Source of the DNA: an uncultured Nitrososphaerales archaeon
GTDB lineage: Archaea; Thermoproteota; Nitrososphaeria; Nitrososphaerales; Nitrososphaeraceae
Length of the DNA: 64,000 bases
Reading direction: 5' to 3'
Assembly (NCBI GenBank): GCA_963713605.1
Contig: CAVQMO010000010.1
Location: forward strand, 448,001 to 512,000
Shown: one piece after another, positions 1 to 64,000 of the stretch
Numbering within the stretch: the first letter of the stretch is position 1
How the letters are laid out: every line of letters begins with the position of its first letter
Made by a program: the position numbers and the translations under genes
Notes under the pieces: model-generated
The model's database searches: none
What the model saw: only the letters and a program-made list of their open reading frames with translations
Told to the model about the DNA's origin: nothing

Positions 1-741
1 AGTCCCAAAGACAATACCAAAGTCAATGTAATCAAAAATATTCGATTCATTGAAATAAATAGCCCAAGATAAGATTTAAAGGTTGTATTTAGATTATTTA
101 GGCAGCAGGTCTTGATGTTTATAGGTACTACCAGTCGCTAAAGTTCGAATATCACATGGCGAGTATGGGACTAATTCGAGTAATTATTGGATGCTTCTTT
201 CTGACTTTAGAAGCTGCATCTCAAAGGCACCTATTTGCTGGACAAACACTAATTAATAAAACCTATTCTATTTGGTCCGTTTACCTTTCTAAATGCAACA
301 ATTCTGCATCATCTGATCAATAATAACGATGTCATCAATCGAAGGCCAGCAAGAGTCATTTGCTGTACTAATTTACTTCAGGTAGTCCATCGCAAGTCGC
401 AACATATTTTGATGCCGCTTTAGAAGAGAGTATAACCATGGAATATTCAGGTAATGCAACAAATACCACAAAATAACTGGGCCCTAACTTCTTGCAATGT
501 TTATAGGTCAGCAGTTGGTAAAAATATGAAACCTTAAGGGGCTATTTATCAATCTTGCTAATATTATTGCATATGAGTCAGGATATATTACCGATATCAT
601 TAAAGCTCTCGCCCATAAGTTCAAGGAATTGAGTTTGCAATTTTTTTATAACGGATTATGCTTCATTACACAACTTCCGAATATGCATTGTCTGTTTAAC
701 AATCCATTGATAAAGTATTCACCAAAATTCTAACAAGGTGA

Positions 742-1194
742 CTAATCTTCGTCTTCCAAATCCTTCCTTAATTTGGTAGATTCCTTCAAACTATTTAGTT
801 GAATATCACCACTTCTCGTGATTAGTCTTGAAAACGAGGGATGGGCTCCTTCCCCCAAAGTGATTGCTTCTTTACCCTTTCTTAATACTGATAAGGTTAT
901 CATATTATCCGACAATTTTTGAGCGAATTCTGTAGCAGTTCTCAGTTTATCGAATAAACCGAGATCGTCATCCTGGAGTTTAAATAGACCAGGTTCCAAC
1001 AAATCTGCCTTAATGCTCTTCTTGCTACTGTTGCTGAGATTATCTACACTGTAGATGCTTATCTCTGCAGCTGGTTTGTTGGCAAATTCCAGTTTCACAG
1101 ACCCTGAATTTGCAAAGCTCAATAACCTAACTAGTCCATCTATAATGTGATCACTTTCAGGGATGTGAAGATGTCTTTTGCCAAGAAATACCAT
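742..1194 (-). CDS. hypothetical protein
   Basis: 150-aa ORF with protein-like composition; no family recognised. Confidence 0.6.
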   Translation of the reverse strand: MVFLGKRHLHIPESDHIIDGLVRLLSFANSGSVKLEFANKPAAEISIYSVDNLSNSSKKSIKADLLEPGLFKLQDDDLGLFDKLRTATEFAQKLSDNMITLSVLRKGKEAITLGEGAHPSFSRLITRSGDIQLNSLKESTKLRKDLEDED

Positions 1195-1439
1195 CGAAGT
1201 TACATATTTAATTATGATTTTATACTATTTATGCTTAACAAGTTCGTCCAAAATTTGTTCGTAAATATTTCAGAGTAAACCGAGAAAAATTGAATTACTA
1301 TATTTCCAAATAGTTTCTGATTTAATATTGTTACAGGAGAAATCTAGAAGGGAATGACATAATTTTGAAGCGACCGTGTTATTGCACACTCATGCAGACG
1401 TTGTACTTTATAATATACTTGAAAGACGATGAACCTTTG

Positions 1440-1727
1440 TTATTGGTCTCGAGCTTTATGTGCTTCCGTTGTCCACACTACTTTTCCATTTAATTTCCAA
1501 GTTGCTCCACCTAAATCTCTCCCATCCGGTCCCTGCGCTCTCGGAATATCAATTTCTAAATTGTCGAAACTAATTGTAGTGGTCATATTGGTACCAGAAA
1601 CTACCTTTTCCATCACTTGACCTACTACTTGAGCCCATTGTCCTGGCTGCTTTAGCTCGCCTTGCAGAGATTTTCTTTCTTGGCCAGACTTCACGTTACT
1701 AGTTAAACCAGCTTCATTATTGACCAT
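1440..1727 (-). CDS. hypothetical protein
   Basis: 95-aa ORF, ATG start, AT-rich TATA-like sequence upstream. Confidence 0.65.
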   Translation of the reverse strand: MVNNEAGLTSNVKSGQERKSLQGELKQPGQWAQVVGQVMEKVVSGTNMTTTISFDNLEIDIPRAQGPDGRDLGGATWKLNGKVVWTTEAHKARDQ

Positions 1728-2356
1728 ATAATCTCTATTTAAACAACTTCGGATTTAAGTGATATTATGACGTACAAAAATAAAGTTATTCTGGCCATGG
1801 TCATACGATCACCGTAGCAATCATTATTAAACAAAGTTTGCCTATAATTTTAGTCTCCTGCAAAAATGGTGCAGCGGGTTTCGGTCCCGTTCCCCGAGGC
1901 ACAATTGAGGTAGAGAGGAAAGGCCAAATACGGGACTGGCCAAAAAGAGCCTCTTACCTGCAGGAGATAAGGCCTCAGATTCACTCATGGATTAAGGCTA
2001 TTTTCGCTATTTCAAGCAAATCTCAGAGTCGCTCCTAATAGTTAGGATGGTTGGTTTGGCAACAATTTCTATGATATTAGTTTAATGTAATAAAGGACGC
2101 CAATTTGATCAAAATTAGGCCGTTTACAGCCATTCACAGCTCTAGTTATAACGACGAAAAAACTTTCACATCAATTGCAACTTAACAGTGCGTATTGAAC
2201 ACTTTTAGAAATTCAGCGAGGCGATTTGACTGATTCTGAATAAACGAGGTGGTATATGATCTTATATGATCTGCTGCTTTACTGATTTCCTGCATTAAGG
2301 AGTGAAATATTTATAAACGATTTTTCCTATTTTATGAAAAAGGAATTCGTAATTAC

Positions 2357-2464
2357 TTGGATAATAGAGATAATAAGGGAGAACCTGTAATGTGTAGCAA
2401 ATGCAACGTCGTATTCGAAAGTGAGACAGAATTTATCATGCATTACGACAAGAATCACAAGTAG
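2357..2464 (+). CDS. C2H2 zinc-finger microprotein (35 aa)
   Basis: Manual translation from TTG: MDNRDNKGEPVMCSKCNVVFESETEFIMHYDKNHK; C-x2-C-x12-H-x4-H; TTTATGAA about 26 bp upstream. Confidence 0.7.
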   Translation: MDNRDNKGEPVMCSKCNVVFESETEFIMHYDKNHK

Positions 2465-2654
2465 GATTCTTCGTTGACCATGATTCTACGTTATATATTC
2501 AAAAACCATGGAATCTATGTTCGTCGATTCTAACTATTACCTATAGTAAAGTAAATGTACAATGTGTATGCACGCCCAAGTTTACTGCCAGAATCATGCT
2601 TCCTGTGCAGGAAGCTTTGATTAGTAGGATCTCTTATTTGAGACGCGATTATGA

Positions 2655-3071
2655 TTATTGTCTCGCTCTATAGTCGCCACGGATTTGATACACTACTACG
2701 CCGAATAACGTAAATGCACCAACGATAGCCGCGATAAAGGCTGCCATAAATACACTGGTGGCGATCTGAGCTAATTCAACACTAACGCTAGCCGTGAAGA
2801 TCGCGAAAACTAGAATAATAAATCCTATTAGTGCAAATAAGCCCAGAAGTATCATTCTGATATTATTAGATATCCTAATAGATTCAGAAAGGGAGACATC
2901 ACTTTCATCTGATTTACCGTCTGTCGTTCCAGTTATTTTACCTACTATTTTATCTTTGAAGCCCGTAATCCCTGATGGCTCAGATTTCTTATTAGATTCG
3001 GTAGAATCAAATTTACTGTGTTCCTCATTACTGTTTTTCAATTTCTCTGGCTCACTCATTTTATAATACAA
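2655..3071 (-). CDS. membrane protein with two C-terminal TM helices
   Basis: Hydrophilic N-terminus followed by two long hydrophobic segments. Confidence 0.7.
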   Translation of the reverse strand: MYYKMSEPEKLKNSNEEHSKFDSTESNKKSEPSGITGFKDKIVGKITGTTDGKSDESDVSLSESIRISNNIRMILLGLFALIGFIILVFAIFTASVSVELAQIATSVFMAAFIAAIVGAFTLFGVVVYQIRGDYRARQ

Positions 3072-3180
3072 ATAATGCTTGCATACTATTAGTATCTTTG
3101 CTGGAGAAAAACATAATCATTACTGCGTTGGTGTTAGTAATTGTTTACTTCGAGCATGCATGTGTATTATAATATCAATC

Positions 3181-5021
3181 TCAACCACCAAACATGTTTG
3201 AAATTGCTTGACCTAATTGCTCAAATGGATTTTGCCTTGGTGCTGGCGGTGCTGCTGATGCTGTTTGATTTTGTTGCGGCTGCGGCTGTTCTGTTAAGTT
3301 ATTGTTAGTCTGTACTGGTGCTGGCGGTGCTGCTGATGCTGTTTGATTTTGTTGCGGCTGCCGCTGCAGCTGCGGCTGTTCTGTTAAGTTATTGTTAGAG
3401 GGTACTGGTGCAAGAGCTGTCTGCTGTTTCATTGGTTTCCCCTGGCACAACTACAGTGCCCCTTGCAATACCATTTCTAGTACGATCGACAGGAGGTGGT
3501 GTCTCCGATTTCTGATCGGGCTGCGGCTGAAGACCTGTAATGGTCAATACTAATTGATACGCTCCCGCGGCTGGGAACTTAATTGTCTGTGTATCTTGAG
3601 AATCCTTTGCAGTCAAACCTTTCTTTTCAAACACTTTTGTGCCATTACTATCAAGTACGGAGAGGTCGTATAATACATCTGCATTAAGAACTCCTCCGGA
3701 AAATGCGTCAGTAAAGTTGAACTTGGCAGATGATTCTGTGTTCATTCGAATAGGAGTCGGTGACCACATAACATTGGCGTGGATTCCCCCCGTGTCAGAG
3801 AGTAGATCGGTAGAAGTTGCATTCGCAGAAGAGTTAGGGGGCGCAGTTGCTGCCTGGTCCTGGGTGCTAGTGCCATTGGTCGAACCACTCGTAACGGCAG
3901 ACGGGAGACCTGGCTGCACGGTCTTAAGTGTAAATTCCATTATGCCACTTACGTTCTGATTGTTTGTAGAAGCAGCTCCTCCTTCAAGTGATACCGGCTG
4001 CATACTTGAGGTAGTGGTAGAATTACCCTGACCTATTGCAGTCGTATTCAAACCTTGTTCTCGTTGCTGCCATTCATTGGCAATTTTGATGACGTCGTTC
4101 TTATTGATTAGATAATGCAAAATTACAGCATCTGGAGATGTAAAAGGATCAATCGCAAGAGTTCTACCAGATATTGGCTCTCCATTAACAGTTGCATTAA
4201 ATATGCTACTACCAAAGAGAGCCTTAGGGCAGCTTGATCTCTTCGTGGACAAATATTGGATTCTTCTCTAGTCTCTGAACATCATAATAGAATGGCATAG
4301 ACCAAGAGAACTCACCAGAGGTCGAATTAAAGTTGAAATCATCAATCTTGTCGTAGTAAGATATAAGGGTTGTATTAAATGGCTTTCCTTCATAGGTCAA
4401 ATTATCAAAATTGAAGACGTCGCCTACACTCAGGAAGGTTTCAAATGTGGGAGCCTTGTCTGGAACAAAGATGTTTCTATCATTGTCAACTCCAAATATT
4501 TGGATATCAAACCTGTACAATCCTCCTTCCTGCAAAACAGGTCCTCTCAAATTGATGGTCCCGCCTGGATCCGCTACATATGCAGCTTGAAATGGGTCTC
4601 TATCTCCGAAAATGGTTAAAGAACCATTTGATGGCTCAACTTTGAGAGTCAGTAATCCATTATGTGCATGGAAAAAGTCACGAACGAGTGGTTTCTCGCC
4701 TTCGACTGGGTTTGCACCCTTGCTAACACTAATGTCGTACGTTACATGTTGGATTGTTTCATTTGTTTTGGCATCGAACAACCTAAATTGCATGTATGCA
4801 TCTCCCCCTGTGGCGGTTGTATAAATTGGGGGGCTGATCTTTACAAACAGGCTTCCTTCTCTATTTCCAAGGCTTGCTGGGGGAAGATTTTCTTGCGTTA
4901 AACCATCACCATGGGCTTGCTGCGTAAATACATTTTCAAAGGCGAATAGGATAAGAGCAAATGTTAGGATATATACGATTCCGAATTGCAAATTGGAAAC
5001 GTTTATTCTGAGCAAATTCAA
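3181..5021 (-). CDS. large secreted/surface protein (thaumarchaeal PEFG-type-like), split by two frameshifts
   Basis: ORFs 4224-5021, 3395-4252 and 3181-3450 overlap at their ends and read as one protein (FVHEEIKLP/KALFG; GTVVV/P..KPM); N-terminal signal peptide; Q/P/A-rich tail. Confidence 0.65.
3241..3398. repeat. coding direct repeat (two copies, ~65-75 bp)
   Basis: tgctggcggtgctgctgatgctgtttgattttgttgcggctgc occurs twice; encodes NNNLTEQPQ..QQNQTASAAPPAP x2. Confidence 0.85.
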
Positions 5022-5337
5022 TTATGCTGCATAAATCTTCCCAAATTCCCTATTTAATTATTACATTTTTGATGCTATTCATCCAATTTTTTTTCTATTA
5101 GATCAGCCATTAGCTGCGAACATTATGTTTATATTCACGCTATGCATCAGTCTACGCCTTCAAACAAAGCATGTTACCTTACTTAGTGATCTGTCTTTGC
5201 TTTCTAAAACTCATACCTAATGAGTTGCAATTAACCCTTCCAGTTCCAGGGATGGCTTTTCACCTTGGATATGGACCCCCCCATCCCCGTCAACGTGCTT
5301 CAGTTTTTAAATCAATTAGTTATGAAATACATTTGTT

Positions 5338-6300
5338 ATGAATACTTGGTACTCCAATATGGCTCCAAAGCTCGAAACTAAGAGTTCAAAGTCATTAATT
5401 CATTCGTTTATAGTTAAGGAGCATAAGGGTCTGACAATAAACCCATATCAAGGCTGCCAACATCGATGTGGATACTGTTACGCAACTTATCAATGGTCAC
5501 CTGATTTTTATGACAAAATATATGCAAAAAGCAATGCTCCTGAGATACTAGAAAGACAGCTCAAGTCATCTAAATATGACAATATTGAGCCTGTCATGAT
5601 ATCGTCTGCAACGGACCCATATCAGCCGGCAGAAATAAGATATGGACTCACCCGCAGATGTATTCAAGTTCTGCAGAAATGCAAAGCACCATATTATGTG
5701 TTCACTAAATCAACTAACATACTTAGGGATTTGGATCTCCACAAGGGATACAGAGACAATTGTTTTTTGGTGTGGTCCATTACTACCTGTGATGAAAAAA
5801 TAAGACGCCTAATTGAACCTGGAACGCCTCCATCAGAGGCCATCTTTGGTGCAATAAGAAAATTTGTTGACGCTGGAGTGTGCTGTGTAGTAAATATCGA
5901 TCCAATACTGCCTCTAATCACCGATTCTGAAGTTCACTTAGATGAAATACTAGACGCATGTAGCGACGGTGGTGTTAGGCATGTTGTTGGAGCAATACTG
6001 AGACTCAGAGCGGATATTTGGGAACGGATGAAGACAGTAATAGCCTCACTCGATATCCCTGAAGGAATTTACAAGTACCAGAAAACCATTTTTCAATTTT
6101 TAGAGCCTATTCGTCCCGGAGTCAATATCGGATCTTCTAAATCATACGAGAACAGAATACTTGATACTCTGAAATATAGAGTCATGTGCAAAGACATGAT
6201 ACCAGAATTTCCGACCTTTCTTTGGGATATGCATGTTATGCCTCAACGCCCAAATATGATAAATGATGGGCACCAACTGACATTAATGAAATATGTATAA
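5338..6300 (+). CDS. radical SAM protein, SplB/spore photoproduct lyase-like family
   Basis: INPYQGCQHRCGYCYA (CxxxCxxC), SSATDPYQPAE, FTKS and IEPGTP motifs. Confidence 0.9.
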   Translation: MNTWYSNMAPKLETKSSKSLIHSFIVKEHKGLTINPYQGCQHRCGYCYATYQWSPDFYDKIYAKSNAPEILERQLKSSKYDNIEPVMISSATDPYQPAEIRYGLTRRCIQVLQKCKAPYYVFTKSTNILRDLDLHKGYRDNCFLVWSITTCDEKIRRLIEPGTPPSEAIFGAIRKFVDAGVCCVVNIDPILPLITDSEVHLDEILDACSDGGVRHVVGAILRLRADIWERMKTVIASLDIPEGIYKYQKTIFQFLEPIRPGVNIGSSKSYENRILDTLKYRVMCKDMIPEFPTFLWDMHVMPQRPNMINDGHQLTLMKYV

Positions 6301-6580
6301 TCTCAATTCGCCAAGTGTTGGAGTTACTGTACATAATAAAGCATGTAGTAGGTCTCAGTTCAAGGATAACAACAACCAATAGGCAGTTCGGTTGGACTAG
6401 CTCCGTTTACCGTAGTATCCTATTTTCCTGCAATGGTGGAAGAGGATCATGCAAAGCTAGATACTACGCTCAGCAAAAGAATGGGGGCCATTTCAATCTA
6501 ATTATCCTACGATTATACCAAAAGTATGTGAATTCTGGTAGGAGGTTGCATATCAGTGAGAAATATAACCATTATATAAT

Positions 6581-6862
6581 ATGGTGCTCTATGCGGCTAC
6601 AATGAAGAGTGAATTCTTTGCAGCAGTAACTGTTGCAGTAATTGCAACAATTTTGGCAATGGGATTTACGTCAGTTATCTATGGCCAAGCAAACATGACA
6701 GGAGGAAACATGACTGGAGGAAACATGACAGGAGGAAACATGACAGCTGGTAACGCAACCACTACCGGTGCAGGAGGCGGTGGAGACAATGGAGATGATG
6801 ATAATGGAGACGACAACGATGATGATGAAGAGAATGAAGGTGAAGGCGGAGGGTCCAACTAG
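6581..6862 (+). CDS. small secreted low-complexity protein (GGNMT repeats, acidic tail)
   Basis: Signal peptide, GGNMT x3, D/E/G-rich C-terminus; probable start 6602. Confidence 0.75.
   Translation: MVLYAATMKSEFFAAVTVAVIATILAMGFTSVIYGQANMTGGNMTGGNMTGGNMTAGNATTTGAGGGGDNGDDDNGDDNDDDEENEGEGGGSN
6691..6746. repeat. 15-bp coding tandem repeat
   Basis: aaacatgacWggagg about 3.7 copies. Confidence 0.85.
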
Positions 6863-7081
6863 ACTATTCGGACAGTACTCTGTTCTCAAAATTTGAGGAA
6901 TCTAATTCTAGACTAAGGTAACACATTATTTTTAATTTACATTTATCCCACTTATACGTGGTTTTTTGCCGTCAGATAAAGACTAATGAGAGTATGCTGA
7001 ATTCTCCTTGATATTATTACGATTCAAATAGCAACGTCCAAATTTTGGGAAAAAAACAGTTCTTGATTGGGTAATACATTG

Positions 7082-7248
7082 TCATCCATCCTTAGAAATC
7101 TTCCGGGCAGCCTTTTGCCTTGAATTTTCCATTTCCCTGATCGAATCAGGTATGTCGTCGGCTCTTGGTTCTTCCCCCAATTGACCACTACTCGCGTCGT
7201 TTAATGCTTGACCTCGTTTGAACGGGTTCTTTTTTTCGGTACTCATTT
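7082..7248 (-). CDS. small hypothetical protein
   Basis: MSTEKKNPFKRGQALNDASSGQLGEEPRADD...; hydrophilic ORF, internal ATG more plausible as start. Confidence 0.5.
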
Positions 7249-7903
7249 CTCTAAAAGCAATATGGAGAGCATGACTAATAGATATTTGCAAACTACTGCC
7301 GAAATGTAATTAGACTACAAGAAAATCTATAGATAACCTCGGATTTCCGACGTGTGAATTTTCCTAAACAGACAATAAGGCCCTCAGTTTTCAATGTGAG
7401 ATGTGTTAATGATTGTGAAGTTAGAGCATTATATCGCAAACGGCAAATACTGAACAATAGCAATTCAAATGAGCAAGCACGCATCTTAAGTACCTATATA
7501 CGATGGGGCGAAGCGCTGGTTGGCTGCAGATAGAATAGAAAGAATTTACGAGGCTACAACTATCTTATTACTGTTACTTGTTACCTGTACCGTGGGATGT
7601 GTGATAGAATACTTTAGATACTTACCAATTCCAATATATCTGGCTCTGTTTGTGATTGCAAGTTTTACTCTCATTAGCTGGCACTATAAATGGTAAAGAG
7701 TAGATAAAGTGGATATTAGTATTTGACGGCTATCTGATTCATGATTTAACTTTCCTACTTCATAACAGGGTTGAAGTTAAGTTAGAATAGTGTTTTTCCA
7801 TCTGTTCACAAGCAGGAATTCATTCATTATTGGATCGTTATTGCCATACATGGTAAGTATAATCATGGCAATTACTGTAAGAATTTAGGAAAGTCTTTTA
7901 AGA

Positions 7904-8285
7904 GTGAGTTACTTATCCTCAACTATGATAACTGATTATGGACATATCCACAATCAAATAATGAAGCTTGATCCCAGTATCCGATTAGTTACCATATGTA
8001 CCAACGATGGACAGATAATGTATTCTGATCATCGTGAAGGTGTCAAGAACTTACTGACTCAGGACGAAAGCAAGAGATCTCTCGACTTAGCGGTAAATGC
8101 TTGGAAGGTACGTAGTGAACTGAGCCATAAAATCGGTAAAGGAAAGTACGTATTGGCCGAGTACCGAACGAATAAAACGGATTACAATGCCACTGAATGA
8201 CAACAAACATTTAGTGTACATTACTACTGAAATACCCTCTGAGCATGAAAAAATCATCGAGGGGGTCAGACAATTAAAATTGTAG
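7904..8285 (+). CDS. DUF6659-like (profilin/roadblock-like) thaumarchaeal protein, frameshifted
   Basis: KIGKGKYVLAEY then shifted frame ERIKRITMPLNDNKHLVYITTE..; stop at 8283-8285. Confidence 0.7.
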
Positions 8286-8495
8286 AACCTGAATGTCTAT
8301 TGCACTGCATCTCAGAATTATAAGGTTTTCGTATTGTGGTATGAAAGATGATTATAATTAGAGTGTTATAATAGCCAAAAAGATGTACTGTTTAGTCGGA
8401 ATGATCAGACAACTTAAGACGTACCTTTTTAGGACACAATAGGTTTGTTTCTTATGCTAAATTCTGAATTAGTCAGTGGTTATAGAAATCCAAGT

Positions 8496-8972
8496 TTATA
8501 CTACTGATACAAAATTAACCTTCAAACTTTTTATTCCACGATTTTCAGAAATATGTTTTGCTAAATCCCTTATTCTCTTGATATTCCCCTTAACCATGAT
8601 CGTCTCAAGACAGTTATCATTTGCAAGATGGAGGTGAATTGATGCACTTATGATATCAGCATACTTATGTTGGACGTGTACTGATTTCTTATCTTGATTG
8701 TATATATGATTATTGTATAACATTACAATAGCCCCCGCACCATCTGCCTTCTCTTCGCTTTTCCATGTATATTCGTCCACTAAATAGTGCATGGCTGCTT
8801 GTAAAGCCTTTGATCTATCTGTATAACCTGTCTTAGCCATACTTTCGTCAAATTTTGATAGTAGGTCTGACGGTAACGATATACTAACTCTACTTAATGA
8901 TGCATTTCTCCTTCGATAGGGATTGGTGGCAGAATGGTGTTCCGTATGATGACGAAGACTAGTAGGAGCCAA
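8496..8972 (-). CDS. nikR: nickel-responsive regulator NikR family (RHH + ACT)
   Basis: RVSISLPSDLLSKFDE..GYTDRSKALQAA RHH domain; SIHLHL..NCLE metal site. Confidence 0.85.
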   Translation of the reverse strand: MAPTSLRHHTEHHSATNPYRRRNASLSRVSISLPSDLLSKFDESMAKTGYTDRSKALQAAMHYLVDEYTWKSEEKADGAGAIVMLYNNHIYNQDKKSVHVQHKYADIISASIHLHLANDNCLETIMVKGNIKRIRDLAKHISENRGIKSLKVNFVSVV

Positions 8973-9716
8973 ATATTGATGAAATATAGATTATCTATCT
9001 TAATAATATTTCTTCAAGGACCAGCCCATTATATCTTTGTGAGAGGACTATTTGAAAAAAAGAGTCCAACAAAACTCAATTTGATATGATCAGGTTTTCT
9101 AATCTTAAGGCGGCTCTCGTAGAATTCATTGAGTGAATCAGAATTGCTAAAAATTGCATGAGTTAATTCGCATCTGTTGGTTTGTTAGTATGGTACTCCT
9201 ATTCATGTTACTCTGATCAAAGGAAGTTGAGAGGATTCGCTTTCATTTCTTTTTATTGTAACAAAATTATCACACACGCTCTGTCCAATTAGTAATAGCA
9301 ATAGTGTATCAATCTAATTTGAGTAAATCCGTCAGTCTCAAGGCAGGTTTTCAAACCTCGATACTTCGTTCTTGTTCCAGATTAAACGATCAATTCACAA
9401 GATTAGTGCATGAGTTCAGGATTCCTAAATGGAAAATGTGAGCTGACGGAATTTTGCCATGATGTCAAGAATCTATCCCTTGCCTTATCTAAATTGTTCA
9501 TTTATGGTATCTTGCCTCATGCCGTACTTCCATCCAAGCAACACGGTTAGCAATAGAAATCATACAATTTGATATTGTTCCTCCAATATGAAATCGGATC
9601 GTAGGTTTGAAACTTTTTCATTTGAAGGAGATAGGGTGATGACCACCTAATGATCTTTCATGAAGGGATTAAGTTTTCATTGCTCTGATTTCATTGTTCT
9701 GTTCCGCTGCAGCAAA

Positions 9717-10010
9717 TTATAAGTTATTGACGATATTATCTAAATCATAGTATGCTGTCAAATATTGAATGCCTTTTTCGGTAACCATATATTTTTTTGT
9801 ACCCACATCACGTTCTATCATTCTACATTTGAGTAATTCTATCAAATAGTTCCGGGCTTGGTCATATGAAAGATAAACCTCATACATCACATTCAGCGTG
9901 GTAGCTCCACCTCTTGTACTAAGTGTCCCATATGCTTGAATTGCTTCTAGTATTAGTGCCTTATTTTCAGTGTGTTTTCTCGCTATCTTCGGGCTTCGGT
10001 TAAGCAACAT
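9717..10010 (-). CDS. winged-helix transcription regulator (archaeal type)
   Basis: VMYEVYLSYDQARNYLIELL..YMVTEKGIQYL pattern. Confidence 0.75.
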   Translation of the reverse strand: MLLNRSPKIARKHTENKALILEAIQAYGTLSTRGGATTLNVMYEVYLSYDQARNYLIELLKCRMIERDVGTKKYMVTEKGIQYLTAYYDLDNIVNNL

Positions 10011-10606
10011 CGAACAAAGGAGACAATGGTATTTATGAGAACCTTCAGTTATTGTAGAAACTTAATTGAATCGCTATTTGTAATTAGTAAATGACACAAA
10101 TAAGGATCATAGTATTTAATTGAAACTATCAACAGAAAATCAGTTACGTTAGGTTAGACTAGGAGATTTTGTATAGTTTCATCCTATTAAAAATAGTCGT
10201 AAAGTAATCATATAATTGCAAACATTAACTTAGCTCTAAGCCTGTGGACAAATGTCTTTTCGTCTTCCTTATCAATGTTAAAGATATTGGGTGATTTAAC
10301 TAATCTATGCACTATATTACAAGAATTACTCGGACTTAATATTTCGATGATTTCGTTCATTTTGGTCCTCTCTTGTAAATTCTCTTCATATCTGAATCGC
10401 ACCGTATCTTTGGAAGTTCTTTCGAAGGTCAGTATTGACCAGCGAATGGACATTTCAATCGCAGAATCGTATTCTTTATAATAATGCAAGTAAAGAATGA
10501 GAATTGCTGATGCAGTCAATATTATTTTGTTGAATGATCTATTACTTAAGGTGAAAAGTCTTACACTAATTACTTTTAGAGAAATGTTCTATAATTCCAA
10601 TCGCTT

Positions 10607-10918
10607 ATGCCTAAAAGTATTCAGATCAAGCACTCCAGTACAATTTCTGACTTAAGTGCATGGCACATACTCACTCTTGATGATTTCACCAGATATAACC
10701 AGAAAGTAAAAAACGCTAACCGAGATTCTATTGTATCGGTCTACTCAGTTATCGAGAAGCAAAGCGGACAAGTTACCACCAGGCAGATTGAAAAACAAGT
10801 AGGGCTAGATATAGGAACTGTGCGCTATGCTATAAAATACCTCACAAAGGAAGGTAAGATCCAACGGGTTAAGGGATTAGGAACCAATAAGATAGAATTT
10901 TATTACAAAGTCTGTTAG
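10607..10918 (+). CDS. HTH-domain protein
   Basis: TTRQIEKQVGLDIGTVRYAIKYLTKEGKIQR wHTH. Confidence 0.7.
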   Translation: MPKSIQIKHSSTISDLSAWHILTLDDFTRYNQKVKNANRDSIVSVYSVIEKQSGQVTTRQIEKQVGLDIGTVRYAIKYLTKEGKIQRVKGLGTNKIEFYYKVC

Positions 10919-11521
10919 TCTATGTAGGTCATTATGAATCCGAAAACAAAGACACCTGCAGAACGGCTAATTAACCAGCAAAAATATCCGTAGGAGGTTA
11001 ATAACTTATAATTTGCTCGTAAGTTGTGCTCTGCTATCGGGGTGCTTATGAGTTGAGCTGCTACTAGGGGGTTTCACGGACGGTCCTAGTACAAAGCGGT
11101 TGTACAAATATTCTTCGAGCAATACCGCTCGGAATATTCATTTTTCAAAACTACCTCACAGATTACGAATAGCGATATCCCATTTCTAACCATTCAACAA
11201 GTTATCTTTGCTTTCAGGCTCTAGACCAATCAATGCTAAACCATACTGAAACGCTCACCTTTCATCATTCCGTTGATCAATTATCTGAATTGTAGAATGA
11301 GCCGAAGAATAAGATGCAATAATAATGATCAGGCAAAAAAGTATTCCAAGTACTAAGACTATCATTGCTTCTTTATCTTGGCTCATTCAAACCGATCCCT
11401 TTCTTTGCAAGTGTAATTCCACTAATATTAAAACGATCCTTCAATTATCCTCATATTATTCTCAATTTATCATAAGATGTATTATAGAACGCTTTTTATT
11501 TTATAAAAGTAATTCTCTTGT

Positions 11522-11662
11522 ATGGGCGAGGATTTAGAGACTAAAGAAACTGAAGATGATGAAGTGAGAGAAGAGATCAAAGAAGAAATCAAGGAAGAGG
11601 TTCATGAACTGCAAGATTACGAAAGTGAGGAAAGCGAAGAGGACCCTGATTCAGAAGAATAG
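11522..11662 (+). CDS. very acidic microprotein (46 aa)
   Basis: Manual translation MGEDLETKETEDDEVREEIKEEIKEEVHELQDYESEESEEDPDSEE; TTTATAAA about 22 bp upstream. Confidence 0.65.
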   Translation: MGEDLETKETEDDEVREEIKEEIKEEVHELQDYESEESEEDPDSEE

Positions 11663-11763
11663 CGTTATTATTCGTTTAGAATGTAAATATTTGGACTGAA
11701 GGGGCCCACTCATTAAGCCGCCTGGATAGACTTCACTGTGATAATGGTCCCCTCCTGACCAAT

Positions 11764-12432
11764 ATGGATTTTCCTTATAGGAGAAAAAGTAAAAGGTGGC
11801 CTTTCCCTAGTGAACTCCTGTTGTCAAAGACGAAGGTTGGGAAGATTATAACCCTAGAAGGAATAGAAAAGTCGGGAAAGACCACCCAGGCACAGATGTT
11901 AAGTCATTATTTGAGCAAAGAGAAGCATCTAAACACGGCTCATTTTGATCTCCCTGACTATCAGACGGATGTAGGTAAGCTAATAGACAAATACCTTAAT
12001 TATGCAGAGATGCCCTCTAATCCAGAAGTATTACATCTTCTTTACGCAGCAAATAGATATGAAATTAGAGATGTGATCAATTTCAATCTCAATGATGGGT
12101 ACGTAGTGATAATGAATCGTTACTATCAAAGTAACATGGTATACGGATACGTTAATGGTTTAGAAATTGGATGGCTATCTACCTTAGATGAAAATATGCC
12201 CCGTTCAGACTTGACAATGATCCTAGACGTGCCAGTACAAATCAGCGAAAAACGAGGTACTATCATGAATAAGAACCGATTCGTATATGACAAGGAATTT
12301 ATTGAAAGGGTGAGAGAAACCTTTTTGAGCTTAGCGGAAAAAGAGAAGTGGAAGGTGATTGATGCAGCCAGAAGTAAGGAAGATATCCATAAAGATATCA
12401 TAAGGATTGTCGAGAGCCATTTTGGAAGTTAG
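11764..12432 (+). CDS. tmk: thymidylate (dTMP) kinase
   Basis: ITLEGIEKSGKTTQ P-loop, LLYAANR and NRYYQS motifs; true start probably downstream (TTG 11821). Confidence 0.9.
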   Translation: MDFPYRRKSKRWPFPSELLLSKTKVGKIITLEGIEKSGKTTQAQMLSHYLSKEKHLNTAHFDLPDYQTDVGKLIDKYLNYAEMPSNPEVLHLLYAANRYEIRDVINFNLNDGYVVIMNRYYQSNMVYGYVNGLEIGWLSTLDENMPRSDLTMILDVPVQISEKRGTIMNKNRFVYDKEFIERVRETFLSLAEKEKWKVIDAARSKEDIHKDIIRIVESHFGS

Positions 12433-12751
12433 ATAAGTTAAAGAAAGCCTTAGACTTGGGTATCATTTATTCACAAACATTGCACCGTGTCGGATCAGGC
12501 GTTCAGAAGGAAAGAGATTGAGATTTTGCACATTCCACACTAAAATGACTTGAACATACAAGACAAACTTTCTGCATTCGTTCTGGATAATGATAAGAGG
12601 ACTTAATACTACCACTCCATTGTCAGCGAGACACTTCTCTAGAAGCCCGAAATCACATTACTTGTGATCCATAAGTTTGAAATTGAATTGAGGTCGAAAT
12701 TCGAAGATTAGAATATCCTGTTCAGAGAAACCCGGATAATGATGGCGGACC

Positions 12752-13048
12752 TTACATCCTTAGGTATTTTTCTACTTCATCACCGATGAGAGTAGGAGTT
12801 ACCGTATTGAAGTTGTTCGCATTTGCTCCCTCTTCACGGTTGGATGTCGAACTCGTCTCCTGAGTTACTTCCTCATTGTAGTCCAGACGTTCACCCCCTT
12901 CGTTAATGAGTTCTTTTAAAAGTTGAACTTGACCTAGGATTTTTCCCTTTCCCAGATCTGAAAATCCATTGTTCTGTAAGAAGGATAGATATCTAATGAG
13001 AACATTTAGCTCGTTTAATTTTGTTTTAGCTAATTCTAACGTTATCAT
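12752..13048 (-). CDS. hypothetical protein
   Basis: 98-aa ORF with ATG start. Confidence 0.6.
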   Translation of the reverse strand: MITLELAKTKLNELNVLIRYLSFLQNNGFSDLGKGKILGQVQLLKELINEGGERLDYNEEVTQETSSTSNREEGANANNFNTVTPTLIGDEVEKYLRM

Positions 13049-13373
13049 GAGTGTTTGACGATAGTATTGATGATGCTTACTTTGCCTTAATTACCTAAAG
13101 GTTGAATATGTTAGATAACACTCTGCAGAATAATTAAGTCGGTATGAGCTGACCGTTCAGATCATGATCCAGTATCTCATTAAGGATTATCATTCTCACG
13201 GTGATCATCGAGAAGTTCCCAAGTTTCAAGATATACACACAACAATCCTATTTCCTGAGCTTGCCCAACCACACTACTAGTATATCGACCCAAAAAATTC
13301 TGAATTCAGTTGTAAAGAAATTTGAACTTGCGCAAGTAAATAGCTTCCGTACATACAGATGAAATAATACACT

Positions 13374-14029
13374 TTGCAAACGTCTATGATTATAAAATCC
13401 CTAGGAACTACATCACAAGCAATCAAAACAACAATAGCCTCATCCCATAGAACCTCTTTTGCCATCTCCATAACTATCGTTGCTCTGATGATACTGGGCC
13501 CTACAGCTCCCGGTATGATCCATCAGACGGTAGCTGGGCAAGCAGATCCAACACAACAGAACAAGAACAAGGATACGTGTCGTCTTCGCAACGGGAAGCT
13601 GCACAAGAAGCTGAAAGGGCTGCCGCCTCACAACCAGACTACAGTAGCAATAGCGTTTCACAGAGATTAGATTACGCACACTTTGTTCCCTTGACCAACA
13701 GTCCAGGAAACCAGGTAAAGTTACTATTGAATTACTCATCTCTAAATCCATCAATGACCAATGCTCCTATTAACGCAGTAATGGAAGTATATGCAGCCAA
13801 TCAAACTCTACTAAGGACTACTTCATTCCCTCAACCTCTCTTCCTTAATCAATCAGGAGAAATACAACTTGCCACTACATTCGAGGATGAGTCACTGAAC
13901 AACATAACAGCAAGGACAATGTTAACAGATGGGGAAAAGGTGATTCCAATCTCTAACACCCTTGAAACCAGACTCGCTTTAGGGCAAAACGTTTCTGACA
14001 CCGGAGAAAAAATTACTGGCACAAATTAA
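13374..14029 (+). CDS. secreted protein, frameshifted
   Basis: Hydrophobic N-terminal segment in 13374-13670 continues in 13577-14029 (LDYAHFVPLTNSPGNQVKLLLNY). Confidence 0.6.
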
Positions 14030-14256
14030 CCACTCTATTTTCTTTTTATTATTACTTTATCCTAATTCCAAAATCGTTCCAACCGAGAATTTCAGTCGAT
14101 TCATATGCTCAAGCAGTAGTTTACGTGCTGCTGGCAAGTATGAACAGAAATACGGAATCTATAAACTACGACTTTATTATACTGAATATTTCAATAAAAA
14201 TAATAGGTGAATAAGAATCTTATTCATTATATCCCATAATTGACATAAAACTTCTG

Positions 14257-14469
14257 TTGAGTGTCGATTATACCAAGAAAAAAACGAAGATAAATCCTCG
14301 GAATAAAAAATTCTTAGGATGTCCATTATGCCACTCATCAAAGTATGTGGTCTTTACATCTAGTATACCAAATACCAAATATCAGGTACACGAATTATAT
14401 TGTCATGGCTGTGATGTCATATTTTCTCCATCCAATGCGACTCTGCCAATAGAGATTATTGATTCTTAG
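14257..14469 (+). CDS. small zinc-ribbon protein
   Basis: CPLC...CHGC pairs. Confidence 0.65.
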   Translation: MSVDYTKKKTKINPRNKKFLGCPLCHSSKYVVFTSSIPNTKYQVHELYCHGCDVIFSPSNATLPIEIIDS

Positions 14470-14671
14470 AATCCAATTTTCAATTCCCCCGTCCTGACAT
14501 CCTTCGTCTATATGAGGTTTGAAGAAGACGTTGTGTCCAAGACTAGAGGCATACTGGCTTGAACACAATTACTCTCGTTTGTCACAAATCATATCTGGTT
14601 AAAAAAATGGTACCTACTACCTATTAGTTAACCCGACTATCTACCGATTCATTTCTAGCATCCCGATTAAA

Positions 14672-15185
14672 TTAGTCCGTTGATCTCTTATCTGGCTTCC
14701 TAAATCTGTGAGACTGCTCGCCGACGGCCAAGAGTATTTGTCGTGTGTTATTGTCAGTCAATGAATTGTTCTGCGATATCCTGGTAACTTCTTCTCCTGT
14801 ACGAAACACAGATGCGATTATTTTCTGTAGGGCGTCATCTGCCATCTCGACATGGGAAATTGCCCCAGAGGTGTTTCCTGCAAATGCAAATTGATATCCA
14901 AGTGATAGCTGAGATTGTATCTCATTAAAACCAAAGGTACTGGCTAACTGATTATTCAGCTTATCTCCTTGACTGGCCAACTAGTTCTGAATATCCTCAC
15001 TTGCTTGCTTGAGTCATCATGGCACTGATTGGTCCAGGATCTTGAATAGTTGCATCATTCGTAGTGGTTGATGCAACTGCAACTCCAATCGCATCTGTTG
15101 ATGTCAACAATAGTCCTATTGCCCCCAGTAGGAAGAAAAACATCCCGCCTGTCCCCTCTATATTTTCTAAAACTCTCCCACTCAA
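14672..15185 (-). pseudogene. secreted helical protein, frameshifted/truncated
   Basis: Signal-like ORF 14997-15185 abuts ORF 14672-14980 in another frame. Confidence 0.45.
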
Positions 15186-15289
15186 GAATCAATTAAGGTC
15201 TAATAACGTGTGACTTTGGAGCATAAAAACTTGATAAGAACAAGAGTCAAAAGAATGTGGAATGTCACATGCAGGAAATTGCCAAATAT

Positions 15290-16762
15290 CTATGTAGAGT
15301 TTGAAAATTGCCCTCCAGATGAATGTCGTAACTCTAGATGTTTGCCCAAAGTGTCCCTTAAAGCCAATTCCAGATAAGGAAAGCGAAACTGATATCCCGA
15401 TTCAATTAAACGCGAAGGCATGACGCGAGTACTAGAAAGCAAGAGCGCATCGGTAAGCTCTTGACCTACTATCGTTCTTAAGAGAAATTTAGGAACTGCG
15501 ACGAATGTTGCTCTTGCTAAGGTCTTTCCCAATGATTCTGTAAAATCGGTGTTCGTAACAGGATTAGGAGAAACAGCGTTTACCGGTCCGTTAAAAGTCT
15601 CATCTGCAATCATTGATAATATAATGGTGAGAAGATCCTCCAAAGCAATCCAACTAACATACTGGTTCCCTCTACCTATCCGCCCTCCTAAACCTAACTT
15701 AAAAACAGGCAATATCTTCGCAAGAAGGCCTCCTGATGAGGATAACACTATCCCAAGTCGTAAATTGACGACGCGAATTCCAGCCTCTTTCGCTATCTGA
15801 GTTGCGTATTCCCATTCTCTACACAAATCTGACAAGAAGTCAATAGATGGAACCTTGCTCGGAACAGATGATGCTCTGGTACCTGCTTGACTATCTTCTG
15901 ATAATAACTCATCACCTCTATTCCCATAATACGCAATTGCTGACACAGATACCAATACCGAAGGCGGTTCATCGAGTGAAGCTAGTCTTTCGCATAAAGC
16001 AGTGGTAGTATTTATTCTACTTTCTGATAACTTTTTTCTCTTTTCCTTCGTCCACTTTCCAAAGATGTTTTCTCCGGCAAGGTTAACTACTGCATCTATA
16101 TGATTGCCGTTTAAAGGATCTAGATTGAACTGACTCCGAGTTTGACCTGGATTGGTGTGCAAACAGGGAGCAACATGCCGACTCCTAGAAAGTGGAACTA
16201 CTCTATGCCCACCTGTCGTGAGGAAAGGCATTAATGCTTTTCCCACAAAACCACTCGAACCAGTAATGGCAATAGTCAGAGGCTTCTCGCTTTTTCTTAT
16301 TCTATTGATGACAGAATGCGTACGAAGATCTTGACTAATAGTCCGATGACGATAATCAAAGATCTTCCTTAGGTTCCTATCCACAAATCGGTGGGCTGCT
16401 AATCTACCTATTCGACCCGCGGGAAGAGAATATTCAATGCGATCCTCTAATATACAAGATGTCCCGAACCGTTCAAACAAGTGTAAATGAACAAATGATG
16501 GAAAAAAACCTTTTATCTGGATATCTTTGAATTGCCTTTCCGGGATATATTCGGCGTGCCTAACGACCCATTTCATTGAGAGGGGTCCAATCTTTGTTCG
16601 AAGCTTTACAATCCCATTATTTTGAATGCTACCACTACGCCCGATTACCTCGAATTGTTCCCATGGCGGTTTTAGGCGTTCGAAAGCACCCTCCCTTATG
16701 TGCCAGGCAAATACCTTTTCTAAAGGCTGATCAATTCTGCTTGAATGTACGAAGGATTCCAC
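15290..16762 (-). CDS. TIGR01777-family NAD-dependent epimerase with N-terminal SRPBCC domain
   Basis: N-terminal SRPBCC (VFAWH..GAFERL.PPW); ITGSSGFVG Rossmann motif; DAVVNLAGENI; C-terminal GYQFRFP. Confidence 0.9.
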   Translation of the reverse strand: MESFVHSSRIDQPLEKVFAWHIREGAFERLKPPWEQFEVIGRSGSIQNNGIVKLRTKIGPLSMKWVVRHAEYIPERQFKDIQIKGFFPSFVHLHLFERFGTSCILEDRIEYSLPAGRIGRLAAHRFVDRNLRKIFDYRHRTISQDLRTHSVINRIRKSEKPLTIAITGSSGFVGKALMPFLTTGGHRVVPLSRSRHVAPCLHTNPGQTRSQFNLDPLNGNHIDAVVNLAGENIFGKWTKEKRKKLSESRINTTTALCERLASLDEPPSVLVSVSAIAYYGNRGDELLSEDSQAGTRASSVPSKVPSIDFLSDLCREWEYATQIAKEAGIRVVNLRLGIVLSSSGGLLAKILPVFKLGLGGRIGRGNQYVSWIALEDLLTIILSMIADETFNGPVNAVSPNPVTNTDFTESLGKTLARATFVAVPKFLLRTIVGQELTDALLLSSTRVMPSRLIESGYQFRFPYLELALRDTLGKHLELRHSSGGQFSNST

Positions 16763-16796
16763 CCGATAGCTATATTCTTATCCTACATAAATTGAT

Positions 16797-16943
16797 CAAC
16801 TGCAGCAACTGATAGTGTCATTGCGAACCGCGGTAGTAATAGATGACTGGAAGCTTGACAAGCAGCAAACAACATATGACGATGTACTAGATTCGTTTAG
16901 GCTTGAATGCTGTAACTATGAGACTCCAAGAAACAACCCTTGA
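16797..16943 (+). pseudogene. isolated C-terminal fragment of terminase large subunit-like nuclease
   Basis: QLQQLIVSLRTAVVIDDWKLDKQQTTYDDVLDSFRLECCNYE, paralogous to 18727-18870. Confidence 0.7.
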
Positions 16944-17789
16944 ACCTTGGTTATTGTTCTCTTCTACATACCGTGAGTATTTTTTTTGGATTACCCAATA
17001 GTTGCTGAGTGACCATTTGATGGAAACCATGGTTAAATTTGTTCAATCTCTCAAAAATTGAAAATTGCAGGTTTTAAGGGGGGATAACATAGGTATATGT
17101 GCGTGCATTCATTATGGACACCTAGAGGAAGAACCTATTGTGAATTTTTTAGAGGCTTCAACAAAATCTAACCTCTTAGTTCTACTGCTAGGTCTGCTTC
17201 GAGGAAATCTCCTCATGATGAATCGGTCAGCTATATCTGTTCGTTCTTTTGTAATTTGTATACCATCTGTAAACAAAATAAGCAATGGCTATAATTACCA
17301 CAGCGATTATCAGAGGACTAAGAAGATAAATGACAATGGCGGCGACAATGATGAGAACTGCTATTATTGCTATATCTGATATCTTTAGGTTGGTCATTCA
17401 GATCTATTTCACATCACCATCACTTAAGGTGGACGTGTACTTTGTATGGCACTGGTTAATTAATTGCAAAAGATTCTTTTCTAAGACAAGGATAGTAAAG
17501 TTCAGAACCCACCTTGAATAGTGGGTGCGGCAAGAACAACATTGGGTACTGTCAAAAAATATTATGAAAATTTCAAACCCAATGTGCTATATAGATATGC
17601 CGTTAATCTGACTTTCTTCAAAACTTAATTATCACAGCTAAGTTTTGTCAAACAGTTGAATCAAGTTGTCGACAACAAGAATTATCGACAAGTTATACTG
17701 TCTATAAATATTGCTTGAGCTATAAGTAAGCTCGAATGGTTAATGATGAGGTAAAGGAGTAGCATGGCAGCAACAGCAAAAAGTATCAT

Positions 17790-18231
17790 ATGATACCTTT
17801 TCACTATGACACTTATCGTAAAAGTTTCAACCACTTCATGGACTACATCAAGATTCATGATCTGCAGGTGTTGTTAGATTATAGTCCTAAGATTGTCGAG
17901 TCATTCTTTATTGACTACGTTATACACCTTAGAGATGTAAAGCGAGCTAAAATACATGTCGATACAGGTGGATATCGCTGCAATCTTTCACTTCCTGGGA
18001 ATGAATGATTTTGATTTATCCGGTAATAGCAAGAAGAAAATCAAGAGATTTTTACCATCTGATGAATCTACTCATGACGATAGAGCCTATACTAAAGAAG
18101 AGATTGCTCGGATACTTTCAAAGTGTGACGAACGTTCTAAGGTTATCATTCTGCTCATGGCCTCCACAGGTATGAGGATGGGTGCTATTCCTATTTTAAA
18201 GATAGGGATAAGAGGTTTGGCAAAGGACTAA
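17790..18231 (+). pseudogene. tyrosine recombinase/integrase, frameshifted and C-terminally truncated
   Basis: SAM-like N-terminal part, DRAYTKEEIARIL and box I LLMASTGMRMGAI; no box II (HxxR/Y). Confidence 0.8.
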
Positions 18232-18239
18232 AAGATAAA

Positions 18240-18870
18240 GCTCCACTAATAAGAGAACAGTTTAACATAGGAGATCGTCTGCATATCCAGAATCCTGGAT
18301 TCTTATCAGAGCCCGACTGGGCTACTAGTACCATGATAGGGAGGAGCATGGGTATCGGTGTAGCGTGGGGAGACACATCAAAGTTTGGTATTGTTATTAC
18401 TCAGAAACGTAACAACAAGGTAGAGGTATTCTACGCCAAGAGCTTCGAGAAGCCACTAATGAACAATATCATCAACCATATCTCGAAAGCAGACACACCA
18501 TATCTCGAAAGTGTTCGTAGACGGCGCTAATCCAGAAGTCACAAGAGAACTAAAGATGAGAACAGATGACGTTGCTCCTTACTTTGAAAGAATAGATGAA
18601 CAAGACCTGTCGAATATGCGGACCGGAGACATGCAGATTATTCCAGTCAACTTTCAGAAAAGGCATAAGGAGATGCTTCGGTGGACACATACTTTGATGG
18701 CAAAGAGGCTTATCAAGATACATCCTTCGCTACATAAACTCATTGTATCCCTGAGGTCAGCAGTAGTGATAGATGATTGAAAGCTGGACAAACAGCAAAC
18801 ATCACACCATGATTTACTGGATTCTTTTAGGCTTGCTTTATGCAACTATGAACCTCCGGAGAAGCTCTGA
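18240..18870 (+). pseudogene. terminase large subunit-like RNase H nuclease domain, decayed
   Basis: MGIGVAWGDTSKFGIV, VFVDGANPEV and HDLLDSFRLAL resemble the terminase nuclease motifs; frameshift near 18490, TGA at 18778. Confidence 0.65.
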
Positions 18871-18999
18871 TTATTAAGAGGGGTGGATTTCGTTTAGCGC
18901 AAAAAGGATAAATCTCGATATCCTAACGGGATCCAATAATCATCCAATAATCAACATCATTCTGCTAGTCGTTCAAAGTCAGAACAACTCTAGAGCTCG

Positions 19000-19404
19000 T
19001 CATGACGACTGTAATGCCGTATCTAGATCAACTTCAAAGTTCTTCAGCAATCTATCCAAGCTCTTTTTTAGGTCTGTTATTCTTTTTTCTACCTCTGTCT
19101 TGAAACTTTCCTTATCCATTGAAGCATACACATGGTAGTATCCTCTTTCCTTCAAAGTTCTAGTTTCCTTACTCACGATGCGTTGATTTACTAGTTTCTG
19201 TAGAGATGTCTAAAAACTGTAGCTTTTATCCCTATCTGCTTTTTCAGACAACTCTTCTAGAGTACTAGACTCTGGGTTAATCTTGATCAAGAATAGCAAG
19301 ACTTCCAAATCCAAAGGGGATAGATCAAAAAGAAAGGCAAGAAGATTTCTTATTGCTGAGTTAACTCTGGTAATCGAAAGAACCGATGATGAATGAATTG
19401 ACAT
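19000..19404 (-). CDS. TrmB-like HTH transcription regulator, frameshifted
   Basis: TLEELSEKADRDK/ATVFRHLQKLVNQRIVSKETRTLKERGYYHVY after a shift near 19225. Confidence 0.75.
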
Positions 19405-19544
19405 ATATAGTGATTATCCCCTCCTTCCTATGTCTACCTCTTTCTACCAAAGCGTATTTATACATATTGTGTAGAATTTGTTAGTTTTGCCCAAGTTAAG
19501 CAAGCCTTAAATATCCAACTGCTACCTTATAACATTAAGAAGAA

Positions 19545-20093
19545 ATGTCCCTAAATCAGCGCGTACTTCACTCATTATCTAGAAAAAGTAATAAAAATAA
19601 ATATCAACAAACTGACTCAGATAGCAGTACACTTTCATCAGTGCTCTCTGCTATATCCGACAACAAATCACTGACATTGTTCACTACCATTGCAAACGGG
19701 TCAAATCCTGCATCAGCAGCTGATGAGCAGCAGCAGCAGCCCATCGCCGAGATGCTTATATCACGTATGAATATGACTCGTAAGCAATATTATACGCGTA
19801 TTAACTACTTCCGTGAAGCAGGTTTGATTCGTAGGCAGGGAGTGAGATTTATTCTTACTTCACTTGGAAAAGTAGTCTATGAAACCCACAAGACAATAGG
19901 ATTTGCAATCCACAACCGATGGAAACTACAAGCGATAGATTCACTGGATACATCTCTATCTACAGAAGGAATGCCTTTTGAAGAGAGACACAAACTTATC
20001 AAGGCGTTAATTGGAGATCACGAGGTTATACAAGATATTCTACTCTGCCAGAATGATGTCAATGTTAAAAATGATTATTTGTTAGCAGCCTAG
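19545..20093 (+). CDS. winged-helix protein (thaumarchaeal multicopy family)
   Basis: TRKQYYTRINYFREAGLIRR..FILTSLGK..WKLQAIDSL; paralog of 55691-56149. Confidence 0.75.
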   Translation: MSLNQRVLHSLSRKSNKNKYQQTDSDSSTLSSVLSAISDNKSLTLFTTIANGSNPASAADEQQQQPIAEMLISRMNMTRKQYYTRINYFREAGLIRRQGVRFILTSLGKVVYETHKTIGFAIHNRWKLQAIDSLDTSLSTEGMPFEERHKLIKALIGDHEVIQDILLCQNDVNVKNDYLLAA

Positions 20094-20252
20094 ATCCATA
20101 TTTATCTACACAGCTTCATCATGAGGTTGCCTGTTAGTAGCATCTAAGATACACGATGTCTCTGCAATTCGGGCATTAATGATCTTCACCACTACCACCA
20201 CCACCAACAAACCTCTAAATATTTTATTTAACACGTTAAGAAGAGTTTCCAC

Positions 20253-20501
20253 ATGTCAAGTTCATCTGAGAGAGAAAATAGACTAAGCAGTCTTGGCAGA
20301 ACACTAGGTCGCGAACTAGGCGACGATTTCAGAAAGGCTGGGAACAAACTGAAGGATATTTTGATTCGTGACTTTGATAGAGAAATGTCGCTAGCAGAGG
20401 TATTTGCTGACCGGAATGATCTCATCGAAGCGGCATACCATAGGACGTTGGCTTATGCGATACATAACACTCTGAGGGATATTGAAATGATGATCGAATG
20501 A
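20253..20501 (+). CDS. hypothetical protein
   Basis: 82-aa helical ORF. Confidence 0.55.
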   Translation: MSSSSERENRLSSLGRTLGRELGDDFRKAGNKLKDILIRDFDREMSLAEVFADRNDLIEAAYHRTLAYAIHNTLRDIEMMIE

Positions 20502-20712
20502 ATAATGAGATGAGATGAATCCTAGTGAACTAGCAGCAGGATGTAAGCAATTCTGGCATTAAAGCCTAAAGTTGTAGTAAAAGACGAATAAAGGCCTCCC
20601 GAAGACCCGTAGACCTGCACCACGTCACCAGTAGGAAACGAATCATGAAGAATTGATGGATGCGTTTAGATGATCCTTGCAGTTCTGGCAACTTGATTTT
20701 ACACTGTATGCG

Positions 20713-21137
20713 TTACGTAGTCGTGGACTCCACGTCTTTCCAGAAATCATCCCATGTGATATAGGACTTATCCCTTAGTTGTTTTCTACAAATATTACGT
20801 GCAGTAGTCCTGAATCTAGTGGTATAGTGAATGTGTTGTTTTCATGTTCGACCATAAGATCCGCTTCCACAAGAAGTCTATAAACCTCGTCATGGACTCG
20901 CTGATAAAATGGATGTTCTCCACTGAACTGGTGTACATCTACTCCCAACTGATCCAGTAAACCCCTAGCGCATTCCTTCATCATATCCGTACTGTGAAAC
21001 GACGTAGGTTTGTTGGATATTATAAGATCGCATATGCATTCCAAAATGCGACTTCTGAGCATGTCAAAGTATTCTCCTTCACTCTCTTGCCCACTTACTC
21101 CGTGTTCCATCGATCGGTTCCATTGCGATACTATCAT
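20713..21137 (-). CDS. hypothetical protein, 3' frameshift
   Basis: ORF 20775-21137 continues as CRKQLRDKSYITWDDFWKDVESTTT in another frame. Confidence 0.5.
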
Positions 21138-21168
21138 TTATGAGCTTCTCTTAGTGATTCCCTTACTC

Positions 21169-21443
21169 TTGCCCCAGCGAGACAAATATGACATCATCAA
21201 AGACGTCCTCGAGATAGTCTATACCACTCAGCCTCTTTATCGAAATCAAATGAATCAGACAAGAATAGGCTACGAAGCAAGGTTGACATATCCACAAACC
21301 GTCAAGTATCTAAGGCGGTTAGTAGAGTTAGGACTACTCATCCTGACGGATTTCAAACCCTTTTCGTACTACGAATAACTCCTAAAGGTGAGCGCTTCCT
21401 GCAGTTATTCGCAGAAATAGAAGACGATTTAAGACCTTGGTAA
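21169..21443 (+). CDS. winged-helix regulator, frameshifted
   Basis: RDKYDIIKDVL..TRIGYEARLTYPQTVKYLRRLVELGLL..YE/ITPKGERFLQLFAEIE. Confidence 0.75.
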
Positions 21444-21482
21444 AATTAGATATCATTATCAAGCATTTATGACCAAGATAAC

Positions 21483-21641
21483 ATGGTGCCAAAAAGAATT
21501 AGTAGCAAACCAACTGATGAAAATAACAAAGAGTGGAACTGTATGGCATGTGGCAAGAACATGGAGAGCGAGTACATCCTTAATTTTCATATCTTGTTGG
21601 AACACAGCCATTCAAGGAGATCTCCGGTAGGAGTGGCTTGA
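21483..21641 (+). CDS. C2H2 zinc-finger microprotein (52 aa)
   Basis: Manual translation ...WNCMACGKNMESEYILNFHILLEHSHSRRSPVGVA; C-x2-C-x12-H-x4-H. Confidence 0.7.
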   Translation: MVPKRISSKPTDENNKEWNCMACGKNMESEYILNFHILLEHSHSRRSPVGVA

Positions 21642-22194
21642 TTAAGGTAAGCATACCGAACTAAAAAAATTTGTTTACCGCATATTTAAGGCCATAAAGC
21701 ACAAGTTTTGATTCAAGTACAAGTTCATCCAGAACGGATACCATCACTGATCTCAGACAATGTGATAGTGATGAGCAATAATCCATTTGGATAAGCTCTG
21801 ATGCATGGCGTTTCTCAAGAATAATGTCAGAAATTTAGAGTGGCAATTGGAATCATGCTACAGCTCTAAGCAATTGATATCTAATTTATGGAATACTCGT
21901 TTAGATTGTCATCACTGTAGTTAAAGAAAGGCATTAACCTTTTTTCGTTATCTCCAAAACCCCTAAGGTCTTTATTTGAGAGCCAAATCCTAACTGCAAT
22001 GACTAATATACTTAATTATATTAGTAGGTGAGGAAGAAAATATCCAATTATTATAAATTAATGCTAGATACCTAAGAATTCTATCGCGATCCTACACTTG
22101 AATTTTAGTTACTAAGGAATTTCTGAAATATATTATAAGCATGTTCTGCGTATCATTAAAGGGTAAGGAAAAATAGGGGTGAAATGGACAGTCA

Positions 22195-22452
22195 ATGGCA
22201 TGCAAAGGTATCTGTATTAGGCATAAAGCTCAAAAACCAGTAGGCTCAGGAAGATATGCTGCTGGTCAGAAGCGTTGTCAAGTCTGTGAAATCTTTCTCA
22301 ACTGGATAGGTCTCTGGTGCCCGTGTTGTGGGTACAGGCTAAGAGGAACACCAAGAAATTTCAAGTACAAGAATAGGCTACGGGAGCATAAAATGATGAA
22401 AGAAGTTAAGAAGGATACACGTCAAGTACTGGTGCGTATCAACAATTCGTAG
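22195..22452 (+). CDS. Cys-rich zinc-finger protein
   Basis: CKGIC..CQVC..CPCC..LRGTPRN; paralog of 34465-34683. Confidence 0.8.
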   Translation: MACKGICIRHKAQKPVGSGRYAAGQKRCQVCEIFLNWIGLWCPCCGYRLRGTPRNFKYKNRLREHKMMKEVKKDTRQVLVRINNS

Positions 22453-22599
22453 TATGTGTCAAATGCCAAATTTGATCGTGTCCAATCTTCTATATCTACG
22501 CAGCAAGGCAACGGTCATTGGTTGAAAGAATTGAAAAGTTCACATCTTATTTTTGTTTTGCTTTATATGTATTAATACCAGTAATATATTTCATCATCT

Positions 22600-22956
22600 A
22601 TGGCTGCACATTTGAGAGTGTGTGACGAAAAGACTTTGAAAGATGGTGATATATTGGGCTTCGACTACGAGATTAATGTTGACAACAACACACGCAAGGC
22701 CAATAAGCGTCTATTGATTGCCAAGACTGGAGGCAAAATCTATGCAACAGATGGAATATGTACTCATCAGTATGCAGATCTATCCATGGGGATTCTAAAT
22801 GAAGATGAGAAAACAGTAACGTGCCCCCTTCATTTATCTCCCTTTAGTTTGGAAAAGGGGATCCCACTGAATCCACCTGCTGAAGAGCCGTTAAAAACTT
22901 ATGAGGTCTTTATCAAACCGGAAGACGGCGGAGTCTATGTATCATTACCTGATTAG
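22600..22956 (+). CDS. Rieske (2Fe-2S) ferredoxin
   Basis: CTH...CPLH Rieske ligands. Confidence 0.9.
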   Translation: MAAHLRVCDEKTLKDGDILGFDYEINVDNNTRKANKRLLIAKTGGKIYATDGICTHQYADLSMGILNEDEKTVTCPLHLSPFSLEKGIPLNPPAEEPLKTYEVFIKPEDGGVYVSLPD

Positions 22957-23088
22957 GGATCGAATGACTCCACAAAGGAGTTTACCGACGTAGACCGTTT
23001 TCTTTTGCTTGTGGAAAAGTCAGTTTTATCCATTGACGCATGCATTTTGAATATTTTCAGAAAGGTTTTAGAGTATCTAGGGTGCAAC

Positions 23089-23466
23089 ATGGTAACACGA
23101 AGAAATCAAAGGGAAAACATAGGATCAGAGACTACACAGAGACCAGTGAATGAAATCAGTGACGATGATGTTAATTTTTTTGTTCACAGATTGGAAGAAA
23201 GATTAGAATCTGGTGAGTATCCTAAGATAAGGGAATTGGAGAAAATGCTTAAACCGCACCTCTCATCCCAAAAAATAATTGCCGTGTTGGGCTACCTGCA
23301 AAGATCGAGGATGTTAGAGGTGGATCTTGATGGAAACATAATATGGATAAGGCGTGATACTTCTGGAAGTGTTGAAAGTGGCACTTTATTTGATTCCGCC
23401 ATTATGAGTGAGGACTTTAGGAAGCTGATGGAGAATCACAATCAAACGCAGTACCATACTAATTAG
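23089..23466 (+). CDS. hypothetical (wHTH-like) protein
   Basis: ORF 23005-23466, ATG at 23089; LGYLQRSRMLEVDLDGNIIWI. Confidence 0.65.
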   Translation: MVTRRNQRENIGSETTQRPVNEISDDDVNFFVHRLEERLESGEYPKIRELEKMLKPHLSSQKIIAVLGYLQRSRMLEVDLDGNIIWIRRDTSGSVESGTLFDSAIMSEDFRKLMENHNQTQYHTN

Positions 23467-23652
23467 TAACTGCCATTATGGTTTGGAGCGCCCAAGAGAT
23501 ATCGGACAACACTTTCTTATATCAAGTTACAGCGTTGTTAAGGGATATCGAATACTGAATATAGGAACTAGGAACTACAATGAGGCATGTCTAAAGCGGT
23601 ATATCATGTGTCCCACAACTATTCATTCAGCCCGTTAAAGTAGATTATCCTG

Positions 23653-24273
23653 TTATGAGTTTAGCTTTATTGAATTGATCCATTTCATAACGATTTCAAA
23701 CGCATTTGCTTTTAGTTGGCTGATGGTAAGCCAATTGTTGGAGATGACTTCATCGGCTAGCGCAATAACCTCGCTTATTCCCACGTCTAATTCTCGTATC
23801 TCCCTCTCCATAAAATCACCCTGAGTCATAGGTGCGTCCGTTCTTCCTCTCTCCTTTAGATGGACAAACCGAACATGCGATGATGCATGAATTGCCAGAA
23901 GCCGCACTTGACCAACACGATTAAGAACATTTACCTCAGCAATACTCCTTATACCGTCTACAACTAAAACGGCATTATCTTCATTGCGTTTCGATATTAA
24001 CATAGAGTCAATTTTCTTTACAACTAATTCAGCCACGGCGCCCTGACCAAACTCTTCGCGCAACTGGATCATCAAATTCCCTAAATTTGTATCATTGAGA
24101 TCGAGTTTAAGTCGCATCGCCTCTTCTCTAATTACGTCACCCATTGTTATAACAAGGAATCCATTCTCCTTCAGCGACCTCGCAACCGTAGATTTTCCTG
24201 CACCTGGCATTCCGGTCAGACAAATAATGACTAGACTCTTTGCAGTCGAATCTCCTGCAGCTTTCTCTACCAA
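23653..24273 (-). CDS. archaeal dephospho-CoA kinase-like P-loop kinase (UPF0200)
   Basis: LTGMPGAGKST, MGDVIREEA, VVDGIRS..EV and RGRTD motifs. Confidence 0.85.
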   Translation of the reverse strand: MVEKAAGDSTAKSLVIICLTGMPGAGKSTVARSLKENGFLVITMGDVIREEAMRLKLDLNDTNLGNLMIQLREEFGQGAVAELVVKKIDSMLISKRNEDNAVLVVDGIRSIAEVNVLNRVGQVRLLAIHASSHVRFVHLKERGRTDAPMTQGDFMEREIRELDVGISEVIALADEVISNNWLTISQLKANAFEIVMKWINSIKLNS

Positions 24274-24486
24274 GTCTCTTTTCCCTCTATTTAAGTAGCT
24301 TACAAATCAGTCGGTGATAATAAGATACTTCTTGATTGCATTTTGGAATAGTTCACTATGATTTCAAGAAGATGTACTTACAGATGATGGCATTGAACCA
24401 AATGAAATACATCTAGATCTGGTGCTGAGTCGATCTAATAGACTATTTTATCAAATTTATAACCTTGAATGTGAAAATGATCTCTT

Positions 24487-25153
24487 GTGGTCTCGATCAA
24501 AAATATTCTTAAGAATATGGAAGCGGCACTGTACACTGCTAGACCACCAAGAATTACTGCCCTCGAATCCCTACGATGTGAAGAAGGAAGCGACCCATTC
24601 AAAATATTGATTGGAACCATATTGTCAGCTCGCACACGAGACGAAAGTACAGACCAAAATAGTGCACAATCTATTTTTGCGTTTTAAGAATAGCAAGGAA
24701 TTGGCTGATGCCAATTTGGAAGAAATAAAGGAGATAATCAGAAGCATAGGATTTTACAATGTTAAGGCTGATCGAATACAAGCTGTCTCTAGAATAATAA
24801 CCACAGAGTATAAGGGAATAGTTCCAGAATCAGTAGAAAAACTTTTGCAGTTACCTGGAGTAGGTCGTAAAACTGCTAATTGTGTCTTAGTCTATGGCTT
24901 TAACAAACCAGCTATACCCGTCGATGTACATGTTCATAGAATATCAAATAGACTTGGTATTGTCGATACCAAAACTCCTGAAATGACAGAAATTGAATTA
25001 GCCAAAGCAACCAGTAGGAGAAATTGGATGAGAATCAACAATACCTTTGTGATGTATGGACAGAACATTTGCTTGCCAAGAAATCCACGGTGTAATGTGT
25101 GTCATCTTAAGGATGATTGTAATTATTACCAAGAAAAGGATTCCAGATTATAA
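24487..25153 (+). CDS. nth: endonuclease III, frameshifted near 24655
   Basis: DPFKILIGTILSARTRDE; HhH LPGVGRKTA; VDVHV; FCL motif CLPRNPRCNVCHLKDDC. Confidence 0.9.
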
Positions 25154-25445
25154 GAACGGCAATACTAATGATTCGCATTAAGGGAACGGGGAGCATGAAA
25201 AACTAGATAATTAGGATTTGTAATGTAGAACTTTGCCCTAAGACGAAAATCATATTGGGGATAGTAAAAAAACAGCAATTATTGAAAAGCATCCTTACGA
25301 TTGAAGAAAAGCAGCCTTAAGGCTGATTGAGTAACTGGATACAGAACCTCATGAATCTGGGCGTAACACTATGAATTACAATCATATTGATCTCTCCTTT
25401 TTTTATTTGTGTTGTAGCTGTTTTCTAATCCATGCTTAGAACAAC

Positions 25446-26180
25446 TCAATCTGGTGGATTAGATCTCTTCTTGAATACTACCAGGACCACAACCAAACCT
25501 CCAACGCCTACAAGCATGGCAAATGGGAGATAATAGACTGGAGACTCTGAAGGGTCACCAAAAATTAAATCAAATGAAATGGTCCCGGCATATGTATTCA
25601 GTGGGGAATTTGAGCTGTCCTTGCCATAGATTGTTATGTAACTTGGATTAAATCCATCAAGGGATAGTCTATCTGTTACTATCCTTTGACCATTATTCAC
25701 TGATAGTCCCTGATTATTTCCATGTCCAACAACTATTGATTCGTCTTTGCTCCAACCGCCAGTGTCTCGCTCATACACTTTGATATATCCAGATTCTTCC
25801 GTGTTTACAGCGGCCCAAAATTTGTCAGAGGTACCGCCAAACATGGCAATCTCAATGAACTTCTCACTTGGGCTTGCTTCATGCAATCTAATGATAGTCT
25901 TTGCATCTTCTCTTTGCGCATAAGACATGTTATTCTGGATTGTTAACATCCAATTTTCTCCGATAGGGTCGCTAAGAGTGAAATTTACCGGGTTTCGCCG
26001 ATCTGCATTGGACACATTGAACGCATAAATAAACTGCTCATTGCTTTTAGTCTCTGTTGACTTTATTGGTTGAATATTTTGTAACCGTTCCTGACTCTGT
26101 CCAATCGCGGAACCAAATTGTATAAAAAAACCAAAAAGTAACAAGAGAAGAAATATTCGTAAGGCCACTTTGTCCCTCAT
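25446..26180 (-). CDS. secreted protein with C-terminal membrane anchor
   Basis: N-terminal signal, C-terminal TM helix followed by KKR. Confidence 0.75.
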   Translation of the reverse strand: MRDKVALRIFLLLLLFGFFIQFGSAIGQSQERLQNIQPIKSTETKSNEQFIYAFNVSNADRRNPVNFTLSDPIGENWMLTIQNNMSYAQREDAKTIIRLHEASPSEKFIEIAMFGGTSDKFWAAVNTEESGYIKVYERDTGGWSKDESIVVGHGNNQGLSVNNGQRIVTDRLSLDGFNPSYITIYGKDSSNSPLNTYAGTISFDLIFGDPSESPVYYLPFAMLVGVGGLVVVLVVFKKRSNPPD

Positions 26181-26484
26181 TCATATATTCACGGCAATAT
26201 TAACCGTAATGGAATATTTGCCTTTATCTTTAAGCAAGCATTTTTCAAACTATGGGTCGAATGTATACTCTCCATTTAGGAATCTCGATTTTGAAGCGGA
26301 AGGAATAGAAAATGATAGCGTTGACTTGCACAGTATTTGATTATATAACCCTCTATCTCGACCTATCATTGAGAACATTAGAATGTTCAAGGGAGGCAGG
26401 ATACCAAAGGAACTGTCTTAGGATGTCGGTATCAGAGCTGAGAGCGTTATTTTTTGAACTTGCATCTACTAACCTAGCATACTT

Positions 26485-27631
26485 TTATTTGACGAATGGC
26501 TCGGCGTAGGAAAGTATGACTTTGGCGACCTCTGGTCTCATTAAATGATCAGCAGGCATTGTTCCAGAGCTTACAAGGTTTCTCATCTTAGTACCACTGA
26601 GTTCTTCCCTTTCTTCGGAATTGTGGGGACATATCTTTGCGCTAGAATACCCTCGACACTTCTTGCAGTAATAAAAGGCTGGAAAGAATACTGGTTCAAT
26701 TTCCAGGTCTGGATATTCATAGAATATCCTTTGCGCGGCCAACGGTTCATAATAGTTGCCTACGCCAGCGTGGTCCCTACCAACAATGAGATGTGTGCAT
26801 CCAAAATTCTTGCGCATTATTGCATGATGAATTGCCTCCCTAGGGCCAGCATATCTCATCTCTGTATGAAGGGAAACAAGCATCGCACTTCCGCTCGAAT
26901 AATAACTATCAAGCAGAGTTTCATAAGTATGAAGTATTACTTCATCCTTAAAGTCTCCTAATTTTTTCTTACCAATAAGTGGATTGATAAATAGACCATC
27001 AAATAGACTAAGTGCGGTCTTCTGCAAGGTTTCGTGGGCTACGTGGGGTACATTTCTGGTTTGAAAACCTACTACACTTTTCCACCCTCGAGTTAGAATT
27101 TCGTTCCTGGTTTCAGCAGGAGTTTTCCTCAGCTTTCTTGATTGCGAAAAAGGGATTCGGGAGAAAACTCTTATCTTTCCCCCAACCAACACGTCATTCA
27201 TACTCATAGTTTTCATCACGCCTGGGTGTTGCAGATCAACTGTTTGGTATATCTCTTTTGCAACTTTTCGCTTATCGAATCGATATATATCATCGACTGA
27301 CATAACCCCGAAGGCTTCCCTATTATTTACTAGCGAAACTTCACCTGCATCTTTCATCTTGATCGCAGTTGCATTCTCAACATCAAGTAACAATTGGAAT
27401 CGTCCAGGGCAGTCCGTTTGACAATCTTCCTTTACTAACGATACTCTCAAAATCATCTTGACCGACAAATCCTTCTAAGGGGCTAAAAATTCCGTCAGCA
27501 ATGTTTTCAATGTCGTTCCTCGTATCAGTATCAATAACAATAGAGAACATTCCATCAAGATTTTTTTGGTGAGAACTAAATCTATTGATCAATTCACCTC
27601 CATGAGGGGGAGGCATTCCACTTTTTGCCAA
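26485..27631 (-). CDS. sat: sulfate adenylyltransferase (ATP sulfurylase), frameshifted near 27390
   Basis: PPHGGELI, FSPLEGF, FQTRNVPHVAHE, MRYAGPREA and GRDHAGVG motifs. Confidence 0.92.
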
Positions 27632-27649
27632 TTACATAATCACTTATTC

Positions 27650-28453
27650 CTAGCTCGGATCCCAATGCAAACCGCATTCTTTATGCGCAGAACCCTCCCA
27701 CCACCATCTTCCTGAACGCGGATCTTCGTTTGGTTTTACTGCTCTAGTGCATGGCTCGCACCCTATACTTGGATAACCTTTGTCATGAAGCTTATTGTAA
27801 GGTACATCATTATGCTTGATATAGTTCCAAACCATATCGTTGTCCCAATCTGCTATTGGGTTGATCTTAATTATATCATTATGAATAGAATCAATTTCTA
27901 TCTTGTTGATGGTAGATCGAGTCGACGTCTGTTCTCTTCTTAAGCCAGTAATCCAACCTGACATATCTCTTAAGGCTCTATCAAGGGGATGAACTTTTCT
28001 AATTTCGGAGCAGAGTTTTCGATTTTCAACAGAGTCATACATTAAATTCATTCTATGAGTTCTGAGCATAGTTTCTAGCTCGTGGTGATCAGGACAATAA
28101 CTGTCCACCTGGATTCCATATTTCTTCTTAATCTCATCCATTACATCATAGGTTTCTTGGTTTAGCCGACCAGTGTCCAACGTAAAAATCCTTGTCTTCT
28201 CTGTATCAATTTTCGACATCATATCAATTATGGCCACGTCTTCGGCCCCAAAACTTGAAGCTAAAGCTACCCTTTCACCATATGTTTCAATGGCCCATCT
28301 CAATATCTCTTCTGCAGATTTGTCTCTCATCCTCCTCTCCAAGTCTTGTACCTCTATGCGAGTATAACGAGTAAATATGGATTGACCGGGTCTGTTTTCC
28401 ACAATGGTTCGTACCTCCTTAGACTTATAATTTTTCGTTATTAAATAGGTCAA
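27650..28453 (-). CDS. cysH: APS/PAPS reductase
   Basis: SSFGAED, LDTGRL, WITGLRREQ, GYPSIGCEPCT, RSGRWWW and KECGLH motifs; adjacent to sat. Confidence 0.92.
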   Translation of the reverse strand: MTYLITKNYKSKEVRTIVENRPGQSIFTRYTRIEVQDLERRMRDKSAEEILRWAIETYGERVALASSFGAEDVAIIDMMSKIDTEKTRIFTLDTGRLNQETYDVMDEIKKKYGIQVDSYCPDHHELETMLRTHRMNLMYDSVENRKLCSEIRKVHPLDRALRDMSGWITGLRREQTSTRSTINKIEIDSIHNDIIKINPIADWDNDMVWNYIKHNDVPYNKLHDKGYPSIGCEPCTRAVKPNEDPRSGRWWWEGSAHKECGLHWDPS

Positions 28454-28505
28454 TAAGAAATCGACCAGAATTTATAAATTTGATGTAGCATAACATCAGA
28501 CCGAA

Positions 28506-28688
28506 ATGAAGAGATTGACATGCAGGGACGTGGGTCTGGACTGTGACTATGTGTTTCTTGGAGATTCGAACGAGGAAGTGACTTCCAAGGCCGTTAAACA
28601 CGCGTGGGAAGCTCATGCGATAAGCGCTGAGGAAATGACCTCCGATATGAAAACTAGGATAAAGGAGAACATCATAGCTACAGAATAA
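28506..28688 (+). CDS. DUF1059 small metal-binding protein
   Basis: CRDVGLDCDY..EEV..HAWEAH pattern. Confidence 0.85.
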   Translation: MKRLTCRDVGLDCDYVFLGDSNEEVTSKAVKHAWEAHAISAEEMTSDMKTRIKENIIATE

Positions 28689-28866
28689 AGGATAACGTTT
28701 ACTTGGGTAGAAAAAAGTTACAAAAGTGCGGACAAGATTGCATTTGAAAGTTGTAAATCTCTGAAATGCTCCATTTCTCTTGAAATGAAGTTAGATAGAG
28801 GATCATCTTCGCATGAATCTAATGAGTCTAACAGAGCGTGCTCGCAACGGTAATGATATGTTTTTG

Positions 28867-29334
28867 TTAACCTAAAACGTTGAGGGTAAAGTTTGCAAAT
28901 TCTGGTCGAATTGGATTAAATAAAATCCCATACACAGGAATTTCTATTCTGTACTGGCCAGCCTGATTGAATTTGTAATTTAGCATGGGTATCGTCATTA
29001 CTCCCTCAATCGCATGTAAAGGAACCTCCGGTTGACCTGTTGAATTAGTTGCTTGAAATACTCGACTATTGTTATCATAAATTCTTAGATTAAAATCGAC
29101 ATGCTCTTGTAATGCATTAGTACCCGGCTTTAGAAACGATATTTTAAATTTGGTTGAACTCTCATTCACCTTAGCTGGGTATGGGGTGGGCTCCAAGAAT
29201 ACATCTAGACTTGATCCACTAGTTGCATTTTGAACTGATGACTTCTGGGCATCTAACAAGTATGGCGTACAAAGGGAATATACTATTAGTAATGATAAAA
29301 CTATTAGAAAGAAAGCGTACCTACTTCGCATCAT
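28867..29334 (-). CDS. secreted Ig-like protein
   Basis: Signal peptide; QEHVDFNLRI..GILFNPIRPE resembles thaumarchaeal surface domains. Confidence 0.7.
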   Translation of the reverse strand: MMRSRYAFFLIVLSLLIVYSLCTPYLLDAQKSSVQNATSGSSLDVFLEPTPYPAKVNESSTKFKISFLKPGTNALQEHVDFNLRIYDNNSRVFQATNSTGQPEVPLHAIEGVMTIPMLNYKFNQAGQYRIEIPVYGILFNPIRPEFANFTLNVLG

Positions 29335-29691
29335 TTCAGAGGGACTATCATTTTTCTGAATATTTATGATTTACCATTCTTCTTCACAAGACGTTTGTTA
29401 TTGATTTGCAAAGGAAAGGCATTGCATTGATGCTCTCCTTACATCAGATATTAAAAGTTAAAGGCAGGCACTTTATTCCCAATGTTTATCATTACCATAA
29501 TTCTTCTTTCAATCCAACTCTAATTACGTCCGATATTCAATATCTTGAGAATCAGCAATCTCCGTCTGCAGAATTGGAGCAGGAACAACCGTTTACTTAT
29601 CCGCTGCGACTGACGCGTCAACAATAATCATTTAAGGTTCATAGGGACTATCGTAGATGCGTTGCCAGTAGGACTTCTGACATTTTCTCAA

Positions 29692-30919
29692 CTAGTCAGA
29701 TGTTGTCGCAGTTGACATTTTTAGGTCTTTTGCAAATCTCATTACGTACGGAGTTATGAACGTAGTTATTATGGTTACTATACCTATTATTGGGAATATG
29801 CTAGTCGAGATAGCTCCACTTTGCTGACCAGTCTTAGCTACAACCAAGGACATTTCAGCTCGTGCAGACGATAAACCTAGCCCAGTTCTTAGAGCAACAT
29901 TCTTATCATATCCAGCCTTAAGTAACACAACGCTTATTATCAACAATTTTGAGGCAAATGTAGTTACTATTAGAATCAAGGCGGGTAGAATTAGAAATGG
30001 GATCTGCGATATATCCATAAGTGCACCTATCGAAATAAAGAATAGTGCAGCAAATACATCCCTTAATGGAACTGTTACTACCCTTGCTATTGCTGCACTC
30101 TTGGATTCGGCAACTAATACTCCTGCGAGAAATGCTCCTGTTGCTACCGACAATTCAAGAGATGATGCCAAGAAAGATAATCCGAAAGCTAAGCCAAGTA
30201 TAGAGATAAGGAGTAAGTTATAATCATTAGTCTTACCTATTTTGTCTATTATGTTTGGAATAAACCTTGAACCTACGGTAAGAGTTATTCCGATAAACGC
30301 AGTTACAATTGCAACCGGGATTGCAATCTGAATTATGGAAGAAGTTTGATTACTATCATTTATTCCCTCAATTGCTATGGACTGAAATATTCCAAGGGCC
30401 GTAATGGCGATAATATCTTCAACAATCAAGACTCCTAGCATAAGCGTGGCTGACTTGTCTCTAATCATATTAAGCTCCTCTAGGATTCGAACTATAACTA
30501 TCGTTACTTGAAATAGACATACATAACGCAAGGAATAGTGAATCTCTAAAAGAGAACTGTAAGGCCTGAGCCACATAATACGAAATAATCATAGTACCAA
30601 TTGTCTCACTTAGTGCTACTATAATAGATATTCTACCCACTGACCTTAGTTTAGCAATGGGAAAGTCAGTACCAATGACGAAAAGAAACATAATAATCCC
30701 TAACTCAGAAAAAGCGTTTAGAGTATCAATGCTTTGAATCAGGCTAAATGGCGGAGTATGTGGACCTATTATCATACCGGCTATAATATATCCTATAATC
30801 ATAGGTTGTTTTAGTTTATGAGTAACTGCAAGTATCACGGCGGCGACAATCATGACTACGGCAAAATCCTGAACAAGAAACACGGAAGACAGTGAATCAC
30901 CAGGAACGTTTGATTGCAT
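29692..30919 (-). CDS. cation:proton antiporter (CPA2/Kef type), frameshifted near 30505
   Basis: LKQPMIIGYIIAGMIIGP, SISS/T, GVLIVED, GAFLAGV and FFISIG; multiple TM helices. Confidence 0.88.
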
Positions 30920-31086
30920 TATGATGTCCTGGAAGATCAATTCGATGGTTATTTTTGTGATCCGTACATTATTAAGAATTTGGTTTGTGACAAACAAATA
31001 TTAGTAATAATCTTAAGTACCTGCTTGTCACTGCGATATCTTGACGCTTTCACGCTCAAGACTTTGTTGCTCTTGAACTAGTAACG

Positions 31087-31401
31087 TCAATCCGAGTCAT
31101 CAGATTCATTCTCTTCCATATAAAGTTCGAGACCATCATTTGAACTGCTATTATTATTGCAATCAAAGTCGCTGCTGTCTGGTAATAAATCAAGGTGCGA
31201 GGGAAAATGTCCGGAACAGTAGTAATTGGTGCATTTTTTACATTGTTTGGTTGGCTTGTTGAAGCAATTTACTATACCGCATATGCCTTCCTTTCTTGAC
31301 CTTCGGGTCCATTCATTTATCTCTTCTTCAGTTGGTAGTAGGCCGCCGCCAGTGTGGGAGGGCAACTTCTCTACCTCTATATCTATTGATGTTGTTAGCA
31401 T
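31087..31401 (-). CDS. zinc-finger protein with acidic tail
   Basis: CGIVNC..CKKC..YCSGH..H. Confidence 0.65.
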   Translation of the reverse strand: MLTTSIDIEVEKLPSHTGGGLLPTEEEINEWTRRSRKEGICGIVNCFNKPTKQCKKCTNYYCSGHFPSHLDLLPDSSDFDCNNNSSSNDGLELYMEENESDDSD

Positions 31402-31687
31402 TGTAATTTATTATCGTCGATTTACATGGTGGCGAGCGACATTCACATGTAATGTTATCGCTCCGCTTACATACCCTATGATTGGTTGTTAGACAGGCCA
31501 GTGAGACGTTCATTTTATTATTACTTGGTATAAAATAGTCGAAGGTCCTAAAAAAATAGTATATAGTAAACGTCCCCAACTCGTAACATAATACTAAGAG
31601 CTAAATATCTAGATTGTACTTCAAGAAGAAATCTATGATTTAATAAATAGCCTAATTGACCAGAATCTAGAAAAAGGAATAGCCTTG

Positions 31688-32066
31688 ATGGCCATCATTA
31701 TCGCAACTATTGCTTCTTTAGCCCTTTTAGTAGTACTAGTTTCTAGCCCCGCCGCAGATGCAAGGTATTCAAACAGTCAGGCTCAATCTCTAGTTTAATG
31801 AGTGTGGTCTAGATGGGACCTCTGGGATCAATTGTGCTAATAATGGTCCTCTGATGCAGGGCGATAGTTTGGCTAGTTCGTCAATAGTTACACAGTTTGG
31901 AGGAGGACAAGGACAGCAAGGACCAGCAGGACCACCACCGACAATAGACAAGGACCACCGAGCAGACGAAATAAGAAATATCATAGACCTTTGGCAGATA
32001 TATCATGCTCATCCAAGTAATGAACTGCCTCCAGGAATTGCATCAGTTAACTATAACGTTAGGTAA
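31688..32066 (+). pseudogene. divergent member of the secreted two-Cys Q/N peptide family with collagen-like Gxx tail, frameshifted
   Basis: Signal MAIIIATIASLALLVVLVSSPAADA, then RYSNSQAQSLV/NECGLDGTSGINCANNGPLMQGD..GQGQQGPAGPP; extra T at 31794-31796. Confidence 0.6.
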
Positions 32067-32462
32067 CATGTATGCAGCACTTCCCGCCTATTCAGGACTT
32101 TCTTTGCAAGACTACCTTAGTGATGATCATTCCTTGGACTCGAATCGAGGCCAACAAGCAGGCAGCGTTGGAATGAGTCCAGATCATGAACCTGTAGTAT
32201 AGCAGCCATGTATGATACGGCTGGAATAAGGCCTGAGGAAGATGCTAAAAGTCAAACACATTTCAATTTTTATCAAGCGACTATTAATAGGTACCAAATA
32301 ACAGGATAAGATCGTGAAGGATGGATACAGATGGATAGTTGCTTTTCATTTTAGAAAGCATTTTAGAACATTTTGAACTATCCTGACATCATTGACTAGC
32401 TTAGGGGTGTACTGACATGTCTAAGATAGTTCAAACATATCCTTCCCTTGCCTTAGACCAGT

Positions 32463-32855
32463 TTATTTTGTAATCGTCATCTCGTATTTTATGGAAAAAC
32501 TGCGCGCAACTGCAGAGACATGCAGATTGATAGAACTATGAGACAACTTACGGATATCCCTTAGGTAAAGGACATAATCAGTTACCATTTGCTTTGTCAG
32601 TTTAGGACTATACTCTCGCAGTGGTTCAATGTCGTTAATTTTGTAGTGTGTTAAAAATTCGTTGATGTGATACGAATACGTCCGCTTAGTCTGATTCGAT
32701 AGGCTACCTGTCGTTACCTTATATCGATAGTAGATGATCGGAGTAGGAGATGTGGGTTCAGTTGAAGGTTGCTGTTGTTGTTGCTTCTGCTCTAGATTCT
32801 CTTCGTCCACCACAGGTTTATCATAAGGAATCCAGTTATTATAGATAGTATTCAT
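32463..32855 (-). pseudogene. integrase N-terminal (SAM-like) fragment
   Basis: TKRTYSYHINEFL..EYSPKL..DYVLYLRDIRKLSHSSINLHVSAV, paralogous to 17790-18008; no catalytic domain. Confidence 0.7.
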
Positions 32856-33215
32856 TAGTTATAATTTGGTGTCCAACGAATCTCTAACATGTTCATAATT
32901 CTATCTAGTCTCTTTTGAAAAATCTATTTCAGTTTTTGAGCTCGAATAGAAGAATTCATAGCTAATTAGTAAATTAACAATGTATTAGACTAGAAAGATA
33001 TACCTAGTTTGCCTTATTGGATAACAACTAGTTATCAAATCACTATGTTTCATATGCGGTAATTTCAGACAATGATATCAACTCCAAACTTCGGCCATTT
33101 GTCACAATCTACAAATAAGCAAGATGAATGCAATGGTTTATTTTCGCCCTAACCTATCTGGGTATTAACGAATACCGAATCAGAATTCATAAAAAAGAAG
33201 CTGAACCTTGTAGAA

Positions 33216-33692
33216 TTGCCTGGCGAAGGTGGATTTTATAGGGAAACTTACAGATCTAAATTTTCCACCACTTACACATCTCGAAAAAACAAAATTAAAG
33301 TATCACAAGATTATACGCGCTCTACGGTGACTTTGATCTACTACTTGTTAGATGGAAAGGGTCACTTCTCTGCCTTCCATAAGCTTAAATCAGACGAAAT
33401 TTGGCACTATTATAGGGGAAGCCCAGTAACGATCTATGTCATTGACAACAAAGGTCATTTGACACGAATTAGGCTTGGAAATGATATCAGTCAGGGAGAG
33501 CATTGCCACGCCATCATCAGAGCCGGTTTGTGGTTCGGAGCCAGGGTTGATGATATTACCTCGTTCGCGCTTATTGGATGTACGGTTACTCCAGGCTTTG
33601 ACTACAAGGATTTTGAGCTAGGTACAAGAAGTAAATTGATTCGGATGTTCCCAAAGCATAAAGCAACAATATTGAGTTTGACTCACGAATAA
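33216..33692 (+). CDS. cupin (DUF985/Cupin_5) protein
   Basis: PGEGGFYRETY, IYYLL, FSAFHKLKSDEIWHYY, GCTVTPGFDY; start probably slightly upstream. Confidence 0.9.
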   Translation: MPGEGGFYRETYRSKFSTTYTSRKNKIKVSQDYTRSTVTLIYYLLDGKGHFSAFHKLKSDEIWHYYRGSPVTIYVIDNKGHLTRIRLGNDISQGEHCHAIIRAGLWFGARVDDITSFALIGCTVTPGFDYKDFELGTRSKLIRMFPKHKATILSLTHE

Positions 33693-33795
33693 TTCCTCGA
33701 ACAACTTTGGGGGGAGTAATGGTTAGGCATTCTATGAAGCCACAACAATTTAAGATCGATATTGCAATTATAAGAAGTATGTTGAGTAAAAAAAT

Positions 33796-34128
33796 ATGGT
33801 TAGACTGGTCCGGACAGATAGGGAAAAAGGACTTCTCATGTTAGAAGTGCGAAAGAGCGAAATTGAAGACATTTTGAGTTCAATCGACGAGATGACTGAA
33901 CTGCAACAAATATTCCTCCTAGTGAATCTTCCCGCTACTGAGGAGGATAGAAGAAGGGTCGATAGATTTAAGCACCTAAGAGAAGATTTTCGGAAATTGT
34001 TGAAGCCCATAACTTGGGTAATACGACGATGTACTTCTTTCAGCGGCAATTTCTTGGTCAAATGCATCTTAAAGATGCAAAAAGGGATAATGGATCATGA
34101 AATAAGGTTAGTTCCTAAAATATCTTAG
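33796..34128 (+). CDS. hypothetical protein (3' end uncertain)
   Basis: ATG start, helical N-terminal ~70 aa. Confidence 0.5.
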   Translation: MVRLVRTDREKGLLMLEVRKSEIEDILSSIDEMTELQQIFLLVNLPATEEDRRRVDRFKHLREDFRKLLKPITWVIRRCTSFSGNFLVKCILKMQKGIMDHEIRLVPKIS

Positions 34129-34464
34129 GATTGTGCATCGTAGCACCAATAATATAATATCGACGATGAAGCAGATACAGGTATAACCTAAGTCTGGGCG
34201 CTTTTTCACATGCTAAGTGGTAGCTAGTATGATTTACTCTCTAAATTCATGGTTCAGCGGCCGAGTATTGTTTTTGGAGAGCCAACTATTTTCGTAGTTT
34301 ATGAGTTAGGGGGACCAGCCACCCTAGATGCGTATTCTTGATATGCCTAAGAGCACGTTGTCATTGAGGTTGATTTACCTGTCCTATTTTAAGACCATGC
34401 AACTCGGCTGCAGTCAATGCAAGATATTTACGGTGATAAATGGTGGTGCATTGGCGACTAGCTA

Positions 34465-34683
34465 TTATTGTATTGTACGTTTCATACGTAATTTTTCCTT
34501 ACCCTTTCTATTGTTAGGTGACGTTCTGAGAGGGCACTTACAGCATGGACAGATATATCCCTCATGAAATAAATACACTTCACATCTACGGCAATATTTT
34601 ATCCCAAGACTATAACTTCCAATACTTGAACCCATTCTTGTACATATGTTGCGACAAGGCAAATGAAACATAATAAAGAACAA
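34465..34683 (-). CDS. Cys-rich zinc-finger protein
   Basis: CRNIC..CRRC..CPCC..LRTSP; paralog of 22195-22452. Confidence 0.75.
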   Translation of the reverse strand: MFFIMFHLPCRNICTRMGSSIGSYSLGIKYCRRCEVYLFHEGYICPCCKCPLRTSPNNRKGKEKLRMKRTIQ

Positions 34684-34914
34684 TTTGAATATCCTAAAAG
34701 TATTGTAATACCTCGCTGTGAGGGGGAGTATCCCCTCCTATTACCGTTGATTATCCATTAAGAATACATGAACTTGTGTCTGAGTTAGATGTGGGCTGTC
34801 TAAATAATAATATGGAAGATCTCCATTATTATATTTGAATTAAGATTAACTGCAAATTAACATCTCAAATAACTAGAAACAATCGAAAACAAGATCCACG
34901 TATGGTTATAAGCC

Positions 34915-35592
34915 TCATTTCTTATCGTCTTGAGGAATACTTCTCAACTTAGTCTTGTGCCTTTGCCATAGAACGAGGACAAGGATAGTTGAGACTACAA
35001 TGACAATTGAAGGTACTAGAATATAACCCATCATATCAGAGGCACCCCATAAGCCAAAAAAAGTGGACTTCACTTCAATTGGGAAAGTGAAGGAAACTTG
35101 ACGACCGGTAAAATAAATATCAAAGACGTCTACAAAGAGACTGTAGATACCGGGTTTTTCGAATTTGTACTGGTAAGTATAATGCCCGTATGGAACAGCT
35201 ATGGGTCGATTCAAACCCGACAATGTACTTCCATCATCTTTGATTGTTATATCCACCGGAATTCCACTTATGTCATCGCCGTTGACGGCGGCTATGGCTA
35301 TAAGAATCTTAACAGTTGTACCCGTTTGTGGCTGCGGGGAATCGGTTTTTACACTGACGTCATAATTTCCTATTCTTTGTTGTAAACCACCTACCGGCAT
35401 ATCTGCATGTGAATCAGCAGGTGTGAACAAAAGAACCAGTAATCCAAATACAATTCCTACCATGCAAGTCTTCGCAAGCTTCTCATGGAAATGAATATGG
35501 TAATTATAGTGATGAGAGTTGAGCCAAGTCCCGACTCGTAAAGAAAGGCATATAGTCATAAAATCCTCAATAAGATCCTTAAAATTCCACAT
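34915..35592 (-). CDS. secreted Ig-like protein with C-terminal TM anchor
   Basis: Signal-like segment, YKFEKPGIYSLFVDV strand, C-terminal TM helix plus basic tail; start probably internal. Confidence 0.7.
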   Translation of the reverse strand: MWNFKDLIEDFMTICLSLRVGTWLNSHHYNYHIHFHEKLAKTCMVGIVFGLLVLLFTPADSHADMPVGGLQQRIGNYDVSVKTDSPQPQTGTTVKILIAIAAVNGDDISGIPVDITIKDDGSTLSGLNRPIAVPYGHYTYQYKFEKPGIYSLFVDVFDIYFTGRQVSFTFPIEVKSTFFGLWGASDMMGYILVPSIVIVVSTILVLVLWQRHKTKLRSIPQDDKK

Positions 35593-36066
35593 AAGACTTA
35601 CAATAATTATTCCTTAAACCATATATTTTTCTTGTCCCTAAGCAAGCCTTTAGCAAAAAAGCACCTCGACAAAAAAATAAGACTACAGATACTATCCACA
35701 TTCACCATATTAGATCAACTACGAAAGGTCGCTGATTGACAATGTAGCGTCATTTTCGATTATATCAGTTGATCTTGGCTGTAGCAGTTCTCTAATCGGT
35801 GTGAAAAATTGGTAGCAAGCTTGCCACTTGCCACTGAATGAAGTTCAATAACAATAATTATCCAACAACTTTGGATGTTAGGCAACTGAATATACTTGAG
35901 ATCTTGAATTGGTTTCGGATCAAATCGCGAATCGAGATCTTTCGTATGTTCGTCAGATAAGATCAAAAAATGTTCGTGTAATGGGGAACTGTGAAAATGA
36001 CACTTCATATCCTCTATAACTAATCAAACTAACCCAATTATACTATATCATTGCTCCAAAAGGATC

Positions 36067-36411
36067 ATGGCCATGATATTTTCCGGAAAAATGATAGCAA
36101 TAATCTTCGCATGTGTTTTTACAATTCAAGTTGGAGTTATGATGATGCCTTTGACAAATCTGAATACAGTCCAAGCTGAAGACAAGAGTACCAGTATTTC
36201 ATGCGACGGTGTTGGAATGTGTGAGAAAACTGAATGTGTCGATGGGATGTGTAATTCCAGTCCGACAAATTCTTCAAAAATCGTCGATAGCCCATCATCA
36301 CCGTTGTCAAGAGCAGACGATGGAGATTCTCAGAGTGCGGACAACACAACTAGCACATCTTTAACACCTCTTGATCAACGAATGAGTCTACGCGAAGGTT
36401 TGAAGAGATAG
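36067..36411 (+). CDS. small secreted four-Cys protein
   Basis: Signal peptide; SISCDGVGMCEKTECVDGMC; S/T-rich tail. Confidence 0.7.
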   Translation: MAMIFSGKMIAIIFACVFTIQVGVMMMPLTNLNTVQAEDKSTSISCDGVGMCEKTECVDGMCNSSPTNSSKIVDSPSSPLSRADDGDSQSADNTTSTSLTPLDQRMSLREGLKR

Positions 36412-36675
36412 GGAGGTTTCTCTTCGCTAGTTTTTATGCTTAATTACAAGCCAACAAAGCAAATCAAAAGGGTGAAAAATAAAATGTGATGTGTATTCCG
36501 TAACTCTCTCTCATTTACTCAATGTATAATCATAGGACCTATTCTAACAAACAATTTCGTGCAATGGCTGTGATGGAATAGAAATACATATTGCTTTTCC
36601 AAAACAAGAGATGTTAAGAGATTGACTAATTGACAATAGCTGGCACTGTAAATTCCATTTAGATGCCCTCCACAA

Positions 36676-37690
36676 TTAGTTGCCTTCTAAAACATAATTG
36701 ACAAGAGAATCAAGATTAGCAGTAGCAAGGCAGCAAACCCTGTCTGCACCTCCATAGTAGAGGAATAACTTTCCGTCTATGACACACGCGCCAGAAGGGA
36801 ATACTACGTTATTAACATCACCACTTGTCTCGTATTCTTTCTCTGGTTCTAGGATAGGATGTTTACATCGTCCTAGTATTCTATTGGGCTCATTCAAATC
36901 GAGGACGGTCTGCTCCTGCCCTATAGACCTTAGATTTACTTACGCCGTGGTATATTACTAACCAACCTCGCTTAGTTCTAATGGGGGGTGGACCAGCTCC
37001 AACTTTTGCAGCTTCCCAATCTTGTTCGGGCTTTAAAAGTATTGAATACCTCTGGAAATTTGTTAGGTTGAAACTCTCAGCGAGCCATATACTTGGTTTG
37101 TCCACACCATATGACTCTCCGATCCAGGAACTGGGCCTATGCAGGGAAAAATAACACTTTCCATATTGTCGCTTTGATGATTTTAAATCCGTCGATGTGG
37201 GAGCCATCTTTGATGAAAAATAAACAACATCCTTATCGTCATGCGATCTAGACGTTATGAGTCCCAGTCGTTTAAATTCACGGTAGTCTTCCGTTGTTGC
37301 CAGTGCTGTAGAAACGGTTGGAAATTCCCTAATATAGTTCGAAGGAACTACGTAGGTAAAGTAAGCTCTAGATTCCAGTTCGAACAGACGAGGATCTTCT
37401 ATGCCATATCTTTCATATGCCTCGACCGGTTCGGTAGCCATACCATTATTTCTTGTAAATTTAAAGCCATCATTGCTGGAAGCATACCCTATCCTTGAAA
37501 TGTAATCCTTGTACTCTCCGACTGCACGATAAAGCAAATGGACCTTGTCACCGTCGTATAATGAGGCACAGTTAAACACTGATTTTGATTCCCACCAATT
37601 CTTTTCGTTGGGTGCTAGAATGGGGTTGTCATAATATCTTTCAAGGATTGTGTCTGCCGAGCCCACAGTGTACTCGTTCATAAGCTCCAC
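36676..37690 (-). CDS. GH130-family glycosidase/phosphorylase, frameshifted near 36910
   Basis: NPILAP, VFN, LLYRAV, SRIGYASS, GIEDPR, KVGAGPPPI, WLVIYHGV, NVVFPSG and YYGGAD motifs. Confidence 0.88.
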
Positions 37691-37926
37691 GTCAGTAATT
37701 TATAATGTTATACCACCAAAGTGCGGGTCCTTTGATTTTAAGATTTGTCATGGTTGGATGTTACTGTGTAACATGCCTAATCTTTCCTAAGGTGTAAGAT
37801 GTCAACAGATGTGCTCCAATCAATTAATTCTATAGTAAGATTGTATACTATTTTTTATCTATACAACAGATCACAAACACGTAATAACACAATAGAATTA
37901 GGTCACTTTGTAGCAACAGAAAAAAT

Positions 37927-38571
37927 ATGATTCCCCCATATCCATATGCTAGTCAGGAATTGGCGGTTGTTAGTGAACAAGATAATATCATAGGTTCTGC
38001 CTTACCTGACATCGTCTATTCTCGGGGTTTAATCCATAGGTTTGCTTCAGTCTTCATACTTGATGGTCACAATCGACTATTATTGCAAAAACGAGCCTCT
38101 CACAAAAGAAGACACGGTGGTCTTTTTTCTGAATCAGTCAGCGCTCAAGTAGAGTTTAACGAGAGTTATCTCCAGGCAGCGACTCGACGTATTCAAGAAG
38201 AGCTGGGACTTATAAGCCACTCCGACCCGCTCTTAGAGATTTGTAAGATGTACATGGACGTAAAGGAGGAACACGATGATAATTGTGATAGCTACGCGTA
38301 TCTTAATAATGGCGGATATGGTCGAAGTAGCATCGGCAATCGCTGGAAAAAGACTGCATTTGTTACAATCTACAAGTTATACTTGCGTGATCATGAAACA
38401 ATAAAGCATATCTCAATCAATCCTTCGGAGATATCTAACATATACATATTAGAGTTGGACCGCGTAACAGAATTTTATGATGCTAGCCCGGGTCTCTTCG
38501 TACCCGGCTTCGGATTCACGTTAAAGGCATTCCTAGATAACGGGACATCCACAGATCAAATTCGCAGATAG
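37927..38571 (+). CDS. NUDIX hydrolase (IDI-like)
   Basis: GLIHRFASVFI..LLLQKRA..ESY..AATRRIQEELG. Confidence 0.8.
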   Translation: MIPPYPYASQELAVVSEQDNIIGSALPDIVYSRGLIHRFASVFILDGHNRLLLQKRASHKRRHGGLFSESVSAQVEFNESYLQAATRRIQEELGLISHSDPLLEICKMYMDVKEEHDDNCDSYAYLNNGGYGRSSIGNRWKKTAFVTIYKLYLRDHETIKHISINPSEISNIYILELDRVTEFYDASPGLFVPGFGFTLKAFLDNGTSTDQIRR

Positions 38572-38782
38572 GTAACGGGTCAGTTCTTATAGTATTCATC
38601 AAATTCGGAATGCCACGCTGGTTGACCTGAATATAGTCTCCTCATAGTTAGTATTTAGCCAATGACCAAAGCATAATATAGACCGATATGAGAGGAGATT
38701 CCAATGTCACATGTTCACTTGCTAAGATATAATAAATGCGACAATGAGCAGCTGTGGTGTCCGAGTACATGGTCTGATTGAA

Positions 38783-40190
38783 ATGAAAGTGAGAACCATA
38801 AATCCGGCGACGGAAGAAATTCTTAGAGAATACGATATACCCGCTGAAGAACACATTCTGCGAATGACGAAGAAGGCTGAAGAAGCATTCAAAACAGAAT
38901 GGAGATTAGTAGGGAACAATAACGGGCACAGGAGAGCCGATTACATGTATGACTTTGCCACCCAATTAAGGAAGGAAAAGGAAAAACTCGCTACTATAGC
39001 TACCAATGAAATGGGTAAAGCGATTAAGGAGTCTAGGTCAGAGGTAGAAAAATGTGCTTGGGCGATAGAATATTTCGCAGATCATGGGGATATATTTACA
39101 ACGGATGAGGTTATTAATACAGATGCTAGGAAGAGTCTTTGTTACTTTTGAACCCTTGGGCGTTATCGCAAGCATTATGCCATGGAACTTTCCATACTGG
39201 CAGGCGCTGAGATTCGCAGCTCCCTCTCTTATGTCTGGCAATACGATTGTACTTAAGCCAGCAAGTGCCACGATGCAATGCGGAATAGAAATTGAGAGAA
39301 TTTTTAATGAAGTCGGATTGCCAAAGGGAGTATTTCAGACGGCAGTAGGCGATTCCAGGGTTGCAGAATACTTGATCGAGTCCGAGAGTACAAACGCCGT
39401 TACCTTCACAGGGAGTGTTCCTGTGGGTTCCAAAGTGGCACAAAGGGCTACAGCCCACCTGAAGAAGACAGTTCTGGAACTAGGAGGTAGTGACCCATTC
39501 ATAGTGTGTGAAGACGCTGACATAGAAAAAGCCTCTACTGGGGCAGTAAAGGGTCGCTTTATCAATTGTGGACAGAGTTGTATCGCCTCAAAGCGATTCA
39601 TAGTCGTCGATAAGGTTGCAGATGAGTTCGTCGAGATGTTTGTACAAAAAACAGAAAAACTAAGAGTTGGAGATCCATTGTCTGAGGATACAGATGTAGG
39701 ACCACTGGTTAATCCTTCAGGTCTAGAAGTCATAGAGGGAATGGTCAAGCGGGCCATCCGTCAAGGAGCAGAGTTGCTTGCCGGCGGAAAGAGATTGAAA
39801 AGTAAGGGGTATTATTACAGTCCAACAGTGCTTGGGAAAATACATCATGATATGGAAATCGCTCAGGAGGAATCCTTCGGGCCTGTCGCACCGATACTGA
39901 TTGCTGAAGACGAAAAAGCCGCTATTAAAATTGCAAATGATTCCAAATTTGGTCTTGGAGCAAGTATATGGACACAAAACTTGGATAAGGCTGAACGACT
40001 ATCTAGAATGGTAGAATCAGGGATCGTGACTGTTAACAATGTGGTGCTCTCTGATCCAAGGGTTCCATTTGGTGGGATTAAGAATAGTGGATTTGGACGT
40101 GAGCTATCAAAATATGGTATGCTTGAATTCGTAAATATAAAATCTGTGAGGTTCTACGACCAGCTTGCAAAGACTCATCATGTAGAATGA
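38783..40190 (+). CDS. NAD(P)-dependent aldehyde dehydrogenase (SSADH-like), frameshifted near 39135
   Basis: TINPAT, IMPWNFP, FTGS, LELGGSD, NCGQSC, EESFGPV and PFGGIKNSGFGRE motifs. Confidence 0.92.
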
Positions 40191-40567
40191 TAATTTTAAC
40201 TGTCTACAGGTCCGGATATCATTTGGAATACGCGTAGACCAAAACATCAACAATAAGTTTTTCCCTCCTATTTCCTCTTCAGGTTGAGGGTAATGAAAAG
40301 AGCAGTCACAGACTTTAGCATCGAGATATTCCACGTGATACTGATAGACTTAATGCAAACTAGTTTATTAGAAGTAAAACCAACTACTAAAAGATCTCCA
40401 CAACAAAGTGCGCTAAACATTACAGAAAAGTCCAACAATAATCATGAGTTAGATGCCTTACGAAATGGAAAGCGCGTGAACGAACAACGCAATAGCCTCT
40501 CTCATTCTAAGGAAATACAACAAGGTTTATCAGACTTGTGATTTAGAAATAGCTTTAGAAACAGGCG

Positions 40568-41011
40568 TTGAGTATCGATGAAATAGACTCCAAGATTTTG
40601 AAAAGAGTCCTGGTTGATGCAAGGCTTTCGTACAGGAAGATCGCCGAACAAATAGGAGTTTCAGCTCCGACTGTCCTTTCCAGGATAAACAAACTTCAGT
40701 ATCAACGAATAATAAAAGCTTACTCCGCAATTGTAGATCATGAAAAATTGGGCTACGATTTGACGGCGATAATAGAGGTAACTGCTCAGAAGGGAAAGAT
40801 CGTAGAAGTTGAGCGTGCGATGTCTAAATTTCCTAATGTATGTGCTGTTTATGACATAACAGGACTAACTGACATGGTAATTATAGCCAAATTCCGAAAC
40901 CGTAGAGAACTAAGCAACTTTGTCAAGAGAGATCTTGCTCTTCCTTCGATTGAAAGAACAAATAGTCACATGGTCCTCGTTACTGTGAAAGAGAATTTCA
41001 GTTTTTTCTAA
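40568..41011 (+). CDS. Lrp/AsnC transcription regulator
   Basis: DARLSYRKIAEQIGVSAPTVLSRI HTH; VYDITGLTD. Confidence 0.92.
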   Translation: MSIDEIDSKILKRVLVDARLSYRKIAEQIGVSAPTVLSRINKLQYQRIIKAYSAIVDHEKLGYDLTAIIEVTAQKGKIVEVERAMSKFPNVCAVYDITGLTDMVIIAKFRNRRELSNFVKRDLALPSIERTNSHMVLVTVKENFSFF

Positions 41012-41388
41012 TTGAATAGAATCTGTTGCTAACACCGACTTGGAAGTAGTTTTCCGGCTCAAATAGGATTTGAATTTCGCGAAATCTGTCATGTACTATC
41101 TAGGTTTGTTTTGTAGAAAGAAATTTTAGTTTGTCAATCTAAGTCATATGTATTGAATCTATTGGTTATGTTCATAAGATGACCGGCATTTGAACGTTAG
41201 AAAGAAAGAATAACTGACAATTGAAATCCTCGAATCACCCTTTCCTTTCTGGCCACACCTCTCAATTATTGCGTTAATGAAGTCTCCTTCTTCAAACTGC
41301 GAACTTAGAAAATCACTTTGAGCTATTGAAATCGCAAATAGCGATAGCATCCAAAGAATAAAATTGAAAGGTGAGTAATAGAGCTCAG

Positions 41389-41506
41389 GCCGGGTACCCG
41401 AGCTAGGTAAGTCGTCGACCCTAAAAGGGGTCAGCCTCGAGATCTAAGGCTTACGTGTAAGCTGATGTCCGTCAAGGACTCGTGGGTTCGAGTCCCACTC
41501 CCGGCG
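41389..41506 (+). tRNA. tRNA-Ser(CGA) with two introns (41410-41425 in D-loop; 41442-41459 at 37/38)
   Basis: Acceptor GCCGGG/CCCGGC plus G discriminator; anticodon stem TCAGC/GCTGA with CT-CGA-G; long variable arm GTCC/GGAC; T-arm GTGGG-TTCGAGT-CCCAC; BHB geometry at both introns. Confidence 0.9.
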
Positions 41507-41719
41507 CTACAGTCGTGGGTTGATACCGAAAATAAGAAAGAAACCAAAACAATTATTGCTGGGTTCAGTCCAATGGAGGTTAACTAGATTAGTGAGAGGT
41601 GATCTAAAGACCGTAGAGTCAAACCCATGCCCTCCTGACATCGGTACAAAATCTAGAGATGTCGAGACCTGCAGTCTGATATCTATAGTACAATACCAGT
41701 CAAACTATATCGCAACAGA

Positions 41720-42340
41720 ATGAATATTCTTTTGTTAAAAAAATGGGGTTCCGAAGGTGTTGGCTTTGGTAAATTCGCACAACTATTAGCAATAGCAATA
41801 GATTATAATGATGATGTATATGTTACAGATACCACTAGTGTCTCCAACCAGATCCAGAAGTTTACCAACAACGGCACATTTATCACTTCATGGGATGTTT
41901 TAGGCATTAGAGATGGGGCTTTTACTAATGCTAGGGGAATAGGTGTAGATTCATCTAATGATGTGTATATTACAGGCGGTGGGAGCCCTAACCCTGCAGT
42001 TCAGAAGTTTACCAACAATGGTACTTCTATTGCTTCATGGGGATCCACGGGCTTGGGTAATGGCCAATTTATATCTCCAGGTTGGATAACCGTGGATTCT
42101 GGTGATAACGTATATGTTGGTGATTTCGGAGAAAATTACCGTATACAAAAGTTTGACAGCAATGGTACTTTTATATCGAAATAGGGAACACCAGGCACTG
42201 GTGACGGAGAATTCAATAGCCCTGCTGGTTTAGGAGCAGATTCTTCAGGAAATATATTAGTTGTTGATGAGGGTAACAATCGTATACAAAAGATCGTGGG
42301 AATAGCCGAATACAGGTATTTGCTCCCCAATGAATCATAA
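41720..42340 (+). pseudogene. NHL-repeat (6-bladed beta-propeller) protein with in-frame TAG at 42182
   Basis: Repeats IQKFTNNGTFITSW / WGSTGLGNGQF; frame continues after TAG as GTPGTGDGEFNSPAGLGADSSGNILVVDEGNNRIQK. Confidence 0.8.
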
Positions 42341-42513
42341 AATTGTTTCAGCTTAAAAAATGAAAAATATATTATAGATACATTTTGAAGAAAGGCAAAA
42401 AGAAAAGATATAGCACCAAATATTAATCGCGTATCTATGGATCCATAAACCCGTAAAATCACGACAATCACTCTCTCCCGGTGCCTATCGTAATCCATTG
42501 ATTATATCGCTAA

Positions 42514-43071
42514 TTGACAGTCATTGATTTCATGCGCAAACACAAACTGATAGAACTTCGAACGATTATAGATGAAAGAATCGGATCGCTAACCGAAGAG
42601 GTGGAAATAGCAACTAACGTGAAATTGAATCCACTTTACATAGCTGACCGGCGGGATGAAATTGAATTTTTACGTTGGACTGCAACTGTTATCAACTCAA
42701 TCTTAACTCGCGATATTGACCGAAAACAAGTACAACTTGGAACAACTAAAATGCGATTACAGTTGTCAGATATTATCGAATTTGAAAATATATTACATAA
42801 CAGAATTGAAGAGCTAAATTTGAAGCTTAAAGAATCGAATAATCTTAGGGAATCAGATATTCTAATAAATGAGATCGATACGCTCGAATCTGTTCAGGGT
42901 CGTTTGGCCGATTTAAAGTATGGTGATAAAGCACGTGCCATAGAGATAGCAGAAGCTAATAATGATTTTCGTCAGTCGATCAGGTTGCGAAAGCAGCTAA
43001 ATAAAATACAAGATCTTGAAGATGAAATTAGCGCTCAATGTTCAAATACTAAATTAAGATGGACATCTTAA
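42514..43071 (+). CDS. coiled-coil hypothetical protein
   Basis: 185-aa helical ORF. Confidence 0.7.
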   Translation: MTVIDFMRKHKLIELRTIIDERIGSLTEEVEIATNVKLNPLYIADRRDEIEFLRWTATVINSILTRDIDRKQVQLGTTKMRLQLSDIIEFENILHNRIEELNLKLKESNNLRESDILINEIDTLESVQGRLADLKYGDKARAIEIAEANNDFRQSIRLRKQLNKIQDLEDEISAQCSNTKLRWTS

Positions 43072-43108
43072 TTGACAAATATCTTATGAGAAGATGTATA
43101 TCTTTTCT

Positions 43109-43345
43109 CTAAATACACTTCAGCAAGAAACTGCAGCTTTCACACGTATACACTAACTTATCGAAGCTCGAGCACAATTCCATGATGTCATTACAGCGCG
43201 GGCATTGGATCTCCATGTCTAGCTCAGACAACACCGGCTCTTCTTTTCGCTCTGGTACGCTAGATTCTTGTAGTGTTTCGAGAACCTGATTTTCGGGCTC
43301 CTGTTTTGGGGGAACGAGTTTAATATGGTTTTGTCTTGGCAACAA
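43109..43345 (-). CDS. small zinc-ribbon protein
   Basis: CPRC...CESC. Confidence 0.75.
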   Translation of the reverse strand: MLPRQNHIKLVPPKQEPENQVLETLQESSVPERKEEPVLSELDMEIQCPRCNDIMELCSSFDKLVYTCESCSFLLKCI

Positions 43346-43539
43346 TAATAGTAATCAAATATGACTAATATATCCAAGCTGACTTTGAGGGGACGGACGG
43401 GGGAGCTAGATGAATTACAGATCCCCCACTCCCCGTCTATGAGTTACTACAGAGAATATTAACAATAAGTCAAAATAAGTTAACATAAGACAGCTTGGCG
43501 TGAATTATAAAAAATGATCATGGAAATGCTAAACAAACA

Positions 43540-43839
43540 ATGAGTTTATTTCCAGACGAAGACGTTCTTACTAGAGAAATAGAGACTTGGAGAGGCTTTA
43601 TAGATAAACTCCCTTCAGACGAAGATAAAGCCATTTTGACAAAGCTGCTAAATGACTGTTACAAGTATTCTGTCGCGATAAATATTCATGCACAAGAACA
43701 TCCATTTCCAACGGAGTCATTAATTATGTCGTTGTTGTTGTCTCAACACAAAATCATTATTCATTTAAAGTCTATGATACAATCTGAACAGATTAGTAAT
43801 AGACTAATTCACATTGGCACACAAGATGACGACGAATAG
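43540..43839 (+). CDS. hypothetical protein
   Basis: 99-aa ORF, ATG start, TTATAAAA upstream. Confidence 0.7.
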   Translation: MSLFPDEDVLTREIETWRGFIDKLPSDEDKAILTKLLNDCYKYSVAINIHAQEHPFPTESLIMSLLLSQHKIIIHLKSMIQSEQISNRLIHIGTQDDDE

Positions 43840-43981
43840 ACTTCAGGCAACCGCTACAAATTGTCAGATATCAGTTCATAGCAATTGAAACTATTTCGGC
43901 ATAGGCATATGTCCACACTAATGACTATCTCATTCTATACATTTCCAAAAAAAGAGATTATTGACTAGGTCAGCAAAATCT

Positions 43982-44293
43982 TCAGTTGGAAGCACTTTTC
44001 AATGTATTTCTAACTGCTTTAGACATATTTTTATGAGCTGCTCTGTTTAATTCTAGTGCTTCTTCTCCGTAGGCCTGCAGACCATATTGTGCGCCGTCAC
44101 TGCAGGTTATTTCTACAAATGAATATTCTAGCCCATTAGATAGACGTGATAAACTTACAGATATTTCGCTTAAAACGCACGAGCGGAGCAATTCATTCAG
44201 TGCTTCTACACTGTTGCTGTAGCCAACAGACGTAGGCGGTAGTGTTTCTTGAGCCAATATGTATAACGTATGTGGGGGGGAATAAATTAACAA
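43982..44293 (-). CDS. hypothetical protein
   Basis: 103-aa ORF. Confidence 0.6.
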   Translation of the reverse strand: MLIYSPPHTLYILAQETLPPTSVGYSNSVEALNELLRSCVLSEISVSLSRLSNGLEYSFVEITCSDGAQYGLQAYGEEALELNRAAHKNMSKAVRNTLKSASN

Positions 44294-45234
44294 TATTCAA
44301 AAACAGTTATGAAGAATCATGACGAGCTCTTACAAATCGATAGCGAGCTTTTTAATCAAAAAAGTCGGCTCCGGTATATCTCCAACTGCTAACTGCTGCA
44401 TCAAAAACAAATTCATATCCGCCTTGACAACAAATAGTAATGCTTGGATTATCATTCGGTAATATGATATTTGGCCGTTGTTTATTCTTATTTGATGAGT
44501 GTCGCTAATTCCAAACAAAATCAAATACTGCCCATCTACTCCGTCGAGTATACCATTCTCCGTAAATGTAGTAATGCCAGCGCCGCTACCAGCCACTCTT
44601 ATTACTGTTGCAATTGGATCTATCGGAATTTAAGATTCGTGAGAATGCAGCAGAGCATGCTGTTAAAGATCATATATACAAGGAAGATATCATGACGCCA
44701 GAAATGAAAGAAAAATAAAATAACATATCCGGAGTCATGAGTTGTAATTCCAACAACACATTGTAATCTAATCTCTACATAGCTCTTTGAAAGTTAGATT
44801 GACTTGAAGTCTGTCACTTGTATTATCTATTATAAATGGCCGAGAAATACCGAGAATAAATTCTTGTCAAGATCCAAAGCGAAAGTATTGATTTATGAGA
44901 TACGCAAACCCAATTAGAGCAAAAAATCCAGAAAGAGCCAACGTGAATTTAAGTAATTCTTTTTTCAATATCCATACTATGTTTTCACTTTGTTTTTAAG
45001 CGTATTTCATGTATCTTTTAGCAGAATTGATGGTCATTCAATTTTATACGATTGTACTGGATCATTTCAGTCTTATCTATATTTTCAGACCCATTCATGA
45101 TTATAATTTCATTTAACTCGTTTGTTTTTGAAATTCGCAGTACTATTAGATATCACTAGTACTAGTTCCGGTACTTTCTAATAGGTAGATGAATCAAATC
45201 ATCTAAAATCCAGCATCGTACTTGATCCACTGTA

Positions 45235-45426
45235 TTGCATTGGACCGAAAATTGTATTTGCAATGAGTGGAAAATAGAATTAATTAAGATAGATAATTCA
45301 AGAACTGAGCTTCGGTGTAGTATATGTCACGGTCTGATTGGTTGGTGGGATGAGCCGCAACGCATAAAGAAGATAATGCCATTCAAGCGAGCTTGGCCTG
45401 AAGAAGAATGTTTGGCCATGTGCTAG
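45235..45426 (+). CDS. small Cys/Trp-rich zinc-ribbon-like protein (copy A)
   Basis: HWTENCIC..LRCSICHGLIGWWDEP; paralog of 61859-62065 with mostly synonymous differences. Confidence 0.75.
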   Translation: MHWTENCICNEWKIELIKIDNSRTELRCSICHGLIGWWDEPQRIKKIMPFKRAWPEEECLAMC

Positions 45427-45440
45427 TTAAAATAGAAAAG

Positions 45441-45451
45441 ATATCTGATTT
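45441..45451. promoter_or_regulatory. palindromic motif ATATCTGATTT upstream of peptide gene 1
   Basis: 69 bp before ATG; same motif and spacing at three paralogs. Confidence 0.6.
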
Positions 45452-45509
45452 AAATGAGAGCCCGATTTTTCACAATGCAGATAAGAATGATTCTCTCGCT
45501 TGCTATTAA

Positions 45510-45752
45510 ATGAATACCAAATACATGGTTATTGTAGCAGCAATGGCAGTAATGCTAGTTGGTGCGACAGCTCTTGCAACGGAAGACGCATTTGCTGGGG
45601 GTAAGAAGAGAGAATACAATCAAGCGACATCTCAGGCCAACGCCTGTGGAAATGGTGAATTGCCATTGAACGTGTTCTGTCAAAACATTGGCTCACAAGT
45701 TCAAGGCGATGAAAACGCAGTAGCAGCCAGTGGCAGCCAAAGCACAGATTAA
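45510..45752 (+). CDS. secreted two-Cys Q/N-rich peptide, copy 1
   Basis: Signal ending AFA; SQANACGNGELPLNVFCQNIGSQVQGDEN. Confidence 0.85.
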   Translation: MNTKYMVIVAAMAVMLVGATALATEDAFAGGKKREYNQATSQANACGNGELPLNVFCQNIGSQVQGDENAVAASGSQSTD

Positions 45753-45765
45753 AACAAATCAGCAT

Positions 45766-45780
45766 CTCTTTCTTTTTTTG
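45766..45780 (+). terminator. archaeal T-tract terminator
   Basis: tctttctttttttg shortly after the stop codon. Confidence 0.55.
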
Positions 45781-45816
45781 TCGTCTGGCTGGTAACACTT
45801 AGATCTAATAGAAAAA

Positions 45817-45827
45817 ATATCAGATTT
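45817..45827. promoter_or_regulatory. palindromic motif ATATCAGATTT upstream of peptide gene 2
   Basis: 73 bp before ATG; 45800-45830 matches 62063-62093 at 30/31 nt. Confidence 0.65.
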
Positions 45828-45889
45828 ATGATATCGTCTCTCTACTTGCTTAATTTAGATAAACTTCACTCTCTCATTAGGCTATCAGT

Positions 45890-46151
45890 ATGAATACAAA
45901 GTATTTCGTAATTGTTGGAGCGATACCAGCTATGCTCATCGGAGCTACAGCATTTGCAACAACAGACAGTGCATTTGCCGGAGGCAAGAAAAAATATGAA
46001 AAAAATCAAGTGATCTCACAGACTAACGCTTGTGGAAATGATGAACTACCACTAAATATTGGATGTCAAAACATTGATCCCCAGATTCAAGGCGATGAAA
46101 ATCAAGTAGCTCTCAGCAGCAGATCAAGCATTCCCATCCATAGCGCCATAA
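45890..46151 (+). CDS. secreted two-Cys Q/N-rich peptide, copy 2 (3' frameshift)
   Basis: SQTNACGNDELPLNIGCQNIDPQIQGDEN; removing one base near 46114 gives VALAADQAFPSIAP*, matching copy 5 (VSLAADQTFPAI). Confidence 0.85.
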
Positions 46152-46220
46152 CAGATAGCTCCACAACGTTCTTCTTTTGATCCTTTTGTTAGCTGTATTT
46201 TCCATATATTGATGGAACAT

Positions 46221-46231
46221 AAATCAGATTT
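46221..46231. promoter_or_regulatory. perfect palindrome AAATCAGATTT upstream of peptide gene 3
   Basis: 70 bp before ATG. Confidence 0.6.
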
Positions 46232-46290
46232 AATTTAGTGCTTGATCTTTCTTAAGATAGAAAAGTAATACGCCTATTACCATTGATAAT

Positions 46291-46524
46291 ATGAACACAA
46301 AATATTTCGTAATTGTTGCAGCAGTGGCGTTAATGTTAGTTGGTGCAACGGCACTCTCTACTACAGATAGCGCATTTGCTGATAAGAAATACGAGAAGAG
46401 TCAAGCTGCATCTCAAGTAAATGATTGTGGTAATGGTGAATTACCATTGAACGTCTTCTGTCAAAATCTATTATCTCAAATACAAGGTGATGGAAACGCA
46501 GCTAACATAATTGGAGTGCAATAA
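46291..46524 (+). CDS. secreted two-Cys Q/N-rich peptide, copy 3
   Basis: SQVNDCGNGELPLNVFCQNLLSQIQGDGN; T8 tract at 46552-46559. Confidence 0.85.
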   Translation: MNTKYFVIVAAVALMLVGATALSTTDSAFADKKYEKSQAASQVNDCGNGELPLNVFCQNLLSQIQGDGNAANIIGVQ

Positions 46525-46736
46525 CAAGCAGACCGGAAGCCGACTATCACCTTTTTTTTGATTTTGAACTTGATGTGAAATTATAGCGTCCTATGATTGA
46601 TGAGGTAATAATGACTAGTCTGAAATATCTAAGATTTTTTTGTTAAATATGATAGAATAGTTATATGACTACTGTATTCTATTGTTTTTTCTTAATTGAC
46701 ATTAACGCCAAGCAACATACTATCTGTTGACAGAGT

Positions 46737-47024
46737 ATGAATTATAATGCAATAGCTATAGCTATATTTGGACTGAGTATGATCCTAATAGCTTTGAATT
46801 CACCTATCTCTACCCATTTAGTGTTTGCAGGTGGTTATGAGAAGAGTCAAGTTATATCTCAAGTTAATGAATGCGGAAACTATTGGTTTCCAGTGAATAT
46901 AATATGCTCTAACTTAAACTCCCAGACCCAAGGTGAAGAAAATAATGTCGCAATAGCCACAACCCCAGAGAGCGGAAGCACAGATTCTAACTCCAACACA
47001 AATTACGGTACTCCATTTCCGTAG
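46737..47024 (+). CDS. secreted two-Cys Q/N-rich peptide, copy 4 (divergent)
   Basis: SQVNECGNYWFPVNIICSNLNSQTQGEEN. Confidence 0.8.
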   Translation: MNYNAIAIAIFGLSMILIALNSPISTHLVFAGGYEKSQVISQVNECGNYWFPVNIICSNLNSQTQGEENNVAIATTPESGSTDSNSNTNYGTPFP

Positions 47025-47209
47025 AGCTTTATTGGCTAAAAAGCAACCCATAGAATACGATACTACTCCGCAACTTAGCACCATGGAAACTAAAGTCTCA
47101 TGTACTTAGAACTATAGCAGTGAATTAGGGGTTAATTTTCGTTCAATCGTAATCTGAAGAAATAGTATAGAGATTCACAAATTGTTACTATCTATGGAAT
47201 GTAGTAGTA

Positions 47210-47425
47210 ATGAGTTTTCATTTCACTCAGCAATATCAGCTTCTAATAATGGTGTGTTTGTTGTCTGGGGAGAAGGTACTGACCCAAACTTCCATACAAA
47301 CATTCTTTTCAAGAGTAGCGCTACAGACTGGATCCATATTTGACCGAACAATAAGTCTCACTAACCATCAGGGTAATCCAGGCGTACAGTCAAACAGTCC
47401 AGCAATATCATCTTCTGCATCGTAG
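47210..47425 (+). pseudogene. fragment of sialidase/BNR-like repeat surface protein
   Basis: Across frames: SNNGVFVVWGEG..NILFKSS and FDRTISLTN..SNSPAISSS. Confidence 0.45.
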
Positions 47426-47708
47426 TGCTCCAAATCTACCAATGACCGAGTAAGCGAGTAAACGAATAAATCGGACATTAAGAATGATTGAAGAGAAACA
47501 GAATGGACGCTGCATTTCTTGTAAAGATCATCTTGTTGTTCGCAGTGGACGACCAAGAAATTAATATAGTCTACCCATCGGTTGAATTTCATTATAAAAT
47601 AAATTACAAAATAGCAGCTAGTATCAGTCGGTAACAATAACCAATATGACTGTAACAAGTGATAACAGATCGAAAAAGCTTTGTAGCGCTCATTGCCAAT
47701 AGAATATA

Positions 47709-48032
47709 TTGCAAGTGGTATTAAACAAGCAAGAAAAAGAACATCTTGTGGTCAAGCTGTATCACGAAGGTAAGTCAATTCGGGAGATAGCACAGCAAGC
47801 GCATTTATCTTTTGGGACCATAGGCAAGATCGTTAGACGAATAAATAGCCAAGATGAAGATGAAACTGTACCGAATGATATGATTAATAAAAGCAAAGAA
47901 ACTCAGGCATTGAATCTCTTCTTGCAAGGTAAGCGCCCCGTCGACGTTGCTATAGAATTAGATCTCAGCAAGGTAGAGAATATATTACAAGAATTTTGGG
48001 TATTGAACAAGCTAGACGAACTTGCCAATTAG
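47709..48032 (+). CDS. HTH protein (multicopy thaumarchaeal family), probably truncated
   Basis: LYHEGKSIREIAQQAHLSFGTIGKI; GKRPVDVAIELDL. Confidence 0.7.
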   Translation: MQVVLNKQEKEHLVVKLYHEGKSIREIAQQAHLSFGTIGKIVRRINSQDEDETVPNDMINKSKETQALNLFLQGKRPVDVAIELDLSKVENILQEFWVLNKLDELAN

Positions 48033-48103
48033 AGTCGAATCCAATACTGAACAAGTCGACCGTGGAATCTCCAATAAGAACTAAATAGCCAGTTTAGATT
48101 TAA

Positions 48104-48376
48104 TTAGATCTCAAATTCTTTCACAGTATTTTCTGATATATTAAAATAAACTTGGTTCTCATCATAACGGTGAACCTTAGTTTTTGGAATCAAAAATACG
48201 TGTTCTTTTTTATTTTCACCATCTATTACAACAAGCTTATCTTTGTATTCCGCAAACACTCTTCCAATTTCTCTACCTTGGATGATATTTTTGTTAGTTT
48301 CATTATAGTTTATGATAGCAGAAGCTCTATGAGATGCATAATACTCTACTAATAAATCATCTCTATTATCTCTCAT
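48104..48376 (-). CDS. PRC-barrel-like small protein, tandem copy A
   Basis: REIGRVFAE..HVFLIPK..NISENTVKEFEI. Confidence 0.7.
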   Translation of the reverse strand: MRDNRDDLLVEYYASHRASAIINYNETNKNIIQGREIGRVFAEYKDKLVVIDGENKKEHVFLIPKTKVHRYDENQVYFNISENTVKEFEI

Positions 48377-48514
48377 TCCAAAAGTTATTCATAAAAGTAT
48401 ATAATCATTATATTTGGTTTATTTCAAATTCATAGACGGCAGTATAAGAAATATCAATAAATTAACATCTATGACTTTCCGGCCATATATCGAATAAAAT
48501 AGTGGTGTTGTCAA

Positions 48515-48895
48515 CTACATCTCAAATTCTTTCAGAGAATTTTCTGAGATGTTAATATCTACCCGCTTATCACCGTAATAATCGATACTTTTCTTGGGGA
48601 TCAAATATACATGAGCTTTCTTAAAAACATCATCAACTATTATTAGTCTATTTTTGGATTCTGCGATCACCGTTCCAATTTCTCTGTCTTTATTATGAGA
48701 CAAGAAAGCTGAAGCACTATAAAAAGTATAGTTTCCCAATGAATCACCAATACTGACTATATTGCTTTTCATAGTGAAACACTGGGAAATATCCATAAAA
48801 GTATATAACCGTTGGTAAGTTTCGTGCGCTTTTATAGAATAATTGATCTTTGGTGTAATCACGACAGCAATAAGAACAAAGCCGCTTTTAGACAA
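48515..48895 (-). CDS. PRC-barrel-like small protein, tandem copy B
   Basis: REIGTVIAE..HVYLIPK..NISENSLKEFEM; real start probably ATG ~48772. Confidence 0.7.
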   Translation of the reverse strand: MSKSGFVLIAVVITPKINYSIKAHETYQRLYTFMDISQCFTMKSNIVSIGDSLGNYTFYSASAFLSHNKDREIGTVIAESKNRLIIVDDVFKKAHVYLIPKKSIDYYGDKRVDINISENSLKEFEM

Positions 48896-49079
48896 ACTGC
48901 ATATGTAGTCTCAAGAGCATTTGTAGCCATGAGCATCTGAAATATCCATCAATCGCTAAAATAGATTCAGGATCTATCCACATTTCCAGAAACTATATCG
49001 AGCACTTTTAAGAGTAGACTTTTGTACCAGTGAGGGACATATGACCGCAAAATAACAGATAATAAAAACTGTAGCAATT

Positions 49080-49559
49080 CTAGGGAATTTGAAAAACATC
49101 TACTTTATCGATTGCAATTTCTTCCACTATTTCAGACCATTCGACACGATATATGTTATCTAATGCTCTAATATTCTGCAGGATTTGATGTAATTCCTGC
49201 GACGATTTGTAGCGTATCTGGGCACCCAAATTAATCTCTGGGCTGCCTATTCGCAATGATGCACTCACGATATTTTTGCTGTTTTCTTGCACGATATTGC
49301 TGGCAGTTGAATGCGGATCACCACCATTATTCATGCCGATCAAAAGATCAGCTATTCTCCAGCCAAATGTGCTAAGATCTATACTATACATCTTATTCAG
49401 GATGGATCTTTCTAGGGCGGCTCTTCTTCTTTGAACCGTTGATAGCGGAGCTTCTATCTTTTCTGAAATATGTTTACTTGATAAATGGGGGTCGTGAATT
49501 AACTCGTTTATGATACTCTTGTCTATTCTATCCATCGAAGCTCTGTTATTATTTTGCAC
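49080..49559 (-). CDS. Lrp/AsnC-like regulator
   Basis: DRIDKSIINEL..SSKHISEKIEAPLSTVQRRRAALE. Confidence 0.8.
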   Translation of the reverse strand: MQNNNRASMDRIDKSIINELIHDPHLSSKHISEKIEAPLSTVQRRRAALERSILNKMYSIDLSTFGWRIADLLIGMNNGGDPHSTASNIVQENSKNIVSASLRIGSPEINLGAQIRYKSSQELHQILQNIRALDNIYRVEWSEIVEEIAIDKVDVFQIP

Positions 49560-49914
49560 AAATTTCCCTTCGATGATAGATTGTACATCACGCCATAATA
49601 GGGGTTTGGGTAGAATGAGAGCATTTCTTGACTCTTCTAAGCATTTAGAGCATCTTATTTGAGTAAATTATCTACACTGATATGACAATTAACCGGCAGA
49701 ATAGCTAAACAGAGGTTACGGCGCAACTAAAATGCCATCGACAGTACCGTCAGCCCATCGAACAATATCACAATCACAGCTCATTGATTACAATCGGATA
49801 ACTGAAAAGTTAGCAGCCGCAAGCAGCGATGGCGAAGTTTAATGGCAAATGGATCGATATCTATTTCATAAGCATTAGAAGGCAACGGTATTCGATGTAA
49901 TCTCCAACCTTTAA

Positions 49915-50610
49915 ATGGAAATATACACCATTAATTACCAACACTTATATACCCACCTAGATAGAGTAACGACATGTCAAAGAGAGAACAAGACAAAGTC
50001 TATCGAAGACACCAAAAAGGTCGCTGAACAAGCGAAAAGCGTAGAAGATAAACTCGATGCAGCCGTAGCATTGCAAGAAATTGGACAACGACAAGTGACA
50101 GCACAAGAATTTCAATCTACAATTGAACGTTCACTAGATGAAACAAAAAAGAATTTAAGAAAATCAATAGATGAAGCAAAAAGTCAAGTTCCACAATATG
50201 CAAACGTTGTTAAAAACTATGAAGAACAAGCACTCGAATCAACTGGAAAAATGGTCGAAGATTTTATCGAAACTCAAAAGACGGTAATGAATTCCATCTT
50301 TAGTTCTGCAACGCCATATTATGAGAATGTTAATAAAATGTACAATTATTGGTATTCTCCAAAAGTCTCAGCAGAGACATATATCAGATCTGTCAACAAT
50401 ATTGCTGAAAACCTCTCAGCATCAGTAAGAATAAGCAATGACATCTTATTTGGAAATATTGAAGCTTTTGGAAACGCATTCGAACGAGCACAACGACATA
50501 CAAAAGAGCTTTCAAGAATAAATGTGGATAATGCAAAAACCATCGCAAACACAGCAAGAGAAACTGCTGCAGAGTTATCAGTTAATAGACAAAGAGAAGT
50601 TTACACATAG
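49915..50610 (+). CDS. amphipathic helical protein (phasin-like)
   Basis: All-helical A/E/Q/N-rich; likely true ATG at 49974 is out of frame (indel). Confidence 0.7.
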   Translation: MEIYTINYQHLYTHLDRVTTCQRENKTKSIEDTKKVAEQAKSVEDKLDAAVALQEIGQRQVTAQEFQSTIERSLDETKKNLRKSIDEAKSQVPQYANVVKNYEEQALESTGKMVEDFIETQKTVMNSIFSSATPYYENVNKMYNYWYSPKVSAETYIRSVNNIAENLSASVRISNDILFGNIEAFGNAFERAQRHTKELSRINVDNAKTIANTARETAAELSVNRQREVYT

Positions 50611-50628
50611 AACTGTCTGTCAGCTAGC

Positions 50629-50652
50629 CATCTAGTTAGATATAACTAGATG
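50629..50652. terminator. perfect 10-bp inverted repeat between convergent genes
   Basis: catctagtta-gata-taactagatg followed by a T-rich stretch. Confidence 0.6.
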
Positions 50653-50697
50653 AATTAATTATTTTTGTTCTGTGCTCATCTAGGAACGCAACCCTGT

Positions 50698-51160
50698 TCA
50701 GTGCTCAAAATCTTGAACTTCCAAAGTATCAAAGTCTGTCCACATATTCATTCCAGTAGCAACAAAAACCTGAAAGTGAAGATGTGGCAGATATGTATAC
50801 CCGGTCATACCGACTCTCAGCTATTTCTTCACCTGCTCTGACATGTTGACCAGCTTTCACTCTTGAACTATTGTAGCTTAAATGATCGTATCTTGAGTAT
50901 TCTCCATTTGAGTGCATAATTACAATGAAGTTGGTATGACTCCAATAGATTGGGTTAGATCCCCCAGTATTAGAGTCATCTTTAACAAAAGTCACTAACC
51001 CGTCAGCTGCAGCAAGAACAGATGTCTCTTCGTCAGCTATAAAATCAATTGCGTTTCGAAGGTTGCCTTGGTGAGCAGGCGATGAACTTCTATCGATACG
51101 CTGTAACTGATCTCTCGATACCGGTAGTTTATATCTATTAATAGCATTTTTACTCATCAT
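50698..51160 (-). CDS. M23 family metallopeptidase, frameshifted near 50817
   Basis: H..NAIDF, VLAAADG.V, YDHL, VKAGQHVRAGEEIA, then shifted frame VGMTGYTYLPHLHFQV (HxH). Confidence 0.85.
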
Positions 51161-51443
51161 AGGTTTTGTTTCTTATTGAGATGTCATACTGTATAACTTT
51201 TAACGGTTTTATAACTCAATTCCACTCGAAGTATTGGTTGTTGATACCCTCAGCCCATATCCGTAAAATATAACAAAAAGCGGTTGTTGGGCGCCAACTT
51301 GATCGCTCATGGGGTTGAGATTGGATATTACCATTCAATAATAAGCAATATTGAATAAAAGTATTATAATAACGTTAGACATGGTTAGCCAACAAGCTCT
51401 TTAGAAATATTCTATATATATAAAAAATAGAACGTAGCCGACT

Positions 51444-51737
51444 TCACCAATGTCTGTTGCTGCCATCTTTATCAAGGTAATCGGCGATTTCATCAAATGA
51501 CAAACCCGAGTCATTCAGATCAATCATGAAAAAATCATCATGAAGGCCAGTTTTTGCTAAGGCGGCATGTACACTCATAGTTATATCAGAATTAGGGTTA
51601 CCATCCCAGCCGAAATAAGACAAGATGACACCCATCGCGCATCTTCCGTTAATTCCATCAGTGTATTGCTCTCTGATCTGTGTATACTGCTTACCATATG
51701 TACGCAGAATCTGAGAAGCAGTCAATTCATGTTTCAA
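51444..51737 (-). CDS. hypothetical protein
   Basis: GRCAMGVILSYFGW..LNDSGLSFDEIADYL. Confidence 0.7.
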   Translation of the reverse strand: MKHELTASQILRTYGKQYTQIREQYTDGINGRCAMGVILSYFGWDGNPNSDITMSVHAALAKTGLHDDFFMIDLNDSGLSFDEIADYLDKDGSNRHW

Positions 51738-51820
51738 TAGTTGGTTGTAAACAACAAGCTATTTAGAGACTGCAGATATACTCTCTTCGTAAAATATAAC
51801 ATCTTCTCTGATACTAGTGG

Positions 51821-52012
51821 ATGAAAACAACATCTAATCAAGTTAAATACCTTGTTGACTTGCTTATAGCAATGGTTCTCGGAACTATAGTGTACGTAAT
51901 TCTAGTTATTATTGCCATAATCATTATAATATTACTGCTAAAGTTTCTATTTCAATTGTTCTTTGTAATACCTGTTGGAACAGACTATTCTACCGATCTT
52001 CTGTATGCTTAA
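51821..52012 (+). CDS. small membrane protein
   Basis: Long hydrophobic stretch. Confidence 0.55.
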   Translation: MKTTSNQVKYLVDLLIAMVLGTIVYVILVIIAIIIIILLLKFLFQLFFVIPVGTDYSTDLLYA

Positions 52013-52102
52013 GAGATTTTATTGCCGATGAACTAGAAATAATATTGAGTTTAATAGCGTAGTATTTGTGATAATAGTGTCTCGGACTAGAAGCTGAAGT
52101 TA

Positions 52103-52693
52103 TTACTGCCAGATTTTTACAATAACAGCATTCTCTGTAACATCGCAAGATGATTTTGTTTCAAATGCTACTTCCAACAGATATCTAGAGATCTCTTTAA
52201 TTAGATACGAATACTTCCGTCCCATGTCATGCTCAATAATAATTTTATAGATACCCCCAATGACTTCAACTCTGTGTGACATCTGTGCTATTCTTAACCA
52301 TGTTTCTGCAATCTCTGAGATTGATGCAATATTAAACCCTCCCCGTAGAAATAAACATACATCTACAAGATCATTCTTTGCCGTCTCCATGGCTAGCTCA
52401 TTTAATTCATCATTTGTGAGTTCGTTAAGCAATCTAATTAAAAATGATTTTGGCAGATAGTATAACTTGGCATGTGCTGCCATACTATGCCAATCAAGAT
52501 ATGATTTGATTATCTGGTTAACAAGTGTATTTGGAGAAATATTTCTAGTATTGGCTGCTTTACGCAGTTGCTCTAATTTTTCTTTTGATAACCGAAATGT
52601 AGCACCCTTAGTAGATTGTTTAGTTATTGTGCCGCCGGCTTCAACAGACCCAGAGAAATAACTGACCATAATTAAATATTGCACCAGATACAC
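52103..52693 (-). CDS. ribbon-helix-helix-containing thaumarchaeal protein
   Basis: TFRLSKEKLEQLRKAA..ISPNTLVNQII..YLDW; IIEHDMGRKYS. Confidence 0.75.
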   Translation of the reverse strand: MYLVQYLIMVSYFSGSVEAGGTITKQSTKGATFRLSKEKLEQLRKAANTRNISPNTLVNQIIKSYLDWHSMAAHAKLYYLPKSFLIRLLNELTNDELNELAMETAKNDLVDVCLFLRGGFNIASISEIAETWLRIAQMSHRVEVIGGIYKIIIEHDMGRKYSYLIKEISRYLLEVAFETKSSCDVTENAVIVKIWQ

Positions 52694-52803
52694 CGAATGC
52701 TTATTCTAAATAACATCATTTTAAATCTGTATCGACACGTGTCAGTTTTTTCGCTTCAAGAAACAAACTGGATGATGATGTCTTTCTCCGCAGCAAATAA
52801 GAT

Positions 52804-53082
52804 TTATTTGAACTTGGCTTGATCAATCCTAGCTAGTTTTTCTTCTAACGCACGACTCTTTTGATTTAGTTGTCGATCCAAGTTCGATATGATCTGTTTC
52901 TTTTCTTCAATCTTCATATGATATCGCATCTGTAACTTATCCAGTTGTAATAGACTTGAGCTTAACTTTACTATTTCATCACCTAATCGCTTCTTCTTCC
53001 ATTCCAAATCAATTGCATTGCTGCTCAGTCTTTGAAACCTGTTTTGCAATGACGGCAGATAATAGCTCGCATATCTCTGCAA
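52804..53082 (-). pseudogene. coiled-coil C-terminal fragment
   Basis: LPSLQNRFQRLSSNAIDLEWKKK; no clear start. Confidence 0.45.
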
Positions 53083-53505
53083 CTTGAAGATATATTTTCT
53101 ATTTAGTATTCGATGTCTAGTACAGTTCTACACTCGTGACATAATTTAATTACAAGCTGCTCTTTGTCGTTGCTTAATGTTTGCATACTACATATTTGGA
53201 ACTGTTGTTAGATAGCTTTTTCTATTTGCTATCACCTGCTACTGCATTCAAGCGCGCTGCTACTGATTGCTACTATTTGTTATTTTATGTCGAATATACT
53301 GAGTCCATCGCGATGGATTATCGTTAGAATATCTTAGATATTGTGTTCAGACATGACAGGCAGTCAATCATAGTATATCTCCATAGTAGTACCATATTCC
53401 AGACAATACTTCAATCACACTGGTTACGTGTCAAAGCATATCAACATTGACGTGGCACTTCAGTAGAGTTAGTTTAGGTAGCTCTTTGACTGTCCATTAT
53501 CTACG

Positions 53506-54189
53506 ATGCGGTCTCCAGAAAAAGATACATCGATAAAAGCAGTAGTACAGAAAGAGGGCCTCCCTATTAGGGTTATTCAGCTATATGTTACTGATGATAG
53601 TTCGGTGAAGAATGCAGTAGATCATATAATATCTGAAGCTGGCCGAATTGATGTTCTGGTAAACAATGCAGGTTATTCACTTGGAGGCGCATTAGAGGAT
53701 CTTTCAACAGAAGAGATTAAGTCTCAGTACGAAACTAACTTATTTGGACTGATAAGAGTTACTCAAGCAGTTCTACCCACAATGAGAAAACAAAGATCAG
53801 GTAGAATTCTAAATATAAGTTCGGGTGCTGGTATCTTTGGTTTCCCCGGATTATCAGTTTATGTTAGTACTAAATTTGCCGTCGAGGGTCTGAGTGAATC
53901 TATTGCATACGAATTGGAGCCATTTGGAATACGAGTGATCTTGATAGAACCTGGCTTTGTTAAGACTAACTTTGAACATGCAATGATCGTAGCCAAAAAA
54001 GCGCAAGACCCGGCATCGCCATACTCTGAGCTGATGCAAAAAATAATGGCTAGTGCGAGGGAACTAGCAAAGAATGCATCTGATGCAGAATTAGTTGCAA
54101 ATATTATCTTGGATGCTGCTTCCAATCCAAATCCTCGTCTCCGATATTTGGCAGGTAAAGATGTAGAATCTTGGGCTGCAGGTAAGTGA
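53506..54189 (+). pseudogene. short-chain dehydrogenase/reductase lacking the N-terminal TGxxxGxG and the C-terminal end
   Basis: RIDVLVNNAGY, NISS, YVSTKFAVEG (YxxxK) and IEPG present; Rossmann glycine motif absent. Confidence 0.75.
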
Positions 54190-54224
54190 GGCGCATACTC
54201 AATACATAATTTCTGGTAGACTCA

Positions 54225-54400
54225 AAGTAGTAATGGATGATGGTACTGAAGAAGAATGTGGTCTTGGAGATGCTGCTGTAATTCCTCCTGGATATAATAC
54301 TTAGGTTGTGGGAAATGAACCTGTGGTTGCTATAGATTTTACTGGTCTAAAAGAATACGCCAAGACAGATAATTTCTTGACAGAAAAACTACTGACTTAG
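54225..54400 (+). pseudogene. cupin C-terminal fragment
   Basis: KVVMDDGTEEECGLGDAAVIPPGYNT*VVGNEPVVAIDFTGLKEYAK. Confidence 0.65.
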
Positions 54401-54791
54401 TTTCCACTATTTCTCCATCTGATGTATTCCACTTCTAAAGGCACTACATCCTGGGGTGTGGGGATTCTTACAACTTGCAACGTGACCGCTAAGTGACAGT
54501 GTTGGCGGCAATCTCTGGCAGAAGAACCTTTGGCTGATGCGTTCAGATTGTCGCTACAGTTTTGGCGCTAAGGTGCAGAAGCATACGCAGACTCACTTAT
54601 CATTCACTGGCCAGATAATTACACTTCTTTCAATATAATAAGTTGCAAAACCTGTGAATAGCAGTAATCCAACATTCATACAGTTCACTGGAGGGGTCAA
54701 TTGCGCAACAGTACGCTTGGATACTGGGACTCGATTAGGTATATGAAAAAAGAGATAATAATGACTATTAGGATACTAACAACTGCAAACA

Positions 54792-55121
54792 TTGACCTCT
54801 TTGCCTACCGATCCTAACGATAACGATAACGACGATATCATACTGATGAATGAACTAAGGATTCACGATGAAAGTCTAACTAAGGAAATGTTTGATGTGG
54901 TTCTGGATCAGAATAAAATGCTAAATGTTCTAATAAAGAAACTTCAACTTTATAACGAAACCGAAGCTGCTTTGAAGGAGTCCAGGAATAAACTCGTTGT
55001 AGGTTTCATGAAAGTGGCAGTAGAAAATAGAATGATGATTACACAGATAAAGAAGGATATGGAGCTTAAAGTTGGAGATCTTGCGAAACGAGTAGAGAAG
55101 TTAGAAGAAGGAAGAAAATAG
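54792..55121 (+). CDS. coiled-coil hypothetical protein
   Basis: 109-aa helical ORF ending RVEKLEEGRK. Confidence 0.6.
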   Translation: MTSLPTDPNDNDNDDIILMNELRIHDESLTKEMFDVVLDQNKMLNVLIKKLQLYNETEAALKESRNKLVVGFMKVAVENRMMITQIKKDMELKVGDLAKRVEKLEEGRK

Positions 55122-55690
55122 AAATAGCTAAACCATAAAACATGAACAAACTACTAGAATACCATAGACTGTTATACCAAATATTTAACTGTTACCAGAA
55201 CAGAATTTATTCCCTTTAGTGGTAAACTATCCTTAATCGGTATAGGGAAAGCCATAGCCCGGCAAATGAGGTAGGGGAGAGAGTATAGGAAAAGGAGGTG
55301 AACAAGGAGAGATGAAATCAAAGAACACAAGAATATGTAATTGTCTGCAAAGTTAAAAAGGCCACTGTTAGAAACCCAAACGGTCAATGGTGCTGCCGTA
55401 AGTGTAACGGCACAGTCACAATAGTGACTAATACGATTGGACGAATACTTACTAGGAACCCAGAACTTGCAAAGGTAATAAGTAAAAAGCAGTAGTAATA
55501 GTACTACCCTGATTTTATCGAACCTTTTTCCCGGAAACACGTTATTCTTACTGTTTTTTACCTTGCAGCCTGACTTTTCCCTGAAGCAGTTATATAAAGA
55601 ACTATTGCGGAAGGTTGAATAAATGAGCTATAGAAATCATTTGTTTTGTATGTGTAAACGGCTGCTACTAAGACTTTCATTCACGCGTCT

Positions 55691-56149
55691 ATGATATCAC
55701 TGGATACTACGGTCGAAATTGGAAGTAGAAGAAGGAGCCGAAACAGCAGCTCGAAAAGAACCTACGAAGAGAGACTATCGGATGTCTTTTCTGCTTTCGC
55801 TGATGAAGATGCATTAAAGTTGTTTGAGACGATCGCTCAGCATCAAAACACTAGCATGAGTGATTTTGATACCAAGAAAAAGTACTACAGCCGACTTACG
55901 AAGTTAAAAGTCAATTCACTCGTTAAAAAGAAAAAAGATAGATACGTGTTAACGGCCTTTGGATCTAGCATGTACCAGGCTCTTCTGCATATGAAAAAAA
56001 CTCAATATCTATATTGGCAGCTCCAGGTGATAGACGCATTAAATGGAAAACTCCAAGGTGATCAACTCAAAGAGATGATCGAGTCGCTAATACCTGAAGG
56101 GGAGATTAGGAAGATATTACTCACTAATGGTTTGGCCTTCCAGACCTAA
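55691..56149 (+). CDS. winged-helix protein, paralog of 19545-20093
   Basis: VFSAFADEDALKLFETIA..TKKKYYSRLTKL..YVLTAFG..WQLQVIDAL. Confidence 0.75.
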   Translation: MISLDTTVEIGSRRRSRNSSSKRTYEERLSDVFSAFADEDALKLFETIAQHQNTSMSDFDTKKKYYSRLTKLKVNSLVKKKKDRYVLTAFGSSMYQALLHMKKTQYLYWQLQVIDALNGKLQGDQLKEMIESLIPEGEIRKILLTNGLAFQT

Positions 56150-56274
56150 AGTGATAGCAATTCACAAGCACTCTGACGATGGTGTTCATCATCATCATTT
56201 CTGGCGGGACCAGAGCGTAAAACATGCAAAACACTTGTTTGAATGAAGCACCATACATAAAATAGCTTTAGATT

Positions 56275-56722
56275 ATGAAGTATAGACATTCAGAAGCGAT
56301 GCAGGAACAAATACAATGGCGCAGGGATAAAGTCCTCGAACTAGGCGGTAAGGCCATAGTGAAAGAGAGATTGCCAGAGCTTTACAAATATCTGCTCCCA
56401 CTGCCACTGTACATAGAGATATTGTTTATCTGAATCATCATGCTAAAGAGAATATCCGCAACTATATCGATGACCGCTTGCCAGCGAATATCAAAAGTGT
56501 ATGGCAGGGATTTCCGCCATTATGAAAGAATCTTGGAATACCGCAGAATCTGCAGAATCAGAAGGCGCTACTGGTAGAAGAGACAAGCTCCGGGCGCTAG
56601 GTCTGGCTAAGGAATGCTACGCTATGAAGTTAGACTTGTTATCATCTGCTACTATTCTGGAGAGGGCCATTAGATTTGTTGAGAATCATCAAAGAAGCCA
56701 TGGTAAAGCAATAGTTCACTAG
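56275..56722 (+). pseudogene. HTH protein (terminase small subunit-like), two frameshifts
   Basis: QIQWRRDKVLELG/GHSEREIARALQIS..TVHRDIVYL..IDDRLP/EYQKCMAGISAIMKESW..KLRALGLAKECYAMKLDLL. Confidence 0.6.
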
Positions 56723-57152
56723 TCAAAAATGAGGCTCAAATAGTGAACTATCAATATGGCCAGGGTTTGATTGATGAGCCAAAATAAGGAAGTAACAGTA
56801 GAACAATGGAGGATTACAGTGTGCTAAATCTCCAGCTATCTTTTTTTAATGGTAGATTCCAGTTTTTCATCGTTTACGTGTAATTTTTGTGTCTGCTATT
56901 AGTACAATTCCATGTGAGCACTTGGCACCAATACCGCTGTCGACAAGATTATATCGCAAGTTGGTGAGCTACTAATATTTCAAAAGTATACTATTCAGTC
57001 TGGGCTAAAGATCTCTGGCTGGAGCCATAGTGAATGCTATTGCTAATTATCTAGACACATTTTAATACGAAGCTACAATTCTCACACGAAACGGACTGCC
57101 TCCAAGGCGTGCCTCCTGCTATTCTAACAACTAAAAACTTTGTTTATAAATA

Positions 57153-59327
57153 GTGGTTACATATAACGTCGTGGTGTCTGCAGATACGCCTCCTACAAAC
57201 AAATCCGAGATATTGTATGGAGTGGAAAATGCTATTGGAAGAGAACTTTATTTTATGTCCAATGTAAAAGAAAAAATGGATATATTCTTCGATCACAGAG
57301 CTCCCTCTATAGTTGTAGGAGTTGAAGAATACAAGAATGGCTACATTGAGATAAGGAGTCGAGGCGGAAAAATAAGAGCTTTAACCGAGATTACGAAGGA
57401 CAACCTCGTTTATTGCAAAGAGTTAATAAAACTAGTCAATGAACTTCGCAATTTAGACGGAATAAGGGGAGGGATGGCTGTAAACGGTTTGGAGTATATG
57501 GCTACCACAGAATTGCGCAAATCAAACCGTTCAACTCATATTATTTACAGTAACGTCAAAGAAGTTGTAGAACAAGGACAGTACATTTTTGACACCCTAT
57601 GGAATGCAGCCATTCCAGCTGAGAAGAAGATAAGGGAGATTGAAATGGGGTCAGTACCAGCCGCTGAACCGGCAACAATAATAGAGAATAATCCTAAAGA
57701 AATCATTAAGCAGTACAGGCGCATTGCCGAAAGCTCTAAGCAACTTTCCGGCTGTTTGACCTCAGGGGGAATGGAATATAGTCACAAATATTTTTATGAT
57801 ATACAGAAGAAATTGCTAGACAAGCAAAGGAGAGGAGAACATAAAGGAATTAGATATATTACCAAGATTGATAGAGATAATATTGAATTAGTAAAAAAGT
57901 ATCTGATATCAGGGACACAAATTAAGCACGCTAGGAGTCTACCACCGATGAGCTTTGGTTTTTCAGATAAAGAAATTGTCGCCACAATAGATAAGATGGA
58001 ACACGGCAAAAGAGCACAAAATCTTCTTATGAGTAACGAATCTGCCTACCTTAAGCATTTTGGGTCTATATTTGAAGAGTTATGGAACAACGGAGTCGAT
58101 GCTCCAGACCGGATCAAAGATATTGAAGAAGGGATAGATTTGGCAGAAATAGAGATCATTGCTAATCCTAGGGGGGGAATAGGCAGAGCATGGAGCGCTA
58201 TTAAACATGCAAGGGAAGAAATTTTGATCATGTTCTCTTCTGCAAACGCATTGCGTCGGCAGATACAGATGGGGGGGCTAGGTTTACTAAAAGACGCCTC
58301 AGAGCGGCGGAACTTACAAGTAAAACTATTGATTCCTCATGAAGATGACCAAAGTATCCTATCTACAATAATACAGGAATCGAAACCGTATTGTCCAAAA
58401 GTAGATTTTAGAAGTATGGAGAGAAGTTTTGGTACCAGAATAACAATAGTTATAGTTGACAAAAAAGAATGTATAATCACTGAGTTAAAGGACGATTCAA
58501 AAGATATTTCATATAAGGCGGCTGGTTTATCAACGTATTCAGATAGCAAATCAATTGTCTCTTCGTACGTTTCCATTTTTCAGAGTATATGGAAGCAAAC
58601 CGACTTGTATGAACAACTAAAGGTACATGATAAAATGCAGAAAGAATTCATTAATGTGGCCGCACATGAGCTAAGGACTCCTATTCAGCCAATACTTGGA
58701 CTATCAGAGAATCTTCTCTCTAGTGAAGGAACTATTGAAGAATATCATTATATACTTAATGCTATTTCAAGGAATGCAAAACGACTGCAGCGAATTACCG
58801 AGAATGTTCTTGACGTTACAAGGATCGAGAGTGGGGCGTTACCACTTAATAAGCATCACATTAGACTAAAGGATCTAGTTTTTGGTATCATTGCAGACTA
58901 TAAAAACAATGAGTACGGTGGACCAAAGAAATCTAAATTATTCTTCCATATTGAAAAGGATGGTGTTGCTGAGAGTAGAATTATTGTTGATGCCGACGAA
59001 GAAAGGCTGACCCAGGTTATCTATAATCTTCTAAGCAATGCCACAAAATTCGTAAACAAAGGCGGTAGGATTGATGTGAAAATAAAAAGGCTCAAAAAAA
59101 CCAGGCAAGTTGTTATTAGTGTCTCAAATACTGGTAAAGGAATAGATCCAGAAATCTATCCTAGACTTTTCACCAAGTTTGCGACAAATTCGTTTGTAGG
59201 AACTGGGCTGGGACTTTACATCGCAAAGAATTTAGTCGAGGCACATGGAGGTAGAATCTGGGCTAAAGATAATCATGATGGAAAAGGGGCTACTTTTTTT
59301 ATCAGCCTCCCGTTAGTTAGAACCTAA
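57153..59327 (+). CDS. cytoplasmic sensor histidine kinase
   Basis: H-box AAHELRTPIQPI, NLLSNATKF, NTGKGI, LFTKF, GTGLGLYI; no TM segments. Confidence 0.93.
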   Translation: MVTYNVVVSADTPPTNKSEILYGVENAIGRELYFMSNVKEKMDIFFDHRAPSIVVGVEEYKNGYIEIRSRGGKIRALTEITKDNLVYCKELIKLVNELRNLDGIRGGMAVNGLEYMATTELRKSNRSTHIIYSNVKEVVEQGQYIFDTLWNAAIPAEKKIREIEMGSVPAAEPATIIENNPKEIIKQYRRIAESSKQLSGCLTSGGMEYSHKYFYDIQKKLLDKQRRGEHKGIRYITKIDRDNIELVKKYLISGTQIKHARSLPPMSFGFSDKEIVATIDKMEHGKRAQNLLMSNESAYLKHFGSIFEELWNNGVDAPDRIKDIEEGIDLAEIEIIANPRGGIGRAWSAIKHAREEILIMFSSANALRRQIQMGGLGLLKDASERRNLQVKLLIPHEDDQSILSTIIQESKPYCPKVDFRSMERSFGTRITIVIVDKKECIITELKDDSKDISYKAAGLSTYSDSKSIVSSYVSIFQSIWKQTDLYEQLKVHDKMQKEFINVAAHELRTPIQPILGLSENLLSSEGTIEEYHYILNAISRNAKRLQRITENVLDVTRIESGALPLNKHHIRLKDLVFGIIADYKNNEYGGPKKSKLFFHIEKDGVAESRIIVDADEERLTQVIYNLLSNATKFVNKGGRIDVKIKRLKKTRQVVISVSNTGKGIDPEIYPRLFTKFATNSFVGTGLGLYIAKNLVEAHGGRIWAKDNHDGKGATFFISLPLVRT

Positions 59328-59520
59328 ATCATGGATCTTAGTAACTTTAATTATTAACTATCATTTTTATGTGGGTAGATTAAGATGATTTAATGAGCAG
59401 CAAATTACTCTATGCAGGACACATCTGCGAAGGCATCTCTGAATGGCTCCAAGTGTCTCATTTTTTTGCACAGAAGTGTCAAACTCCATTAAAATAACTC
59501 CAAGCCATCCTGACCTGACT

Positions 59521-60087
59521 TTACTCTTTGACCCGTTTCAGAATGTTCAGTATTTCCATGAGCTGTTCGTGACTCAGTTCAGCCTTCTTTAGGATTGCGG
59601 TGTCAAGATTATACCGTTTTAACTGCTCGAAAACGTGTTTATCCTTGATTGTATTTAACAAGAGCTGCGATGAAAAGGGTTTTTGCAATAACTCTATAAC
59701 TTTTTTGAGCTCCTTGACAGAATTCACCAACGTTTCTTTGACGTAGGCTGAAGCGAAAATGATTCTTTGACGAGGATTAACTGCAAGGATTTCTTTGGCT
59801 ACTTGTAATCCGTTCATTCCTGGCATTCTATAATCTAGTATCACTGCTTCAAATGGCTGAGCATTAGTGGATATTGCTATTTCTTTACTTTTTAACAGAC
59901 GCATTTCTTGAAATTTCTCCAGATAGAATTTTGTGCAATCTTCTCCATTATCCATTAAGCTAACTTCATAACCGCCCTTCTCCAGAGCCATCTTGTAGGT
60001 CAATGCAGTATCTTCGTCATCTTCGGCTATGAGTACCCTATTGACTTGCCTTAATTCTGGGCGCGTGGTTCGTTTTCTCCTTCCCAT
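59521..60087 (-). CDS. response regulator (REC)
   Basis: VLIAEDD, ILDYRMPGMNG, IIFASAY and LQKPF. Confidence 0.92.
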   Translation of the reverse strand: MGRRKRTTRPELRQVNRVLIAEDDEDTALTYKMALEKGGYEVSLMDNGEDCTKFYLEKFQEMRLLKSKEIAISTNAQPFEAVILDYRMPGMNGLQVAKEILAVNPRQRIIFASAYVKETLVNSVKELKKVIELLQKPFSSQLLLNTIKDKHVFEQLKRYNLDTAILKKAELSHEQLMEILNILKRVKE

Positions 60088-60659
60088 TCGGGCTGTTGAA
60101 TATTTAACACCCCTATTTTATTTTATGCTCCTGGGGGACGTCCCAGAATGCCTCTATAATGCCACGATTGGAAGTATGCACCTGATTAGATGTATCGCTT
60201 ACGGCTTTCTACAATTGGCCAGTTACAACAGCTAGAACTCGCCAGCGACCATTTTCGCTGTTGTTACATTCGCTATTGTTACATCCAGGATTCATCTGCT
60301 ATTTACCGTTACTAATAAAATGCCTCTGACTCTTTAATCTAGAATAAATAACTGACATACCGCTTATTTATAAAGCCTTGAGCATACAACTTCAAAATGG
60401 TTCTTGGACTAAATAGGAAAAGGGAATGGGGTGACGAATCCAAAATCTTTGAACTTTCGTATTTTATCGGTTTGGCTACGTTTGGCAAGCTCAGGAAAGG
60501 GGCTAGTCAATAAGAATTTCTCAGAGAAGGGATGTAGGGATTGTCGTAATAGGCACACCAGAGCTAGCCTATTACAAGACATAGAGAGGATTGCTTTTTG
60601 TATTTTTCATCTTAGTGTAATTGATTCTGGAGGAGTCCCCTACACTATACAAAGACCAA

Positions 60660-61380
60660 CCTTCGTAATAATATCTCAGGATACTCCACCAATATTATTT
60701 TTATCTACCTCTCCCATAACTGTAGAAGCTACTGACACTGAAGGTGGCTTAGTTACATATACAGACTACTGCTACGGACGCGACGAACGAACCTCTTGTA
60801 CCAATTTGTAACTTCTTCAGGGGACTCGCTCCATTAGGCACTTGGCAAGTTCACTGTTCTGTAACTGACAAAGGCTCACCTACAGGACCACCCCTAACTA
60901 CAAGCGGCTCTCTACTGCGAGAGTGATAGATACAACTCCACCGTCATTAACAGTACGATATGACAAGACAGTAGAAGCTGCTGGTCCTGATGGAGCAGCA
61001 ATTACATTTGAGGCTACTGCAACTGATATAGTAGAGTTGATGGAAGTAACGTGTAACCAAGCTTCAAGTTTTACTTTCCCATTAGGAACAACTACAGTCA
61101 CATATACTGCAAAAGATTGGTCTCCAGGTAGTCCAGATGCCCAAGAAACATTCACCGTAACGGTCATAGATGCAACTAAACCTGTACTTTCAGGTAGACC
61201 AAGCGATATAACAAAAGAAGCTGAAAACATTAGTGGCAGGTTGAAGTAACCTGCAATCCGCCATCTGGTTCTACATTCCTATCGGGCACAACGACTGTTA
61301 CCTGTATTGTATCCGATGATGTTGGAAATGCAACACAGACTTCATTCAAAGTAACAGGTCCTAGTGGTAGATACGAAACG
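60660..61380 (+). pseudogene. HYR-domain repeat surface protein, decayed
   Basis: DTTPPSLTV..TVEAAGPDGA..FPLGTTTVT; about three repeats broken by frameshifts. Confidence 0.7.
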
Positions 61381-61512
61381 ACAAAATGTAAGAATAACAT
61401 CAGCTATGGATAAGCACGGCAGGCCTGTATCAAATGGTGCGGCCATACCATTAAAGTCAATAACATTCCAACTTAGCAGACCAATAGACCCATCTAGTGT
61501 TACTAGTACAAC

Positions 61513-61716
61513 ATGTATGTAGATACAGGGAAAGAATACACGGTAGATATTACTGATAACGGTAGAGAGGGAGACGGTATCGCAAGAATAGAAGGTTTAA
61601 TAATCTTTGTAAAAGATGCAAAAGCCGGATACAAAAGCGTAAAGATTAAGATTAAATCTGCAAAAGATAATTTTGCTACTGCAGAAATAGCAGCAGGTTC
61701 AACAGATATGACATAG
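61513..61716 (+). CDS. single TRAM-domain protein
   Basis: GKEYTVDITDNGREGDGIARIEGLIIFVKDAKAG..NFATAEI. Confidence 0.88.
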   Translation: MYVDTGKEYTVDITDNGREGDGIARIEGLIIFVKDAKAGYKSVKIKIKSAKDNFATAEIAAGSTDMT

Positions 61717-61858
61717 GTTTTTGTTTATACTATTAGACCAATAATAGCTAAAAGACCACGTGAGTCTGTTAAATCTATCTAGAACTGATCATAGTACTAT
61801 TCTAATGGAATGATGGATCACAGCGCGTAATATCCTATATTGCCTATAATAAATCATA

Positions 61859-62065
61859 TTGCATTGGACCGAAGACTGCATTTGTAGTCGGTGGATCACC
61901 AATTCCAAGACTTTAGAATTTTTCAAGATAAGTGATTCAAGAACGGAGCTTCGAAGCAGCAGATGTAAAGGTCTTATAGGCTGGTGGGACGAACCTCCAC
62001 GAATAAAAAAGATTATGCCATTCAAACGGAAGTGGTCGAAAGAAGAATGTTTGGCAATGCGCTAG
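61859..62065 (+). CDS. small Cys/Trp-rich zinc-ribbon-like protein (copy B)
   Basis: HWTEDCIC..LRSSRCKGLIGWWDEP..EECLAM. Confidence 0.75.
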   Translation: MHWTEDCICSRWITNSKTLEFFKISDSRTELRSSRCKGLIGWWDEPPRIKKIMPFKRKWSKEECLAMR

Positions 62066-62079
62066 ATCTAATAGAATAA

Positions 62080-62090
62080 ATATCAGATTT
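62080..62090. promoter_or_regulatory. palindromic motif ATATCAGATTT upstream of peptide gene 5
   Basis: 73 bp before ATG. Confidence 0.65.
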
Positions 62091-62152
62091 ATGTAATCGC
62101 CTGATTTTGCTTAATCCACATAAGCATAACACGCACACAGAATGACAGAAAA

Positions 62153-62422
62153 ATGAACTTCAAATATATCGCAATGTTCGCGATAATAGCAGCAACATTA
62201 GTGGGAACAACAGCAGTAACAGTAGATAGCGCTTTTGCCTACGAAAAGAATCAGGCTATCTCACAAGCCAACAGCTGTGGAAATGGTGAACTACCATTTA
62301 ATGTCGGATGTCAAAATATTGATTCTCAGATTCAAGGTGATGAGAACGGTGTATCACTAGCAGCCGACCAAACATTCCCAGCGATCCAAAACAACGAACC
62401 AGAACCAAAACCTGTGAAATAA
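62153..62422 (+). CDS. secreted two-Cys Q/N-rich peptide, copy 5
   Basis: SQANSCGNGELPFNVGCQNIDSQIQGDEN; T7 tract at 62441-62447. Confidence 0.85.
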   Translation: MNFKYIAMFAIIAATLVGTTAVTVDSAFAYEKNQAISQANSCGNGELPFNVGCQNIDSQIQGDENGVSLAADQTFPAIQNNEPEPKPVK

Positions 62423-62808
62423 TTTAGCGTAACCACCATATTTTTTTGATGTTCTAGAGATCAACCATACATGCAGGATTCGTCCTGATATTATAACTAG
62501 TTTATCAAGATAGTTTAAACCATATTTTGCATTTGGTCTGAATTAGTGTATAGCAGATGCTCTTAGTAATAGGTATCTGGTTCTTCTACTAATCATTAAT
62601 CCAAATGAAAAATAAATCGTATACTCAGAATGATAGAAGTCAAACAGAAATGGACTTTGTATCTCTTGAAGAGGACATATTACGCGAGATCATGCTGTTG
62701 TAAGTAGTGGATGCCCAAGACATTATTATCAGAAATACTGTGCGGTCCAACATCATATTATTTAGCCGTCAATCTATCGATAGCCTATCTAGCTATCGAT
62801 CATTGTTA

Positions 62809-63210
62809 CTACACACCAGAACACAAGTTATCCTCGTCTTTGTCGTGGAGCTTCATAAGCTCTGCGCTCGCAGACTTCTGTCTAACAACAACTTTATTTG
62901 TCTTATAGAATTCTAGTTCCATTCCTCTTGTTAGACTATATTCTATTCTAAATGATTCGTCAGTCGAGATAGGCATCAGTTCGGTGTTATGTGAATTACA
63001 AATAGGACAGTCGAGTACATGTGACGGAGACCCATGTAAAGATTCTAAATCGTTAATCTCGAAATAGGATGCGCACCAATAACAGGAATTACAGATTACA
63101 AAATAGACCTTATCGATAGGTTGTAAAATTGTATTATTTTCTCTAATATTAGAAGAGAGTTCGGTTGTTTGCAACAAGTCATTTGCTATATTAAGCCTTA
63201 CAGATTCCAT
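62809..63210 (-). CDS. zinc-ribbon-containing protein
   Basis: FVICNSCYWCAS..CPICNS. Confidence 0.7.
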   Translation of the reverse strand: MESVRLNIANDLLQTTELSSNIRENNTILQPIDKVYFVICNSCYWCASYFEINDLESLHGSPSHVLDCPICNSHNTELMPISTDESFRIEYSLTRGMELEFYKTNKVVVRQKSASAELMKLHDKDEDNLCSGV

Positions 63211-63905
63211 ACCATTCTCGTCTCTCTTTGAACGCAGGTTGTTTTATACGTTGCCATTATAGGGGAGATATAGACTTATTGGCATATTTGTAAGCCAAAA
63301 TCAAATAACATTGCACTAAAGTGATATTAATTCATGAAATAACGATTATTACAGATATCCCGCACAATAATAATATTTCTAATTCTGGTCAGAAATCACT
63401 CAATGTGGGTAGTAGGTCACATCTGTCGACTTCATTACTAGCCTAATCATGTAAAAGTTTAACCTTTCAGTCTAAAAATCAGAAACTTCCTAATGCTGCG
63501 TTGCCTATGGTTGGCCTCATGGTACATATAAAAAACCTTGCGATAATTTACTTTCTTTACTTTTAATAGCAGCTAACTCACCTAAGTAAGACTTTGACCA
63601 GTAAGTAATCTGGAAGTCTCTAATTCTATATATTACTAGGTAAGTCAATTTTGAATTGATACAGTACAACCTACTCTTGATGATCTTGGAAACTGATTAC
63701 TTTAAACAAGTCTCTAGTATCAAAGAATAGCGTCCTTGATGGCTCAACTTGAGGATACTAAGGGTTTTCATCTTCCATAAGATCTTGAAGTTCTGATAAG
63801 GGCTTGTTGAATTTCTCTCGTAATTCAGTCAATAAACGTGGAATGAACATCAAAATCATCGAATATCAATAAAAGTATATCTCTTTCCATCGCGTAATGA
63901 TATGA

Positions 63906-64000
63906 ATGGTTTTCAAGTGTGGCAAGTGTGGCAGTGTATTTGATGAAAAACGACGCTTTGAAATACATAAACAAACACATGACCGAAAGTCTAAGGTCAG
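63906..64000 (+). CDS. C2H2 zinc-finger microprotein (runs off window)
   Basis: MVFKCGKCGSVFDEKRRFEIHKQTHDRKSKV; F-x-C-x2-C-x3-F-x8-H-x3-H. Confidence 0.75.
   Translation, partial: MVFKCGKCGSVFDEKRRFEIHKQTHDRKSKV

Follow-up and report, generated by a model that had tools for sequence, protein, structure and literature searches.

Modular architecture of a strongly expanded archaeal family of signal-bearing two-cysteine peptides suggests a possible self-assembling surface polymer in lineages without a detected S-layer gene

Results

A tandem array of short, signal-bearing two-cysteine proteins

The window analysed here comprises 64,000 nucleotides of a contig from an uncultured Nitrososphaerales archaeon (CAVQMO010000010.1, positions 448,001 to 512,000; assembly GCA_963713605.1), and is part of a 4.09 Mb genome that is 87% complete. 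It holds four adjacent forward-strand genes for short proteins of secreted type, and a fifth further along. Copy 1 (45510..45752, + strand; 80 aa) consists of a signal and a core and belongs to subtype B, with a short polar tail. Copy 2 (45890..46180, +; subtype A) is 96 aa long as assembled and has a one-base frameshift after the core, copy 3 (46291..46524, +; 77 aa, subtype C) ends at the core with IIGVQ, and copy 4 (46737..47024, +; 95 aa, subtype D), a candidate minor subunit, has a YWFP loop and a tail ending in PFP. Copy 5 (62153..62422, +; 89 aa) is again of subtype A, with a QTFP tail. An initial annotation, made from the letters and their open reading frames alone, had called all five at these positions, and the list of ORFs in the window bears this out. 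Its description of the proteins also stands: exactly two Cys with C-x10-C spacing occur in all five copies, each with a hydrophobic N-terminus that ends, by pattern, in xFA. The annotated motif has five matches in the window and 31 in the genome, and a looser version has five in the window and none in 30 shuffles of it. We considered type IV pilins, lipoproteins and Tat substrates and rejected them, since a pattern search of the signals found a class III (prepilin) signal, a lipobox or a twin-Arg motif in none of the five copies (0/5).

The ~86 aa annotated for copy 2 agree with the unshifted subtype-A tail, which would end at 86 aa, but not with the gene as assembled. The frameshift lies near 46112-46115, where the frame leaves the tail typical of the subtype; copy 2 groups with intact subtype-A paralogues in the tree, and the shift is either a real lesion or an assembly error. 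Three features of the window had been missed: a promoter-like element shared by the genes, a small Cys-rich ORF that precedes each of the two loci, and one more family member, the sixth, which is divergent, of collagen-fused type (31688..32066, +) and split by a frameshift near 31795. An HTH gene lies at 47709-48032, with 14 related places in the genome; database protein P0129 is the same HTH fused to a family gene, a fusion that probably arose by deletion or misassembly. In public RNA runs only 0.05-0.17 of the array's words are present and these cannot be placed on the sequence, which weighs neither way.

Upstream elements, T-tracts and a small Cys-rich ORF

Copies 1, 2, 3 and 5 are each preceded by a promoter-like element common to the family, at 45428..45487 (+; matrix match 59.9 bits), 45804..45863 (+; 26.6 bits), 46208..46267 (+; 55.3 bits) and 62067..62126 (+; 77.7 bits), respectively. 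Upstream of copy 4 lies a variant (46663..46700, +) under the matrix threshold, which was seen by eye and is common to subtype D genes in this genome and its relatives. The common element sits ~90 nt before the start in 25 of 28 family genes examined, and the element found before copy 1 is also present in a second genus (g125). A matrix built from 25 family genes, which favours duplicates, finds 35 sites in the genome, of which 32 precede family genes, and none in the reversed sequence; no wider regulon was seen with it. A weak family promoter (20.6 bits) precedes the gene for a 206-aa secreted protein with Tyr-Asn-Pro repeats and no core (G000:C5:270606, - strand). As annotated, T-tracts follow copies 1-3 and 5 and are absent after copy 4; those at 45765..45779, 46552..46559 and 62441..62447 (all +) are, judging from the sequence, likely archaeal terminators of copies 1, 3 and 5. 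Each family gene therefore looks like a promoter-gene-terminator unit of its own.

The small Cys-rich ORF (CxC...CxxC) at 45235..45426 (+), an upstream partner of some peptide loci, is likely a zinc ribbon, and in a second one at 61859..62065 (+) one Cys is replaced by Ser. Both belong to an unnamed family of 60-70 aa with a WW motif and no match in Pfam. Of its 17 matches in the genome, six stop 40-84 nt short of a peptide ORF (0.44% expected at random positions) and 11 have no intact peptide gene after them; among relatives, it is the first element in 18 of 106 clusters. The ORF is under purifying selection (pN/pS 0.30/0.68), and we infer that it may act as a regulator.

Anatomy of the core and its subtypes

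The core is a Q/N/S-rich stretch of 45 residues after the signal, with a disulfide-type loop of variable length. Its fixed columns over 430 cores are Q-7, A-6, S-4, Q-3, N-1, C1, G2, N3, P7, C12, Q13, N14, S17, Q18, Q20, G21, N24 and Q32, and Q and N together make up 27% of it vs. 11% in 308 other secreted-like proteins. The mature chains are net acidic. Divergent members retain the flanking strands, although their loop can have as few as 4 or as many as 22 residues, and the main type is found again, at E 2e-8, with a profile made only from the divergent collagen-fused members. All close homologues examined (120/120) have AxA ahead of the core, an indication that the signal is cleaved after this motif. 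In a covariation analysis of the 430 cores (effective number 122), the top pairs, at z 3.7, are either local or track the subtypes, with no clear strand register.

In a quick tree on 85 columns, which does not resolve subtypes A, B and C as clades, subtype D (13 rows) forms one branch with support 99 and subtype E one branch with support 100. Both are kept across species and genomes. Subtype D comes last in 21 of 22 ordered pairs, and this, together with its being one clade across genomes, fits the suggestion of the initial annotation that copy 4 is a distinct minor subunit; the YWFP type is a candidate conserved minor subunit. Subtype E shows conserved synteny, convergent with a gene for an HtrA/DegP-like secreted protease in all seven loci viewed (7/7). 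The subtype E gene itself is highly conserved (L127:665-808, L203-L214).

Members in g125 have long His-Gly runs before the core (L218, L219, L220, L221, L222, L223), which are possible metal-binding tails. Ammonia-oxidising archaea depend on copper, and these tails in a second genus and the small Cys-rich ORF upstream would likewise suit secreted copper-scavenging peptides with the Cys pair as ligand. We consider such a function highly improbable: the two Cys can be anywhere from 4 to 22 residues apart, the invariant positions are held by Q, N, S and G, which are no ligands, and the His tails are not part of the core and do not occur in the copies of this genome.

A strongly expanded family under purifying selection

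When a profile of the cores is searched against genomes, as the initial annotation had proposed, copy number turns out to be far above five. At E<1e-5 this genome contains 45 cores at 33 loci, the best match to reversed sequence having E 0.046, so that some 40 further copies had been overlooked and the system is larger than had been described. In 33 of the 45, a single frame holds Met, hydrophobic signal and complete core; the other 12 have no simple intact signal-plus-core frame and include frameshifted copies and fusion forms. Frameshifts within the signal region affect many family genes on several contigs of this genome, through assembly error or real decay. The cores are under purifying selection, with a pN of 0.20 vs. 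a pS of 0.72 over 40 cores, and 0.16 vs. 0.65 for the loop. That 45 cores persist with a low pN means that many near-identical products are kept, as expected of a bulk material.

Could the copies be a functionless cassette that duplicates selfishly or by hitch-hiking? Dispersed copies do carry the promoter and sometimes the upstream ORF, broken copies occur, and the lineage is described as heavily duplicating newly originated gene families (PMC7603488). Such a cassette is nevertheless extremely improbable and already largely refuted by selection. In addition, subtypes D and E persist in different species, the latter with its synteny conserved, and viral contigs hold no relative (0/38 candidate stretches), leaving a viral origin unsupported. 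A link of the family to a repeated HTH element was rejected as well, with only 2 of 33 family loci near one (random 2.3%).

Distribution within the Nitrososphaeraceae

Homologues of the family form 3507 clusters at 90% identity and 520 at 50% identity, of which the best 150 of 520 were inspected. Among the homologues listed, source names are 'hypothetical protein' or passenger or generic names and no others, and every organism named with a listed protein belongs to the Nitrososphaeraceae; related loci come from MAGs labelled Nitrososphaeraceae, Nitrososphaerales (TH5895, TH526, TH5896), Thermoproteota or uncultured archaeon. No member was found in 300 genomes of the phylum's other families. 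The core profile is positive in 27 of 200 Nitrososphaeraceae genomes, a second search with a core-only profile being similar, and these include 13/13 genomes of the window's own genus and 7/7 of g125, with at least 20-35 matches in the richest; seven other genomes of the family Nitrososphaeraceae have single or few copies. There is no core in 37 genomes of g136 or in 34 of g124, and weak matches of a full-length profile in g124, g131 and g138, gone with core-only profiles, were discarded as signal-peptide matches. Nor was the family found in the sampled genera likely to include cultured strains. One genome (G378), from a genus in which family members are otherwise rare, encodes a very acidic protein of 541 aa with a single internal core (L033:1300-2922).

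The initial annotation had recognised no named family, and in agreement with this Pfam, NCBIfam, PHROGs and the PDB (sequence and profile) have no match for the five proteins or for 25 cores; in the ESM Atlas there are only unnamed Nitrososphaerota clusters. We found no published description in the open-access literature; subscription papers or supplements may mention it as an unnamed expanded family. The family is real, unnamed and strongly expanded.

Tandem forms and fused passengers

In proteins P0241, P0242 and P0243 the core is repeated head to tail, either wholly or as its first two strands, and P0255 and P0348 add a fourth Q/N strand. The family has a stackable Q/N-patterned repeat that is tandem in some members, a feature of functional amyloids as a kind. 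The core lies within the first 75 residues in 117 of 120 longer relatives and later in three. Pfam passengers occur in 6 of 45 scanned long forms (CARDB, TSP3 three times, PKD and a YncE propeller) and not in the other 39; in 14 more long forms, VWA, CHRD, TSP3 and propeller domains pass the cut-offs and a prealbumin-like domain is just below. Among divergent long forms, 34 of 53 have at least five Gly-X-Y triplets. These passengers (collagen, Ig-like, TSP3, VWA, propellers) are mutually unrelated, and no sortase or other anchor family is present among the 45 + 14 long forms scanned. A module that sits behind a signal and before unrelated extracellular domains, and is mostly alone, has the look of an assembly unit accompanied by minor display subunits. 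At G000:C5:159439-162849 we also observed a long array of Cys-paired repeats before a subtilase-like C-terminus.

The same fixed place between signal and unrelated domains, and the many broken copies, might instead reflect a sorting or surface-attachment tag that is read by another protein, presumably in the manner of PEF-CTERM or the BclA N-terminus, with passenger-free copies as decoys, spacers or remnants. This is distinctly unlikely, as most copies have no passenger and evolve under purifying selection, some cores are in tandem or at the C-terminus, and no processing enzyme is linked to the family in 166 loci.

Signalling or antimicrobial peptides, the former being an alternative of the initial annotation, would also be small, secreted, Cys-paired and multicopy with a common promoter. 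We regard this possibility as very unlikely. The ORF list confirms the annotation in that no enzyme, protease or transporter adjoins the array, and none recurs among the neighbours of the 166 related loci; the same holds for a receptor, exporter or immunity gene, and a RiPP or peptide signal was rejected for want of a linked maturase, exporter or receptor at the array or those loci. Moreover, the cores are conserved rather than diversified, including the loop, the mature chains are net acidic, and fusion to collagen and large adhesin domains would make no sense for a diffusible signal.

Comparison with known assembling systems and structure prediction

The initial annotation had pointed to streptomycete chaplins and to curli. 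Chaplins are described as multicopy proteins of ~55 aa, with short and long forms and two Cys thought to form a disulfide, that make a hydrophobic or protective surface layer (PMC5618241). Like the Streptomyces chaplins (ChpA-H, PF03777) and rodlins (NF041022), the family consists of multicopy, short, secreted subunits with two Cys (the signal being assigned by pattern), but it is archaeal, has ~45 copies rather than 8 and a polar Q/N core, and its long forms carry passengers where those of chaplins carry a sortase anchor. Homology is not supported: PF03777 has no match in the genome at E<=10 (controls, with no Streptomyces among them, gave none over the cut-off) and 0/25 in the cores, and the rodlin model reaches 10.7-12.4 bits vs. 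a cut-off of 75, in the signal region only.

Curli strands follow the pattern N-x-h-x-h-x-Q and are joined by a Gly arc (PMC10192328). The likeness to CsgA/CsgB (PF07012) lies in the QG-Dx-N turn of the family, after which comes a strand whose last residue is an invariant Q; the arc has 3 residues vs. 4, the last strand 9 vs. 7 and the Q-to-Q distance is 11 vs. 10, giving a fixed QX11Q where the curlin kernel has QX10Q. Here, too, descent finds no support, with a profile comparison probability of 0.1% and no PF07012 match on family genes (its control was over the cut-off in 1/14 genomes), and an identity with chaplins, rodlins or curlins was rejected on these sequence tests. No csg machinery accompanies the family, nor does any dedicated secretion, chaperone or nucleator operon of the curli or Fap kind recur in the 166 loci.

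In FapC, one imperfect repeat of 35-40 residues with conserved Asn/Gln forms one cross-beta layer, and stacking is heterogeneous (PMC12392863). The core resembles Pseudomonas FapC/FapB in length and residue bias; the family differs in that a gene usually encodes a single repeat, and in its internal Cys pair, its passenger fusions and the absence of a fap operon. Pfam and a PDB profile search (empty to E=10), the two used for this comparison, gave no match to the cores. An archaeal precedent is the MspA sheath amyloid of Methanosaeta and Methanospirillum, which is extracellular and amyloid-like and has several paralogues per genome (PMC6242892); at 40-61 kDa MspA is unlike the short family peptides, and it is set apart by size and by the empty library scans.

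AlphaFold2 gives a pLDDT of 49.9 and no secondary structure for the monomer (78-row alignment), and a pLDDT of 47.1 and no strands for a natural two-repeat protein (34-row alignment); both alignments are shallow and the repeats few. The monomer result fits a disordered monomer. AlphaFold2 predicts a curli-like solenoid well, curlin monomers averaging a pLDDT of 83 (PMC10192328), and the failed two-repeat model counts against such a fold, though from a shallow alignment. A cross-beta arrangement is suggested by the residue pattern, the behaviour of the repeats and the analogy with FapC.

The missing solenoid would also be expected if the core were a non-amyloid assembly module, namely a beta-prism trimer or short beta-helix holding collagen chains in register, or a signal-tethered two-dimensional coat. 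Of the 53 divergent long forms, 37 have their first collagen triplet at most 15 residues from the core, and three collagen chains need register. Most copies, however, have no passenger to trimerise, and head-to-tail repeats within one chain fit open stacking better. For a tethered coat, it matters that signal cleavage is assigned by pattern alone; the AxA in 120/120 close homologues nevertheless suggests cleavage. Taken as a whole, we think a non-amyloid module of either kind rather unlikely.

The S-layer in family-bearing genomes

The S-layer of Nitrosopumilus and Nitrososphaera, a lattice of a 1200-1770 aa protein, may have the same role as the family, that of outermost protein coat. With the solved Nitrosopumilus protein (PDB 8c8k) as query, matches occur in 32 of 200 Nitrososphaeraceae genomes, including 27/37 in g136, which has no cores, 4/38 in g127 and 1/1 in g126. 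The two core-rich genera gave none (0/14 for the own genus, i.e. 0/13 plus the window's own genome, and 0/7 for g125), and a second query from within the Nitrososphaeraceae gave 0/14 and 0/3 with a positive control; in this survey genomes are incomplete, kin are not independent and two queries may miss divergent genes. By composition filters, this genome has no secreted-type ORF above 800 aa. Most Nitrososphaeraceae genomes have neither an S-layer match nor cores, and one (G404) has both, so loss of the S-layer does not predict the peptide family. With one or two queries, a canonical S-layer gene was not found in the window's genome (G000) or in genera g1, g124, g125, g133, g134, g138 and g139, and so in most of the Nitrososphaeraceae genera sampled. 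Nitrosocosmicus is described in two reports as having no S-layer and a coat that is unidentified (PMC11559005, PMC12448741), and our survey suggests that S-layer loss reaches far beyond this genus.

Discussion

The modular architecture of the family suggests a surface polymer that assembles itself, in organisms for which searches detected no S-layer gene. We propose that single-repeat subunits are secreted and polymerise together, probably in cross-beta layers, to give a fibre or coat on which passengers are displayed, with the YWFP type as a conserved minor subunit; from the sequence evidence, we put the probability of this reading at roughly 0.55. That the core is a self-assembling surface module in some form is likely. 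The initial annotation had suggested a secreted cross-beta fibre or biofilm matrix, and the structural polymer in this proposal gains from copy number, purifying selection, tandem forms, fusions and the canonical S-layer gene not being found; its cross-beta part does not, as AlphaFold2 gave no fold. Also against the proposal are the 12 of 45 cores outside a simple intact frame and the absence of linked chaperone, nucleation or secretion machinery, and no cell anchor is identified for the family.

In the proposed mechanism, subunits would be exported by Sec and cleaved after AxA. The two Cys would form a disulfide closing a surface loop that tolerates 4-22 residues, and three short strands (one ahead of the first Cys, one that starts at the second Cys and reaches QG, and one behind the GDxN turn) may present fixed Q, N, S and small residues as a stacking face, each subunit probably contributing a single cross-beta layer. 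Monomers would be disordered until stacked, as in FapC. The passenger-free types A, B and C could serve as bulk subunits, their dosage raised by duplication of whole promoter-gene-terminator units, and types D and E as minor subunits, i.e. nucleator, cap or anchor. Rarer fusion genes would co-assemble and display collagen stalks and Ig-like, TSP3, VWA, propeller or His-rich parts. The resulting polymer may take the place of the S-layer or form a matrix for aggregation. A bolder version, which we offer tentatively and consider doubtful, is that two uncultured lineages replaced the S-layer with a combinatorial amyloid coat, in which dozens of single-layer, disulfide-looped subunits polymerise together and the core is a plug-in presenting collagen stalks, adhesins, propellers and His-rich metal traps at the cell surface under a common promoter.

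For the coat, aggregation and attachment of S-layer-free ammonia-oxidising archaea, the family provides a concrete, synthesisable candidate in two lineages other than Nitrosocosmicus. One of these is, by its named relatives, the TH5896 group, which a floodplain survey reported as its most abundant genus of Nitrososphaeraceae (PMC12625717). If the proposal is true, the family would be a functional amyloid of archaea with no relationship to MspA, chaplins, curli or Fap, and a natural 45-residue display scaffold that tolerates loop insertions and large fusions. Some of the gene duplication in this lineage that lacks an explanation would also gain a function.
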